From Longimicrobiales bacterium (lineage in GTDB: Bacteria; Gemmatimonadota; Gemmatimonadetes; Longimicrobiales; Gaopeijiaceae): a stretch of DNA of 64,000 bases. The notes under the pieces are model-generated. The model had not been told where the DNA came from. It did not search any database and saw nothing but the letters and a program-made list of their open reading frames with translations. Numbering within the stretch: position 1 is the stretch's first letter; every line of letters starts with the position of its first letter. The DNA lies in contig CBDDCX010000006.1 of NCBI GenBank assembly GCA_965226375.1, positions 416,001 through 480,000 on the forward strand, given 5' to 3'. A program made the position numbers and the translations under genes. Below are positions 1 through 64,000 of the stretch, piece after piece.

Positions 1-1665
1 ACGAGCGGCACGACCCATACGTTCCAGGTTCGTGCGGAAAACGCTCAAGGCGGAAGCGCGCCGGTGACCGTGACCGCGACACCACTATCACAGCCGTCCT
101 GCACCATCGACGAGTTAGGCGACCGGCGCCTGCTCTGGCAGGGCCAACTGACAGCAGGGGTACGCGCCATTTCTACCGATGGAACTATAGAGACAGGGTA
201 TGGGACTGGAGGGGAAGAGACTGGAACCCTGACACTTGCTGCGTTCACCTTCCGTTCAACCACGTATTCCATCGCCACGTGGACAACCGACGATCTTCTC
301 ACCATTGCCCTACGTCGACCCAGACTTTGATCTCTGGTCCCCACGAGAAGAGGTGGTCGACGCATTGAGGTTGCATGTCTGCAACACGCCCTACGACTTC
401 AGCAGTGCACTAGAGCAAGACGTGTTTTCAGAAGCTAGTGGCTATAAGTGGAACGTTGGCTCCATCTGGCCGCCCGGCATCGAGCGCACGCTGCGGCTGA
501 GCTTGCCGCCGAACCATCCGGCGACGGGTGACCCGGTCATTTCCGGCACGGTCCAGGTGGGTGAAGAGCTGACGGCATTGACGGACGGCATCATGGATGA
601 CGACGTCCTGGACGACGTGTTCACCTACCAGTGGGTGCGGGTGGACGCCGACGGCACGTCGAACGAGGAGGACATCACCGACGCGACCGACGCCACCTAC
701 ACCCTGACCGCCGACGAGCGGGGCAAGAAGGTCAAGGTCGAGGTGCGCTTCACCGACATCCTGGGCGGCGAGGAGACACGCACCAGCGCGCCGACGGCGA
801 CGCTACCGGGAGTGCCGAACACCGCTGCGACGGGCGCGCCGACCATCACGGGCACGGCGCAGGTGGGCCAGACGCTGACGGCGGTCGACCACGGGCATCA
901 TGGATGCCGACGGGCTGACCAGCCCCAATTACACGTACCAGTGGATCCGGGTGGACGGCACGGACGAGGCGGACATTGCGGCCGCGAATTCGAGCACCTA
1001 CATCCTGGTCGACGCCGACCTGGGCACGACCCTCAAGGTGCGGGTGACCTTCGACGACGACCTCGGCCATACCGAGACGCTCACCAGCGCGGCGACGGCG
1101 ACGGTGGGCGCGGTAGCGACCGGCCCCCCGACGGTGAACGATGTGGAGGTCACGTCAACGCCGGCCTCGGGCACCACCTACTACCTCGCGGGCGAGGTCA
1201 TCGAATTCACCGTGACGTTCAGCGCCCCGGTGACGGTGACCGCCACACCGAAGTTCGCGTTCAGGCTGGGCGCGGCGACGCGGCAGGCCGCTTACGCGAG
1301 CGGCTCGGGCGCGGCGTTGGTGTTCGCCCGGACGGTGCAGGCAGGCGAGGTCGATCGCAACGGCATCTCGTGGAATTCGCGCTCGCCCTCGACGGCGGGA
1401 CCATCACGCAGACGGGCGCGACGACGGCCGCGAGCCTGACCCACGCCGAGCAGGCGCCGCTGGAGGGGCACCGGGTGGACGCCGCCCCGCCGATGCAGGT
1501 CTCGGCGTCGGTGCATGGGCTGTCGCTGGTGCTGGTCTACGACGAGCCGCTCGATCCGGCCTCGATGCCGGCGACGGGCGCGTATACGGTGATCGCGACC
1601 CGAACGGCCGACGCGCCGACGACGGCCCGCGCCTCGGCGGAGGTGACGGGGAGGCAGCGAGAGTG

Positions 1666-1710
1666 CCGCCACCGCCGCCGCCGCCGCCGCCACCTCCACC
1701 GCCGCCGCCG
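1666..1710 (+). repeat. (CCN)15 tract encoding 15 prolines
   Basis: Directly visible ccg/cca/cct run in frame with the following FN3 repeat. Confidence 0.95.
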
Positions 1711-3811
1711 GACCTTGAGCAGGTGCTGGGGGTGGGGGTCGTCCCGGGCAGCGCGCAGCTGGTGGTGACCTGGACGGCGGTGGACAACGCCACGGGCTAC
1801 ACGGTGCAGTGGATGTCGGGCGGACAGGGCTACAACACCGGCGACCGGCAGGCCACGGTCACGCCCTCGGGGTCGACCACGCGCTACACGATTCCCAGCC
1901 TCACCAACGGCACGGAATACACGGTGCGGGTGATCGCGACCCGGACGGGCGCCACCGACGGCCCGCCGTCGGCGGAGGTGACGGGGACGCCCTTCACCAC
2001 GCCCGGCGCGCCGCAGCACCTGAGTGGGGTGCCGGGCGACGAGCAGGTGATGCTGACCTGGGATGCCCCGTCGAGCGACGGCGGTTCCGCGATCCTCCGG
2101 TACGAGTATGCGATCGACGACAGCGGGACTTGGATCGACGCGGGCCTCGATCTGGAGGAAACGGTGCCGGGCCTGACGAACGGCCAGCAGTACGCGTTCG
2201 AGGTGCGGGCGGTGAACAGCGCCGGCCCCGGTGCGCCGGCGAGGACGGCGGCCACGCCGCTCGGCATGCCGAGTGTGCCCGAGTCGCTCACGGCCACTGG
2301 GGGCGACGGCGAGGTCGTCCTGGAGTGGACCGAGCCCGCGGACGATGGCGGCGCGCCCGTCACCGGCTACGAGTACCGCTTTGCGGCGGGCACCGCGGTA
2401 CCTGGGGACACGCCGTGGCAATCCGCCGGGCTGGACCTCGAGTGGACGGTCACCGGACTGACCAATGGCCAGCAGTACGCCTTCGAGGTGCGGGCGCGCA
2501 ACCGCGTGGGCGAAGGCGAAGCGCGGGGAGCCCTGGCCACGCCGGTGGCGCGGCCGGGCGCGCTCGCGTCGCTGACGGCGACGGCGGGCGACGAAGAGGT
2601 GGCGCTCGTCTGGAGTGCGCCCGCGGACGATGGCGGCTCGCCTGTGACGGGCTACGGGTACCGCTACGCCGCAGGCCAGGCTGTGCCGGAAGACGTCACA
2701 CTGGCGGGACGCGGGCACCGAGCTCACGGCGACGGTCTCGGGGCTGGAGAACGAGACGCGCTACACGTTCGAGGTGCGGGCGCGGAACCGTGTGGGCCCC
2801 GGGGAGACATCGGGGACGACGGCCCTGCCGCTTCGGTTGCGGGCGGAGCTGTTCAGCACGGCTGTGCTCGCGACGGAAGGCGAGGCGCTCGTGGTTGGGG
2901 TGCGCCGGAGCGGGAGGCTCGCGTTTCCGGCCCACGCCTACATCGGCGTGACGGACAGCGCGTTGCCTGGCGTGACGGCAACGGACGAGGGGCGCGACGA
3001 CGGGCTCGGCCGCCAGCGTCTGGAGTTCGCGGCTGGCGCAGCCGAGGCGACCGTGACGGTCACGGTGGCCTTCGACGGCGAGCGTCGGCAGGACCGGGTG
3101 CTCACGGCGACGCTCGATTCCGCGGAACTGGAGGTCGACGGCGTAAGGCGGCCCTATGAACTCGTCACGCCGACACTGGTTGTTCCGGTGACGGAGGGGG
3201 ACGCCGGGCTGTCGGTGGCCGATGCCCGGGTGCAGGGCAAGAGCTCGGTGCTGGCGTTCACGGTGAGCATGGACCGCACGCGGGACGTTGCGGTGCGGGT
3301 GGACTACGCCACGGAGGACGGCGCGGCGCGGGCGGGAGAGGACTACACACCGGTCTCGGGCACGTTGACGATCGAGGCCGGCGGGCGGGAGCGCACGGTG
3401 GAGGTGCCGGTGCTGCCGGCGCTGCACGTGACGGGCGAACGGACGCTCACCCTGAGGCTGTCGAATGCCGTGAGCGCGGTGATCGACGACGGGGTGGCGA
3501 CGGGCACGATCGTTCGCGAATCGGAGCTGCCCAAGGCGTGGCTGGCGCGGTTCGGGCGGACGGCGTCGGACCACGCGGCGCAGGCGATCGCGAGGCGCCT
3601 CGAGGCCGGGCAGCGGGAGACACAGGTGACGGTGGCGGGCCGGCGTGTGGACGGCCTGTCGGTGGACGGCCTGCTGTCGGGGGTGCTGCCGTCGGGCGGA
3701 TGGAGGCCGGCTTCGGCTGTTGAGGACATGGCGACCAGGCTGGCGGCGCCCGCTCTGGCGGCTTCGCCGCGCGCCGTTCGGCGGCGTGGACGCGGATCCC
3801 GGCACCCCTGG

Positions 3812-4023
3812 CCAGTGGGGCTCGGGGAACGCGTAGAACTGGGTGGCGAGCCGTGAAGCCCCGCTCAAGCACGTGGACTGCCTCGGGGAGCTCCTTGAGC
3901 CCGCGCGACGTGATCTCGGCCAGGCGCTTCTTCGACTCTGTGAGCCCGGGGGCTACGGAAGTACGGCGGCTACCTCGCGCGCCACACGCTTGCGCAGGCG
4001 ATGCGTGACCTTGGCCAGCACGT
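3812..4023 (-). mobile_element. Internal fragment of IS256-family transposase DNA embedded in the adhesin gene
   Basis: Closely matches 15559-15768 by eye; has no terminal repeats or target duplication. Confidence 0.75.
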
Positions 4024-4449
4024 CACCTGGCAGGTGCGTGCCGGCACGTGGGGTGGGGCTCCGGGCGCGTTGGACCGGGAGCCTTTCGCAGATGCCGGGC
4101 AGACGCTGCGCCGTGCCGTTCTACCCGACTTCGGGTTCCGGCTGCCGGGCGCGGAGGAAGCGCTCATGGGCACCTCGTTCTACGTCGAGCGCGGAGCGCA
4201 GCAGGACGTGGGCGGCGGCACGTGGGCGGCGTGGGGCGACGTGGCGGCGACGCGCTTCGAGGGGGACGCGGGAGGACTCGCGCTCAACGGCGACGTGGTG
4301 ACGGGCACGGCGGGGCTGGACCGGAAGTGGAGGGCGTTGCTCGTCGGGCTCGCGCTCTCGAGAAGCAGCGGTGAGGGAGGGTATGGCACGGGCGCGGGGA
4401 CGATCGCGAGCACGCTCACGAGTGTGCATCCGTACATGCAAGTCCGGTT

Positions 4450-4850
4450 CTATGAAAGAGAGTGTCAAGGCCGGGCTCCGCCCCGGCTGTCTGCGAAGCC
4501 GTGTTGGGCTTGGCACTCAGCCTCCGCTTGGCTGGAATGACCGGATCGTCAGGGAGTGGTGTGCTGGATGAGTCAGTCTTCGTGTCGGCCACGATGATCC
4601 TCACTTGGATGGTCGATCCGTCTGGACTTGATTGAGTGGACCTAGGTCGTACGACGCGAACCATGGTTCTATCTGAGACTCAGCCTCGGGGCCGGCCTGA
4701 CACTTCTTCGGGTTCTGCGGAAGGGCCTGGAGTTAGGATCGTGCCTCGGCATGACTGCGAGCCGGGCGTACGGATTTGCTTGAGACTGCCTCCCGCACCG
4801 TCGTCCAGGGATTCGACGTTCCAAGGGATCGAAGGTCATGCGCTGCACCC
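4450..4850 (-). ncRNA. Candidate bridge RNA/seekRNA in the 3' non-coding end of the IS1111-type element
   Basis: ~400-nt stretch downstream of the transposase with no convincing gene, where IS1111-type elements carry their guide RNA. Contains short matches to the element's own junctions. Boundaries unknown. Confidence 0.65.
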
Positions 4851-5942
4851 CTACACCCTAGGACGATGAACCCCCCTCAATGTTTGGGGTCGACTCAGCT
4901 GCGTCGGATCAAAGACTTCTCCGGTTTTGAGTAGACGAAGGGTGAGCGCTGCGAGCTTGCGAGCCAGCGTCACACGGGCGAGCTCCTCGCGCATCCCGCG
5001 CTCGAGCATTCGGTTATAGAAGTCCAGGAATGGGCCCGGACGTCCAATGGCTACGTTGGCGGCGCCCTTGAAGACATTCTTGAGGACTCGATTGTGGTTG
5101 CGGTTCAACCCTCGAGTGAGCGGAGGGCGCCGCCGCCGGCGAGGACGCCCATCGAACAACTCGTAGTCGGAGCTCGAGCGCGTGACCACGGCGAGTCCGG
5201 CATAGGCCCACAGGTTGCGCTTCGTGCGGAAGCGCCACGGCGTACCCATGGTTGCTAGCAACAGTGCGATACGCACGGGCCCAAAGTAGGGGATCGTCTC
5301 GAGCACCCCGAAGGCCGGATCACGCTTCGCCTCGGCGACCATGGCCGCCTTGGTCTTCTTGCGCTGAGCCCGAAGCACATCGAGCTGAGCGTACAGGGTC
5401 TCGGCTCGTAGACGAGCTCCTCCCTCCGGTAGCTGCGCGAGCCAGGCGCCGCGCTGCTTCGGCTGGTAGACTCCGCCGCCCGTGGTTCGGATCGCCCGCG
5501 CACGGAAGAGTGCCTTGAGCCGCAGCATCACGCGCGTGCCGTCTTCGACGAGGTTGCGATAGGCTCGAGTCAGCTCCTTGAGATCAGATCGGCCGTGTGC
5601 GCCGTGGTATACCGCGCGCAGCCCGCCACACCGCAACCGCTCCGACAGCTCGTCGGCATCGACCTGGTCCCCCTTGTTGCCCGAACGCTTTTCGCCTCTG
5701 CGATCGCATACGATCACCCGATCCACACGAGGACTCAGTAGGTCGTAGAGCCACTGCGCCTGGGTTCCCTCTTCGAACACTACGTGCACCGACCCGCGCA
5801 TCGCGCTGAAGAACTCCGTGATCGATGCGTCCCCCGTCTCGATCACGCTGCGCGCGATCACTCGTCCCCCTTGGCCCCGAACCGTCGCCACCGTCATTGC
5901 CTGGTGCACGTCGAGTCCCACATACTTGGTGTTCCGCTTCAT
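4851..5942 (-). CDS. IS110-family DEDD transposase/recombinase
   Basis: YVGLDVH, FEEG and KGDQVDA give the DEDD tetrad; C-terminal AYAGLAVVTRSSS serine motif; uninterrupted ORF. Confidence 0.95.
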   Translation of the reverse strand: MKRNTKYVGLDVHQAMTVATVRGQGGRVIARSVIETGDASITEFFSAMRGSVHVVFEEGTQAQWLYDLLSPRVDRVIVCDRRGEKRSGNKGDQVDADELSERLRCGGLRAVYHGAHGRSDLKELTRAYRNLVEDGTRVMLRLKALFRARAIRTTGGGVYQPKQRGAWLAQLPEGGARLRAETLYAQLDVLRAQRKKTKAAMVAEAKRDPAFGVLETIPYFGPVRIALLLATMGTPWRFRTKRNLWAYAGLAVVTRSSSDYELFDGRPRRRRRPPLTRGLNRNHNRVLKNVFKGAANVAIGRPGPFLDFYNRMLERGMREELARVTLARKLAALTLRLLKTGEVFDPTQLSRPQTLRGVHRPRV

Positions 5943-6018
5943 GAGAGCCGCCCTCTGCTGTGGTCCATGGTCGTTTCGCAACTCCACGGTACCCACAGGG
6001 GGCGTGCTTTCAAGTTGT

Positions 6019-6847
6019 GTTTGGGGAGCGCGCGCAGGTGTGGGGCGCGGCGGGCTGGGGCCGTGGCGGACTCGAGATCACGCCGCAGAGCGGGGCCGCG
6101 CTCGAGGCGGACCTGAGGAACTCGATGGCGGCGGCGGGTGCCCGGGCGGTGCTCATGGGTGCCGGTGGGCTCGAGATCGCGCTGCGTTCCGACTTCCTAT
6201 GGACGGAGACGTCCTCGGACGGGACCGCCGCGCTGGCGGAGGCGGTGGGCACGGCGAGCCGCGGGCGGCTGATGCTCGAGGGCGCGGGCCAGATCCAAGG
6301 GCTCGGAGGCGTCGTGCGTCCCAAGGTCGAGGGCGGCGTGCGCTACGACCGGGGGGACGCGGAGACCGGACGGGGATTCGAGGTGGGCGGCGGACTCGAC
6401 TGGGCTCGGGGATCGCTGACGCTCCAAGTCAACGGGCGGATGCTCGTCGCCCACGCTGACGAGTCCTACGAGGAGTGGGGCTACAGCGGCTCGCTCGTCT
6501 ACGAGCCGGGCGCCGATGGCCTGGGTCTCCAGATGCGGGTCGGATCGAGCGCCGGGGCGGCGGCGAGCGGCATCCGGAACCTGTGGGCGCTGGAGAACGC
6601 GAGCGGCCTCGTGCGCGGGGGCGCCGTGCCCTTCGCGCAACGCTTCGACGCAGAGGTCGGCTACGGGCTCGGGAGCGGAACGCTCTGGTATCCCTACTTC
6701 GTCGCCGACGATTCCGGCCAAACGAGGCTCGGCCTGAAGCTCAACTCGGGCCGGACGATCGGCGTCGGCCTCGAGTTCGGGCGAAGGGAGAGTGTGGACC
6801 TTGGGCCGGAGGACGCGATGCTCCTCCGGGGGGAGCTCAGGTTCTAG
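6019..6847 (+). pseudogene. C-terminal beta-barrel part of the autotransporter-like adhesin
   Basis: VRYDRGDAETGRGFEVGGG motif, amphipathic strands, terminal LRGELRF; in frame with the 5' part once the IS is removed. Confidence 0.85.
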
Positions 6848-7471
6848 CGGCCGGCGCTCTCCGAAGTGAACGCGCTCGAGACCCGGGCGGCCGCGCTCGC
6901 AGCCTTCCGGGACGGCGACTCCGGGAACACCGCTCTCGAGGGATGCGTCCGTGCCAGCGTCTGCCGCATGGCGGGGTTCGTGCGCGTGGCCCGCGCCCCG
7001 GCGCTCGTGGCCGGCGGCGGGCTCGCCTTCGCCGAGTCGGCCCTCGACCACGCCGAGCTCAAGATCCCGAATGTCACACTGATGCCCGGGAGAATCCCTA
7101 GACAGCGACATCATCCCGGGCTGCAGTCGCAGCATTCGGTAACCACCGGCGCAACACCGCCATCAGCTTCGCGGACGACGACGTCACCTAGGGCCACCGA
7201 GGTGACGCTCGCGGTCGCGTCCGGAACAGAATCCCGCATCGGTTCGCCTGCTGCCGCGATGGCCGTCCGGCATCTGGAAGGTGGCATCCTCCACTCGCGC
7301 GGTCCGACACTCTCGGTGCGTCAGCTCTGTCCTGGCCGCTCCCCGAGGCTGGCGGTGGCCTACCAGGTCGCGGTGTTCATCGAGGCCTGCAGCCGGGCCA
7401 TGTGGCCCCTGTTCCCTCCCCCGGGGCAACGCGCCCCGGAATTCTTCACCGAACAGAACGGAGGCAGACCG

Positions 7472-7699
7472 ATGACGAGAGCAATGGAACAGGGCATGGA
7501 CGCGCCCGCGCGCGTCCTGCGGTTACCTCGAGTGCAGGCCCGCACGGGGCTTGCGCGGAGCACGATCTATGTGCGGGTGGCCGACGGGAGCTTTCCCCAA
7601 CCGATCCGGCTAGGCGCCCGCGCCGTCGGCTGGATCGAGTCCGAAGTGGATGCGTGGATCCGAGAACAGATCGCCGCGAGCCGCGGCAACGCGAAGTGA
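7472..7699 (+). CDS. AlpA-family transcriptional regulator/excisionase-like protein
   Basis: LRLPRVQARTGLARSTIY...GSFPQPIRLGARAVGWIESEVDAWI; RBS GGAGG at 7460-7464. Confidence 0.92.
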   Translation: MTRAMEQGMDAPARVLRLPRVQARTGLARSTIYVRVADGSFPQPIRLGARAVGWIESEVDAWIREQIAASRGNAK

Positions 7700-7809
7700 T
7701 CTGAAACACTAACCATCTATAATAGTCCGCAATGAGAGAGAACAGGGGCCATCGACAAACTGCCCTCCCGCAAGGTTCGCTCCTTCGCCTCCTCCGGGAA
7801 CCTCCGCTA

Positions 7810-7925
7810 CGGTCCACTAGATTCCCGTTCAGAAAGAGGGGTGTAATGAGGGGACGGTAGTACGGGTATGACTCGTATATATTGTAACAACAATGACTTA
7901 TAAAAAATAAGACACAGCCGACCCA
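7810..7925. other. Putative att-like end of a tyrosine-integrase island
   Basis: Sharp AT-rich patch after alpA, with an IHF-like AACAATGACTTA and GGGTGTA/GGGTA arm-like motifs, ending at the 7-bp breakpoint CGACCCA. No integrase in the window. Confidence 0.45.
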
Positions 7926-8740
7926 GCGCCGGGCGAGGAAAGTGGCGAGTGACGAGGGGGCGCTCCGAGGTGATATCGTGCGACTCGCGAGTCGATTCGG
8001 CCGCTACGGCTACCGACGCGTCACGGACATGCTCCGCATCGAGGGCTGGGGGGTGAAGCACAAGCGGGTGGAGCGGATCTGGAGGCAGGAGGGGCTGAAG
8101 GTGCCGCAGCGGCAGCCGAAGCGAGGTCGGCTGTGGCTCAACGACGGATCGTGCATCCGGCTGAGGCCGCTGTATCGGGGCCACGTCTGGTCGTACGACT
8201 TCGTGGCCTCGAGGACGCACGACGGGCGTGCGCTGAAGCTGCTGACAGTGCTGGACGAGCACACGAGGGAGTGCCTGGCGATCGTGGTGGCTCGCAAGAT
8301 CCGCTCGCACGACGTGCTCGAGGTGCTGGCCGATCTGTTCGTCCGACACGGGCCTCCCGAGTATCTGAGGTCGGACAACGGACCGCGGAGTTCACCGCGA
8401 AGCTCGTGCGGCGATGGTTGGGGCGCGTGGGCGTCGAGATGCTCTTTATCGAGCCGGGCAGCCCGTGGGAGAACGGCTACAACGAGAGCTTCAACGGCAA
8501 GCTCAGGGACGAGCTGTTGAACGGGGAGATCTTCTGCTCGTTGGCGCAGGCGGCCGTGCTGGACGAGCAATGGAGGCGCGAGTACAATACCGTCCGACCC
8601 CACAGCGCCTGCGGCGGCTTTCCCCCGGCCCCTGAGGCGATTAAGCCGTCGCCCTGGTTCCTGAGGATGCCCGTCCTTCACGGCTCTCCACAGGTGCTGG
8701 AACTAACATAGGATGTGGTACCGCTCTTGGGGGCAGGTCA
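7919..8740 (+). mobile_element. 3' half of an IS3-family element (OrfB integrase core, frameshifted) with right inverted repeat
   Basis: RYGYRR, VWSYDF, LRSDNG and PGSPWENGYNESFNGKLRDE motifs; ends ...GGGGGCAGGTCA at 8740. Confidence 0.9.
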
Positions 8741-8741
8741 C

Positions 8742-8861
8742 TGTGAGAGCAGCGTTGATCCAAACATGCCCCAGTCGGAGGTTGAGGAATTCGTCAGGCG
8801 AATTCTTGACAATGGGAGCATAGAAGGTGCTGACTTCATCTGGGAAGCTCTCCAACGGTAG
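8742..8861 (+). pseudogene. Probable C-terminal remnant of a gene truncated by the IS3 end
   Basis: Open frame from the IS end to TAG (CESSVDPNMPQSEVEEFVRRILDNGSIEGADFIWEALQR*), with the same lower-GC composition as the TIR cassette. Confidence 0.35.
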
Positions 8862-9168
8862 TTGACAGGGGGGAGTTCCATCGCCAGGTGCTCAATCGCC
8901 TGCCGGTTAGGCGAGAGGTGTGGAGCTACTGACGTTGTGTGATCTTTGGTGAGCTCCTCGAAGATGCTCTCCGGAAAACACCATGCCGTCGGTAGATGTC
9001 GGTAACGTTCCCTCTGGCTGAGGGTGGTGCCGCCCGGTGGGGGTACTCCTTTATTGCAGGCTCCTGCGGCTGCTCGAGCTTGCTGCGCGACTCGGTCTCT
9101 TGAGGCGGAAGAAGCAACCACTACACGATACGGTCCCTTCGGACGCCAGGGCCGATAAGGAGGTACAC

Positions 9169-9585
9169 ATGCCCATCTTGAAATCCAGAAGCCTCTTCAT
9201 CAGCCATTCCTGGACCTATGGCGACGCCTACAAAAGGCTCGTGGCCTTGCTCGATGCGGCGCCTAGTTTCCTCTACAAGAACTACTCCGTCCCAAAGGAC
9301 GATCCGGTCCACAACGCGCCGAACGCCGACGCCCTGTACAAAGCCATCAAGCAGAAGATGGTCTTCTGCGACGTGGTGCTAATAATGGCCGGGAAGTATG
9401 CAACCTACAGCAAGTGGATTCAGAGGGAGATTCAGATCGCCAATCAGGATTACAGCAAACCGATAGTCGGTATCCGTCCTTGGGCGAATGAGCAGGTATC
9501 ATCGGTCGTCTCAAATGCGGCTGACAAACTTGTCGCCTGGAACACCAGTTCGATCGTTTCAGCAATCCGGGAGTTGGATCCGTGA
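9169..9585 (+). CDS. TIR-domain protein, Thoeris ThsB/MTH538 (DUF1863)-like, copy 1
   Basis: LFISHSW, NYSVP, CDVVLIMAG, SKWIQREI (catalytic Glu) and KPIVGIRPW; strong RBS AAGGAGG at 9157-9163. Confidence 0.9.
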   Translation: MPILKSRSLFISHSWTYGDAYKRLVALLDAAPSFLYKNYSVPKDDPVHNAPNADALYKAIKQKMVFCDVVLIMAGKYATYSKWIQREIQIANQDYSKPIVGIRPWANEQVSSVVSNAADKLVAWNTSSIVSAIRELDP

Positions 9586-10133
9586 CGGAGGCGCTGCATT
9601 CGCCCGAGCAGAAGCTCTCCGGAGCACTCAAGGGCATACCCCCGGACCAATACGGGCCTGCCTATGCGGATCATGTTCTCGAAATCTATAAAAGCTATCT
9701 CGAGATGGCAGACCGCATTAGCAGCCGTCGGGAGAAAGCGAACTCATTCTTCCTCGCCGTAAACGCTGCGTTGATCGCGCTTCTAGCCAATGGCCGGCTC
9801 GTGGGGAGCGACGTCACGCCTCGCACCCTTGAGCTGCTTGTCCCAATATCCGCCGGCATCCTCTGCTATCTCTGGTATCGCATCATCCGGTCGTACCGAG
9901 ATCTCAATTCGGCAAAGTTCAAGGTGATTCACGCAATCGAACTCGAACTGCCGTTACGTCCGTACGATGCGGAATGGGAAAGCGTCGGGCGCGGCAAGAA
10001 CTCGAAGCTGTACCTGCCCTTCACCCATGTCGAAGCTGTCGTGCCATGGTTGTTCATGTCCCTCTACGCAATCCTGGTCGCGTCTCGTATTCCTTGGGCA
10101 GCTATTTGGACAGCCGTACGAGGCATTGGCTAG
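9582..10133 (+). CDS. Three-TM membrane protein, candidate pore-forming effector (resembles proteins annotated 'RipA family octameric membrane protein')
   Basis: Three hydrophobic segments plus MADRISSRREKANSFF and LNSAKFKVIHAIExxLPxxPYxxEW motifs; GTGA overlap with the TIR1 stop. Family name is from recall. Confidence 0.75.
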   Translation: MTEALHSPEQKLSGALKGIPPDQYGPAYADHVLEIYKSYLEMADRISSRREKANSFFLAVNAALIALLANGRLVGSDVTPRTLELLVPISAGILCYLWYRIIRSYRDLNSAKFKVIHAIELELPLRPYDAEWESVGRGKNSKLYLPFTHVEAVVPWLFMSLYAILVASRIPWAAIWTAVRGIG

Positions 10134-10264
10134 CAACTGCACAAGTTCATTGGGCCCATGGATTGCTGTCAGTTGAGAGAGGTGGAGGAAATACACCTGG
10201 CCAGATGCAGTCGAAATAGCTTTGGCCAACCACACCAGTGTTAGGGGGGGGTGACCACGTGGCG

Positions 10265-10645
10265 ATGAAAGCCTTTATCAGTTTCGACTACGATCATGAC
10301 ATGGACCTGAAGACGTTGTTGGTGGGGCAGGCGAAGAACTCGGATACCCCATTCGAAATCGCCGATTACTCGGTCAAGGAGACATTAACGGGCGACTGGA
10401 GGAAGAAGGTCAAAGAGAAGCTCAAGCTCGTTGGTGTCGTCATCGTCATTTGCGGCGAACATACGGACTCAGCCAGCGGCGTCAGCGCAGAACTCGAAAT
10501 TACGCAGGAGCTGGGGAAGGCCTATTTTCTTCTCTCTGGCCGCAGTGGGAAGACCTGCGTCAAACCCAAAGCTGCGAAGACATCTGACAAGATCTACAAA
10601 TGGACGTGGGACAACCTAAAGGCGCTCATCGGCGGCAGCCGGTGA
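10265..10645 (+). CDS. TIR-domain protein, Thoeris ThsB/DUF1863-like, copy 2
   Basis: AFISFDYDHD, DYSVKE, VVIVICGEHT, GVSAEL (catalytic Glu) and YKWTWDNLK. Alternative GTG start at 10259. Confidence 0.9.
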   Translation: MKAFISFDYDHDMDLKTLLVGQAKNSDTPFEIADYSVKETLTGDWRKKVKEKLKLVGVVIVICGEHTDSASGVSAELEITQELGKAYFLLSGRSGKTCVKPKAAKTSDKIYKWTWDNLKALIGGSR

Positions 10646-10663
10646 CGCGCTGCGGGTAGGTCT

Positions 10664-11506
10664 ATGAGACGTGCTCTTTGCGTCGGCATCGACAACTATA
10701 CGGCTGGCCCCCTTCGCGGCTGCGTCAGCGACGCCGAACGATTGTGCTCTGCTCTAAGGTGTAACCAGGATGGCTCGCCAAACTTCGAGCCACGATTGCT
10801 AGTCGCTCCTGACCCAGGACCAGATGACGTCGTTACTCGCCGCGTTCTCCGCAAGCAGCTAGGACGGCTGTTCAAAGATCCGGCAGAGCTAGCGCTCCTT
10901 CACTATTCTGGCCACGGCACGGTCAACAATCTGGACGGGTACCTGGTCACGCAGGATGCTGCTAAGTTCGACGAAGGTATCGCGATGGGGGAAGTGCTCA
11001 CGCTCGCCAATGATTCGCCGGCGGATGAAGTGGTCGTCTTCGTCGATTGCTGCTACTCGGGGAGGTTCGGCAATCCGCCTGCAATCGGCAATGCAAGAGT
11101 CTTGCTGCGAGAAGGCGTCTCGATCCTGACTGCGAGCAGGGGTGATCAGCCCTCGGTCGAGACTGGGGGAGGAGGTGTGTTTACGTCGCTTGTGCTAGAT
11201 GCCCTTGAAGGAGGAGCGGCGGATATTATTGGCTCGGTGACGCTCCCAGCCATTTACGCCTACGTGGCTGCCGCCTTAGGAGCATGGGATCAACGTCCCC
11301 TATTCAAATCCCACACGTCTCGGCTACTACCGCTCAGGCGATGCACGCCGCCGATAGAGCAGAGTCTCCTGAGAGACTTGCCTCTGCTTTTTCCGCTACC
11401 TGCAGAGGATCTTCCTCTTGATCCTTCATTTGAGCCGCAATCCGCGAGACCTGATGAAGGGAATGTGGCCACCTTCGGAAAATTGCAGGCCTTGAGTAGA
11501 GGGTGA
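10664..11506 (+). CDS. Caspase-like protease (peptidase C14), type IV Thoeris-like effector; C-terminus probably truncated by IS30
   Basis: RALCVGID, LRGCVSDA, HYSGHG (catalytic His), FVDCCYSG (catalytic Cys), ILTAS and GGVFT. The stop codon lies inside the IS30-like end. Confidence 0.9.
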   Translation: MRRALCVGIDNYTAGPLRGCVSDAERLCSALRCNQDGSPNFEPRLLVAPDPGPDDVVTRRVLRKQLGRLFKDPAELALLHYSGHGTVNNLDGYLVTQDAAKFDEGIAMGEVLTLANDSPADEVVVFVDCCYSGRFGNPPAIGNARVLLREGVSILTASRGDQPSVETGGGGVFTSLVLDALEGGAADIIGSVTLPAIYAYVAAALGAWDQRPLFKSHTSRLLPLRRCTPPIEQSLLRDLPLLFPLPAEDLPLDPSFEPQSARPDEGNVATFGKLQALSRG

Positions 11507-11960
11507 ATTCAAGAGGTCGTCGCAACACCTCAGGAAAGAGGAGGAGTTGCGATGGCGGCAAGCAAGCGCCGACGGTCGGATCGAGCTTTGCGTCCGCCGA
11601 TGGGTTCACCCGGTCGTCCCCCGTTGGGGCGCCGGGAGCATCGGCAGAGGTTTTGGGAAGAAGTTGCTCGAGGGCTGTCGAGCGAGGAGTCGGCGGTGGC
11701 AGCCGGCGTGTCTCCCGCTGTTGGAGCGCGCTGGTTTCGCCAATGTGGTGGCATGCCACCTTTCAGTCTTCGTCCTCTGTCGGGGCGCTACCTATCGTTC
11801 GTCGAGCGAGAAGAGATTGCGGTTCTTCAAGCCCGCGGTTGTGGCGTACGTGAGATCGCCCGGCAGTTGCGCCGCTCATCGTCGACGATCTCGCGAGAAC
11901 TGCGGCGGAACGCAGCAACGCGAAGTGGAAACCTCGAGTATCGAGCCACGACCGCCCACT
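11502..11960 (+). mobile_element. 5' fragment of an IS30-family element
   Basis: End motif GGTGAATTCAAGAGGTCGTCGCAACAC. ORF 11552-11965 has SGRYLSFVEREEIA...REIARQLRRSSSTISRELRRN (HTH) but no DDE domain. Confidence 0.85.
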
Positions 11961-12425
11961 GTTGACCTTCTCGGAGACGCCAACTGGGAGTTGGCAGACG
12001 GTGCCGTTTCAGCAAATGAGGGCAGCGGGTTCCTCGTCTCGGAGGAGTCCTACGGTGATTTCGAACTGACGCTGGAATTCTGGGTCGATGAGCCCGCCAA
12101 CAGCGGAGTGTTCATTCGCTGTTCGGATCCCGAAAACGTTGGAGCTGCCAACTCCTATGAAATCAATATCTTCGATACGCGGGCCGACCAGACATACAGA
12201 ACCGGAGGAATCGTGAACGTGGCAGCGCCGGCTAGCGTCATCAATACCGGGGGCCAATGGAACAGTTACGAAATCACGGCCCAGGGCTCACGGCTGGTCG
12301 TCATCCTGAACGGCACCCAGACCGTCGACACGACCGACGATCAGTTTGTCAGCGGCCCGTTCGCGCTCCAATACGGGGCAGGCACGGTCCGATTCCGCAA
12401 CGTCCAGATTCGGTCGCTCGACTAA
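11961..12425 (+). pseudogene. DUF1080 (3-keto-disaccharide hydrolase-like) gene lacking its 5' end
   Basis: YGDFELTLEFWV, ANSGVFIR, GQWNSYEI and FALQYGAGTVRFRNVQIR; fused directly to the IS30 fragment. Confidence 0.85.
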
Positions 12426-12553
12426 GACCCCGACGGCAGGACGACCCCTGATACCAGGCGTTCCTCGAAGAGGCGAGGATTACGTGGTGAGGCTCTAGCC
12501 TCGCGCAGTGACAAGCCCGATCTTAAGAACTCACCATCCAAAGGATCCCGACC

Positions 12554-13072
12554 ATGACCAAGCTCACTCTCATTGCCGGCATCGCGGTGGTACTCGCCGT
12601 ACCCCTCTCGCTGTCCGCCCAGAACCCCCTCGTGCAGTCGTTGAAGAGCGTCTTCGATATCACGAAGACCAACATCATGGCGACCGCCGAAATCCTAGAC
12701 GACGAGATGTACACGTTCCGGCCGACCGACGAAGTGCGCAGCGCCGGCGAGATTCTGGCCCACATCGCCGACGGGCAGTTCTCGTTCTGCGGGATCGCAG
12801 TGGGTGAAGCCAACGCCGGTCCCGAAAACTTCGAAGAGACGCGAACCCACAAAGCGGAGATCATTGCAGCACTCAAGCAGGGCTTTGCATACTGCGAACG
12901 CATCTTCGCGCGGACCAGCGATGCGGGGGCGGCTGATGCTGCCGACTTCTTCGGGGCTCCAAACACCGTCGGCGGTATGCTCGCGTTCAACTCCGTTCAC
13001 AACTACGAGCACTACGGCAACCTGGTGACCTACATGCGGATCAATGGAATCGTGCCGCCGTCATCCAGGTAG
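12554..13072 (+). CDS. Secreted DinB-family protein
   Basis: Signal peptide, YTFRPTDEVRSAGEILAHIAD and HNYEHYGNLVTYMRINGIVPPSS. Confidence 0.9.
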   Translation: MTKLTLIAGIAVVLAVPLSLSAQNPLVQSLKSVFDITKTNIMATAEILDDEMYTFRPTDEVRSAGEILAHIADGQFSFCGIAVGEANAGPENFEETRTHKAEIIAALKQGFAYCERIFARTSDAGAADAADFFGAPNTVGGMLAFNSVHNYEHYGNLVTYMRINGIVPPSSR

Positions 13073-13158
13073 GCTCCGGCCGAAGATCCGTCAATTCTAC
13101 CCTCGTCGCCGACGCTCCCCTACGTCAGCAGCTCCAGCAGCGCCGACGACGCTGCGTC

Positions 13159-13223
13159 CGGCCGGTGCGCTGGCAGGTCATGTCCAGCCAGCGGCCGGTG
13201 CGCTGGCAGGTCATGTCCAGCCA
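13159..13223. repeat. Two tandem copies of a 32-bp sequence (33-bp period) between convergent genes
   Basis: CGGCCGGTGCGCTGGCAGGTCATGTCCAGCCA at 13159-13190 and 13192-13223. Confidence 0.9.
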
Positions 13224-13240
13224 CCGCGGACGCCGGGCGG

Positions 13241-14164
13241 TCATTCAGCCACCCACACGAACGTGCCGTCACGGTTCTCGAACGTGCCAAGACCCGGGAA
13301 AGGGAAGTGCACCGCGTAGACGCGCTGGCCGGAATCGGCGGCGGAGGCGAGCACGGCCTTCCGGCTTTCCTGCGCCAACGGAGCGTCGCCATCGAAGGCG
13401 ATGGTCCAGTCCGGTCGCTGCACCGAAATCACCGAATGGTGCATCGTGTCGCCGATATAGAGCAGTGAGGCCTCACCCGAGGTGATGAGGTAGCCAGAGT
13501 GGCCGGGCGTGTGCCCCTGGATGTCCACCGCCTTGACGGTGCCGGGCACACGATCCGCGCCGGGCTCAAACGTCGCCACTCTTGGAGTGACCGTTGTCAC
13601 CAGCGAGGCGAGTTGTGCGTTCGCCTGCATCGCTGTCCACTCATTGACCGAGATGTGTATGGCGGCGTTGGGGAATGCCAGCGCGCCGTCCGCGCCCACA
13701 AGCCCGCCGACATGATCGCCGTGGCTGTGGCTGATGAAGATGTCTGTCACTGCGCCTGGCTCTACGCCGGCGGTCGCCATCGATGCGGACAGCATTCCGG
13801 ACGGGCCGTTGCCGGTGTCGAACAGCAGCACGCGGTCGGCTGTGCGGACGATCAGTGGCTGGACACTGAGTTGAAGGACATCGGTCGCGAGGCCCGCCGC
13901 CGTCAGCAGGGCATCCACGTCGGCCTTCGACTGGTTGATGGCGAGCGTCATGTTGTCGTTGACTGGCGAGAAGGCGGCGTCTTTCATTGACGCGGCCTGG
14001 AGCGCGCCGATGGCGAAGGGCGACACGTTCTCGCCCGCGCCAAATACGGCGATGGCTGGCGCCGCGGTTTCGGCAGTTTCAGCGGGAGCGGCTTCTTCTG
14101 TCGCCGGCGAGCAGGCGGCGAGGCTCGCTGCGAGCAAAATCACGAGGGCTGTGTCGGTTCTCAT
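13241..14164 (-). CDS. MBL-fold metallo-hydrolase lipoprotein
   Basis: Lipobox LAAC, SHSHGDHVGG, GHTPGH and AVHFPFPG. Confidence 0.9.
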   Translation of the reverse strand: MRTDTALVILLAASLAACSPATEEAAPAETAETAAPAIAVFGAGENVSPFAIGALQAASMKDAAFSPVNDNMTLAINQSKADVDALLTAAGLATDVLQLSVQPLIVRTADRVLLFDTGNGPSGMLSASMATAGVEPGAVTDIFISHSHGDHVGGLVGADGALAFPNAAIHISVNEWTAMQANAQLASLVTTVTPRVATFEPGADRVPGTVKAVDIQGHTPGHSGYLITSGEASLLYIGDTMHHSVISVQRPDWTIAFDGDAPLAQESRKAVLASAADSGQRVYAVHFPFPGLGTFENRDGTFVWVAE

Positions 14165-14777
14165 GGCTGCGGTCTCTTGCGCAAGGCGCATGATGCGCGT
14201 GGTGGAATCTGGATGGCGACCGTTAGGTCGGGTAACCGTCCCATAGGTCGTGTCACCAAAGAGCCATCTAACGACCTAACGATTCTTCTGGCGCTCAATC
14301 GCCTAGCGACCTTCTAGGGCTGCGTTCAGGCGAGCGATGGGATCGGACAAGGACGCACTCCAGGATCAGGTTGCAGTCAACATCCGAAAGTGGGGCGGTA
14401 GGCGCAAGCAAGCGTCCAGCATCGCGTTCTAAGCGTCTTCGGGGTTTATTCGGTATCCGGGGGGTAGGCTGGAGCGCCCTCGTGGCTTAGAGGGGCGTTA
14501 TGCGGTGCTCATCTGCGAGCCAAGATCAATTCTGGAGCTAGGAGTCAGTTCTTGGCTAAGATCGGATGCCGGACGATGCGGCGGCGTTCAGCAATCCCGA
14601 GGACCGTAGAATCCTGTGATCGATCCGCCTTCGCTCAGGAAGCCAGCCCCGCGGCACCGCCCACCCAAGCACTACGTTGAACCCACATGATTGGGTTTCT
14701 CCGATTGCCGTTACCTACGTCTCGCTCTACCCTGACCACACCGCGGCGCACCCACACGACTCCGATGAGAGGTCAGT

Positions 14778-15060
14778 ATGAGTACGAGAGTCCCCTTGGG
14801 GGTCAGGCCGAGTCCTTCTTTGATGACCAGACGCGACGTCCTCCGTGCGTTCGGAGCGATAGGCGGTTCATCCCTGATGATGGGAGCCATGAGCGCCTGT
14901 GGCCTGATGGGCACCTCGGCCACCCGCCCCGTGTTGCAGGGCAGGCCGCCTGGTACCCGGGTGATCGTACTGGGCGCCGGCATCTCAGGACTCACGGTGG
15001 GATACGAGCTGGGGAAGCTGGACTATGACTATCACATCCTGGAAGCCCGCGATTGGGTCG
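14778..15060 (+). pseudogene. N-terminal fragment of a flavin amine oxidase/L-amino-acid oxidase
   Basis: Tat-like TRRDVL leader, VIVLGAGISGL and ILEARDWV; breaks at TGGGTCG into IS3 DNA. Confidence 0.8.
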
Positions 15061-16833
15061 TGCGTGGCTGCCCGAGCACCCGGCACGCTCTCCTCTCCGA
15101 CGCCCCGAGCTGCTGACGTACACGCACCACACAACGTCGTCGGCGCTCGGGGCTCAGAAGTTTCCCTTGGCCGCTTCCTCCAGGATCAGCTTGTCCAGTG
15201 TCAAGTCCGCCACTGCTCGCTTCAGGCGCCCGTTCTCGCCCTCGAGCTCCTTCAGGCGCCGTGCCTGGCTCACCTTCATCCCGCCGTACTCCCGCCTCGC
15301 CGGTCAAGTCCCGAGTTGTGTGTAAAAGTGAGAGGAAGCTCCTCGATGCTTCTGTTAGGCTGCCTTGGCGACCTCCTTCGGTTCGAGAAGCGTGAGATCC
15401 AGGTAGCGACGTTCGCTCCAGGCCGCAGTAGTCCTTAGAGCAACCGCAGTGATGAGGCGGAGCGCGCTGGCTCGGTCGGGGAAGGCGCCGGCGCTCCGGA
15501 TCCGACGCTTGATCTCGGTGTGCAGGCGCTCGAGGCTGTTCGTGGTGCGCAGTGGGGCCCAGTGGCGGCTCGGGGAACGCGTAGAACTGGGTGGCGGCCG
15601 TGAAGCCCCGCTCAAGCACGTTGACTGCCTCGGGGAGCTCCTTGAGCCAGCGCGCCGTGATCTCGGCCAGGCGCTTCTTCGACTCAGCGAGCCCGGGGGC
15701 CCGGAAGACGGCGGCAACCTCGCGCGCCACACGCTTGCGCAGGCGATGCGGGACCTTGGCCAGCACGTTGCGTTGCAGGTGGACAGTACAGCGCTGGCAG
15801 CGCACCTCGGGCAGGAAGCGGCGCACCGCGGCTGCCAGGCCCGCGTGCTCATCCGCGATCACGAGCTGGACGCCGCTGAGACCACGCTCCAGGAGTTGCT
15901 CAGGAGCTCCGACCAGCTGTTCTCCGATTCCTCAGGGCCCAGCGTGATGCCCAGGAGCCGGCGGTGGCCGTCCGGGCCCACGGCGTAGGCCACGAGCGCG
16001 CTCACGTTCTCGACCTTTCGGGCCCAGCGGGCATCGAGGAACGTCGCGTCCAGGTACAGGTAGGGGTGGGCCCCCTCGATGGGTGCAGTCCGCAGCGTTT
16101 GCACGCCCTCGTCGAGCCGCTTCGCGACCCGGCTCACCGTCGAGCGTCCCACGCGCTCACCCTTGAGTGCCTCGGTCACGTCGCCCGTTCTTGCGCTGCG
16201 ACGCCCTCACGTAGGCCTCCACCATCATCGCATCGACTTCTTCACTCCTGCGCTGGTGACCCATCACGTCGGCGGGCGAGCCGCCTTCCCGGCTGCGCGG
16301 GACCGTCACGTCGATCTGACCCAGGCTCGTAAGCAGGCGCCTCAGTACGTCCCGTTCCTGTGGCCCTTCCGGCTGCCGACCCGCCATCGTCGCGCTCCGG
16401 TACCATCGCCTTCAACTCCTCCTCCAACACCATCTCGAGCGTTCCGTGATCGCGCCCTGAAACAGCGCTTCAAATCCTGACCGGCTCAACTTCGATCCAT
16501 GAGGAAGCTCCTTGTTCCGGTTCCGACCTGCTCACGCAGGCCGTCCCGGGTTCATGTGATGATGAACAATTCACGGACCCTCCTCGGACGCCCTCACCCC
16601 CTTTTACACAATTGCCGCCTCCACCGGTAGTACGTCTGCTCGGTGATGCCGAGCTCCCGGCTGATCAGCTTCACGGATTTGCCGCGGGCCAGACCGACCC
16701 CTGCCTCCCGCAGTGCAGTGATGATCTGCTCCGGAGTGTGTCGCTTCCTTCCCATCCTGACCTCCTCGCTGAAAAGCTTCAGACCAGGTCGATCCTAACA
16801 TTGCACCTGGTCTCGTTTCAGGGGGTCAGGTCT
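15054..16833 (-). mobile_element. 5' half of the same IS3-family element (left IR, OrfA, start of OrfB), interrupted by IS256
   Basis: OrfA HTPEQII...EQTYYRWRR|EYGGMKV; OrfB start SERRACRVLGQPRTTQ. Left IR GACCTGACCCCC...ACCA...ATGTTAG matches the right IR at 8740. Confidence 0.85.
15299..16614 (-). mobile_element. IS256-family element with a multiply frameshifted transposase
   Basis: YLYLDA, QRCTVHLQRN and LRTTNSLERLHTEIKRR motifs; TGTGTAAAAG/CTTTTACACA inverted repeats; CCGCCTC direct repeat at 15292-15298 and 16615-16621. Confidence 0.9.
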
Positions 16834-17085
16834 CTTTGCTAAGCCCCCGAGAGTCGAGCCAGCCTGACTCCAGGGTCGCAGAGAGCTCCAGCTGGGTCGC
16901 AGCCGCATTGAGTTCCATGTTGGAGGCCACCCACATCTGGTAGGAAGAGCTGCGGATCGTGGCGTTGTTTTGGTTGATCTGGACAGCGACAAGAATCAAT
17001 CCAGCGAAGACGGCCACGTTCGCCCCGATCGATACCCAGTCCCTTTGTTTGATTTCAACGACAATGGGACACTCTACGGGATTAA

Positions 17086-18093
17086 TTAGAGAGCAATGTC
17101 CTGTGTGGTGAGGGAAGGGATGGGAGGATTGATGAAGACGGCCTCCGGGAGCGGTTTGGGCTTCGGCACACCTCTGACGAAGCGTTCGGGATGAGCGGCC
17201 CATGCTTCGCGGAGCACGGATTTCCTGCCGGCAATGACCTGATCGGCGTTCCCGAAGTGGACCTGCTCGGGGGTTAGCATCGAGATGCCGCCATGGCGGT
17301 GCTCGGCATTGTACCAGCGGAAGAACGATCGACAGAACGTCTTGGCTTGGCCCTGATCCCCGAACCGTCCGGGAAACGAGGGATGGTACTTCAAGGTTTT
17401 GAACTGAGCCTCGGAAAACGGGTTGTCATCCGACACCTGAGGCCGGCTCAACGAGCGGGTCACGCCGAGGTCAGCGAGAAGTTGAGCGGTGCATTGGCTC
17501 GTCATTGGAGTTCCCCGATCCGAGTGCAGGGTCAGGACCCGGGGCTGGACGCCATGCTTCAGGCAGCTCTGCTGGATCAACCGGCCGGCCAGGGCCGAGT
17601 TCTCCCGGTCCGCCACCATCCAGCCCACGACGTAGCGGCTGTAGATGTCCATGATGACGTAGAGGTAGTAATAGCTCCACTTCTTCGGCCCGAGCAGCCG
17701 CGTGATATCCCAGGACCACACCTGGTTCGGCGCCGTGGCCATCAACTCGGGCTTCTTGTACTCGGGATGGGTGCGCTGCGCCCGGCGTTCCTGAACCGGC
17801 ACCTCGGAGGCCAGAACACGATACATCGTGCGTTCGCTGCACAGGTAGACCTCTTCGTCGAGCAGCGTGGCCACCACCTCGGCGGGTGAGCGGTCCACGA
17901 ACCGCTCCGAACACAGCGTGTCGAAGACCTCGCCTCGTTCCGTCTCGCTCAATGCCCGGGCGGGCGTCGGGCGGGGCTGCTGTTGCCCGGTTGATGGGCC
18001 TCGACGACGGTACAACGTCGATCGGGAGACCTCGAGGGCCGCGCACGCCGGTTTTACACCGACGTGCTTAGCCAGCTCATCGGCCGCCTTCAA
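17086..18093 (-). CDS. IS3-family transposase OrfB (DDE integrase core)
   Basis: VWSWDIT, LHSDRG and DDNPFSEAQFKTLKY. Confidence 0.95.
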   Translation of the reverse strand: MKAADELAKHVGVKPACAALEVSRSTLYRRRGPSTGQQQPRPTPARALSETERGEVFDTLCSERFVDRSPAEVVATLLDEEVYLCSERTMYRVLASEVPVQERRAQRTHPEYKKPELMATAPNQVWSWDITRLLGPKKWSYYYLYVIMDIYSRYVVGWMVADRENSALAGRLIQQSCLKHGVQPRVLTLHSDRGTPMTSQCTAQLLADLGVTRSLSRPQVSDDNPFSEAQFKTLKYHPSFPGRFGDQGQAKTFCRSFFRWYNAEHRHGGISMLTPEQVHFGNADQVIAGRKSVLREAWAAHPERFVRGVPKPKPLPEAVFINPPIPSLTTQDIAL

Positions 18094-18539
18094 GAGTTTG
18101 TCCCGTCGTCGAGGCTTATCCCCAGCAGCCCCGCAACTTTTCCCTGCACGTCGATGATCAGGTGTGCCTTCCTGAGCTCATTCTCGAGCCGTGCGTTTCG
18201 CCGCTCCAGCTTGCGTACCTTCTCATCCAGCGGATTTCGCTCCGGCTTGCGGCCGCGTTTCTTCGACAGGGCCTTCAGCGACCCGCTATGCGCCGCCTTG
18301 CGCCACGTCGTCAGGTGCGACGAGTACAGGCCCTCTCGCCGCAGGACTTGACCCACCTCGCCGGGCTCGGTGCACCGGTCCGCTTCTTCGACGATCCGCA
18401 GCTTGTACGACGGACTGAACCGCCGCCGTAGCGGCCTATCTACTACCTCCGGGTCCGCAGGAGCTGCCGCGCTTCGCTTGGCCTCCCCGGTTCCAGGGGC
18501 ACTACCATTCTCTGCCATTCTCTCTCGCAGTCCCAACAT
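18090..18539 (-). CDS. IS3-family transposase OrfA
   Basis: RRRFSPSYKLRIV, LRREGLYSSHLTTWR and a coiled-coil; TTGA overlap with orfB. Confidence 0.9.
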   Translation of the reverse strand: MLGLRERMAENGSAPGTGEAKRSAAAPADPEVVDRPLRRRFSPSYKLRIVEEADRCTEPGEVGQVLRREGLYSSHLTTWRKAAHSGSLKALSKKRGRKPERNPLDEKVRKLERRNARLENELRKAHLIIDVQGKVAGLLGISLDDGTNS

Positions 18540-18756
18540 GTTCGTTTTCTCTGCCTTCGCCCTACTCTAATTCCTTGCGTGCTCCGTGTCTCACGTACGT
18601 TGGCAGAGAGGGATAGAAGTCATGATCCCCCCGTGTGCGGCCTCCGTGTTCCGATCCTGTTGTGTTTTGGCAATGACAACAATGCCTCGACCATGCGCGA
18701 ATCGCGAGGTCGAATGATTGGGCAGGTGGACGCTCTGGCCGCCCAGTTGCAGTGCT

Positions 18757-18787
18757 TGCAATACTTTGCGCTGCAAAGTACATTGCA
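18757..18787. promoter_or_regulatory. Palindromic operator-like site between divergent genes
   Basis: TACTTTGC-gct-GCAAAGTA (18762-18780) flanked by TGCAA/TTGCA in an AT-rich intergenic patch. Confidence 0.4.
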
Positions 18788-18858
18788 CATAACCCTATCA
18801 ACCAGATTGTCAGGCCTAACGAAGCATGACACTCGTGTCTTCTCCGGGGGAGCCGGTC

Positions 18859-20199
18859 ATGACTAGAGGCATAATCGCCGGCGGGGCGTTCGCCGCCATG
18901 CTAATCCTTCTCGCCCTCGGCGCCGTCCACCGGGCCCTCGAACAGGACCTCGACCCCGCGGCGGCCAGGTCGCCCGCAATGACCCCCTCGACCGCGGCGA
19001 CGCACGAAGGGCTCCTCTACGGCCGCATCACCACCGATGACGGCGCAATCTACGAGGGGCGGCTGCGCTGGGGAGGTGACGAGGAGGCGTTGTGGAGCAA
19101 CTACTTCAACGGCTTCAAGGACGTGAACCCCTGGGTCGCCCACGCACCGGTCGAGCGGCTGCCGAAGGAGCGTTTCTCGATCGAGATCTTCGGGATCGAG
19201 ATCGTCGGCTGGGACCACCAGTTCGACCTCGGCCGGCCGTTCATGGTACGCTTCGGCGACATCGCGCGCATCGAGCCGCGCGGCCGCGACATTCGGGTGA
19301 CCCTCAAGAGCGGTACCGTGTTCGACCTCGACCGCTTCTCCGCCGACGACGTAGCCGACGGCGTGCGAGTATGGGACGCCAAGCGCGGCGTCGTGGACCT
19401 CGGGGAGTGGCGGATCCGCTCCATCGAGTTCCTCCCCACCGCCCGGCTTGGCGCCGCCCCCTACCCCCTGCACGGTACGGTGCACACGCGTCAGGGCGAC
19501 TTCACCGGCCTGGTACAGTGGGACCGGGAGGCGGCCGTCGGCCCCGACGAACTCAACGGCCACACCGCCGACGGTGAGCTCAGCCTGCGTTTCGACGCCA
19601 TCCGCTCCATCGCGCACCGCTCGCGCAACAGCTCCTTGGTGACGCTGCTCGACGGCCGCGAGATCGTGCTCTCCGGCACCCGCGAGGTCGGCCAGGGCAA
19701 CCGAGGGATCTACGTCGACGATCAGCGCTACGGACGGGTGCTGATCTCCTGGGACGCCTTTGAGCGCATCGACTTCAGCCCAGGCGGCACCGGCCCCGCC
19801 TACGGCGATTTCCCGCCGGGCCACCCCCTCACGGGAAAGGTCATCACGCGGTCCGGCCGCCGCCTCGCCGGCCGACTGGTCTGCGACCTCGACGAGAGCG
19901 AGACCACCGAGACGCTCGATGCGCCATCCCAGGGCGTAGACTACACCATCCCCTTCGGCCTCATCGCCTCGATCGCGCGCCCGGGCCTCGAAGCGCGCGG
20001 CGCCCAGCGCGCCAGGGTGACCCTCCATAGCGGCGAGGAGCTACAGCTCGAGCGTGCCGGCGACCTAGGCGAGCAGAATGCCGGCATGCTGATCTTCTTC
20101 GACGGCCGTCAGCGCCCCGAGTACGTGCCCTGGACCGACATCGAGCGGGTCGACTTCGACCGCCCACCGGAGATGTACCGGCCGAGCGGCCCTCGGTGA
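18859..20199 (+). CDS. Membrane-anchored/secreted hypothetical protein with three internal beta-rich repeats
   Basis: N-terminal hydrophobic helix; three copies of LxGxxxTxxGxxxxGxxxxD. Confidence 0.8.
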   Translation: MTRGIIAGGAFAAMLILLALGAVHRALEQDLDPAAARSPAMTPSTAATHEGLLYGRITTDDGAIYEGRLRWGGDEEALWSNYFNGFKDVNPWVAHAPVERLPKERFSIEIFGIEIVGWDHQFDLGRPFMVRFGDIARIEPRGRDIRVTLKSGTVFDLDRFSADDVADGVRVWDAKRGVVDLGEWRIRSIEFLPTARLGAAPYPLHGTVHTRQGDFTGLVQWDREAAVGPDELNGHTADGELSLRFDAIRSIAHRSRNSSLVTLLDGREIVLSGTREVGQGNRGIYVDDQRYGRVLISWDAFERIDFSPGGTGPAYGDFPPGHPLTGKVITRSGRRLAGRLVCDLDESETTETLDAPSQGVDYTIPFGLIASIARPGLEARGAQRARVTLHSGEELQLERAGDLGEQNAGMLIFFDGRQRPEYVPWTDIERVDFDRPPEMYRPSGPR

Positions 20200-20345
20200 G
20201 CGGTGTCGCGCTTCGGCGGCCCGGGTCTTACGATGACCAACGGCTCGGCCGCTTCGCGGAATCTCTGGTGGCTCCGCCACCTCTGTGTCGTGAGTCAGCC
20301 CGTCAGACGACATGACTAACACCTCACCTGGAGGTATTCCGCACC

Positions 20346-21974
20346 ATGCGCGTCGCGAATCTGAAGACCGTAGCGCTCTCATCCCTCCTGATCGGGCTCA
20401 GCGCCTGTGAATCACGGAGCTTGGACCAGAGCGTCCAAGCTGAACCAGGAGCGATCGAAGCCCATCTGCGCTTCCTAGCGGATGACGATCTCGAGGGTCG
20501 CGAAACCGCTAGCCGGGGTCTACGGGTCAGCGAGAATTACGTAGCGGCACAGTTCAGATCGTACGGCCTAGAACCGGGTGGTGACGCAGGTACGTACTTC
20601 CAGACCGTTCCGCTGCGTCAGAGCGTTCGAGACCCCTCGGGGAGTCGATTCCGCCTCCAACGTGACGGGAGTGGTGCTGAGCTTACGGCCGGGGCCGACT
20701 TCTTCGTCTCGCCGGCAATGGTGAACGCCGAAAGCTCCGTTACGGCCCCTGTCGTCTTCGTGGGTCACGGCCTTTACGCTCCGGATCAGGACATCGACGA
20801 CTACGCGGGCCTGGACGTAAGCGGGAAGATCGTCGCGTTTCTGGGGGATCGACCGCCGGCCTTCTTTCTGTTGGATCCGCATCTGCGACTCCCGCCATCC
20901 CAAGTAGCCGACTTGCTGGGCGCGGTCGCTAGTATTTCGCTGTCGCCGGCGGAACAGAGTGAAGACGTGTTCGCGGACCGGGCAAAGCCCAGGCTCCGCT
21001 CGCGGACGAGTTGGGTCGATGCTGAAGGGCGCCCGCATACGCAGGCGCGGGCTACGGTGGGGACGGAGATCCAGGCTACGCTCAGTGGAAGCGCCAGTTC
21101 ACGCCTGTTCCGGGGCGCGCTACGATCCTACTCCGAGGTGCTCGACGAGGCCGGGTCCGGTGAGGGCCCCGTCGCCGGGTTCGAACTCCCAATCGAAGCC
21201 ACGATCGGCCAGGCGTCGATCCATACGGACGCATCGAGCCGTAACGTTCTCTCCATCCTCAGAGGGTCGGACCCCGAGCTCTCAAACGAATACATCGTCA
21301 TCACAGCTCATCTGGACCACGTAGGCATCGGTGAAGCGATCGACGGCGACAGCATCTACAATGGTGCGATGGACAACGCCACGGGCACCGCCATGATGTT
21401 GGAGGTGGCACGGCTCCTGGCATTGGCCCCCGCCCGCCCGAAACGCTCGATTCTGTTCTTCGCCACCACGGCGGAGGAGCACGGGCTCGTCGGATCGAGC
21501 TACTTCGTGCTGAACTCCACAGTGCCGCACGAGAGCATGGTGGCGAACATCAACCTGGATGCACCCAGGATGTTTTTTCCGTTCGACGAGCTCATCGCGT
21601 TCGGCGCCGAGCACTCTACCACATTGCTGACGTCGCTCCGTGAGACGGCCGAGGGCCTGAACTACACCGTGGATGACAGCATCTGGTTCGAATCAGGCGC
21701 AAGCGATCACTTCAGCTTTCTACAGTCCGGCATACCCGGTACCCGGTTCATCCCCGCCCTGGTGTCGACGGATCCTGAGATCGACGCTGACGAGATCATG
21801 GCCAGGTATCGGCCTCACACGCCCTCGGACGACCTGTCCATGCCCCTCGACTACGACGTCGCCGCCACGTTCGTGGATATCGTGCGAGCCACCGTGCATC
21901 GGATGGCCGACTCGGAGATCGACTTCGCGCTGAATGAGGGAGACCCGCTGTTCGGCTGGCCTATGGCTCGTTAG
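20346..21974 (+). CDS. M28-family peptidase lipoprotein with PA domain
   Basis: LSAC lipobox, ITAHLDH, NGAMDNATG, AEEHGLVGS and SDHFSF. Confidence 0.92.
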   Translation: MRVANLKTVALSSLLIGLSACESRSLDQSVQAEPGAIEAHLRFLADDDLEGRETASRGLRVSENYVAAQFRSYGLEPGGDAGTYFQTVPLRQSVRDPSGSRFRLQRDGSGAELTAGADFFVSPAMVNAESSVTAPVVFVGHGLYAPDQDIDDYAGLDVSGKIVAFLGDRPPAFFLLDPHLRLPPSQVADLLGAVASISLSPAEQSEDVFADRAKPRLRSRTSWVDAEGRPHTQARATVGTEIQATLSGSASSRLFRGALRSYSEVLDEAGSGEGPVAGFELPIEATIGQASIHTDASSRNVLSILRGSDPELSNEYIVITAHLDHVGIGEAIDGDSIYNGAMDNATGTAMMLEVARLLALAPARPKRSILFFATTAEEHGLVGSSYFVLNSTVPHESMVANINLDAPRMFFPFDELIAFGAEHSTTLLTSLRETAEGLNYTVDDSIWFESGASDHFSFLQSGIPGTRFIPALVSTDPEIDADEIMARYRPHTPSDDLSMPLDYDVAATFVDIVRATVHRMADSEIDFALNEGDPLFGWPMAR

Positions 21975-21980
21975 CCCCCC

Positions 21981-23579
21981 CTAGGGAATCAGTCCCGCCT
22001 GAGGATCACTGCGCTGTGGATCCCGGCACTGCGGCCACTCGGCGACCTCACGTGCAGGCCGACGACCGCGACTCGGGGCCATGGCGGGAAGTGACCGCCG
22101 GTCCCGCGGCATCATCTCGGGATCTTCCGAGGCCAAGTAGACGAGCATGGCGGTGAGCGTCGCGTTATTCCGCACCTCCTCGGGTACGATCTTGTCGTAC
22201 GTGTCGAGGTTGGTATGGTGCGTATACGTGCCGTAATCCCAGCTCAGGGAGCTGATGCCGAACGCCGGCGCTCCCGCGCAGATGAACGAGCTGCTGTCGG
22301 TGCCGCCCGTTCCCGGCACGGAGGGCGAGTTGAGGGTGATGTGCTGTGTGATCGACTCGGGTACCTGAGTCAGCCAGCGGGCGAAGTACTCCGCCGCCCT
22401 CGTGAGCCCCTGGGTGGAGATCCTCACAACGCGCCCCGTGCCGTTGTCCTGGTTGAAGAGCGCCTGCATGCCCTCGACCACCTCCGGATGGTCCTCCCGC
22501 CACGCTTCCGAACCGTTCAGGCCCTGCTCCTCGCCGCTCCAGTGCCCGGCGATGATCGTGCGCATCGGGTTGGGATAAGCCTCGGCGAGGATCCGCATGG
22601 CCTCCATCATCACGATCGTGCCGGTCCCGTTGTCGGTGGCACCGGACCCGGTGTCCCAGGAGTCGAAGTGAGCCGAGAGCATGACGTACTCGTCCGGATT
22701 CGTCGTGCCGGGCACCGTGGCGATCGTGTTGTACGTAGGAGCCACCCCCGTGAACTCGACGTCGACGTCGGCGCGTAAGACGGGTCCCTGCCCGTGCTCT
22801 GCGAGCCGATAGACCAAGCCGTAGTCCTCGCAGGCCAGATCCAGGGTGGGAACGGTCCGCACCCGCGCTCGGCTGACGCCCAGGGTACCGTCGTATCTCC
22901 AGCTCGACTGCAGCAGTCCGAGGGACCCCACATCGCCCAGCCGAGCCCGAATGTCATCGAGACTCAGCCCGGTGGGCTCTACACGGGTCCGGTTGAAGTC
23001 GGCATCCGCAGCGTCCTGAGCGGCGGCCGACCGCTCCAGCGCTCCGGGCGTTCCGAACTCTACGAAATTTCGGTCCGGCCGGCAGGACAACAGCGCGGGC
23101 ACGATCAGGACGAACTTCCCCCGGGCTTGGGGCAACCAGGCCTCGAACTCCGAGACCCTGGACACTCTGGGAAGGAGCACCACCCCCCCCTCCACGGGCC
23201 CGTCGGTCCCGGCGCTCCATGCGGGCACTTCGGCAATGAGCGTCTTTACGCGTGGAGCGATCAAGTCAACGTGGTGAATACCGCGCCGCCACCCGGTCCA
23301 AGTGCCGTATTCCTCGTTCTCGGCTTCGATTCCCCAAGAGGCATAGGTCTTCGCCGCCCAGTCGTGCGCAGCGAGCTGCCCCGGAGAGCCGGTGAGGCGA
23401 GGGCCGACGGAGTCCATGAGGACCTGTGCCAGCTCCGTGGCAAGGGACCGCTCCATCCCCAACTGCCAGATACGCTCCAGTACGGGGTCGTCCGTTCTGA
23501 AGCTCTGCGCCTGAGCCGTGCACGGTACCACAGTCAGCGCATACATGATGCTGGCAATCCATCTGATCGTCGTCCTCAT
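21981..23579 (-). CDS. M28-family (carboxypeptidase Q-like) peptidase
   Basis: GPRLTGS, LSAHFDSWD, GATDNGTG, GEEQGLNGS and HHTNLDTYD. Confidence 0.92.
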   Translation of the reverse strand: MRTTIRWIASIMYALTVVPCTAQAQSFRTDDPVLERIWQLGMERSLATELAQVLMDSVGPRLTGSPGQLAAHDWAAKTYASWGIEAENEEYGTWTGWRRGIHHVDLIAPRVKTLIAEVPAWSAGTDGPVEGGVVLLPRVSRVSEFEAWLPQARGKFVLIVPALLSCRPDRNFVEFGTPGALERSAAAQDAADADFNRTRVEPTGLSLDDIRARLGDVGSLGLLQSSWRYDGTLGVSRARVRTVPTLDLACEDYGLVYRLAEHGQGPVLRADVDVEFTGVAPTYNTIATVPGTTNPDEYVMLSAHFDSWDTGSGATDNGTGTIVMMEAMRILAEAYPNPMRTIIAGHWSGEEQGLNGSEAWREDHPEVVEGMQALFNQDNGTGRVVRISTQGLTRAAEYFARWLTQVPESITQHITLNSPSVPGTGGTDSSSFICAGAPAFGISSLSWDYGTYTHHTNLDTYDKIVPEEVRNNATLTAMLVYLASEDPEMMPRDRRSLPAMAPSRGRRPAREVAEWPQCRDPQRSDPQAGLIP

Positions 23580-23802
23580 CGTACTCTACCCCTCGGCCCG
23601 GGTGGTGGAATCGAACTCGATGCGTATCGTGGGCTTGGGGTGGCTCTTGTGCAATGCCCTCTTCGCGCCCCCGCCGCCCCTCTCCCGAGCCAGGTGTCGC
23701 CCGTATATTGCCCGCGGTCCGGTTTCCGCGCCTCCGGGCACATACCGAGCCTTTGGGGACGACCGAGCAGCGCCTAATCGCCACAGGTAGAACTGAACGC
23801 AC

Positions 23803-25065
23803 ATGCTCCTCCGCACGCAGATCCTCTTAGGGCTCGTTGCCGGCGCCTTGGCGGGGGTGGCGGCTCAGCTCCTGGAGATCGAGTGGCTCCGGGTGGCACT
23901 CATCTCGATCCAGCCTCTCGGCGATGCGTTCATCCGGCTTATCACCATGGTGGTTGTGCCTTTGGTCGTCGCCAGCCTCTTCGTAGGTGCCGCCTCGCTC
24001 GGCGACGTGCGCAAGTTGGGCCACATCGGACGTAGGACCCTCGTGTTCTTTCTGGTCACTACCGTCATCGCGACCCTGATCGGCCTCGGCCTAGGCCTCG
24101 CTTTTACCCCCGGAGAGGGGATGGACCCCGCGGTACGTGACGCCCTGGCGGCGGACTTTCAGGGGGACCGGACCACAGCCGCCGTTGCGAACGCACAGAC
24201 CGCCCCCGGCCTGACACAGATCCTGGTGGAAATGATCCCGCGCAATCCCTTCGCCGCCGCCGCGGAGATGGACCTGCTGCCGTTGATCATCGCCACGCTC
24301 CTGTTCGGCGCGGCAGCCACGGTGCTGGAGCCTGCCAGGCGGGCTGCGGTAGTGGGGTGCTTCGACGGGATCAACGGAATGTGCGTTGTTGTGATCCATT
24401 GGGTCATGAAGCTCGCGCCGTATGCCGTGTTCGCTCTGATTGCTTCTGTGGTGGCTCGGTTCGGCTGGGAGCTCCTCCAGAGCCTGCTCCTCTACTCGGC
24501 GCTCACAGCGATCGGTCTTGTGCTGCATGCGAGTGTCGTACTCGGCACGGCACTGCGCACTCTGGCCCATCGCAGTCCGCTGGCGTTCCTGCGAGCCGTA
24601 GCCGAAGCGCCCCTTCTGGCGTTCTCGACCTCGTCGTCCAACGCTACTCTGCCCGTCAGCATCGACGTCGCCCGTGAGAAGCTCGGCATCTCGACGGAGG
24701 TGACGGGATTCGTGCTTCCCCTCGGGGCGACCCTGAACATGAACGGTTCGGCGCTATACAAGGCGCTCACGGCCGTCTTCATCGCGCAGGTCTACGGACT
24801 CTCGTTGGGCGTCGGCGAAATTGTGACGATCGTCTTCACGGCAACGCTCGCCGCGGTGGCCGGGGCCGGCGTGCCCGGAAGCTCGCTGGTCACGACACTG
24901 ATCGTCTTGAACGCGATTGGCCTCGGACCACAAGCGGCGGCCGGGATCGCCCTGGTGGTGGGCGTCGATCGTATTCTCGACATGCTGCGCACCACAGTAA
25001 ATGTGCTCGGCGATCTGGTGTGTGTGGCCTATGTCGGGCGAAGCGAGGCCGGCGCCCAGAGTTAA
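23803..25065 (+). CDS. Dicarboxylate/amino acid:cation symporter (DAACS, GltP-like)
   Basis: AFSTSSSNATLP, LPLGATLNMNG and GVDRILDMLRTTVNVLGD. Confidence 0.95.
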   Translation: MLLRTQILLGLVAGALAGVAAQLLEIEWLRVALISIQPLGDAFIRLITMVVVPLVVASLFVGAASLGDVRKLGHIGRRTLVFFLVTTVIATLIGLGLGLAFTPGEGMDPAVRDALAADFQGDRTTAAVANAQTAPGLTQILVEMIPRNPFAAAAEMDLLPLIIATLLFGAAATVLEPARRAAVVGCFDGINGMCVVVIHWVMKLAPYAVFALIASVVARFGWELLQSLLLYSALTAIGLVLHASVVLGTALRTLAHRSPLAFLRAVAEAPLLAFSTSSSNATLPVSIDVAREKLGISTEVTGFVLPLGATLNMNGSALYKALTAVFIAQVYGLSLGVGEIVTIVFTATLAAVAGAGVPGSSLVTTLIVLNAIGLGPQAAAGIALVVGVDRILDMLRTTVNVLGDLVCVAYVGRSEAGAQS

Positions 25066-25182
25066 TCCGGCCCGCCAACCTTCGGAGTCCAGGGGCCGTC
25101 TAAGTTTCCTAGACGCAGGGGTGGAACGCGGAGAGAGCCGTGAGGCGCCCCCTCTGCCGCAACGACTCGTGAAGGGACTCCT

Positions 25183-27664
25183 ATGGATTCGCTCGCCCAG
25201 GACTTGAAGTATGTATTCCGCTCGCTCGCGAGGCGTCCGGGCTTCACCGCCGCAGTCCTCCTCACGCTTGGCCTCGGCATCGCCGCCAACACGGCTATCT
25301 TCAGCGTGGTCAACGGTGTGCTCCTCCAGCCCCTCCCGTTCGAGTCGCCGGAGCGCCTTGTCACCCCGGACGTGATGTCGACGAAGGGCTTCTACATCTC
25401 GACGTCGATTCCCAACTACTACGACTGGAAGGACCGGTCGCGCTCCTTCGAGTCATTCGGTGCCTACCGGGGCACGAGTGCCGTCTTGACGGGCCTAGAC
25501 CGGCCGGAGGTGATCCGCGTTCGGCAGGTGTTGGGCGACTTCTTTACCGTGCTCGGAGTCGATGCTGCAAGGGGCCGTACCATAACCGCTCAGGAGGCGG
25601 AACCCGGGGCCGCTGCCCTCGCTGTGCTCAGCCACAACTTCTGGCAGGAGCAACTGGGGGGAGACCCAGGAGTCCTCGGGCGCTCGCTGTCCATCGACGG
25701 CGAGCCATTCCAGGTCATCGGCGTGATGCCTGAAGGCTTCGCTTTCCCGTCACCCAGCGATGACGTCTACCTTCCCATGGGACACTTCTCCGACGACCTC
25801 TCCTGGAACGCGCGGGGCAGCTCGTCGGGCACACGAGCTGTCGCCAGACTCCTGCCTGGGGTAAGCATCGATCTGGCGCAGGTAGATCTCGATCGAATAA
25901 CAACCGCCATTCGCGAGACGGAAGACGAGAACGCAGCCGCGCCGATCCTGGTGTCGGTGACCGAGCGCTACGTCGGAGACATCAGGGCTCCCCTTTGGAT
26001 GTTGATGGGCGCCGTAGCTTTCGTGCTACTGATCGCGTGTGCGAATGTTGCCAACCTCTTATTGGCCCGAGGCGAGGGTAGGCAGAAAGAGCTGGCTCTC
26101 CGTGCGGCCCTTGGCGCAAATCGCCATCGGGTCGTGCGCCAACTTCTGACCGAGAGCCTGGTGCTGGGGCTTTCTGGAGGTCTCATGGGAATCGGCCTGG
26201 CCTACGTCGCGGTGGCGGCCATGGAGGGTGCACTGCCCACCAGCCTTCCGGCTCTGATGGTCGGGCGTGTCTCGATCGACCTTACGGTGCTGCTCTTTAC
26301 CCTGACGCTCGCGGTGGCGACGGGGCTGATCTTCGGCTTCGTCCCCGCTCTTCGGTCGTCGAGACCCGATCTGCTGTCCACACTCAAAGAGGGCGGGCGT
26401 GGCCGTTCGGTCGGTGGCCGCCACGGAATGCGGGGGGCACTCGTCATCGCAGAAGTGGGGGCTGTCGCTCGTTCTCCTCGCCGGCGCCGGGCTCCTTATC
26501 AAGAGCCTCGATCAACTCCAGCGGGTGGACAAGGGCTTCGACGAAACGAACGTACTCACCATGAGGGTTCCCCTCTCCGACGCGAAGTACCCCGAGGAGG
26601 AGATGTGGCGAGCCTTCAATCAGGAACTGCTGCAGCGAACGCGTGCGCTCCCTGGCGTACAACACGCTGCCGTCGCGAACAGTATCCCATTGGGCGGGAG
26701 CAACTCGGAGAGATCCATCTCGCCCGAGGGGGTAGCCGTGTTCGACCAGGAAAACCGCCACTCCGTTCTGAATACCATCGCCTCGGTCGGCTACTTCGAG
26801 GCCATGGGCATTGAGATCGTTCGCGGTCGCGGCTTCATCAGTGCAGACGATGCGGGGGCCCCTCTGGTGGCCGTGATCGACGAGACGATGGCGGAGAAGT
26901 TCTGGCCGGGGGAGGACCCCATCGGCAAGCGGATCACAACGGAATTCGCACCGGCGACGACGGGGGCCACGCCGGCGATGAACCAACGGCCCACCGCTGC
27001 CAACAGCGTGCCGATTTATCGCACCGTCATCGGAGTGGCGGCGCACGTGCGATTCTACGACCTGCAAGAACCGTCGCGCATCGAGCTCTACCGGCCTCTG
27101 AAGCAGTCGGGGCGCAGTTGGGGCTTCTCTCCGACCCTGATCGTGAAGAGTACAGCAGACCCGGCGCCCTTGGTGCAGAGCATCCGGGGCGAGATCACGT
27201 CCATGGATACGGACCAGCCGGTTCAGTTCGTGCGAACGATGTCAGCGGTGATCGACTCACAGCTGGCCACCTTCGCCGCGATGCGAGGCCTACTGGTCAT
27301 TTTCGGGGCTATCGCCCTCGTTCTGGCTGCCATCGGCATCTACGGAGTCATGTCCTACTCCGTAGCCCAGCGCAGGCGCGAAGTCGGCATTCGTATGGCC
27401 CTGGGTGCAGAGGCTCGCCAGGTACGGTGGCTCATGTCCCGACAGGGTCTGAGGCGCGCTCTATTCGGACTCGGGCTGGGGACGGTCGGTACGCTGGCGG
27501 TAACCCGTGCGCTTCAGAGCCTTCTGTACGGGATCGGAGGCACGGAACCCGCCACGCTGCTCGCCGTCTCGGGCATTCTCATGGGTGTGTCCCTTCTCGC
27601 GGCCTACGTTCCGGCCCGTCGTGCCACGCGAATCGATCCCGCGGTGGTGCTGAGAGAGGAGTAG
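25183..27664 (+). CDS. ADOP-type duplicated MacB/FtsX ABC permease (one frameshift near 26460)
   Basis: DLKYVFRSLARRPGF, VLLIACANVANLLL, EVGIRMALGA and ARRATRIDP; two ORFs meet in a G-run. Confidence 0.9.
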
Positions 27665-27696
27665 GACAACACCCTCCCCCTGACAGGTGTCTGAAC

Positions 27697-27718
27697 ATTA
27701 GCAATACTTGGTGCTAAT
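27697..27718. promoter_or_regulatory. Inverted repeat upstream of the DUF5916 array
   Basis: ATTAGCA-N8-TGCTAAT in an AT-rich intergenic region. Confidence 0.35.
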
Positions 27719-27865
27719 AATTGCATAAGACTTCAGTAAGTCCTGGCTGGTGCGGCCGATGGGATGGCATGCTCGAGGGGTGAGGGGTTTGAGGGACGGC
27801 CCGATCCAGTGAGCAGGGTCCCCCGTCTCCCGCCCGGGTCGAGAAACATACGGGAGTCCTGGTAC

Positions 27866-30239
27866 ATGCTCGTTCCCCTTCTGGCGTTGTTACAGTTGGC
27901 ACCCGCCACCGCGCAGCAGTCGGCCGCTGTAGTCGTCCAGCGCCCCACCGCAGCCACCGTGATCTATAGCGGTGTAGACGGCGATGTGGATGTCGCCGTG
28001 CCGCGGCTCGAGCTCGACATCGAGGTCGACGGCGTCCTGGACGAATCCGCTTGGGCCGACGCGTCCGTTCTGACGGGCTTTTCTCAGTATCGTCCCGTGG
28101 ATGGTCTTGCAGCCGAGGACAACACCGAAATCCTGGTCTGGTACTCACCGACCGCCATCCACTTCGGCATCCGGGCGTTCGAGCCCCACGGAGCGGTGAA
28201 CTCAACGCTCGCCGACCGTGACAAGATCCAGAACGACGATCATGTCCAGATTCTCCTCGACACGTTCGACGACGGTCGCACCGCTACCGTGTTCGGCGTG
28301 AACCCCCTGGGAGTGCAGTCGGATGGGTCACGCGTGGATCGGGGGGCGCAGGGGGGGCGGCATCATCCGGCGGGACGGCGGTGATCCCGTCGATTTGAGC
28401 CCGGACTTCCTTTACGAGACAAAGGGGCGGATAACGGACTACGGGTACGAGGTCGAGATGCGTATCCCCTTCAAGAGCCTCTCTTTTCAGTCCGACGACG
28501 TGCAGAGCTGGGGGATCAACGTCATCCGTAGAGTCCAACACTCGGGACGGGAGCAGACCTGGACAGCAGTCCAACAGGGACGGGCTTCTTTCCTGGCTCA
28601 GGGTGGCACGCTGCTCGATTTGAGAGGCTTAGACCGTGGGCTGGTGCTGGACATTAATCCTGTGCTCACCTCGGCCATCGACGGGACGCCCAACACCGCG
28701 GGTTGGGATTACGACACCTCCACCCCCCAGCTCGGGGGAAACGTGCGGTGGGGGATCACCAGCAACCTGACCATGAATGGCACGGTCAACCCGGACTTCT
28801 CCCAGGTGGAAGCCGACGCCGGCCAGACCCAGTTCGACCCGCGCAGTGCTGTCTTTTTCGCAGAGAAAAGGCCCTTCTTCTTGGAAGGCAGCGAGAATTT
28901 TCGGACTCCGAACCGGCTCATCTACACCCGACGAATCGTGAGCCCGCACGGCGCCGCAAAGTTCACGGGTAAGGTATCGGGCACTGAGTTGGCCTTCTTG
29001 TCAGCCGTGGACGAAGATCTCGCGGGCAGCGGACACCGCCCGCTCTTCAACATTCTCAGAGTCAAGCGAGACATCGGCGAGGAGTCGACCCTGGGAGTCG
29101 CGTATACCGATCGGGTTGAGGGGTCCGACTACAATCGGCTCGCCAGCGCCGATACCCGACTCGTCTTCGGGGGCATCTACGACGTACAAATGCAGGGGGC
29201 ACTGAGCTTCGACCAGACCGCATCCGTAAACCAGAACGGGCATCTGTGGGACACGAGCCTGCGACGCCAGGGCCGTGAGTTCGGGTTCAACCTCTCGTTC
29301 AAGGGCTTCTCCGACGACCTCATCGCGGGGAGTGGGTTCCTCGGAAGGGTGGGGACCGTCACGGCCAGGGGTGGCCCCAGCCTCACGCGTTTCGGAGACG
29401 CGGGCGCGTTCTTGGAGAGGTACAACGCACGCATGACCATGGAGTTCAGTTGGCTCCATCAGACGTTCATGAACGGGGGCGGGCCCGACAACTGGTTGAA
29501 GTACACGTTCGGAAATGACTTCACGCTGCGGGGTGGATGGAGTGTGGGGGCGTCGCTCCTCATCGAACGGTTCTATTATCCGGCCGAGCTCTACAGCGAC
29601 TACTACATCGAGACGCAGACCCCGACGGGACCGCAGATCGTGCCTTTTGTGGGCGAGCCCGCCCTCGACAACTATGACCTGGTGCTCACGCTACGCACCC
29701 CGAATTCGAGTCGCTTCAGCGCCAACACTTTTGTGATCTATGGCCAGGACGAGAACTTCGACGAGTGGGCGAGCGGATACATCTTCCTGTGGACCACGAA
29801 CGTGACCCTTCGGCCCACGGAGCAGCTCCGGGCGGAAGCCAGCTATACCCGACAGCAATACATCCGGAAGACCGACCGGAGCACGGTCCGCGTTCGCGAC
29901 ATACCCCGTCTCAAGCTGGAGTACCAGCTTACGCGCGCCATCTTCTTCCGCTTCGTGGGCCAGTATGACGCCACCAACGTGGACGATCTGCGTGACGACA
30001 CCCGAACCAACGATCCGATCGTGGTTCCCGACGGGGACGGCGGCTTTGAGAGAGTCACGGCGTGGACCCGCAACGACTTCCGCTTCGACGTGCTCTTCTC
30101 CTTCGAGCCCAACCCGGGGACGGTGATCTTCGCAGGTTACGGAAGCAGCCTGACCGAGAACAACTCGTTCAAGTTCAACAGCCTGGAGCGAACCAACGAC
30201 GGCTTCTTCATGAAGCTGAGCTATCTGTTCAGAATGTAG
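27866..30239 (+). CDS. CBM9-like + DUF5916 outer-membrane protein, paralog 1 (frameshift near 28350 in G-runs)
   Basis: VDGVLDE, LDTFDD, GYEVEMRIPF, TVNPDFSQVEAD, EKRPFFLEG and terminal KLSYLFRM. Confidence 0.88.
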
Positions 30240-30424
30240 CGCACGGAGCACCCTGTATCAGGGTTCGGCTGGCGAATGCGGATAGGTAGGGATGAAGTTT
30301 TCACCTGACAGTTCCGCGATCTCGTGCCACATTCCTTGTCTGGGACCCACACCCATTGTTCAGGACACGCGCAAGCTGTCGGAGGGCATCCCGCTCCCTT
30401 CCGTAGGCCCACGGGAGTTCGTTG

Positions 30425-32812
30425 ATGCTCGTACCGATGTTGGCCCTCCTGCAGGTGGCGGGCGGAGCCGCCGTAGCATCCGGCTCGACTTCACCCACCC
30501 ATCCCTCTCGTTCCATCTCCGAACCCGAGGTTTACAGCGGCACGTTGGGCCAGTTGGATGTTGTCGTACCCAGGCTGGAGATTGCGATAGAGGTGGACGG
30601 AGTCCTCGACGAGGCTCCGTGGTCCGACGCGGCGATGCTCACCGGGTTCTCAGAGTACAAGCCCGTGGACGGACTGCCAGCGGACGACAAGACGGAAGTC
30701 CTGGTTTGGTATTCACCCGACGCCATCCACTTCGGTATCCGGGCCTTCGAGCCCCACGGCCCACCGAACGCCAGTCTGGCCGACCGTGACAAGATCGAGG
30801 CCGATGATCACGTTCAGATCCTCCTCGACACCTTCAATGACGGCCGCAGCGCGGTCGTCTTCGGGGTGAATCCGTTCGGTGTTCAGTCGGACGGATCACG
30901 GGTCGAACAGCGTACGTCGACCCGAGTCACGAGCGCGACCCGAGGTCGGGACCCGGTCGACTTGAGCCAGGACTTCCTTTACGAGTCTCAAGGCCGGCTG
31001 ACCGAGTGGGGCTACGAGGTCGAAATGCGCATCCCCTTCAAGAGCCTCTCTTACCAATCGGAGGACACGCAGAGTTGGGGAATCAACGTCATTCGGAGAG
31101 TCCAGCACTCCGGCCATGAACAGACTTGGACCCCGGCGCTCGTAGGCCGAGCTTCGTTCCTCGCTCAAGGTGGAACGTTGCTCGACCTCGGCGGCTTCGA
31201 GCGGGGCCTTGTACTCGACATCAATCCGGTCGTCACCAGCTCCATCAACGGCGAGTCGCAAACGAGCGGTTGGGAGTACGATGCTCAGCAGCCCGAATTC
31301 GGTGGCAACATTCGCTGGGGGCTGACCAGCAACCTGACCATGAACGGCACCGTCAATCCGGATTTCTCCCAGGTGGAGGCCGACGAGGGGCGGACCCAAT
31401 ACGACCCTCGACGTGCGGTCTTCTTCTCCGAGAAGCGCCCGTTCTTTCTGGAGGGTAGCGAGTACTTCCAGACTCCGAATCGCCTGATCTACACTCGCCG
31501 GATTTCGAGCCCGGTCGCAGCGACCAAGTTCACCGGTAAGATCGGGGGCACGGAGATGGCCGTCCTCTCGGCAGCGGATGACAAGGCGTTGTCCGCCACT
31601 GGGGAGGACTACCCCATCTACAACCTGGTGCGCGTCAAACGGGACGTGGGCGACCAATCCACTGTGGGCATCGCCTACACCGACCGTATAGAGGGCTCCG
31701 ACTACAACCGGGTCGCGAGCGCGGACACCCGGTTCGTGTTCGGCGGCATCTACGACCTGCGCATGCAGGGGGCGATGAGCTTCGATCGGACGGACGGGAC
31801 CGAGACCGACGGGCACCTCTGGGACCTGAGCCTCGCACGGCGTGGCCGCCAGTTCGGGTGGGATGTCGTGTTCAAGGGCCTGGACGACGAGCTCATGGCC
31901 GGGAGCGGATTCCTAAGCCGAGTGGGGATCGTACAACTCAGGGGGAGCACGAGCCTGACAGGCTACGGTGAGCCCGGAGCCAAGGTCGAGCGATTCTCGG
32001 GTCGTATCAGCCTGGACACGAATTGGCGACACAAGACGTTCCTCGCCGGTGGAAGTCTCGACGAGTTCTGGAGGGGCAGTATCGGTGGCGACCTCACGAT
32101 ACGGGGTGGCTGGGCGCTGCGGGCATCGTTCATCACGGAGGAAGTCTTCTATCCGCACGAGCTGTACGCCGACTATGCCATCGAGAGTCCGACCGCTACG
32201 GGAACCGACACCATCCCCTACGTCGGCGTGCCGAAGATCGCCACCTACAACCTGAGCCTCGGCCTGACGTTACCGCGATCGCAGCACTTCAGCGGCAGCA
32301 CGTCTCTCCTCATCGGCGAGGACGTGAACTACGACGAGTGGGCCCCCGGGTATCTGTTCCTTTGGCGGAACACCCTGGTTTGGCGACCGACGGACCAGCT
32401 CCGCATCGAGGGGAGTTGGGTGCGCCAGCAATACTTGCGCAAAGTCGACAATAGCACGCTGCGCATCCGCGACCTTCCACGTCTCAAGGTCGAGTATCAG
32501 CTTACGCGTGCGATCTTCTTCCGCTTCGTGGGTCAGTACGACGCCACCAACGTGGACGACCTACGTGACGACACCCGAACCGAGAATCCGATCTTGGTCC
32601 GCAACAGCGACGGCATCTACGAGCCGGAGCTGGCATGGACCCGCAACGACTTCCGCGTCGACGGGCTCTTCTCGTTCGAGCCGAGCCCCGGAACGGTGAT
32701 CTTCGCCGGTTACGGCAGCAGCCTCACCGAGATCGACTCGTTTCGCTTCGATAGCCTGGAGCGGACAAGCGACGGGTTCTTCGTCAAGCTGAGCTACCTG
32801 CTGAGGATGTAG
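30425..32812 (+). CDS. CBM9-like + DUF5916 outer-membrane protein, paralog 2
   Basis: Same motifs; intact ORF. Confidence 0.92.
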   Translation: MLVPMLALLQVAGGAAVASGSTSPTHPSRSISEPEVYSGTLGQLDVVVPRLEIAIEVDGVLDEAPWSDAAMLTGFSEYKPVDGLPADDKTEVLVWYSPDAIHFGIRAFEPHGPPNASLADRDKIEADDHVQILLDTFNDGRSAVVFGVNPFGVQSDGSRVEQRTSTRVTSATRGRDPVDLSQDFLYESQGRLTEWGYEVEMRIPFKSLSYQSEDTQSWGINVIRRVQHSGHEQTWTPALVGRASFLAQGGTLLDLGGFERGLVLDINPVVTSSINGESQTSGWEYDAQQPEFGGNIRWGLTSNLTMNGTVNPDFSQVEADEGRTQYDPRRAVFFSEKRPFFLEGSEYFQTPNRLIYTRRISSPVAATKFTGKIGGTEMAVLSAADDKALSATGEDYPIYNLVRVKRDVGDQSTVGIAYTDRIEGSDYNRVASADTRFVFGGIYDLRMQGAMSFDRTDGTETDGHLWDLSLARRGRQFGWDVVFKGLDDELMAGSGFLSRVGIVQLRGSTSLTGYGEPGAKVERFSGRISLDTNWRHKTFLAGGSLDEFWRGSIGGDLTIRGGWALRASFITEEVFYPHELYADYAIESPTATGTDTIPYVGVPKIATYNLSLGLTLPRSQHFSGSTSLLIGEDVNYDEWAPGYLFLWRNTLVWRPTDQLRIEGSWVRQQYLRKVDNSTLRIRDLPRLKVEYQLTRAIFFRFVGQYDATNVDDLRDDTRTENPILVRNSDGIYEPELAWTRNDFRVDGLFSFEPSPGTVIFAGYGSSLTEIDSFRFDSLERTSDGFFVKLSYLLRM

Positions 32813-32823
32813 AGCCCTTCCAC

Positions 32824-35193
32824 GTGCTTCTCCCCATACTCGCGGTACTCCAGGTCGCCGCCGGCCCCTTGAACGGCGCCGCCTCGCAAACTACCTACCG
32901 GGGTGTGCTCACTCAGCTCGAAGTGACACCACCCAGAATCGAAGAAGAGATCCAGGTTGATGGACTTCTCGATGAAGGGGCTTGGAGGAGAGCCGCAGTC
33001 CTCACAGGCTTCTCGCAATACCAGCCCATGGACGGCGTGCCGGCCGACGACCGAACAGAGGTGCTCGTCTGGTACTCATCGAGCGCGATCCACTTCGGGA
33101 TCCGTGCCTTCGAGCCTCACGGCGTTGTTAACGCGACGCTGGCCGATCGCGACAACATCAACAACGACGATCACCTGCAGCTCTTGATCGATCCGTTCAA
33201 CGACGGTCGCCGCGCCCTTGTCTTCGGTGTGAATCCCCTGGGTGTGCAGGCCGACGGAATGAGGGTGGAACGAGGGTTCCAACGCACCAACTCCACGAGG
33301 GGCGCCACCAGCCCCGTGGATCTGTCACCGGACTTTCTCTACGACTCGAGGGGTCTCATCACGGACTACGGTTACGCGGTAGAAGTACGGATTCCGTTCA
33401 AGAGCCTCACGTTCCAGCCGAGCGAGATCCAGGACTGGGGCATCAATATCATCCGGCGGGTGCAGCACTCGGGAAGGGATCAGACCTGGACACCCGCGCT
33501 TCAAAGCCGAGCCTCGTTCTTGGCCCAAAGCGGCACCTTGTTGTCACTACAAGGCATGAATCGGGGGCTCGTGCTCGACGTCAACCCAGTGGTCACGACC
33601 TCCATTGCGGGCTCCCCGGCTGACGCCGGGGGTTCCCCCTCGGAGGCGGGGTGGAACTACGACGGGAACACTCCGGAGTTGGGCGGCACGCTCAGATGGG
33701 GGCTGACGAACAACCTCACGTTTACCGGCACCGTGAACCCCGACTTCTCACAGGTGGAGGCAGACGTCGGGCAGACCGACTTCAACCCGCAACGCTCCAT
33801 CATCTTTCCGGAAAAGCGCCCGTTCTTTCTAGAGGGTAGTGAGAGCTTTCAGACCCCGAACAATCTCATCCACACACGAAGGATCGCGAACCCGGTAGGC
33901 GCGGCGAAGCTGACGGGTAAGATCTCGGGAACAGAGGTGGGATTCCTGACGGCCGTGGACGACAAGGCGCTGTCTGAGTCCGGCCTCGACAACCCCATCT
34001 TCAACATCCTTCGCATCAAGAGAAACATCGGCGAGGAATCCACGGTCGGCGTCGTGTACACGGACCGCATGGAGGGGTCGGACTACAACCGCGTGATCGG
34101 GGCCGACAGCCGAATCATCGTCGGCGGGAACTACGACTTTCAGGCTCAGGGTACCGTGACCCTCGACCGAAAGGACGAGCAAACCGACGACGCATACATG
34201 TGGGATGTGAGCTTGCGACGTACCGGGCGCAGATTCGGCTTCAACACCAATTTCACCGCGTACGATGACGATCTCGCCTTGGGCAGCGGGTTCGTACGAC
34301 GCTCGGGAACGGTGCGCATCGGTGGCTCACCCAGCCTCACCTTCTACGGCGAAGAGGGCGACCGGCTGGAGCAGTATCGAGTCAGCCTCAACCTCTCTTA
34401 TACATGGCTGTACGACACCTTCTTGAACGGGGGGAGCGTCGACGACGCGATCCGCTTCACATTCGGGAACAACTTCATCTTCCGTGGAGGATGGGTGCTG
34501 GGTGCGTCGGTTCTGATCGAGGAATTCTATTACCCGCCCACCTTGTACGCCGACTACTTTGTCGAGCTTCAGTCACCCACCGGAACGGAGTACGCCCCCT
34601 ACGTGGGCACGCCGGCGCTTCAGAACTACCTGCTGTCCTTGCGGTTGAGTACTCCAAGCTCCCAGCGCTTCACGGGCAGCATCTCGTGGATCGGGGGCCA
34701 GGACGAAAACTTCAACGAGTGGGCCTCGGCATACATCAGCTTCCTGACAATCCAAGCGACATGGCGACCTACGGATCAACTTCGGATCGAGGGCAGGTTG
34801 GTGAACCAGAGGGGCTACCGCCCGGACGACTGGAGCGCGGAACGTAAGGTCGACATCCCCCGCCTCAAGTTGGAGTACCAGCTTACGCGCTCGATCTTCT
34901 TCCGCTTTGTGGGCCAGTATCAGGCGACCAACATCGACGACCTTCACGACCAATCGAGAACCGAGGCTCCCATCTACATTCGCAACGACGAGGGGGTCCT
35001 GGAACGCGCGCTGGCCTGGACCCAGAACGACGTCCGCCTCGACGCACTGTTCTCGTACGAACCCAGTCCCGGGACGGTCATCTTCGCCGGATACGGCAGC
35101 AGTATGACCGAAGGTGACTCATTCCATTTCGACAGCCTGGAACGCACGAGTGACGGGTTCTTCATGAAGCTGAGCTATCTGTTCCGGATGTAG
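32824..35193 (+). CDS. CBM9-like + DUF5916 outer-membrane protein, paralog 3
   Basis: Same motifs; intact ORF. Confidence 0.92.
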   Translation: MLLPILAVLQVAAGPLNGAASQTTYRGVLTQLEVTPPRIEEEIQVDGLLDEGAWRRAAVLTGFSQYQPMDGVPADDRTEVLVWYSSSAIHFGIRAFEPHGVVNATLADRDNINNDDHLQLLIDPFNDGRRALVFGVNPLGVQADGMRVERGFQRTNSTRGATSPVDLSPDFLYDSRGLITDYGYAVEVRIPFKSLTFQPSEIQDWGINIIRRVQHSGRDQTWTPALQSRASFLAQSGTLLSLQGMNRGLVLDVNPVVTTSIAGSPADAGGSPSEAGWNYDGNTPELGGTLRWGLTNNLTFTGTVNPDFSQVEADVGQTDFNPQRSIIFPEKRPFFLEGSESFQTPNNLIHTRRIANPVGAAKLTGKISGTEVGFLTAVDDKALSESGLDNPIFNILRIKRNIGEESTVGVVYTDRMEGSDYNRVIGADSRIIVGGNYDFQAQGTVTLDRKDEQTDDAYMWDVSLRRTGRRFGFNTNFTAYDDDLALGSGFVRRSGTVRIGGSPSLTFYGEEGDRLEQYRVSLNLSYTWLYDTFLNGGSVDDAIRFTFGNNFIFRGGWVLGASVLIEEFYYPPTLYADYFVELQSPTGTEYAPYVGTPALQNYLLSLRLSTPSSQRFTGSISWIGGQDENFNEWASAYISFLTIQATWRPTDQLRIEGRLVNQRGYRPDDWSAERKVDIPRLKLEYQLTRSIFFRFVGQYQATNIDDLHDQSRTEAPIYIRNDEGVLERALAWTQNDVRLDALFSYEPSPGTVIFAGYGSSMTEGDSFHFDSLERTSDGFFMKLSYLFRM

Positions 35194-35246
35194 CCGGATC
35201 CTCGTGCCTGGTCTCCGCCCGACTCCCTCCCGATCTGAAACGCCCC

Positions 35247-36201
35247 GTGCGAGCGGGTAGCGCCCGGATGCGGGCATCTCTCGCTCACGCAGCCCGGATC
35301 GCCGTCCTCCTCAACGCAGTGGCACAGATCGGCCTGCCGCACCCCATCGTTGGACAGGGGTCGACCGGATCACTCGAGCACATCGTCATCCCTCGCCTGA
35401 TCGGGGAAATCGATTTCGATGGACGGGTGGACGAACCCGCATGGGCGGCGGTGCCCGTATTCCCCGCCACCATGCACACCCCGCACTTCGGACTGGCGCC
35501 GAGCGAAGCCACCGAATTCCGAGTGGCACATGACGAAAGGCACCTCTACGTATCGTGTCGCGCCTACGACTCCGAGCCGTCGGGAGTCCGTGCTTCATCC
35601 CTCAAGCGTGACCTGGGTGGGTACGCGAGCGATTGGTGCATTCTCATTCTCGACACCTTCAACGACAAGGAGACGTCGTTGCTGTTCGGCACGACCCCAG
35701 CGGGCCTACGAACGGACATCGTCTTCGCCAACGACACGGAGGCGGGCGCCAACTTCAACTGGAACACCTTCTGGGACGCAGCTGAGGGTGAACGTCTCAG
35801 CGGAGGCCGGAGGGTTCTTCGACGGCAGCATCGCATCGGCGTCCCTGACGGGCACGTGGACCCCGTCCAAACACTTCGAGCTCGACACGACGTATCGGAT
35901 AGAAGACGTCCGCTTCGACGATCGAGATCAGGGGTTTACTGCGCACATTCTCAGGCTACGGACCGCGGCCCGACTGGATACCCGGTTCAGCAGCGGAGCC
36001 TTGATCCAATACAACAGCACTGCCAGCTCGGTGACGGTCAACCTGCGGGTGCGCTATAACCCGAGAGAAGGAACCGATCTGTACCTGGTCTGGAACGAAG
36101 GCCTGGTGACGGATCGGTTCAGATTCGACCCGGTCCGCCCACTGAGCGACAGCCGTACACTTCTACTCAAGTACTCTCAGACCCTGACCCTGGGGCTCTA
36201 G
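35247..36201 (+). pseudogene. Fourth, more divergent DUF5916-type gene with a large out-of-frame internal deletion
   Basis: The N-terminal CBM9-like part (FDGRVDE, ILDTFND, NFNWNTFWDA) joins near 35783 to the last barrel strands (NLRVRYNPREGTDLYLVWNE...LLKYS) in another frame. Confidence 0.8.
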
Positions 36202-36269
36202 CGTCAGAATTCGGGTAGCCCACTCAGGGTGGGCCGACAACCCCATAGCGGGGACCAAGGCGTGCCCCT

Positions 36270-37133
36270 CTAGGGAATGCGGTCGCCCGCCGCGGTCCGT
36301 TCGCCCTCCCAGAGAAGCTCGATGCCCCCCTGCCGCGCTCCCTCCTCGATCATACGGAGCGTCATCTCGGGTGCGACATCGAAGAGTTGGCCGTTTCGCA
36401 TGAACCCGATCATGAGCTCCCCGTTGCCGGCCGGAATCAGCTCTACTACGCCACGTCCCCACCGTCCTACGAGTTGGTCACCCTCCTCGCTGATCTCGAG
36501 AGGCACCGTGAGGGGGCCTCCGGTAGTGGGGTCATTGCCGTCCAATCGGTATCGGCCCACGAACGACGCCCGTTCGGTCGCCGACAGCGTCTCGGCGACG
36601 AACTCGGGCGCTTCGATCGTGAGCGGCACATAGGTGGTGCCCCAGTGCACGCGGACCTCCACCATCGACGGGCCCACAACCGGGAAGTACCACGCGAGAG
36701 CCTCCATGTGGGAGCCTTCCTGTGGTTCGACCGTAAAGCTGAGTAGTTGTTGATCCTCGGGCACGGGCGTGTCGTGATAGAGACGCCATGCACGGTTCAA
36801 GAAGACCGTCCACGTATCAGCTTGAGGCTGCATCCACACCGAGTACTTCCCCGCGGGAACGAGATGTCCGTTGAGCTCGATATCCTTGTCCACCTCCATG
36901 GTGGTGGCCCAATTGGCCCCAGAGGTCCACATCTCACCCCAATGGACGACACCCCCGAACAGGTTGTCGCGGCCGCGAGCGACCGGGCGGCCGAAATCGA
37001 ACGTAATGCTCGTGCCGTTGACTATCTGATTGACGGTGCCCCGCTCGCTGCCTCTCGGCTGAGCGGCAAGCGTGTTGGGCACGAGCAAGGCCACAAGGGC
37101 CAGGGCGAACAAACAACCGCGGACAGTGGTCAT
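36270..37133 (-). CDS. DUF2911-domain secreted protein
   Basis: Signal peptide, RPVARGRDNLFG, WTSGANWAT, VPAGKYS and HWGTT. Confidence 0.85.
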   Translation of the reverse strand: MTTVRGCLFALALVALLVPNTLAAQPRGSERGTVNQIVNGTSITFDFGRPVARGRDNLFGGVVHWGEMWTSGANWATTMEVDKDIELNGHLVPAGKYSVWMQPQADTWTVFLNRAWRLYHDTPVPEDQQLLSFTVEPQEGSHMEALAWYFPVVGPSMVEVRVHWGTTYVPLTIEAPEFVAETLSATERASFVGRYRLDGNDPTTGGPLTVPLEISEEGDQLVGRWGRGVVELIPAGNGELMIGFMRNGQLFDVAPEMTLRMIEEGARQGGIELLWEGERTAAGDRIP

Positions 37134-37237
37134 ACCAGGAGATTCTCCAGGATAGAGGACGGGTAACACGAGAGGTGTACACCTCCTGAGCGAAGGGGAG
37201 CCGGTAGGGCAGGTGGACGAACCGTTCTCACGAACGC

Positions 37238-38239
37238 TTATTCGTCCTGTTGGAAACCAGCGTCGAAGGCCGTCTCCGCCGGCGGAAAGTCGATCTCCCG
37301 AACGAAGCGGCACGCCTCCAGCGCACCGTGCTCCCGGTCCATGCCCGCGTCCTCCCACTCGACAGACAGGGGGCCCTGATACCCGACGCGGTTGAGAGCC
37401 CGGATCACCTCTTCGAAGGGTACTCGTCCACGCCCCAGCGATCGGAAATCCCAGGACCGATCCGCATGCCCGAACGGCAGGTGCCCCCCGAAAACGCCCG
37501 ACGGCATCGGAGTCTCGGACCACCATACGTCCTTCATGTGAGCATGGAAAATGCGTGACTCGAATTGGAGAATGAACGCGACGCAGTCCACCCCTTGGTA
37601 CGCGAGGTGCGACGGATCGTAGTTGAACCCGAAGCTCTCTCGATACCCTACAGCTTCCAGCGCCCGCTCGGCGGTAACGATATCGAAGGCGATCTCTGTC
37701 GGATGCACCTCCAAAGCGAACCGCACCCCCACCTCATCGAACACGTCCAGAATCGGATTCCAGAGCTCCGCGAACTCCGCGAAGCCCCGCTCGATCGTTT
37801 CGGTACTCACGGGAGGAAACGAGTAGAGGAACGGCCAGATCGGGCTCCCGGTAAAGCCGTTCACCACGTCGAGCCCCATGTTGGCCGCGGCTCGCGCGGT
37901 CTGCTTCATCTCCTCGGCGGCACGGGAGCGGACGCCGTGCGGATCGCCGTCTCCCCAGACGTGCGGGGGCAGGATGTCCCGGTGACGCTCATCAACAACG
38001 TCCGCGACGGCTTGGCCAACCAGATGGTTGCTGATGGCCCACACGCCGAGTCCGTGCTTCTCCAAAAGTGCACGACGTTCCTGGCAGTACCCCGGGTCCT
38101 GCGCCCCGCGTGTCACGTCGAAGTGATCGCCCCAGCAGGCCAACTCCAGGCCGTCGTATCCCCACTCGGCCGCCTTACGACAGAGTTCTTCAAGGGGTAG
38201 GTCGGCCCATTGGCCAGTGAAGAGGGTTACCGGTCGCAT
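37238..38239 (-). CDS. Sugar phosphate isomerase/epimerase family (TIM barrel)
   Basis: [35 protein letters not shown] and SVEWED. Confidence 0.93.
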
Positions 38240-38244
38240 GGTCG

Positions 38245-39417
38245 TTACTCCTCCTGTCCGGGAGGCTCGTAAGCCCCCGACACCCAGGCTCCCCGGCGCC
38301 CGCTCTCCACCGCCGCCTCGATGAAGTGGACGCCCCGCGCCCCGTCCTGGACCGTGGGAAAATCGCCGGCGAACGGGTTCGGCTCTGAGCTGCCCTCCCG
38401 GGCCTGTAGCGTGTGCGCGACGTTGCGGTAGAGGTTCGCGAACGCCTCGATGAACCCCTCCGGATGCCCGCCCGGCAGCCTCGTGTGGGCCTGGGCACGA
38501 TCGGACAGATCCGAGCCACCCACATGAAGCACCGTCTCGGTGCCATCCGGCGACATGAGCCTGAGGCGATCCGGGGATTCCTGATCCCAATCCAATCCTC
38601 CTTCGGTGCCATAGATCCGGAGCCGAAGATGGTTGCGCTCCCCCACAGCGATCTGGGAGGCGAAAAGAAGACCCCTCGCGCTACCTTCGAAGTGGAGGAG
38701 GAGCGTGGCGTCGTCTTCGAGGGCCCGACCGGAAACCACGGTGCCGAGGTCCGCGAAAAGACTCTCGATTTCGAGACCGGTCACATAACGGGCCAGGTTG
38801 TGGGCGTGCGACCCGATGTCCCCAAGCGCCGACGAGATTCCAGCGCGGGTCGGATCGGCTCTCCATTCCGCCTGCTTGTGGCCCTCGGCCTCCAGCAACG
38901 TGGCGAGCCATCCCTGCGAATACTCGACCACCACCTTCCGCACCGTTCCCAGGGCTCCCGAACGGACTCGCTCTCGCGCCTCCTTCACCATGGGGTAACC
39001 GGTGTAGTTGTGGGTCACCGCAAAGACACGATCTTTCTCTGAGGCCAGGCGACAGAGGACCTCTGCGTCTTCCAGAGAGGTCGTGAGCGGCTTGTCGCAC
39101 ACGACGTGAAACCCCGCCTCGAGAAACGCGCGGGCCACCGGAAAGTGGAGGTGGTTCGGCGTAACGATGGAGACGACCTCGATGCGCTGATCGGCGGGCA
39201 GTGCCGCCTCGGCCCGGACCATCTCTTCGTAGGATGCGTAGGCCCTCTCGGGATTGAGGCCCAGCTCCGCGCCGGTCTGCCTGGAGAGCTCCGGGTCCGA
39301 GGAGAACGCACCCGCAACGAGCCCGAACTGGCCGTCGAGCGCCGCCGCCATTCGGTGCACGGGTCCGATGAAGGCCCCGGGGCCACCGCCCACCATGCCG
39401 TAACGGACAACCTTCAC
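38245..39417 (-). CDS. Gfo/Idh/MocA-family oxidoreductase
   Basis: [23 protein letters not shown] and GDIGSH. Confidence 0.93.
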
Positions 39418-39448
39418 GCGCGAGGAGCCCTAGAGGCAGCGTTGAAGA

Positions 39449-39715
39449 TCATGCCCCGAGGCTCTCGACGACGTAGCCGCCGGCCCTTCGATCCCGCGCA
39501 TAGAGCGTTCCAAAGATCACCGTCAACAGTCCGCACAGCGGGACCAGGTAACGGAAAGAGATCCGGCCCCCGTAGTTATCCGCCGGCCCGAGCACCGACC
39601 GGGCCTCGGCAAAGGCCACCGAGGTAGCGATGAGCGCGACGCAACTTCCGAGAAAGAGTCGCTTGTCGTGGAAGGTGGCGCCGCCCGGGGAATCGGCCGA
39701 GAGAGAGTCGGTCAT
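39449..39715 (-). pseudogene. MFS transporter reduced to its first and last helices by an in-frame deletion
   Basis: RLFLGSCVALIATSVAFA (TM1-like) is fused to GGRISFRY...IFGTLYARDRRAGGY (last TM-like); 88 aa; sits at the permease position of the operon. Confidence 0.7.
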
Positions 39716-39717
39716 GG

Positions 39718-40476
39718 TCAAGCTAGTCCAAGGTGCTCGAGCACCTCGCGGGGCGGGGGATCCCACCGCGCCAGCGGTACGTTGCCGATGTATTGGAGAT
39801 CCTGCATCCCCTCTTCGGTGGTCCAGAAGGCGCCGGCCGTGAGATCACGAATCCGGGCAAAGAAACGAGCACCGGCCTCGAATCCCGGCGCCGCATCAGG
39901 CACATGGGCGATGTCGGCGCAGATCTCGTCTCGACGAGCGGGCCTCAGGTCGCGGAAGCGCGTGCCCTGTCCGAAACGGCGCCCCGACTCGGAGTCCAGC
40001 CACACCAGGCCTCCCCTGACGAGCACCCGATCCCGGCCCATCCCTTCATATGGGGCGCTCACCCACTCGTCGATGTAGTGGTGGGCACCCACGGCACTCG
40101 CCGCAGGCGAGCGGCCGTCGGCCGGGATGATCACGTCGCAGAGAACGGCCAGCGTATCCAACTCGTCCTGTGTAAGGACTCGCTCCCAGGGGATCACCGG
40201 AGCCAGCAGATCCGGGTCCGCAGCCGTCCCGGCGGCCAGAACATTACGAGCCGGCACTGCGGCTCCCCCGGCCGGCCGCTGGGTACTGGCGCATGACGCC
40301 AGGCCGGGAGTGGCCGCGGCCACCGCCATCACTTTCAAGGCCATACGCCGGTCCATGGATCCCTGCGCAGGGCTACCGGTGGGCGAGACCACGGGCAGGT
40401 TCGTCCCGCGAGCCTTCCGCGCGTCAGCTCCTGGCGCCGAGTCGGTGCGGACCGGGTGATTCCTATCCTCGCTCAT
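39718..40476 (-). CDS. Gluconate 2-dehydrogenase subunit 3 family protein (Tat partner of the GMC enzyme)
   Basis: MDRRMAL Tat motif, LCDVIIPAD and FWTTEEGMQDLQYIGN. Confidence 0.88.
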   Translation of the reverse strand: MSEDRNHPVRTDSAPGADARKARGTNLPVVSPTGSPAQGSMDRRMALKVMAVAAATPGLASCASTQRPAGGAAVPARNVLAAGTAADPDLLAPVIPWERVLTQDELDTLAVLCDVIIPADGRSPAASAVGAHHYIDEWVSAPYEGMGRDRVLVRGGLVWLDSESGRRFGQGTRFRDLRPARRDEICADIAHVPDAAPGFEAGARFFARIRDLTAGAFWTTEEGMQDLQYIGNVPLARWDPPPREVLEHLGLA

Positions 40477-42254
40477 CCGATGCTCCCGCGTTGGAGCTCG
40501 TCCACCAGGTAGTCGACCGCCCGCCACGCGATGGCCATGATGCTCAATGTCGGATTCTTGTCTGCGTTGGACACGAAGCAGCCACCGTCGGTGACGAACA
40601 GGTTGTCCACCTCCCACGACTGGCAGAAGGAGTTCAGCACCGACCGGGAGGGATCGTCCCCCATGATCACACCCCCCACCTCGTGGATGATCTGGCCGGG
40701 ATTCTGGATGGAATCGGCCCCGTCGTCATGGATGGTGCTCAGGACCCGCCCCCCCATCGACTCGATGATTTCCGCGAAGGTGCGCTGCATGTGCCTGCTC
40801 TGGTTCAACTCGTGGTCCGACCACTTCCAGTTGAAGCGGAGGACCGGAATGCCCCACTGATCCACCGTATCCGTATCGATCTCGCAGTAGCTGTCCTCGT
40901 TGGGGATCATCTCCCCGCGCCCGTCGAAACCCAGGAACGAACCGTAATAACGGCGGCAGTCCTCCTTGAAAGCCTGCCCGTACGAGCCCTCGGTAAAGCG
41001 CTCCAGGCGGCTGAACGATCCGCCGCTCGGCATGCGCCGACCCCCGCCGAACTCGATGTGGTAGCCCCGCGCGAAGTCCAAGCGCCCGCGCGCCTGTTCC
41101 CCATACAGCCACCAGGGCATGTACAGGTGCATCGCCGAGGCACCGTCGCTGTTGTGCGGCGGCATGCTTTCCATGGCGGGAATCTGGCCCGACACCCCCG
41201 CACCCACCGTGTCCATGAGGTATTTCCCCACCAGTCCGCTGCCGTTGGCGAGACCGTCCGGGAATTGGCTGCTCTTCGAGTTCAGCAGAATGCGAGCCGA
41301 CGAACAGGCACTGGCAGCCAGGACCACGACCCGCGCACTGACGTGCTCGTCGAGTCGCGTGTGCTTGTCGATGTAATGGACACCGGTAGCCCTACCCTGT
41401 GCATCCACGGTCACCTCTCGGACCATGGCGCCGGTGACGACATCCACATTGCCCGTGGCCACGGCGGGTGGAATCACGACCGTGGTAGACTGAAAGTTAG
41501 CCTTGATGGAGCATCCCCGACCACACGGAGTCGCCCAGAAACACGCCGCCCGGGAGCGCATGGACTCGCCGAGGACGCGCTGGGCCAACGGGTTGTTCGG
41601 GTGGATGAGCCCCGGAAGGCTCTCGTGATCCTGCACTTCGGAGAGGATGGCCAGGTGGGCTGGAATCACCGGAATGTCGAGATCGGCACACGCTCGCTGT
41701 GTATAGAGCTCGTGCGCACGCGGAGCGGGAGCTGGTTGAAGAACGCCGGGGGAGGAGTCGGGCGTGTTTTCGAGCCCTTCGTTGGACCCGTAGACCCCGA
41801 TGAGCCTCTCGGTCTTGTCGTAGTACGGAGCCAGGTCCTCGTAGGTCATGGGCCAATCGAAGCCCAACCCATCGCGAGACCTGGGCTTGAAGTCGTACGC
41901 GCCCATGCGAAGGGAGATCCGGCCCCAGTGGTTGGTGCGGCCACCGAGCATGCGCGCCCGCCACCAACGGAACTCGGTGCCTTCAGCACTGGTGTACGGC
42001 TCGCCCGGGACCTCCCATCCCCCATCCACCGTGGCGTCGTAGAAGCCGAACGGCTTCTCGGGCGTGCCCCCTCCCCGGAGCGGTGCGTCCTTGGGAAGGT
42101 TGAACATCGGAGTCTCGGTGGTGGGATCGTAGTCCCGCCCCGCCTCGAGCAAGAGTACCTTCACACCCGCCACGGCCAGCAGGTACGCACACATACCACC
42201 GGCGGCACCGGACCCGACTATGATCACGTCGTACTGTTGCCGAGCTTGGCTCAC
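40473..42254 (-). CDS. GMC-family oxidoreductase (glycoside 3-dehydrogenase-like)
   Basis: YDVIIVGSGAAGG, LGGRTNHWG, IHEVGG and DKNPTLSIMA. Confidence 0.93.
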   Translation of the reverse strand: MSQARQQYDVIIVGSGAAGGMCAYLLAVAGVKVLLLEAGRDYDPTTETPMFNLPKDAPLRGGGTPEKPFGFYDATVDGGWEVPGEPYTSAEGTEFRWWRARMLGGRTNHWGRISLRMGAYDFKPRSRDGLGFDWPMTYEDLAPYYDKTERLIGVYGSNEGLENTPDSSPGVLQPAPAPRAHELYTQRACADLDIPVIPAHLAILSEVQDHESLPGLIHPNNPLAQRVLGESMRSRAACFWATPCGRGCSIKANFQSTTVVIPPAVATGNVDVVTGAMVREVTVDAQGRATGVHYIDKHTRLDEHVSARVVVLAASACSSARILLNSKSSQFPDGLANGSGLVGKYLMDTVGAGVSGQIPAMESMPPHNSDGASAMHLYMPWWLYGEQARGRLDFARGYHIEFGGGRRMPSGGSFSRLERFTEGSYGQAFKEDCRRYYGSFLGFDGRGEMIPNEDSYCEIDTDTVDQWGIPVLRFNWKWSDHELNQSRHMQRTFAEIIESMGGRVLSTIHDDGADSIQNPGQIIHEVGGVIMGDDPSRSVLNSFCQSWEVDNLFVTDGGCFVSNADKNPTLSIMAIAWRAVDYLVDELQRGSIG

Positions 42255-43003
42255 GGCAGTCGTCGAATCTTGATGTTGCGGAAAGCCGCCCGGTCCCCGT
42301 GATCCTGAAGTCCGATATGGCCCTTCGAAGCCCGCCCGTACTCGGGCCAGTCGTTGAACTTGCTGGCGGCGACGCGCTCCAACCAGTCGGGGCTGCCGAA
42401 CTCGTAGGACACGATGTGCACACCGTTCATCCAATGCTCCACGTGGTCGCCGTTCACGATGATACGGACGAAGTTCCATTCGCCGGCGAACCGCGCGAGC
42501 CCTCGAGGAGCCGGGTGCAGTCCGTAGTTCGCACCTGCTGAGGTGAGGGCGGACCCGCCGTCCCCGTGATTCTCATCGTCGAGGGCCTGCATCTCCGGAG
42601 CCCCCATGTAGATCTGTTCGAGACCCTCCACCGCACGGTAGAAGATGCCGCTGTTCCCTCCCAGCTCCACCTTCCACTCCAAGGTCAGGTCGAAGTTCTC
42701 GAACTGCTCGGTGGTGATGATGTCCCGACCCGGTCCGACTCGAGTGAGCTCGCCGTCCACTACCCGCCAGCCGTCGGGCACCTCCTCCATCATGTAGCCC
42801 CGCCAGCCGGCGGTGGTCCGGCCGTCGAAGAGGAGTTCCCAGCCGGCTTCGCGCTCGGCGTCCGTGAGCGTGTTGATGGGTGGTCCCTGAGGCTCCATCT
42901 CCTGCGCCGCAGCCGACCCCGCCGATAGCAGTGGGCCGGCGGAGAGAACGCCGACCAGGACGGCCGAGAGCCGGTACCGAACCACGCGGGGTCGCCACTT
43001 CAC
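42251..43003 (-). CDS. DUF1080 (3-keto-disaccharide hydrolase-like) secreted protein
   Basis: GWELLFDG, GGNSGIFY and GHIGLQDHGDRAAFRNIKIR; start approximate. Confidence 0.9.
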   Translation of the reverse strand: MKWRPRVVRYRLSAVLVGVLSAGPLLSAGSAAAQEMEPQGPPINTLTDAEREAGWELLFDGRTTAGWRGYMMEEVPDGWRVVDGELTRVGPGRDIITTEQFENFDLTLEWKVELGGNSGIFYRAVEGLEQIYMGAPEMQALDDENHGDGGSALTSAGANYGLHPAPRGLARFAGEWNFVRIIVNGDHVEHWMNGVHIVSYEFGSPDWLERVAASKFNDWPEYGRASKGHIGLQDHGDRAAFRNIKIRRLP

Positions 43004-43026
43004 CACGCCCCCTACCCAGACCCCGG

Positions 43027-44508
43027 TCACATCGACCACCCGGGTCGGTATTCACGGGACAGGTACTGATTGGCCTCTTCGATATTGGTCACCCTCATGT
43101 TCGCTCCGTCGTACTCGATCTTGCGTCCCTGGCCCGTGCGTAGCGCCACGATGCCGAGGAGCATCACCTCCGTGAGCCGGGCCGCATAATCGAAGGGTGA
43201 CGTGGCCGTGGTCTCGCCTTTGCACGCCATCGCCCAGTTCATCTCGTGACTCTCTTCGACGCGCGCATAGGTCTCGGCCACCCCCGCGGCCTCTTCCTGG
43301 AGAGCCTCGGGGAAGAGGACCGGATTCCGACCGTAGGTCTCGTGCATGAGGATGCCGCGGTCCCCCACGTAGATCACGCCCCCCTCCCGCTTCAGGGCGA
43401 TTTCCGGGGGGAGCTGTTCAGGCCGAGGCGGCATGAGGCCGCCGTCGTACCAGTACATGTCGACCGGGGGACGCTCCCCTCGGCTCGGGAATTCGTAATG
43501 GACGGTCATGGCCACCGGGTAGCTGACCGGAGCCTCACTGGGTCCTCCCCAGGGAGTCGACGTAGTCTCGACCGCAGTCGGGTAGCCGAGGTCGAGCGCC
43601 CAGAACGGGTGATCCACCAGGTGTGCTCCCATATCGCCGAGAGCCCCCACACCGAACGCCGTCCAACCCCGCCAATGGAATGGGTGATAAATCGGGTGGT
43701 ACGCCACGTCCTCGGCGATAGCGCCGACGAAGTTCTTCCAGTCCAGGGTCAACGGCTGTGCGTAGCCCCCGTCCAACGCTGCAGCGATGCGGCGGTTCGT
43801 CGATCCTGGCCACCAGTCGCTCTGGTCGGGCATCTCTTCGGGTGTGACCGGCAAAGGAAGTCCCTGGGGCCAGATGGGACGATTGGTCCAGATGTGCACT
43901 TGGCGCACGGCACCGATCACCTCGGCCTCGATCCACTCGTTGACCAGGCGCGCACCATCTTCGGAGTGGCCCTGGTTGCCCATCTGGGTGACGACTCCTG
44001 TCTCGCGGGCGATCCTGGACAGAAGTCGCGCTTCGGCCACGGTGGACGTCAGAGGCTTCTGAACGTAGACATGCTTGCCCATCTCCATGGCAGCCTTCGC
44101 GATGACGGCATGGGCGTGGTCGGGCGTGGCGATCAGAACCGCGTCGATGTCCCTCTGCTTTTCGAGCATCTCACGGAAGTCGCTGTAGTGCGTCGCCCTT
44201 TGGTACTGCTCCTGCCATCGAACGCCCTGGGGTCGAGCGTTCCCGTCGCTGTCTTTGGTCCGCTCGGTGACCTTGCGGGTCACATAGTCGAAATCGATGT
44301 CACATACGGCGACGATATTCTCCGTGCCGAGTTCCTGGGCGTTCTCGCCGCCCATCCCCCCGGCCCCCACGATCGCGACATTCAGGGTATCGCTGGGAGC
44401 CTGGTAGCCGACACCTCCCAGCACATGTCGCGGCACGATCATACCGCCCAAGGCGAGCTTCGAAGCGCCCTCGACGAAGCCGCGCCGAGTCATGGAGTTG
44501 TTGGACAC
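43027..44508 (-). CDS. Tat-exported Gfo/Idh/MocA-family oxidoreductase
   Basis: TRRGF Tat motif, VGAGGMG, ATPDHAH, VQKPL and GALGDMGAH. Confidence 0.92.
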
Positions 44509-44646
44509 GGCGAGTTTTCCTCCTCGTAATCGGTGGCCGGCATCCGCCCCGAACATCGACGGTCCGGGCTCGTGCGACAACATACATGTGTTGGGGCCCA
44601 CGGACACGGCGGGGCCGGGGCAGATCCCGAGGCCTATACTGAGCAG

Positions 44647-45960
44647 ATGACGACTGACATGCAGTCCAGACCGATTTCGATCTACCCTATCCTTTCGGTC
44701 AATTTCGTGGGAACGCTCGGGTTCAGCATCGTCCTGCCATTCCTCGTGTTCCTGGTGACGAGGCTGGGGGGCAACGCCCTGATCTACGGGATCATGGGTG
44801 CCACCTACTCGTTCTTTCAGCTTATCGGAGCACCCATGCTGGGCCGCATGTCCGACCGGTACGGGCGCAAGCGGATCCTGCTGGTGAGCCAGCTTGGCAC
44901 CCTCAGCTCGTGGGCCATCTTCCTCTTCGCACTCGCCTTGCCGGTGACACCCTTGATCGAGGTCGACTCCGGGATGACCGGAGCGTTCACCGTGACCATC
45001 CCACTGGTGGTCCTCTTTCTCGCCCGTGCCTTGGACGGGATCACGGGTGGGAACGTGTCCGTGGCGAACGCCTATCTGGCAGATATCACCGCGGAGAGCG
45101 ATCGAAGCGCAAACTTCGGTAAGATGGCCGTCTCGGGTAATCTCGGCTTCGTTCTCGGTCCGGCCATCGCGGGTGCCTTGGGTGCCACGGCCCTGGGGGA
45201 GGTCCCTCCCGTCGTCGCCGCTTTGCTCATCTCGGTGGTCGCGAGCCTCATCATCGGCTTCAAGCTGCCCGAGTCCACACCCTGCCGCCTCACATCCGAC
45301 CCCGAGCACACGAGCGTCCGTAAGGTCCTCGGCCAGGAGCAGAAGCCCTGCTTCCGGCTCGAGGGCGGATCCGAGTTGTCGATGACGGAGATCCTGGCCC
45401 TGCCTGGCGTCCCTCTCCTGCTGAGCCTCTACTTTCTCGTCTTTCTCGCCTTCAACTTCTTCTACATCGCCTTTCCCGTGCATGCCGCGACCCGGCTCCA
45501 GTGGTCCCTCACGGACATCGGCATCTTCTTCTCGATCATGGGCCTCATGATGGTCGTAGTGCAGGGTCCCGTCCTGACCCGGGTCTCTCGGATCTGGCCG
45601 GAAAGAACGCTGGTTATCGCCGGAGGATTGGTGCTGGCGGTCAGCTTCCTGCTGTTTACCATGGAGGGAAAACCGCCTGCCTACGCCGGGGCAGCTCTGC
45701 TCGCGCTGGGCAACGGCGTCATGTGGCCCTCGCTCATGGCCATCATCTCGATGTCGACGGGTTCGGAGGCACAGGGTGCAGTCCAGGGCTTGGCGAGCAG
45801 CAGCGGAGCGGTGGCCAGCATCGCTGGGCTACTCGTGGGCGGTCTGTTATACGGAGTGCTGGGAGCAAGTGTCTTCGTGTTGGCGGCCGTCATCACATCG
45901 ATAGCCGTGGCGACGAGCCTGCGCATTACACACCCGGCCCCACAACCCGCCACCCGCTGA
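44647..45960 (+). CDS. MFS transporter (TetA/DHA1-like)
   Basis: [13 protein letters not shown] motif [11 protein letters not shown] and ~12 TM segments. Confidence 0.92.
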
Positions 45961-46025
45961 TCCGAGGCACCACGCGACACAAGACGTGCCCACCGGCCCG
46001 TCTTCCCGACGGATTCGGCGGCTCG

Positions 46026-47496
46026 TCACCGATTCTCGAAGAGGATCAGGAGGTCGTCGATCTCGTCGATACCACTGATGTCCAGATCTCCGTCGTTGTC
46101 GCGGTCGTGGAGGATTACACAGGAGGCCGCCTCCGAAGCCTCGAGCGCTACGGGGAACCGGACCAGCGAGCCCCCCCCCGACGTTCTCGTGGATCTCGAA
46201 ACGCCCAGAACTGAAGTGCGACGAGACGGCATCCAGGTCGCCATCCCCGTCCAGGTCACCCAGGTCGATGGCCAAGGGGAAATCGCCCAGGTCGTGGTTC
46301 TGGTCCAACCTCAAACCCCCCTCACCATCTCCCAGGAAGACCGCCAGGGTACCTTCGACCGGATTCACACCCGCAAAGTCCACATGCCCGTCTCCGTTGA
46401 GATCGCCGCTCGCCAGCATCCACGGATCCCCGCTCGTGGGGACCCGATCGGTCTCGGTGAACGTCCCGTCTCCGTTCGACAGGAAGGCGGTCATGTCGCC
46501 GCTCAAGCGCGCACCGATGACGAGATCGACGAGACCATCCTCGTTGAGATCTCCGACGGCGCAGCTCCACTCTCCATCTCCAGCGTCGAAGGTACCCCGC
46601 GAGCTGAAGAGTCCGGCTCCATCGTTCTCGAACAACGCCACGTGGTTGCCTTCGCGCGAGGCGGCGACCAGATCGGGATCCCCGTCATTCTCGAAGTCGA
46701 GAAGGCAAAGCCCCCTTATGCGTGCACCAGCGTCCAAGTTCTGCCGATGCACGAGGCCGCCTGATCCGTCCCCGTGAAAGATTGCCACGTAGGTACCCAT
46801 TGCACTCCCCACCGCAAGGTCGGGGTCCCCATCACCGTCGAAGTCCGCACCCTCGTTCGTGCTCGGCCGGTCTCCCTGGGGGACAGGAACCACTGTGAAG
46901 GGACCATATCCACCTGTACCGTCGTTCATGAAAACCCGCAGATCGTTCGATTCCTCGTTCGGCGTGACCATGTCCGACCATCCGTCCCCATCGAGGTCCC
47001 CCGCGTAGGCGCCGTATGTCTGGATGTGCTCCTCACCGGGATGCCGCACTTCCACGGTGCTCACTTCCTCGAACGTCATGGAGGTGGGCGCGACGGCGAC
47101 CCAGAAGGTCCATGTGAACCCGTGCAGCATCTCGGCGCTGTCCGCGCCACGCACCGACCCCCTGGGAATGGTCACGGTCACCGACTCTCCCGCTGACAGG
47201 GGCCGGGCCGGGGAGAACCGAAGCTCCCGGTCCCCGTCGCTGAGCGTCACCGAGCCCGTCAGGACTCCGGACCACCTACCGAGAACCCGCACGTCCCCAT
47301 CAGACACGGTGCTGGAGTCGAGGGGTCGGTCGAAGACGACGATCAAATCGTCGGACGCCCCGGCCGAGGTCGCATTCGCGCTGGGGGTGCGTGACAGAAT
47401 CTGGAGCGGGACATCCGGGCCGATCCCGTCATCGGAATCCGCGCAGCCGAACACAAAGAGAACCACCGCCGTCAGGCCGACCACCGGAACCTTCAT
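46026..47496 (-). CDS. Lipoprotein with an Ig-like domain and FG-GAP/VCBS repeats (frameshift in a C-run near 46175)
   Basis: VFGC lipobox and repeated GDLDGDGxxD motifs; the final repeat continues in ORF 46026-46259. Confidence 0.88.
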
Positions 47497-47674
47497 GACT
47501 GAGAATCGCGGCACCGCATTCGCTCCCGCGTGGGCGGCCTGATGGAACCGTTCGTAATCGACATCCTTCGCTACGCTAGCGAACAACTTGCGGTTACACA
47601 CCTTGCAGGACGCACGGCCTGTCCGGAAGATGCGGATCCCCGACCGGTCTAACTTCGCATAGCGGGAGACGCGC

Positions 47675-48010
47675 ATGAGCGTCGGAGACGACGTACACGC
47701 GAGCGCATTGGTTCTGGACGCCCATACCGACACCCTCCAGCGTCTGGTCATGGACGAGGTGGATCTCGGTGTCCGCTCTTCGGGTGATCCCCTGGTGGAG
47801 CGGGCCGACCTGCCCCGCTACGCCGAGGGCGGCATAGACGCACAGATCTTCGCGGTCTGGGTGGACACCATCTACGTGCCCCACCACGCGGCGCGACGCG
47901 CGTTGCAGCAGATCGATGCCTTCCATCGTGTTCTGGAGGCGTACCCCGACCGCGTCGGGCTGGCCCGCACAGGCCAGGACGTGAGAGACCAGTCGGCGGC
48001 CGGGCGCTGA
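47675..48010 (+). pseudogene. N-terminal fragment of a membrane dipeptidase (M19)
   Basis: VLDAHTDT, DLPRYAEGGIDAQIFAVWV; ends before the remaining catalytic motifs. Confidence 0.8.
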
Positions 48011-48074
48011 GTTATCTCCGTTATCTTCCTGGCTTCCCGCTGCCCGCAACGACATCGAACGGTGCTTTCTTCGC

Positions 48075-48137
48075 CGGCGGAGCCGCGCTTCCAACGGCGG
48101 CGAAGCCGCTCTACAACAGCGGCGGAGCCGCTCTACA
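48075..48137. repeat. Three imperfect ~22-bp direct repeats
   Basis: CGGCGGAGCCGCGCTTCCAA / CGGCGAAGCCGCTCTACAA / CGGCGGAGCCGCTCTACA, each with a small hairpin. Confidence 0.75.
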
Positions 48138-48151
48138 TAGACGGTCGACCC

Positions 48152-49477
48152 TTGAGACGTTCCCCCTCCTCCATCCTTCTCTTCTGGACACCCCTCGCAG
48201 CCACCTGGGTGATGATGGCTTCGGAGGGTCCGTTCTTAGCGGCGGTGATCGCCCGCCTGGTCGACCCGAAGTTCAATCTGGCTGCCTACGGAGTGGCCTT
48301 CGCGTTCGCCATCCTCATCGAGTCGCCGGTCATCATGCTCATGAGCGCGTCGACCGCCCTTGCAGAAGATTCGGCGACCTACCGCAAGCTCAAGCACTTC
48401 ATGCACGGGCTGAACGCTCTGGCCACAGGCCTGCTGCTCTTCGTGCTGATACCTCCCGTGTACCACTGGCTGATGGACACGGTCCTCGGCCTGCCGGAGG
48501 AAGTGGCCAGCCTGACCTATGGAGCCCTCTGGATCTTCTTGCCCTGGGCGGGAGCCATCGGATATCGACGGTGCGTACAGGGCCTCCTGATCCGATCGGG
48601 ACGGACGCGCCTGGTGGCCCTGGGAACCGTGGTACGACTCACGACGATGGCGGCCACCGCTCTGGTTCTGTACCGGGGCTTTTCACTGCCGGGTGCCTGG
48701 GTGGGGGCCGCCGCGTTGACCGTGGGCGTTTGTATGGAGGCCATAGCCGCCCGGCTCATGGCCATCACCACCATCCGGGAGCTTCTCGCAACCGAGACTG
48801 GGGGTCCCGAGTCGGGTGAGCCGCTGGGATACGGAGCGATCGCCCGATTCTACTACCCGCTGGCCCTGACTTCGCTCATCGGACTCACGGTGCAACCGCT
48901 TCTGACGTTCTTCATGGGCCGAGCCCTCTCGCCCCTCGAGTCACTGGCGGTCTTCCCGGTCGTGCACGCACTGTCGTTTCTCTTTCGCTCCCTGGGACTG
49001 AGCTTTCAGGAAGCCGCGTTGGCTCTCATGGGAAGGCGGCACGAGCACTTCCCCGAGTTGGCCCGGTTCGCCCTCTGGCTCGGGCTCGCGAGTTCGGCCG
49101 CGCTTGGGCTCGTCACCTTCACGCCTCTCGCTTCGGTGTGGTTTGGGACGGTCTCAGGCCTGAGCCCCGAGTTGGTGGCGTTTGCCCTTGCGCCGGCCCG
49201 GGTCCTGGTGCCGCTCCCGGCGTTGTCGGTTCTGCTGTCACTCCAGAGAGCGGTGCTCATGCAGGGGCGGCGCACCCATCCCATCACCTTGGCCACGTCC
49301 ATCGAAGTCACGGGAGTGGCCGTCCTTTTCGTGACCTTTGGATGGGGACTGGACTTCGTAGGCGTAACCGCAGCGTTCATCGCCTTCCTGGGAGGCCGAC
49401 TGGCCGGAGTACTCTACCTGATGCGGAGCTCACTGGAGGTGCTGCGGGCGTCCGGCTACGACCTGGCCAAGTCGTAG
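48152..49477 (+). CDS. Multi-pass membrane protein, MATE/MOP flippase-like
   Basis: ~12 TM segments with an internal duplication (FWTPLAATW / FYYPLALTS); start approximate. Confidence 0.75.
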   Translation: MRRSPSSILLFWTPLAATWVMMASEGPFLAAVIARLVDPKFNLAAYGVAFAFAILIESPVIMLMSASTALAEDSATYRKLKHFMHGLNALATGLLLFVLIPPVYHWLMDTVLGLPEEVASLTYGALWIFLPWAGAIGYRRCVQGLLIRSGRTRLVALGTVVRLTTMAATALVLYRGFSLPGAWVGAAALTVGVCMEAIAARLMAITTIRELLATETGGPESGEPLGYGAIARFYYPLALTSLIGLTVQPLLTFFMGRALSPLESLAVFPVVHALSFLFRSLGLSFQEAALALMGRRHEHFPELARFALWLGLASSAALGLVTFTPLASVWFGTVSGLSPELVAFALAPARVLVPLPALSVLLSLQRAVLMQGRRTHPITLATSIEVTGVAVLFVTFGWGLDFVGVTAAFIAFLGGRLAGVLYLMRSSLEVLRASGYDLAKS

Positions 49478-49486
49478 CACCTTTCA

Positions 49487-49538
49487 GTTGCACCTCGGTT
49501 GCACCTCGGTTACGCCTCGGTTACGCCTCGGTTGCACC
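49487..49538. repeat. 11-bp tandem repeat, 4.7 copies
   Basis: GTTGCACCTCG x2, GTTACGCCTCG x2, GTTGCACC. Confidence 0.92.
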
Positions 49539-49654
49539 CATCCCGACACGGCTCCATGGTAGCTGTCGGGGCCCGCGCCGCGAGAGCATGGTCCGACCCG
49601 CCCAGGATCAGACGCGCGGTAAATCGACCGAGCGCTAGACACGTGATCAAGTGA

Positions 49655-50344
49655 GTGAACGCCATGAAGCAGACCGGACGCCTGGGCTTTCGGATCGTGA
49701 CGGATCTTCCCCGACCGGCCCCCGAGCTGGTGGCACGCTTTCGGGGAGTGCCGAGCTCCAATGCCGCCGACGCCATGGGCCGATTCCACTTCATGGACCC
49801 CGGAATCGTCAGTCGGTCGGGTATGCCCGCTTGCGGCGTCGCCGTCACCGTGAGTTGTCGGCCGGGAGACAACCTCATGGTGCACAAGGCGCTCGAGGTC
49901 GCCGAACCCGGTGACGTGGTCGTGGTAACGACCAACGGCAACATCACGAGCGCCGTCTTCGGGGAACTCATGTGCAACTCGGCCGTGGCGGCCCGCCTGG
50001 GCGGCATTGTAGTGGACGGCGCCATTCGGGATGTCTCCGATCTCGCCGCTCTTTCGTTCCCCGCGTTCAGCCGAGCCGTGAACCCTGGGGGGTGCGACAA
50101 GGACGGTCCGGGCGAGATCAACGTGCCCATCGCATGCGGAGGCGCGGTCGTAATGCCCGGAGATATTGTCCTGGGTGACGAAGACGGCGTCACCGTGGTG
50201 CCCAGGGAGGCCGCCGAGGAGGTCGCGGAGTTGATCGAGGCGCTCCAGGCCCGAGAGGCCGCACGCATCGAGGCGATCGCGGGGGGCGAGGTCTTCAAGG
50301 CCCAGATCGACGATAGTCTTCGCGCGAAGGGGATCATGGAGTGA
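49655..50344 (+). CDS. RraA-like / HMG-CHA aldolase family protein
   Basis: PGDNLMVHKAL, AVFGELM, VVDGAIRD and PGDIVLGDEDGV. Confidence 0.9.
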   Translation: MNAMKQTGRLGFRIVTDLPRPAPELVARFRGVPSSNAADAMGRFHFMDPGIVSRSGMPACGVAVTVSCRPGDNLMVHKALEVAEPGDVVVVTTNGNITSAVFGELMCNSAVAARLGGIVVDGAIRDVSDLAALSFPAFSRAVNPGGCDKDGPGEINVPIACGGAVVMPGDIVLGDEDGVTVVPREAAEEVAELIEALQAREAARIEAIAGGEVFKAQIDDSLRAKGIME

Positions 50345-51474
50345 CGTCTCCGCCGCCGATGCTGCTCATGACGCCGGGACCCAGCCGTGTACCGGATCGC
50401 GCCTTGGAGGCGGGGGCACAGCCCGCGATGCACCACCGCACTCCCGAGTTCTCGGAGCAGCTGGGAGCGGTGATCGAGATGATGCGCCCCCTGTTCGGCA
50501 CGACCGGAGACGTCCTGCCGGTGCACACTACAGGCCGGGGCGCCATGGAAGCGGCGATCTGCAATCTGTTCTCCCCGGGCGATGAGCTCATCGCCTGCTG
50601 CAACGGCAAGTTCGGGAACATGTGGTCGGGCTTCGCAGAGTCCTACGGCCTCACCGTCCACCGCGTCTCAGAAGACTGGAGCCAAGGTCTGGACCGAGAG
50701 GAGATCGAAGACGCCTTCGTCGACTTCCCCGCATCGAAGGCCATCTTGGTGGTCCACTCCGACACGTCCACCGGTGTACTCAACGATGTCGAGGCGGTCG
50801 CCGCCCTGGCTCGATCCAGAGGCGCACTGACCTTGGTAGACTCCATCAGCGCCGTAGGAGGCGTTCCGTTCCGCTTCGACGACTGGGGCGTCGATCTAGC
50901 GGTCACCGGGAGTCAGAAGTGCTTGATGTCGAGTCCCGGACTCGCCTTTGCCGTCCTGGGACCGCGAGCATGGGCGGCTGTGGAGTCCGCGAGCCTCCCC
51001 GCGAACTATTGGAACTTCAGGGCGATCCGGGAGACCCTCACGGAACCTCGTCCTGAGACGCCCGGCACCACGCCTGTCCATCTGGTTCTCCAGCTTCGCG
51101 GTGCCCTCGACATGATCCATGAGGAGGGGCTGGCGGCGGTCTTCGCCCGTCACGAATCCATGGCGGCAATGTGCGTGGCCTGCGTGCATGAGCTCGGCCT
51201 GGAGCTGCAGTGCCCCGATCTCCCTCGCCACTCTCCAACGCTGACAGCGATCCAGGCACCCGAGTCGGTGACGGCATCCGACATCCGGGACGGGCTGCGC
51301 GAGCAGAACATTCTCGTTGCAGTGGGTCTGGGCCCGTTCGAGGGCCGCAGCGTTCGTATCGGTCACATGGGTGATATCAGGCCCGACGACGTCGAGCGCA
51401 CCCTGGTGGCCCTGACCGAGGTGCTCGGCGAACTGGGATGGAGCTCCCGATCCCACGCGAGCACGACCGGCTAG
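50341..51474 (+). CDS. Class V PLP aminotransferase (alanine-glyoxylate/serine-pyruvate type)
   Basis: MTPGPS, VHSDTSTG, VDSIS, GSQKCL and RIGHMG. Confidence 0.92.
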   Translation: MTSPPPMLLMTPGPSRVPDRALEAGAQPAMHHRTPEFSEQLGAVIEMMRPLFGTTGDVLPVHTTGRGAMEAAICNLFSPGDELIACCNGKFGNMWSGFAESYGLTVHRVSEDWSQGLDREEIEDAFVDFPASKAILVVHSDTSTGVLNDVEAVAALARSRGALTLVDSISAVGGVPFRFDDWGVDLAVTGSQKCLMSSPGLAFAVLGPRAWAAVESASLPANYWNFRAIRETLTEPRPETPGTTPVHLVLQLRGALDMIHEEGLAAVFARHESMAAMCVACVHELGLELQCPDLPRHSPTLTAIQAPESVTASDIRDGLREQNILVAVGLGPFEGRSVRIGHMGDIRPDDVERTLVALTEVLGELGWSSRSHASTTG

Positions 51475-51485
51475 GGCATACGCAC

Positions 51486-52750
51486 GTGGCCGGGAAGACC
51501 ATCAGCGAGAAGATCCTCTCCGAGAAATCGGGTCGGTCCGTTTCTGCCGGTGACTTCGTTATCTGCGAGCCCGACCGTCTCCTCGGAACGGACGCGGCGA
51601 CGCCGATGGCGATCGACTACTTCAACCAGATGGGCAGCGAGGTTGTCTTGCACCCAGAGCGGGTTTTGATCGCACTCGATCACTACGCACCACCGTCGTC
51701 CGCGGCAACCACGGGATTTCACGATCGGATCCGTGGATTTTCTGGCTCCCACGGACTTCGAGTCTGTGAGGTCGGGGACGGAATCAGCCACCAGTTGGCT
51801 GCCGAGCTGGGTTGGGTGCGGCCGGGAGACCTGGTCGCGGGAGCCGACAGTCATACCGTCACGTTGGGAGCGCTCAACGCTTTCGCCACGGGCATCGGAT
51901 CCTCGGATCTGGCGGCGGCGCTCGCATGCGGACAAGTATGGCTCCGCGTACCCGAGACGCTCCGGATCCGTATCGAGGGGGCGCTTCAGCCGGGCGTGAG
52001 GGCCAAGGACATCGCCCTGGGATACTTCGAGAGACGGACGGCCGTGGTTCCGGCCACATGGCTCTCGAATTCGACGGCGAAGGTGTGACGGAGATGGTGA
52101 TGGACGAACGATTCGTCGTGAGCAACCTCGTCGTGGAGATGGGGGCCAAGGCAGGAATCTTTCGAGCGGACGACACCACCCGACGCTACTTGAGCGAACG
52201 CTCCTCCGACGGGTGGGAGGCCGTCGAGTCCGACGCGGACGCCCACTTCGCGAGAGAGATCGTGATCGACATCGGAGACCTGTCGCCTCTCGTGGCACTG
52301 CCGCACGACCCCGCGAATGTGGCGGGGATCGAAGAAGTTTTGGGAGAACCGATCGACATGGTATTTCTCGGGACCTGTAGCGGAGGCAGGGTGGACGACT
52401 TTCGTCGTGCCCTGGCGATTCTCCGTGCGGGGGGCGGGCCGGCCGACGGGGTTCGGCTGGTGGTCACCCCGGCTTCGCGGGAGGTCCACGACCAGCTGCT
52501 CGACGACGGCACCCTCGACGCCCTGCGCGCCATGAGTGCCGTGATCACCACGCCGGGATGCGGTCCCTGCTGCGGCACGTCCGAGCCGATCCCCGAGCCC
52601 GGCATGCGGATCATCTCCACAGCCAACCGCAATTACCAGGGCCGCATGGGAGATGCTACCGCGTCCATCTATCTGGCCTCACCCGAGACGTGCGCTGCAA
52701 GCGCGGCCATGGGATGTATCACTGATCCTCGTACAATGCTCGGGGCGTAG
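51486..52750 (+). CDS. Aconitase-family dehydratase large subunit (LeuC/HacA-like; frameshift near 52025)
   Basis: GKTISEKIL, ALDH, GADSHT, FLGTCSGG, PGCGPCCG, STANRNY and LASP. Confidence 0.88.
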
Positions 52751-53268
52751 TGGAGTTCTACGCCGAAGGACGAGCCCACCGACTCGGCGACGACGTCAAC
52801 ACCGACCACATCATAGCCTCATCCCGCAAGAAGGAGACGCTCGATCCTCACGAACTGAAGGAATTCCTGTTCGAGGGCTCCAGGCCCGGGTTTGCCGCCA
52901 CCGTGGAAGAGGGTGACGTTCTGGTGGCGGGCCTGAACTTCGGATGCGGATCGGCCATGGAGGTCGCGGTCACAACTCTGATGGCCGCTGGGATTCGCGT
53001 CGTTCTCGCGGCCAGCTTTGCTCGGACCTACTACCGGAATGCCCTGAATAACGGGCTCATTACGTTGGAGTGTGACGTATCGGGTATTCGAGACCTCGAC
53101 CGCCTCAGGGTGACCCTATCGGGAGAGAACGTCCACGTGACGAACCTGACCCGAGGAGTTCCCATCCGGACCGAGCGAATCTCCGGCATCGCACAGGAAC
53201 TCTTGGAGGCAGGTGGAATCGTGCCCCTCATACGCGACCGGGGTGGTCTCCGCTCGCCCCTGCCGTGA
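52750..53268 (+). CDS. Aconitase-family dehydratase small subunit (LeuD/HacB-like)
   Basis: GDDVNTDHII, NFGCGSAME and SFARTYYRNALNNG. Confidence 0.9.
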   Translation: MEFYAEGRAHRLGDDVNTDHIIASSRKKETLDPHELKEFLFEGSRPGFAATVEEGDVLVAGLNFGCGSAMEVAVTTLMAAGIRVVLAASFARTYYRNALNNGLITLECDVSGIRDLDRLRVTLSGENVHVTNLTRGVPIRTERISGIAQELLEAGGIVPLIRDRGGLRSPLP

Positions 53269-53280
53269 CTGCAGCCGGCC

Positions 53281-55965
53281 TCAGGAGGCCCTGAAGGCCA
53301 CCACCGGATCGATCCGGGTCGCCCTTCGCCCAGGCACATAACACGCCAACAGGACCATGGCGCCCAGAAGAGCAGCCGTCGCAACGAACGTGATCGGGTC
53401 TACCACGGGGATGCCCCAAACCAGCCCCGACATCACTTTCGCCAGGCCCAACGATCCCAGAATACCCACCAGCAGTCCCAGAGTGATGAGCATAAGCCCG
53501 CGCCCGAGAACCACCCGCATCACCGTCTCTCGTTGCGCGCCCAGCGCCATGCGAATGCCGATCTCATGAGTACGCTGGCTCACGCCGAAGGCGATGACTC
53601 CGGCGATACCGGCGAGGCTGACCAGGAACGCGACCCCCGCAAAAATCGACAGCAACACCACGGTCAGACGCCGGGGCGACAGCGCATCGCTCTGGAGCTG
53701 ATCGAGCGTCGTAATGTTCGACACTGGAATCGTCGGATCGAGCTCTGCCACGATCTCACGGAACTGGCGGCCCATGGCCAGCGGATCTCCGGCCGTCCGA
53801 ACCACGATGTTCTGCACCCGGTTCCCCTGGCGCATGGCTCCGTAGACTTGGGCCGGCGGCCGGGTCTCCAGCCCCACTTCGTGCACGTCCCGCACGACTC
53901 CGACCACGGTGAACATCGGATTGTCACAGCCACCCATCATACTGCAGGGCGCGTACCGCTTGCCGACCGGATCCTCACCCGGCCAGACCGTCTCCGCCAG
54001 AGACTCGTTGACCACCGCAACGAGTGGACCACTATCGTCGTCGGCCACAGTGAACGTGCGTCCCGCTAGGAGAGGAATACCCACGGTCCGGAAATACCCG
54101 ACATCCACCGTGCGCGGCTGAGCCTGCGGCAGACGCGTGCCGTCCGTTTCTTCGGCCCCCTCGGGCCGCACACCGTGGAACATGGCCTGCTGAAACTGCA
54201 TGGGTGAATTGTCGGTCAGCGCCGTCGAAAGGACTCCCGGCAGGCCGCTGATCCGGTCGCGGATAGTCAGGAAGAACTCCTGCTGCTCCTCAGGGCTCAT
54301 GCTCGAGTTCCGGGAGTTCACCGTCGCCCGCATGCTGAGGACGTTTTCCGACTCGTAACCCGGGTCCACCTTCTGCAGCTCCCAGAAGCTTCTCATGAGA
54401 AGCCCCGAGCCTACCAGCAGCGTAAAGGCGAGACCCAACTGGGCCACGACCAGCATACCCTGGAGCCGCTGGCCCTTCCGCCCACCAGTCATTCCCTGCG
54501 CTGCTCGCAGATGACTGGAGACCCGCCTTCCGGCGGTGAGCGCCGGCGCCCCTCCGAATACGAGCCCTGTAACGACGGAAACGCCGAACGTGAACAGCAG
54601 GACCGTGCCGCTCATCGAAGCCTCGTTGGCGCGCGGCGTGAAGCGACTGGCAAAGGCGACAAGCAAGTCGGTGCCTAACCAAGCGATCAGAAGACCAAAG
54701 ACACCGCCGAGCATTGCGAGGAGCGTATGCTCAGTGATCAGCTGCTGAACAAGCCTACCACGACGAGCGCCCAGTGCCGAGCGTACAGCGAGTTCCCGCT
54801 TCCGCTTGGTCATGCGGGCCAGTGCGAGGTTCGCCACGTTGGCACACGCGATCAAGAGGACCAGCCCCGCTGTACCCAAAAGGAGCAACAGCGTGGGCCG
54901 TGCGTTCTGGACCAACTCCTCCTTGAGCAGCGTGCTCCCGAAGTTCTGTCCTCGCTCCACAGAATAAGCGCCAGGGTATTCGGCCGTCATCTGCTGCATC
55001 ACGGCTCGCAGGTCGCGTTGCGAGTCCTCGAGGCCCATACCGGGACGCATGCGACCAAAGACCGACATCATGCGGTGGTTCCGGTTCTCCCTGAAGGACT
55101 CGGAGGAGCGGATCGGGCACGCGGACGTCGGCATGTAGAAGTCGTTCTCCCGGGGGTGCTGCGGCACCGGCGGTAGAATCCCGATCACCGTATGCATCTT
55201 GCCGTTCATTTCAAAGGCTTCGCCCACAACAGCCGGATCGCCTCCGAAGCGACTCTGCCAGTAACCGTAGCTCATGAGGAGCACCGGCTCAGCCTCCAGC
55301 CCGTCGTCTTCTTCGGTGAAGTCGCGGCCCAGGACGGGTCGCATGCCCATGAGGTCGAAGAAGTGTGATGAGACCACCCCCACCCGGACCAACTCGGCGT
55401 CGCCGCGGCCGAGAAGGGTGAACGACATGCCATGATACTCCGCCACACTTTCGAGTGAGCGGGTCCGAGCACGCAGATCCTGGATGTCGTGCACCGAGAA
55501 GAACAGGTTGTCTCGGCCGCCCGCCTCTTGGGGCTGCTGCAAGTAGACCAACCGGTCACCCTCGGCGTACGGGAGCGGCTTGAGCAGCACCCCGTGGATC
55601 ACACTGAAGATCGCGCTGTTGGCACCGATCCCGAGCCCTAGCGTGAGCACCACCACGGCGGTGAAGCCGGGATTCTTCCGTAAGGATCTCAGCCCGAAGC
55701 GCACATCGTTCACAATCCCGCTCATCCTCATTCCACCCCCCCCGGTTCCGTGACTCGCCATCAGCGCAAGCGCGCCAACGCTCACCACCTGCCGCCAATA
55801 CCACCAGTTGGCCCGTCTCGCGCCGGCCCCTGCCACCCTCTGAGCGAACTCCTCGGCCAGATCCCCCAGCGCCGCCTCCCCGGCCCGCGTCGGCGGAAGA
55901 ACGCTCTCCAGAAAGCGCTCTGCCAAACGCGGAGGTCTTACGCCGCCCGCATCACGTCCCGCCAT
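53281..55965 (-). CDS. ADOP-type duplicated MacB/FtsX ABC permease with N-terminal prefix domain
   Basis: PPRLAERFL...GDLAEEF...WYWRQ prefix, VLLIACANVANL and EIGIRMALGA. Confidence 0.92.
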   Translation of the reverse strand: MAGRDAGGVRPPRLAERFLESVLPPTRAGEAALGDLAEEFAQRVAGAGARRANWWYWRQVVSVGALALMASHGTGGGGMRMSGIVNDVRFGLRSLRKNPGFTAVVVLTLGLGIGANSAIFSVIHGVLLKPLPYAEGDRLVYLQQPQEAGGRDNLFFSVHDIQDLRARTRSLESVAEYHGMSFTLLGRGDAELVRVGVVSSHFFDLMGMRPVLGRDFTEEDDGLEAEPVLLMSYGYWQSRFGGDPAVVGEAFEMNGKMHTVIGILPPVPQHPRENDFYMPTSACPIRSSESFRENRNHRMMSVFGRMRPGMGLEDSQRDLRAVMQQMTAEYPGAYSVERGQNFGSTLLKEELVQNARPTLLLLLGTAGLVLLIACANVANLALARMTKRKRELAVRSALGARRGRLVQQLITEHTLLAMLGGVFGLLIAWLGTDLLVAFASRFTPRANEASMSGTVLLFTFGVSVVTGLVFGGAPALTAGRRVSSHLRAAQGMTGGRKGQRLQGMLVVAQLGLAFTLLVGSGLLMRSFWELQKVDPGYESENVLSMRATVNSRNSSMSPEEQQEFFLTIRDRISGLPGVLSTALTDNSPMQFQQAMFHGVRPEGAEETDGTRLPQAQPRTVDVGYFRTVGIPLLAGRTFTVADDDSGPLVAVVNESLAETVWPGEDPVGKRYAPCSMMGGCDNPMFTVVGVVRDVHEVGLETRPPAQVYGAMRQGNRVQNIVVRTAGDPLAMGRQFREIVAELDPTIPVSNITTLDQLQSDALSPRRLTVVLLSIFAGVAFLVSLAGIAGVIAFGVSQRTHEIGIRMALGAQRETVMRVVLGRGLMLITLGLLVGILGSLGLAKVMSGLVWGIPVVDPITFVATAALLGAMVLLACYVPGRRATRIDPVVAFRAS

Positions 55966-56287
55966 CGAGCTCCGCCTCCAGCCCCTCCCAAAGTCCCATC
56001 AGGGCCTGCCGGGACTCCCGAAGCGCGTCCAACCCCTGCGGAGTGACTTTCACGTACCGGCGCCGGCGTCCTCCACGTGTATCGGAAGGATCGCCGTAGT
56101 TCGAAGCGATCAGACCCTTTGCCTCGAGCCGGTCGAAGGTGACGTATAGTGCGCCACGAGAGACCTCACGACCCGAGCGCTCCGCGATCTCGTGCGTGAG
56201 TCTGACTCCGTAGGCCTCACCCCCCAGATGGAGGGACGCCAGTAGGACCATCTGCTCGAATTCTCCCAAATACCGCTTAACTGACAT
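55952..56287 (-). CDS. PadR-family transcriptional regulator
   Basis: LGEFEQMVLL, AYG, GALYVTFDRLEAKG and RRYVKVT. Confidence 0.93.
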   Translation of the reverse strand: MSVKRYLGEFEQMVLLASLHLGGEAYGVRLTHEIAERSGREVSRGALYVTFDRLEAKGLIASNYGDPSDTRGGRRRRYVKVTPQGLDALRESRQALMGLWEGLEAELDGGT

Positions 56288-56568
56288 GGATGCCTCATCC
56301 CACGATGGTTGACGACTTTGTAAGCTTGCCCGCATACAAGGTAAGCAACTCGCTGGCGAGTGCAAGGGGAATCGAGAAGCGACACGTCCACGGGTGTACC
56401 TGAGGGGGGTCGGATCGTATCTTATTGTGTCGGTACGCTTGCCGTGGATCGGTCAGGTATCGCATGGGGCCAGAGGCCCTACCTGTCGACACCCAAGAAT
56501 TCAAGAATGGGCCCCGACCGCCCGGGACCCTTGCTTTCATAGACGCTCAAATTTCGGATGGACTAACC

Positions 56569-56973
56569 ATGTCAAAACCCCCCCTACCGTTGATCGTCAA
56601 GTGGAGAGACCTGGCCCAAGAAGGCCGTTTTTACACTGACATCGCCAAAGATCACCCCGACTATACCGCGAGCCAGATCCGGCATTACTGCCTCGGTCAC
56701 TCCGGCGCAAAGGCGCCCGGCCCGCTCCAACGTCGCCGACGCTGGCCCGACAATCCGTGGCTGCAAGGCGAGAGGTCTCCCCACGCCCTCCTCACGAAGG
56801 AAGACGTGTTGAAGGTGCTCGACGACTGGGACGACAAGAAGGGATACTGGAACCATGCAGCAGGCCACTGGGCCAAGCTGTTGACCGTATCCCGCAGCAC
56901 GATCCTGGCCGTCCGACGCGGCGATACCTGGAAGCACCTCGCGCATCCCAACGCAGGGCGCAAGAAGAACTAG
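56569..56973 (+). CDS. Hypothetical protein with an HNH-endonuclease-associated HTH-like C-terminus
   Basis: GERSPHALLTKEDV...VSRSTILAVRRGDTWKHL; no HNH motif visible. Confidence 0.6.
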   Translation: MSKPPLPLIVKWRDLAQEGRFYTDIAKDHPDYTASQIRHYCLGHSGAKAPGPLQRRRRWPDNPWLQGERSPHALLTKEDVLKVLDDWDDKKGYWNHAAGHWAKLLTVSRSTILAVRRGDTWKHLAHPNAGRKKN

Positions 56974-57028
56974 CGTCTGTTGGACAGGTAGAGCGGGTTA
57001 GGGATTCTACGCCCGACCCTCACATCGA

Positions 57029-58105
57029 TCACATCTTGCGACAGGGATCCTTGATGAGGCGTCGCGCCCGGTTTTCAGAGCCGATGATTTCGTAGAAGCC
57101 CTTCAGGTAACTGAGGGCGTCTTCGACTTTGTCCTCCTGGAACCCCTCCAACCCCGTGTAGAGCGCCTCGAAGTCGGAGCGGAGACGCTCGAACTCCGAG
57201 TAGATGTCCTCGAAGTCCAAATCGGGTCTACAGAATCCGCGGTAGACCCGGTCACGGACCGAGCGGATGTTGAGGCTGGCGTCTGGCTTTGCGTACGAAG
57301 GTGCCACGAATCCGGCCCAGTCGAAGTCGTACGGCGTGGGTACGTGCACGCTCTCCGGTGTTCTCAGCAGGACCACGTTGTGGAAGTAGATCATGGACCA
57401 GTCGGTGTTACCCATCATGTACTGGAATACGGCCATGCGCGCCGATTCGCGTGCACTCAGGTGCCGAGGGTGGACCTGCTTGGTATGAAGGATCATGCCA
57501 CCCAAGCGCTCCGCGATGGCGTCCTCCTCCTCGATCAAGAACGCGAAGCGCGTGAAGGGATCGTCTTCGCCACTGGTGTCCACGTAAGTGATGCGCGCGA
57601 GGCGAACCCGAAAGCTACGGTCCGTGATCACGTTGTAGGTCCGATAGACCAGATATTCCTCGAGCAGGTTCTGCTCGTCCCCTTCTCCGTCCCGGCAGTG
57701 AGTTACGAGCTTGATCTTGTCCTGCCCGTCGAACACCGTCCCGCCTAACGAGCCCTTTGGAAGATTCAGCCGCAGCGGAGGGAATCGACAGGTCTTGAGC
57801 CTGAACCTCCCTCGCGTCCGCACCTTGACCTCGATCTCTTGCTGGGATCCGTCGTCGGCCGTCATGGTGAGGACCCCCGGCCGATACTCGCTGTCCTCCT
57901 TGCGGTCTCCTTTGATCTTGTCAAAGTCGGCCGCCAAGGTGAACTCGATGACGTCGTTGGACTGGAAGAGAGGCGGGGGTGGAGTAGGCTCCCCGGTGGC
58001 CGAGTCCGCCGAGGCTGGCTGAGCCTGAATCGGGATGGCCGCGGCATGAACGGGGGCCAAGAATGCAACGGTTGTGACGAGTATGGGAACTACGGGCTTC
58101 CACAT
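57029..58105 (-). CDS. Secreted protein with CotH-like kinase motifs
   Basis: Signal peptide; VRTRG, KIKL, EYLVY, GNTDW, HNVVL and PYDFDWAG. Confidence 0.65.
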   Translation of the reverse strand: MWKPVVPILVTTVAFLAPVHAAAIPIQAQPASADSATGEPTPPPPLFQSNDVIEFTLAADFDKIKGDRKEDSEYRPGVLTMTADDGSQQEIEVKVRTRGRFRLKTCRFPPLRLNLPKGSLGGTVFDGQDKIKLVTHCRDGEGDEQNLLEEYLVYRTYNVITDRSFRVRLARITYVDTSGEDDPFTRFAFLIEEEDAIAERLGGMILHTKQVHPRHLSARESARMAVFQYMMGNTDWSMIYFHNVVLLRTPESVHVPTPYDFDWAGFVAPSYAKPDASLNIRSVRDRVYRGFCRPDLDFEDIYSEFERLRSDFEALYTGLEGFQEDKVEDALSYLKGFYEIIGSENRARRLIKDPCRKM

Positions 58106-58111
58106 GGCTTT

Positions 58112-59194
58112 CTAGCTCCTTTTCTTCAATCCCTGGAGCGATCTCAGCTCCGCGGCGCGCACATGGTCTCCGCCGTCCTTGCGGATGGCGTCCAGCAGCG
58201 CGCCAGCCGGCACGTGTTCCTTGACCCGCACCAGATATTCCAGAATCGACACCCCATCCTCACCTGGGATGATCTCGGCCAGGCGCCACCGGACGGCCAG
58301 TGCGGCGAGGTGGCGCTCGACCAACTGCTGGGTCTCGCCGGCTAGATCCGTATAGACGAGCAGAATCGAGAACTGCTTCTTCTCCTTGTGGACATCGCTC
58401 TCCGCGTCCAGATAGCGGTCGACTCGGGCCACTCGGCGTGCAACCTCCTTGAGGTCGGTCTGCGGCATAGCGGTCAGGAGGGCCGAGTCACCGATGCTGA
58501 GAGCGGATTCGGCCGACCCGGGGCCGGCAAGCACGTCCCCCAACGCCAGCCCCGACGTACGCTTGAGCTGGTCCACGTAGATGTTGCCGAAATTCATCTT
58601 CCAGAGAATCAGATTGACGGTGTTGAACACCATCGAGGCCAGCAGGGCGGTCCCGAGCCGTTGGTCACCGGCGGCCAGGCCCACACCGATGGCCAAGAAG
58701 ACATACACGGCATCCTTCGTATCCTCGAGCGTGGTGCGGAACCGCACGGCCGCGACGATTCCCGCCAGGCTGAACGCCAGGGCCACGCTCGTCTTGACGA
58801 CGATGACAATACCCGTCACCGCGACCGGCAGAATGATGAGGGTGTGCACTACCGACTGATCGTAGCCACTCCTCCTCTTGATCATGATGTAGGTCCAAGC
58901 CACCGGGACCATGATGGCCAAAGCCGCCAGGAGGGAGAGCCCGTCGATGGCCAGTGCCTCCCAGCCCCGCCCGATGGTACCGTCCGTCAGCGGCACTCCC
59001 CCAAACGTATCCGTGATGGCGTCGGAGATAGCGTCTTGATCGGACCGGGCGACGGCTCTTTCGAACCAAGGGAAGGCCCAGACCAGAACTGCCATCGTAG
59101 AGACCAGGAGCCCGTAATAGACCGCGATGCGAACGATCGAACGCGTCGTGCGATCCGTCGCCGGACGTCCCTGCTTGGGCTCGGGATTACTCAA
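58112..59194 (-). CDS. DUF4956-family membrane protein
   Basis: LAFSLAGIVAAVRFRTTLEDTKDAVYVFLAIGVGLAAG; probable TTG start overlapping the upstream stop. Confidence 0.85.
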   Translation of the reverse strand: MSNPEPKQGRPATDRTTRSIVRIAVYYGLLVSTMAVLVWAFPWFERAVARSDQDAISDAITDTFGGVPLTDGTIGRGWEALAIDGLSLLAALAIMVPVAWTYIMIKRRSGYDQSVVHTLIILPVAVTGIVIVVKTSVALAFSLAGIVAAVRFRTTLEDTKDAVYVFLAIGVGLAAGDQRLGTALLASMVFNTVNLILWKMNFGNIYVDQLKRTSGLALGDVLAGPGSAESALSIGDSALLTAMPQTDLKEVARRVARVDRYLDAESDVHKEKKQFSILLVYTDLAGETQQLVERHLAALAVRWRLAEIIPGEDGVSILEYLVRVKEHVPAGALLDAIRKDGGDHVRAAELRSLQGLKKRS

Positions 59195-59613
59195 AGCGAG
59201 TGCTCGTAGCCGAATTCCGTGAGGAGCACGTCGTCGAGGTGATCGGCCTGCTCTGAGGTCCACAGAATGAGATCAATGATCTCTCCCGGATCCAGGTCCT
59301 CCACCGGACGTCCCGCCGTGAGAAAGACGACGCCATCCCGCGCGACTGAGAACGCCGCGCGGCCGAGGAAATCGTGATTGAGGCCGAGAAGCCGGTCCAT
59401 GAACGCCTCACCGTGATCGACGGGAACCCGCATGATCGAGAGGCGAACCACGAGCACAAGGCCCTCAGGACCCTCGGACTGCCGTACCACCCCGGCGAAA
59501 CCCGAAGCAGAACCTCTCTGGATCGGCTCTTCGAACCCGACAGCGAGGGTGCCGTGCTCAAGGTGGTCGAGGATGCGCTCGACCAACACCATTAGGGACT
59601 GGATCTCGACCAT
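59191..59613 (-). CDS. YbjN/CesT-like chaperone-fold protein
   Basis: RGSA, RLLGLNHDFLGRAAFS and EQADHLDDVL pattern; small and acidic. Confidence 0.7.
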   Translation of the reverse strand: MVEIQSLMVLVERILDHLEHGTLAVGFEEPIQRGSASGFAGVVRQSEGPEGLVLVVRLSIMRVPVDHGEAFMDRLLGLNHDFLGRAAFSVARDGVVFLTAGRPVEDLDPGEIIDLILWTSEQADHLDDVLLTEFGYEHSL

Positions 59614-59675
59614 GGACCAACTTGGTCGTCGGGACGCCGGCTTCGCAAGTTCAAGCCCGGGATCGACGTCGAGCG

Positions 59676-60740
59676 CTACATACCCTCCCACCAGGTGGAA
59701 CCCACCAGCCGAAAATGACTCAAGCGTCTTCCTGCATCGAACGCGTGGCACCGGTTGTAGTGGATGAATCCGTTCTGACGCACGTCGGTGTAGTTGCCGA
59801 GACCGTTCAGGCCCGATACCACGAGCCCGTCGACGTGGAAGTCATCGTTGGGCGGATTGAAGTAACCGGCCAGAATGACGCCTTCCCAGCTATAGTCCAC
59901 CTCTACCGTCAGCGTACCGGCCACGATCAGCACGCCTCGTCCACACACGGACGAGGTGCCCGTCACATTGCCGGTAAAGCGCGTCACCGGAAACGAGTCG
60001 GCGGGCAGCGAACACGGTGGCCAGACGTTCTCGTAGTCCACGGGGAAACTCGTGCTCGTGAGCAGATCCCAGTCGAGCCCTAGCGTGTCCAACACCGCCG
60101 CCAAGGAGCCCACGGTAAGCGAGTCCGCGGTACCGGTGACATCGGCGGACCCGTCGATGGTCAGGCTGCCAGAGCCCATCAGGACCGCCATGATGTCGGT
60201 CTGGCTTTGCTCGCAGTCCAGCGCCGTGGCCTCATCGAGGCCGTATGTTTCCGTGGCGTTGTGCAGTCGCATGTCGCCGGTTGCCTGGGTCAACGCCGCC
60301 GCGTGATCCAGGGCCGCTTCCCGTTTCATGGCGTATTGGTAGATCACCCGGCGGGCGGCGGCTCCCGAGACGGTCGGGTCCGTGTACACACCTTCGGAGC
60401 GCAGCAGGTACAGAGTCTCATAGTCGTCGACCTCAGCCACCAATCGGGCGGTGACCACTGCGTCTCCTCCCTCGATGGAATAGGTCACCGTAGTGTCGTG
60501 CACACCTACCTGCATCGCGACGTAGCGCTGGAGACCGGCCCGGGCAACCGATCATGCTCGTTGTGTCTCCACCGCGTTCACGCCCAGGAGGGCTTCGTCA
60601 GCACAACCTGATAGCCGGCCGCCCCCGCGATCCCGATGGCGAAGAGCAGGAGTACAACCAGTGCGAGCACGAACCCGCCCCGGGAATCGTCAGGCGGGGA
60701 GAGCTCGTCAACCCGACGCGGCGATGGCGCGTTCACGGAG
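59676..60740 (-). CDS. PilX-like minor pilin / pilus assembly protein (frameshifted near 60520-60600)
   Basis: RGGFVLALVVLLL prepilin-like N-terminus lacking Glu5, GRGVLIVAGTL C-terminal motif, last in the pilin operon. Confidence 0.65.
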
Positions 60741-60750
60741 ATACCCACGG

Positions 60751-61590
60751 TCAGTTGGAGTTCTTCAGGGGAATCTTTACGGTCCATGCGTACTCGTACG
60801 GTTCGCTGGTTCCGACCAACTTAGGGGCTATGGCAGCAGTCGTCACCTGAAGAGTCTGGATGCTGTCGAGCGCGGTCCCGGTAATGGCGTCGAGGAAGTT
60901 CGTCCCATCCTTCGAGTATGAGAACGCCGTACCGGAATCGATCCCGGTTGCGAACTCCCTGAGCGCGTCTCCCGTCACGCCGCGGTACACCGCCAACGTG
61001 GTCGGATCGAGATCGGACGTCGCGACCCTGAACTCCACTTCCTGCCAGATCATAATGGCCTCACCAAGAGTCGTACCACCCGATATCAGCAACCGCCCAT
61101 AGTCCTGACTAGCTCCAACCGTATCCGCCCCCGATCGCGTAGCACATTCGTCTGCATCGGCGGCCCCCGAAGAAACCAGGAGGTTCGACCACGGGTCGAG
61201 GGCGTACGTCCAATCACCGTTCGCGTCCTGCCGGGCGTATCCCGCAACCTCATTAGAGCTGATGTCAGAGAGTCCGGGCATATACACTCTTCCGTGACCT
61301 GCCTGCGCGTGGCAAACGCCACCGACCGCCAAGGGCAGTCGAATCACGAATCGCTTGGACTGGGCCAAGATGACACCACCCTCCGAGACACCACGGATCT
61401 CTGAGGCGATGAGGTCCGACACCACCCGGAGGTTGTCGTGCACTTTCGACCTTCCCATGACCAACGCATAAAAATCGTTCTGGGTCAGAAATACAGACGC
61501 CACAAGGCTCACGATGAGCGTGGACAGCGTGAGCGCCACCATCGCCTCGAGGAGGGTAAAGCCCCCCGCGCCGAGCGCCTTTACCAGGAT
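60751..61590 (-). CDS. PilW-like minor pilin
   Basis: GFTLLEAMVAL methylation motif; start approximate. Confidence 0.8.
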   Translation of the reverse strand: MLVKALGAGGFTLLEAMVALTLSTLIVSLVASVFLTQNDFYALVMGRSKVHDNLRVVSDLIASEIRGVSEGGVILAQSKRFVIRLPLAVGGVCHAQAGHGRVYMPGLSDISSNEVAGYARQDANGDWTYALDPWSNLLVSSGAADADECATRSGADTVGASQDYGRLLISGGTTLGEAIMIWQEVEFRVATSDLDPTTLAVYRGVTGDALREFATGIDSGTAFSYSKDGTNFLDAITGTALDSIQTLQVTTAAIAPKLVGTSEPYEYAWTVKIPLKNSN

Positions 61591-61973
61591 CGGTTGACGA
61601 ACGTCGTCCCGGTGAAGGACGGACCGGACCCGCTGGCGGGAAGCAGCCATACCTTGGCGTGTCGCGCCAACGCGGTCGAGTCTGTTACCGTGATCAGCCA
61701 ATAGTATGTCGATCCCCGAACCTGTGTCATCGAAAAAACCGTCGAAACCGCTAGAGAGTCGTAGTCCATGACCTCCAGGCTGTCCAGGCGCTCCTGCCCC
61801 ATCACGCTGAGCTCCGACCGGATCGCGGCCGACTCCATTCGAAGTGACAGCGTCCCAGTGAGATTCACTACCATCAGCACCCCGACCGAGAAGATCACCA
61901 ACGCCCCGATCACCTCGATCAGGGTAAAGCCCCCAGCGGAGACGCGCAGTCGACTGCGACCTCGCGTGCTCAC
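61581..61973 (-). CDS. PilV-like minor pilin
   Basis: GFTLIEVIGALVIFSVG. Confidence 0.85.
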   Translation of the reverse strand: MSTRGRSRLRVSAGGFTLIEVIGALVIFSVGVLMVVNLTGTLSLRMESAAIRSELSVMGQERLDSLEVMDYDSLAVSTVFSMTQVRGSTYYWLITVTDSTALARHAKVWLLPASGSGPSFTGTTFVNRSW

Positions 61974-62285
61974 CGTCTGTCGACCTTTGAGGCCCCCATA
62001 CTGTTGAAGGACACCTCATACCCGTTTTCGCCGGCAACGAACAGTGCGACGCCCAATGAACCGCCGGCACCGCTCAGATCACCCACTCCACGCGTATCAA
62101 AGACCAAACTATCTCCACTCAACTGGAGGTTAACGGAGTCGAGTCGGATTTCGTCCGACTCGCCGAACTCCCGCATCACGATGGTGTCACCGGACTCGAA
62201 CCGGAGCAGATACCCTCTCTGCCAACGTACGTGAGACACGGAGCACGCAAAGAATTAGAGTAGGGCGAAGGCAGAGAAAACGAAC

Positions 62286-62735
62286 ATGTTGGGACTGCGA
62301 GAGAGAATGGCAGAGAATGGTAGTGCCCCTGGAACCGGGGAGGCCAAGCGAAGCGCGGCAGCTCCTGCGGACCCGGAGGTAGTAGATAGGCCGCTACGGC
62401 GGCGGTTCAGTCCGTCGTACAAGCTGCGGATCGTCGAAGAAGCGGACCGGTGCACCGAGCCCGGCGAGGTGGGTCAAGTCCTGCGGCGAGAGGGCCTGTA
62501 CTCGTCGCACCTGACGACGTGGCGCAAGGCGGCGCATAGCGGGTCGCTGAAGGCCCTGTCGAAGAAACGCGGCCGCAAGCCGGAGCGAAATCCGCTGGAT
62601 GAGAAGGTACGCAAGCTGGAGCGGCGAAACGCACGGCTCGGGAATGAGCTCAGGAAGGCACACCTGATCATCGACGTGCAGGGAAAAGTTGCGGGGCTGC
62701 TGGGGATAAGCCTCGACGACGGGACAAACTCTTGA
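62286..62735 (+). CDS. IS3-family transposase OrfA
   Basis: Identical to 18090-18539 except one E>G change. Confidence 0.9.
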   Translation: MLGLRERMAENGSAPGTGEAKRSAAAPADPEVVDRPLRRRFSPSYKLRIVEEADRCTEPGEVGQVLRREGLYSSHLTTWRKAAHSGSLKALSKKRGRKPERNPLDEKVRKLERRNARLGNELRKAHLIIDVQGKVAGLLGISLDDGTNS

Positions 62736-63739
62736 AGGCGGCCGATGAGCTGGCTAAGCACGTCGGTGTAAAACCGGCGTGCGCGGCCCTCGAGGTCTCC
62801 CGATCGACGTTGTACCGTCGTCGAGGCCCATCAACCGGGCAACAGCAGCCCCGCCCGACGCCCGCCCGGGCATTGAGCGAGACGGAACGAGGCGAGGTCT
62901 TCGACACGCTGTGTTCGGAGCGGTTCGTGGACCGCTCACCCGCCGAGGTGGTGGCCACGCTGCTCGACGAAGAGGTCTACCTGTGCAGCGAACGCACGAT
63001 GTATCGTGTTCTGGCCTCCGAGGTGCCGGTTCAGGAACGCCGGGCGCAGCGCACCCATCCCGAGTACAAGAAGCCCGAGTTGATGGCCACGGCGCCGAAC
63101 CAGGTGTGGTCCTGGGATATCACGCGGCTGCTCGGGCCGAAGAAGTGGAGCTATTACTACCTCTACGTCATCATGGACATCTACAGCCGCTACGTCGTGG
63201 GCTGGATGGTGGCGGACCGGGAGAACTCGGCCCTGGCCGGCCGGTTGATCCAGCAGAGCTGCCTGAAGCATGGCGTCCAGCCCCGGGTCCTGACCCTGCA
63301 CTCGGATCGGGGAACTCCAATGACGAGCCAATGCACCGCTCAACTTCTCGCTGACCTCGGCGTGACCCGCTCGTTGAGCCGGCCTCAGGTGTCGGATGAC
63401 AACCCGTTTTCCGAGGCTCAGTTCAAAACCTTGAAGTACCATCCCTCGTTTCCCGGACGGTTCGGGGATCAGGGCCAAGCCAAGACGTTCTGTCGATCGT
63501 TCTTCCGCTGGTACAATGCCGAGCACCGCCATGGCGGCATCTCGATGCTAACCCCCGAGCAGGTCCACTTCGGGAACGCCGATCAGGTCATTGCCGGCAG
63601 GAAATCCGTGCTCCGCGAAGCATGGGCCGCTCATCCCGAACGCTTCGTCAGAGGTGTGCCGAAGCCCAAACCGCTCCCGGAGGCCGTCTTCATCAATCCT
63701 CCCATCCCTTCCCTCACCACACAGGACATTGCTCTCTAA
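62732..63739 (+). CDS. IS3-family transposase OrfB
   Basis: Same protein as 17086-18093; DDE motifs. Confidence 0.95.
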   Translation: MKAADELAKHVGVKPACAALEVSRSTLYRRRGPSTGQQQPRPTPARALSETERGEVFDTLCSERFVDRSPAEVVATLLDEEVYLCSERTMYRVLASEVPVQERRAQRTHPEYKKPELMATAPNQVWSWDITRLLGPKKWSYYYLYVIMDIYSRYVVGWMVADRENSALAGRLIQQSCLKHGVQPRVLTLHSDRGTPMTSQCTAQLLADLGVTRSLSRPQVSDDNPFSEAQFKTLKYHPSFPGRFGDQGQAKTFCRSFFRWYNAEHRHGGISMLTPEQVHFGNADQVIAGRKSVLREAWAAHPERFVRGVPKPKPLPEAVFINPPIPSLTTQDIAL

Positions 63740-64000
63740 TTAATCCCGTAGAGTGTCCCATTGTCGTTGACAGGTTCCGATACATCATCTGCACCTCGTC
63801 GAAGTCGATGACAACGCTCTCTCGTCTTCGGACCGCGCTCGTCCTCGCAAGGCCAATGTCCATCGCGAACACCTGGGCCGCCCTTTGAGCGGCCGTACGC
63901 GTCTGGTAAGCCGAAAACACCCCCGCCGCCGCCGCGAGCGAGAGTGATAGGAGAAGCATGACGACCGTCAGTTCGAGCAGTGTAACGCCTAGTCTCGTCC

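Follow-up and report, generated by a model that had tools for sequence, protein, structure and literature searches.

The 64,000-nucleotide stretch of Longimicrobiales DNA analyzed here (the window) contains, at positions 9169..10133, a TIR gene (TIR1) that is translationally coupled to a gene encoding a 183-aa membrane protein. This arrangement raises the question whether the two proteins form a Thoeris-type defense system and, if so, which nucleotide signal would pass from the TIR to its partner. As judged from sequence comparisons, TIR1 and the partner, a member of the Pfam family 8xMP, very likely constitute a real and conserved two-gene Thoeris module; the identity of the signal is assigned with much less confidence.

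The coupled TIR and 8xMP genes

TIR1 (9169..9585, + strand) encodes a 138-aa ThsB-type TIR protein that matches both Pfam ThsB_TIR (PF08937; E 6e-15) and PADLOC ThsB (E 4e-12). The gene is preceded by a strong ribosome-binding site, a Shine-Dalgarno sequence (9157..9164, + strand; AAGGAGGT) located four bases 5' of the ATG at 9169. The WxxxE motif is intact (W83/E87), both residues are invariant in 16 homologs, and TIR1 is predicted to be the phage sensor as well as the synthase of a cyclic ADP-ribose (ADPR) isomer. The overlap of the TIR1 stop codon with the GTG start codon of the partner gene (GTGA, 9582-9585), noticed in the original prediction, was confirmed on the sequence; a GGAG at 9570-9573 lies ahead of the partner start at 9582, and an RTGA overlap between the TIR and 8xMP genes is retained in all six close homologs that were checked. 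MTH538 was the only relative of TIR1 with a solved structure, and the same kind of search found none for TIR2, the second TIR of the locus. A search for promoters and terminators at the locus yielded nothing exceeding chance.

The partner gene (9582..10133, + strand) encodes a three-TM protein, a predicted oligomeric membrane effector. This protein belongs to a named family, 8xMP (PF24838; E 9e-38; 129.6 bits compared to a gathering cut-off of 30), which is its only Pfam match; NCBI names the proteins of this family 'RipA family octameric membrane protein'. All 78 aligned homologs of the partner match 8xMP as well, and none of the NCBIfam and PADLOC models matches the 183-aa protein. The proposed lack of Macro, SLOG/STALD, SIR2 and SAVED domains holds against Pfam and, for SIR2-SLOG and Macro, also against NCBIfam and PADLOC. 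In the suggested comparison with RipA- and SLATT-like models of Pfam and NCBIfam, 8xMP ('RipA family') was matched in Pfam, and SLATT/DUF4231 was not. The family, which we take to be newer than Pfam v32, has 3,764 clusters when its members with E up to 0.001 are grouped at 50% identity, and it was detected above the Pfam cut-off in 5 of the 201 genomes of the window's phylum and in 16 of the 401 genomes of a second phylum. Literature searches on 8xMP, PF24838 and the RipA family, covering few subscription papers, returned no paper with the family name or accession.

The three TM helices of the original prediction were recovered in alignment-averaged hydropathy profiles (segments ~55-73, 78-103 and 149-179; 78- and 60-row alignments), with only two segments exceeding 1.6 in the single-sequence profile of the window protein. 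The AlphaFold2 model of this protein is all-helical, with a mean pLDDT of 84, and predicts two long helices, each with a soluble half that continues into the membrane; a short helix lies within the LP..PY..EW loop, and there is a third TM helix. The near-invariant residues are Y36, R49, R50, N54, W98, Y105, K112, F113, E120, L123, E131, W132, E151 and P155. The loop that had been described as conserved-looking is indeed conserved, with K112, F113, E120, L123, E131 and W132 each at least 90% conserved among the 78 diverse homologs.

When modeled in four copies, the 8xMP protein forms a head-to-tail homo-oligomer with a score of 0.74, against 0.10 for the best control, a contact agreement between runs of at least 90% and a pLDDT of at least 77; the score mark, which 20 of 30 solved homodimers and 1 of 23 single chains attained, is only roughly calibrated for four copies. 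Residues R45, R49, R100, R103 and K112 lie on one face of the modeled subunit, and D44, S47 and E151 lie on the other. The tightest contacts between neighboring subunits are made by the loop 123-131, so that the LP..PYDAEW loop, for which the originally suggested role as the ligand site is not supported, looks in the model to be at least partly an assembly latch. No relative of the 8xMP protein was detected in a PDB search by sequence profile, or by Foldseek against PDB and viral models at E 0.001 or better, and VIA-align returned only generic helical bundles (best Z 9.7). This absence of structural relatives neither shows nor excludes a new fold.

Genomic linkage, TIR kinship and the candidate signals

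Among the 18 genome loci of the 8xMP protein, 14 have a co-oriented TIR gene directly upstream; the others include one with a divergent TIR, two that start at a contig end, and one without a TIR. On plasmids, 6 of 34 loci were examined, and all 6 adjoin a TIR-type gene, in one case a weak TIR_2 match. Thus, 8xMP homologs adjoin TIR genes, and the original prediction withstands the possibility that they would mostly lie away from them. A TIR-8xMP fusion exists as well (P0182), its TIR resembling TIR2 of the window, and an 8xMP protein encoded behind a separate TIR has a TIR-like N-terminus, detected by a local profile only (L041:1483-2313, - strand).

Metagenome loci of the TIR1 clade show two prevalent partners: 69 of the best 80 loci (of 544) encode 8xMP or a caspase, namely 47 with 8xMP (in one case encoded on the opposite strand), 20 with a caspase, and 2 with both. 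The 11 loci with neither include three with SLATT, one with a SIR2-like gene, one TIR fusion, and six that are unresolved or at a contig end. The 29 viral loci of this clade, many of them near-duplicates, divide into 7 with 8xMP, 15 with a caspase, none with both, and 7 with neither. Because 8xMP-linked TIRs made up most of the query for the TIR1 clade (14 of 16), the share of 8xMP is inflated. The viral contigs yielded matches in alignment scans, and single-protein scans with TIR1 and 8xMP were empty.

Across the family as a whole, the link between 8xMP and TIR is looser than in the set of genome loci. No TIR was detected within ~1.5 kb of the close 8xMP homologs at L016 and L053-L055. A second PF24838 subfamily, characterized by a FEIxLYWxR-type first helix (L051, L052, L056-L058, L209-L211), is common on Pantoea plasmids, and one of its copies lies within a type I R-M operon. 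As a TIR partner, this subfamily was mostly rejected, with TIR_2 upstream in one of five genome loci (neighbors partly scanned) and an annotated TIR in none of three plasmid loci.

Diverse domain combinations were observed in the family. One 8xMP domain encoded downstream of a TIR is fused behind DUF7701, a possible extra nucleotide sensor (L020:1468-2283, - strand); DUF7701 presumably resembles the RyR-type repeat. Another is fused to an NMT1/THI5-like binding domain (P0192), and two are located behind several additional hydrophobic segments (P0141, P0156). At L061:409-1467 (- strand), an 8xMP homolog is followed by a gene with matches to prokaryotic STING and nucleoside deoxyribosyltransferase, and no TIR was seen.

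The likely product of TIR1 can be approached through its kinship. Type IV Thoeris consists of a TIR and the caspase ThsE, with N7-cADPR as the signal, as described by Rousset et al. (10.1101/2024.10.24.620036) and Chen et al. (PMC13243611). TIR1 shares 56% identity with the TIR of the TIR-caspase (type IV) operon of E. coli ET210, the layout of which is shared with the Pycsar-type IV operon presented in PMC13069673. Supplementary Data 1 of PMC13243611 lists EcTIR, with which N7-cADPR was produced in that study; EcTIR is ~77% identical to the ET210 TIR and ~56% identical to TIR1 (counted by eye).

By kinship, TIR1 appears to belong with the type IV TIR lineage in a tree of 139 de-duplicated rows (partial TIRs and 10 duplicate loci excluded), where the nearest neighbors of the E. 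coli type IV TIR include 8xMP-linked TIRs. In both the TIR1 and the TIR2 clades, 8xMP-linked and caspase-linked TIRs interleave, and the starred branches force 9 partner switches in the quick IQ-TREE tree and 7 in the FastTree tree; nonetheless, the effector labels are clustered on the tree, with none of 500 shuffles giving a value as low. TIRs linked to different effectors reach 85% identity (the natural pair L138/L163), and no alignment column separates 60 8xMP-linked from 17 caspase-linked TIRs, the catalytic core being common to both. Four operons, in the window, L026, L108 and L129, encode both effectors. In L026 (2504-4817; Clostridium perfringens plasmids), the four gene types of the window are found in another order, caspase-TIR-8xMP-TIR, and in L108 and L129 the order is TIR-caspase-TIR-8xMP. 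Given that these dual-effector operons also carry two TIRs, they are compatible with two separate systems.

The kinship of TIR1 to type IV TIRs, together with the repeated swaps between caspase and 8xMP, suggests that 8xMP may be gated by N7-cADPR and not by 3'cADPR. Sequence relationships point to N7-cADPR as the single most likely TIR1 signal, an assignment that we consider tentative. With the same reservation, we propose that TIR-linked 8xMP could be a membrane-ring receptor of N7-cADPR, that is, a second effector of the type IV signal that has repeatedly been swapped with the caspase in two separate TIR lineages and sometimes stands beside it. The possibility that a membrane ring reads the type IV signal does not appear in the literature searched; the searches, on type V/ThsF, on RipA and phage defense, and on N7-cADPR and membrane effectors, covered few subscription papers and found nothing beyond the papers cited here.

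Under the proposed mechanism, TIR1 would detect a phage protein, as suggested by its type IV relatives, and would convert NAD+ to a cyclic ADPR isomer, as expected from its family and its intact catalytic motif. The signal would then bind in pockets between subunits, on the cytoplasmic side of the 8xMP ring, with R49, R50, N54, Y105, K112 and E151 as candidate pocket residues (the conservation and the oligomer model are computed, and the pocket itself is inferred). By analogy with ThsF, the ring would breach the inner membrane, and the infection would be aborted.

The pair has to be weighed against type V Thoeris, which was verified among the 29 putative Thoeris types listed in the bioRxiv preprint of Yirmiya et al. 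(10.64898/2025.12.03.692087). Type V, as described there, consists of a ThsB TIR and ThsF, a protein with three TM helices that is annotated as DUF2270 and modeled as a heptameric ring with charged pockets between protomers; the TIR cluster from which ThsF came also contains cases of type I (302) and type IV (160). The architecture of the TIR1-8xMP pair has probably already been described as type V. The original prediction of a Thoeris-type TIR with an oligomeric membrane effector stands, in that homologs adjoin TIRs and the four-copy model is oligomeric, but its novelty of kind is not supported, an effector of three TM helices that lacks a separate sensor domain and is predicted to form a ring with inter-protomer pockets having been described and tested in the preprint as type V. 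The accompanying statement that characterized effectors generally read the signal through a dedicated nucleotide-binding site is at odds with types V-VII, which, as presented in the same source, lack a separate sensing domain.

The 8xMP protein probably belongs to the same effector family as ThsF, and the pair would, by analogy, work like type V Thoeris. PF10028 (DUF2270) did not match the window protein and was not among the families listed (25 of 30) for the 78 homologs. In hhalign comparisons, 8xMP and DUF2270 aligned collinearly over ~106 columns with E 0.03-0.09; this similarity did not rise above the block-shuffled controls, 3 of 40 of which gave a higher score (11-row DUF2270 alignment). 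The Pfam 8xMP model weakly matches a true DUF2270 gene (E 1.2e-4), and in the structural models of both families two long helices are followed by a short helix and then a TM helix. Canonical DUF2270 proteins contain four hydrophobic segments versus three in 8xMP and were rejected as TIR partners, with a TIR nearby in 0 of 13 loci (~11 distinct genes, local TIR profile), whereas 8xMP is TIR-linked. Plasmid, homolog and cluster-name searches found no protein from the strains of the type V preprint. The type V assignment may be decided or reversed by Tables S1-S3 and Fig. S5 of 10.64898/2025.12.03.692087, in which the TIR-8xMP pairing may already be included.

These resemblances also fit the best-surviving alternative, in which TIR1 makes 3'cADPR, 8xMP is an ordinary ThsF that opens on 3'cADPR, and the caspase pair is a type IV system of its own, stacked beside the first within one island. 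The three TM helices, predicted heptameric ring and inter-protomer pockets of ThsF, its origin in a TIR cluster shared with type IV, the differences between canonical DUF2270 and 8xMP, and the weak similarity and common helix order of the two models all favor this reading, as does our assumption on the age of PF24838, v32 being the only Pfam release named in the methods of 10.64898/2025.12.03.692087. We nevertheless regard it as unlikely, and 3'cADPR ranks below N7-cADPR as the TIR1 signal. TIR1 groups with type IV TIRs and not with the two type I (3'cADPR) ThsB that were recovered, which are separated from the TIR1 clade by a tree path of 3.7 or more; with type I systems found in only 2 of 401 genomes, this control is thin. 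Furthermore, no SIR2-STALD ThsA was found among the scanned neighbors of TIR1-clade loci without 8xMP or caspase, and, according to the preprint (10.64898/2025.12.03.692087), 3'cADPR activates one of the two tested type V systems, the other effector being unresponsive. Two observations count against N7-cADPR: a second TIR of a type I operon is ~41% identical to TIRs of 8xMP and caspase operons, and the type V TIRs tested in the preprint made 3'cADPR, none of them activating the type IV caspase.

Less likely still is the same architecture with another signal, either the canonical cADPR of type VII or an ADPR product not described so far; this option, too, ranks below N7-cADPR. SLATT effectors beside TIR1-clade TIRs were confirmed at 6 loci, TIRs 58-61% identical to TIR1 precede SLATT/DUF4231 genes, and at L007 a SLATT gene follows 8xMP. 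The tested SLATT effectors (type VII, ThsH) use canonical cADPR, as reported in 10.64898/2025.12.03.692087. Due to these SLATT partners, membership in the TIR1 clade does not fix the product, which weakens the N7-cADPR reading, and the product specificity of a TIR may shift with few residues. However, SLATT is present in 3 of the best 80 metagenome loci, compared to 22 with a caspase.

The island and its damaged caspase

TIR1, 8xMP, TIR2 and a caspase form an island located between two transposase remnants, with a GC content of 0.56 at 9001-11000 compared to 0.60-0.73 in the surroundings. TIR2 (10265..10645, + strand; Pfam ThsB_TIR, E 3e-7) is a 126-aa ThsB-type TIR of a second clade, and its closest relatives stand ahead of caspases or 8xMP. 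The next gene (10664..11506, + strand; Pfam Peptidase_C14, E 3e-13) encodes a truncated type IV Thoeris caspase-like effector that is 38-49% identical to seven full-length homologs and 39% identical to the one from E. coli. By sequence, TIR2 and this protein are a type IV Thoeris pair. The damage to the caspase that had been suspected is evident from its length, 280 aa versus about 316-330 aa in the seven homologs, with ~39 C-terminal residues gone, and the missing tail was not found elsewhere in the genome. The truncation of the caspase leaves the 8xMP protein as the sole intact effector of the island, for which TIR2 would act as a second sensor in the case of a shared signal.

The stop codon of the caspase is provided by the left edge of an IS remnant (11504..11965, + strand), in which the ORF at 11552-11965 matches HTH_38 (E 6e-18). 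This remnant is present in a single copy in the genome and is presumably IS30-like. Upstream of the island, a frameshifted transposase remnant of two overlapping ORFs (7942..8711, + strand; rve, E 5e-11; HTH_21, E 6e-12), which we take to be IS3-like, closely follows a DNA-binding ORF (7402-7704) that hints at an integrated element and is presumably AlpA-like. A large frameshifted protein at 236-6847, as read from the ORFs, is broken by a transposase at 4851-5996; we assume that it is located on the surface, contains fibronectin-like repeats and probably has an autotransporter end.

The truncated caspase and the flanking IS remnants could mean that the whole island is decaying and non-functional, with the pair intact only by chance between the remnants. 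That 8xMP copies do get broken is indicated by P0082, which shares 98% identity with the window 8xMP across 117 residues but no similarity beyond them and thus points to a disrupted copy in a very closely related genome. We consider such decay highly improbable for the TIR1-8xMP pair, which is intact as originally stated: both frames are full length, the ribosome-binding site and the coupling are retained, and the invariant residues of the relatives are present.

The least probable reading is the inverted logic offered originally as an alternative, in which phage or membrane stress would be sensed by the membrane protein, and TIR1, activated by it, would be an NAD+-depleting effector. In favor of this reading, some 8xMP proteins are fused to other domains or lie where no TIR was detected, and the preprint (10.64898/2025.12.03.692087) cautions that in some of the unverified TIR pairs NADase effectors may be at work. 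Against it, close TIRs of the same clade operate with caspases and no membrane protein, the partner slot holds interchangeable killing modules (caspase, SLATT, 8xMP), and in type IV, as described in the cited work, the TIR is the demonstrated sensor and signal maker, with mild NAD+ loss only and phage escape mapping to the capsid vertex protein.

Comparison with known Thoeris types

In the cited type IV work, the caspase is the sole N7-cADPR-activated effector, and its C-terminal domain, the one truncated in the window, is proposed as the N7-cADPR binder, a site presented there as a hypothesis. If 8xMP is gated by N7-cADPR, it would be a second, unrelated receptor of this molecule, and one signal would drive both proteolysis and membrane breach where both effectors are kept. 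A function would thereby be assigned to a large family (the 3,764 clusters given above), and a simple growth-based N7-cADPR reporter would become available; if, in addition, 8xMP is the ThsF family, one fold would have been retuned for different cADPR isomers. The TIR pairs with up to 85% identity and different partners would allow direct tests of what sets isomer specificity and of which of the two, signal or effector, defines a Thoeris type. Should the signal be 3'cADPR, the pair is simply another type V system.

The pair differs from Thoeris of types I and II in that the partner has no match to SIR2-SLOG or Macro in Pfam, NCBIfam or PADLOC. With type VII (ThsB and the SLATT protein ThsH), it shares the combination of a TIR and a small membrane effector, for which the preprint predicts signal binding between protomers, and SLATT genes occur with TIR1-clade TIRs; however, the partner has no SLATT/DUF4231 match and contains three TM helices instead of two. 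The hhalign comparison of 8xMP with a small SLATT set remained at noise level. The likeness to type IV consists in the 56% identity of TIR1 to the E. coli type IV TIR and in the type IV pair that the operon also contains, made up of TIR2 and the truncated caspase, whereas the gene coupled to TIR1 encodes a membrane protein, not a protease, and the caspase follows TIR2.

Type V, as described in 10.64898/2025.12.03.692087, likewise combines a small TIR with an adjoining three-TM effector that has no separate sensor domain, and its TIR cluster is common to type IV. Cap9-11-like genes are present in some loci, according to the legend of Fig. 6G, which refers to Thoeris generally, and here in L031, a Halorubrum plasmid locus (3516-7636) with genes for a TIR, 8xMP, an unknown protein, a PfkB kinase and QueC that resembles the Cap9-11-type Thoeris operons of the preprint. 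ThsF is predicted to form a ring with inter-subunit pockets, and for 8xMP we obtained a four-copy head-to-tail model, with the pocket inferred. Two differences set the window pair apart: the effector matches PF24838 and not PF10028 in hmmscan, with ThsF compared by description only, and TIR1 groups with the N7-cADPR-making type IV TIRs, whereas the type V TIRs tested in the preprint made 3'cADPR.
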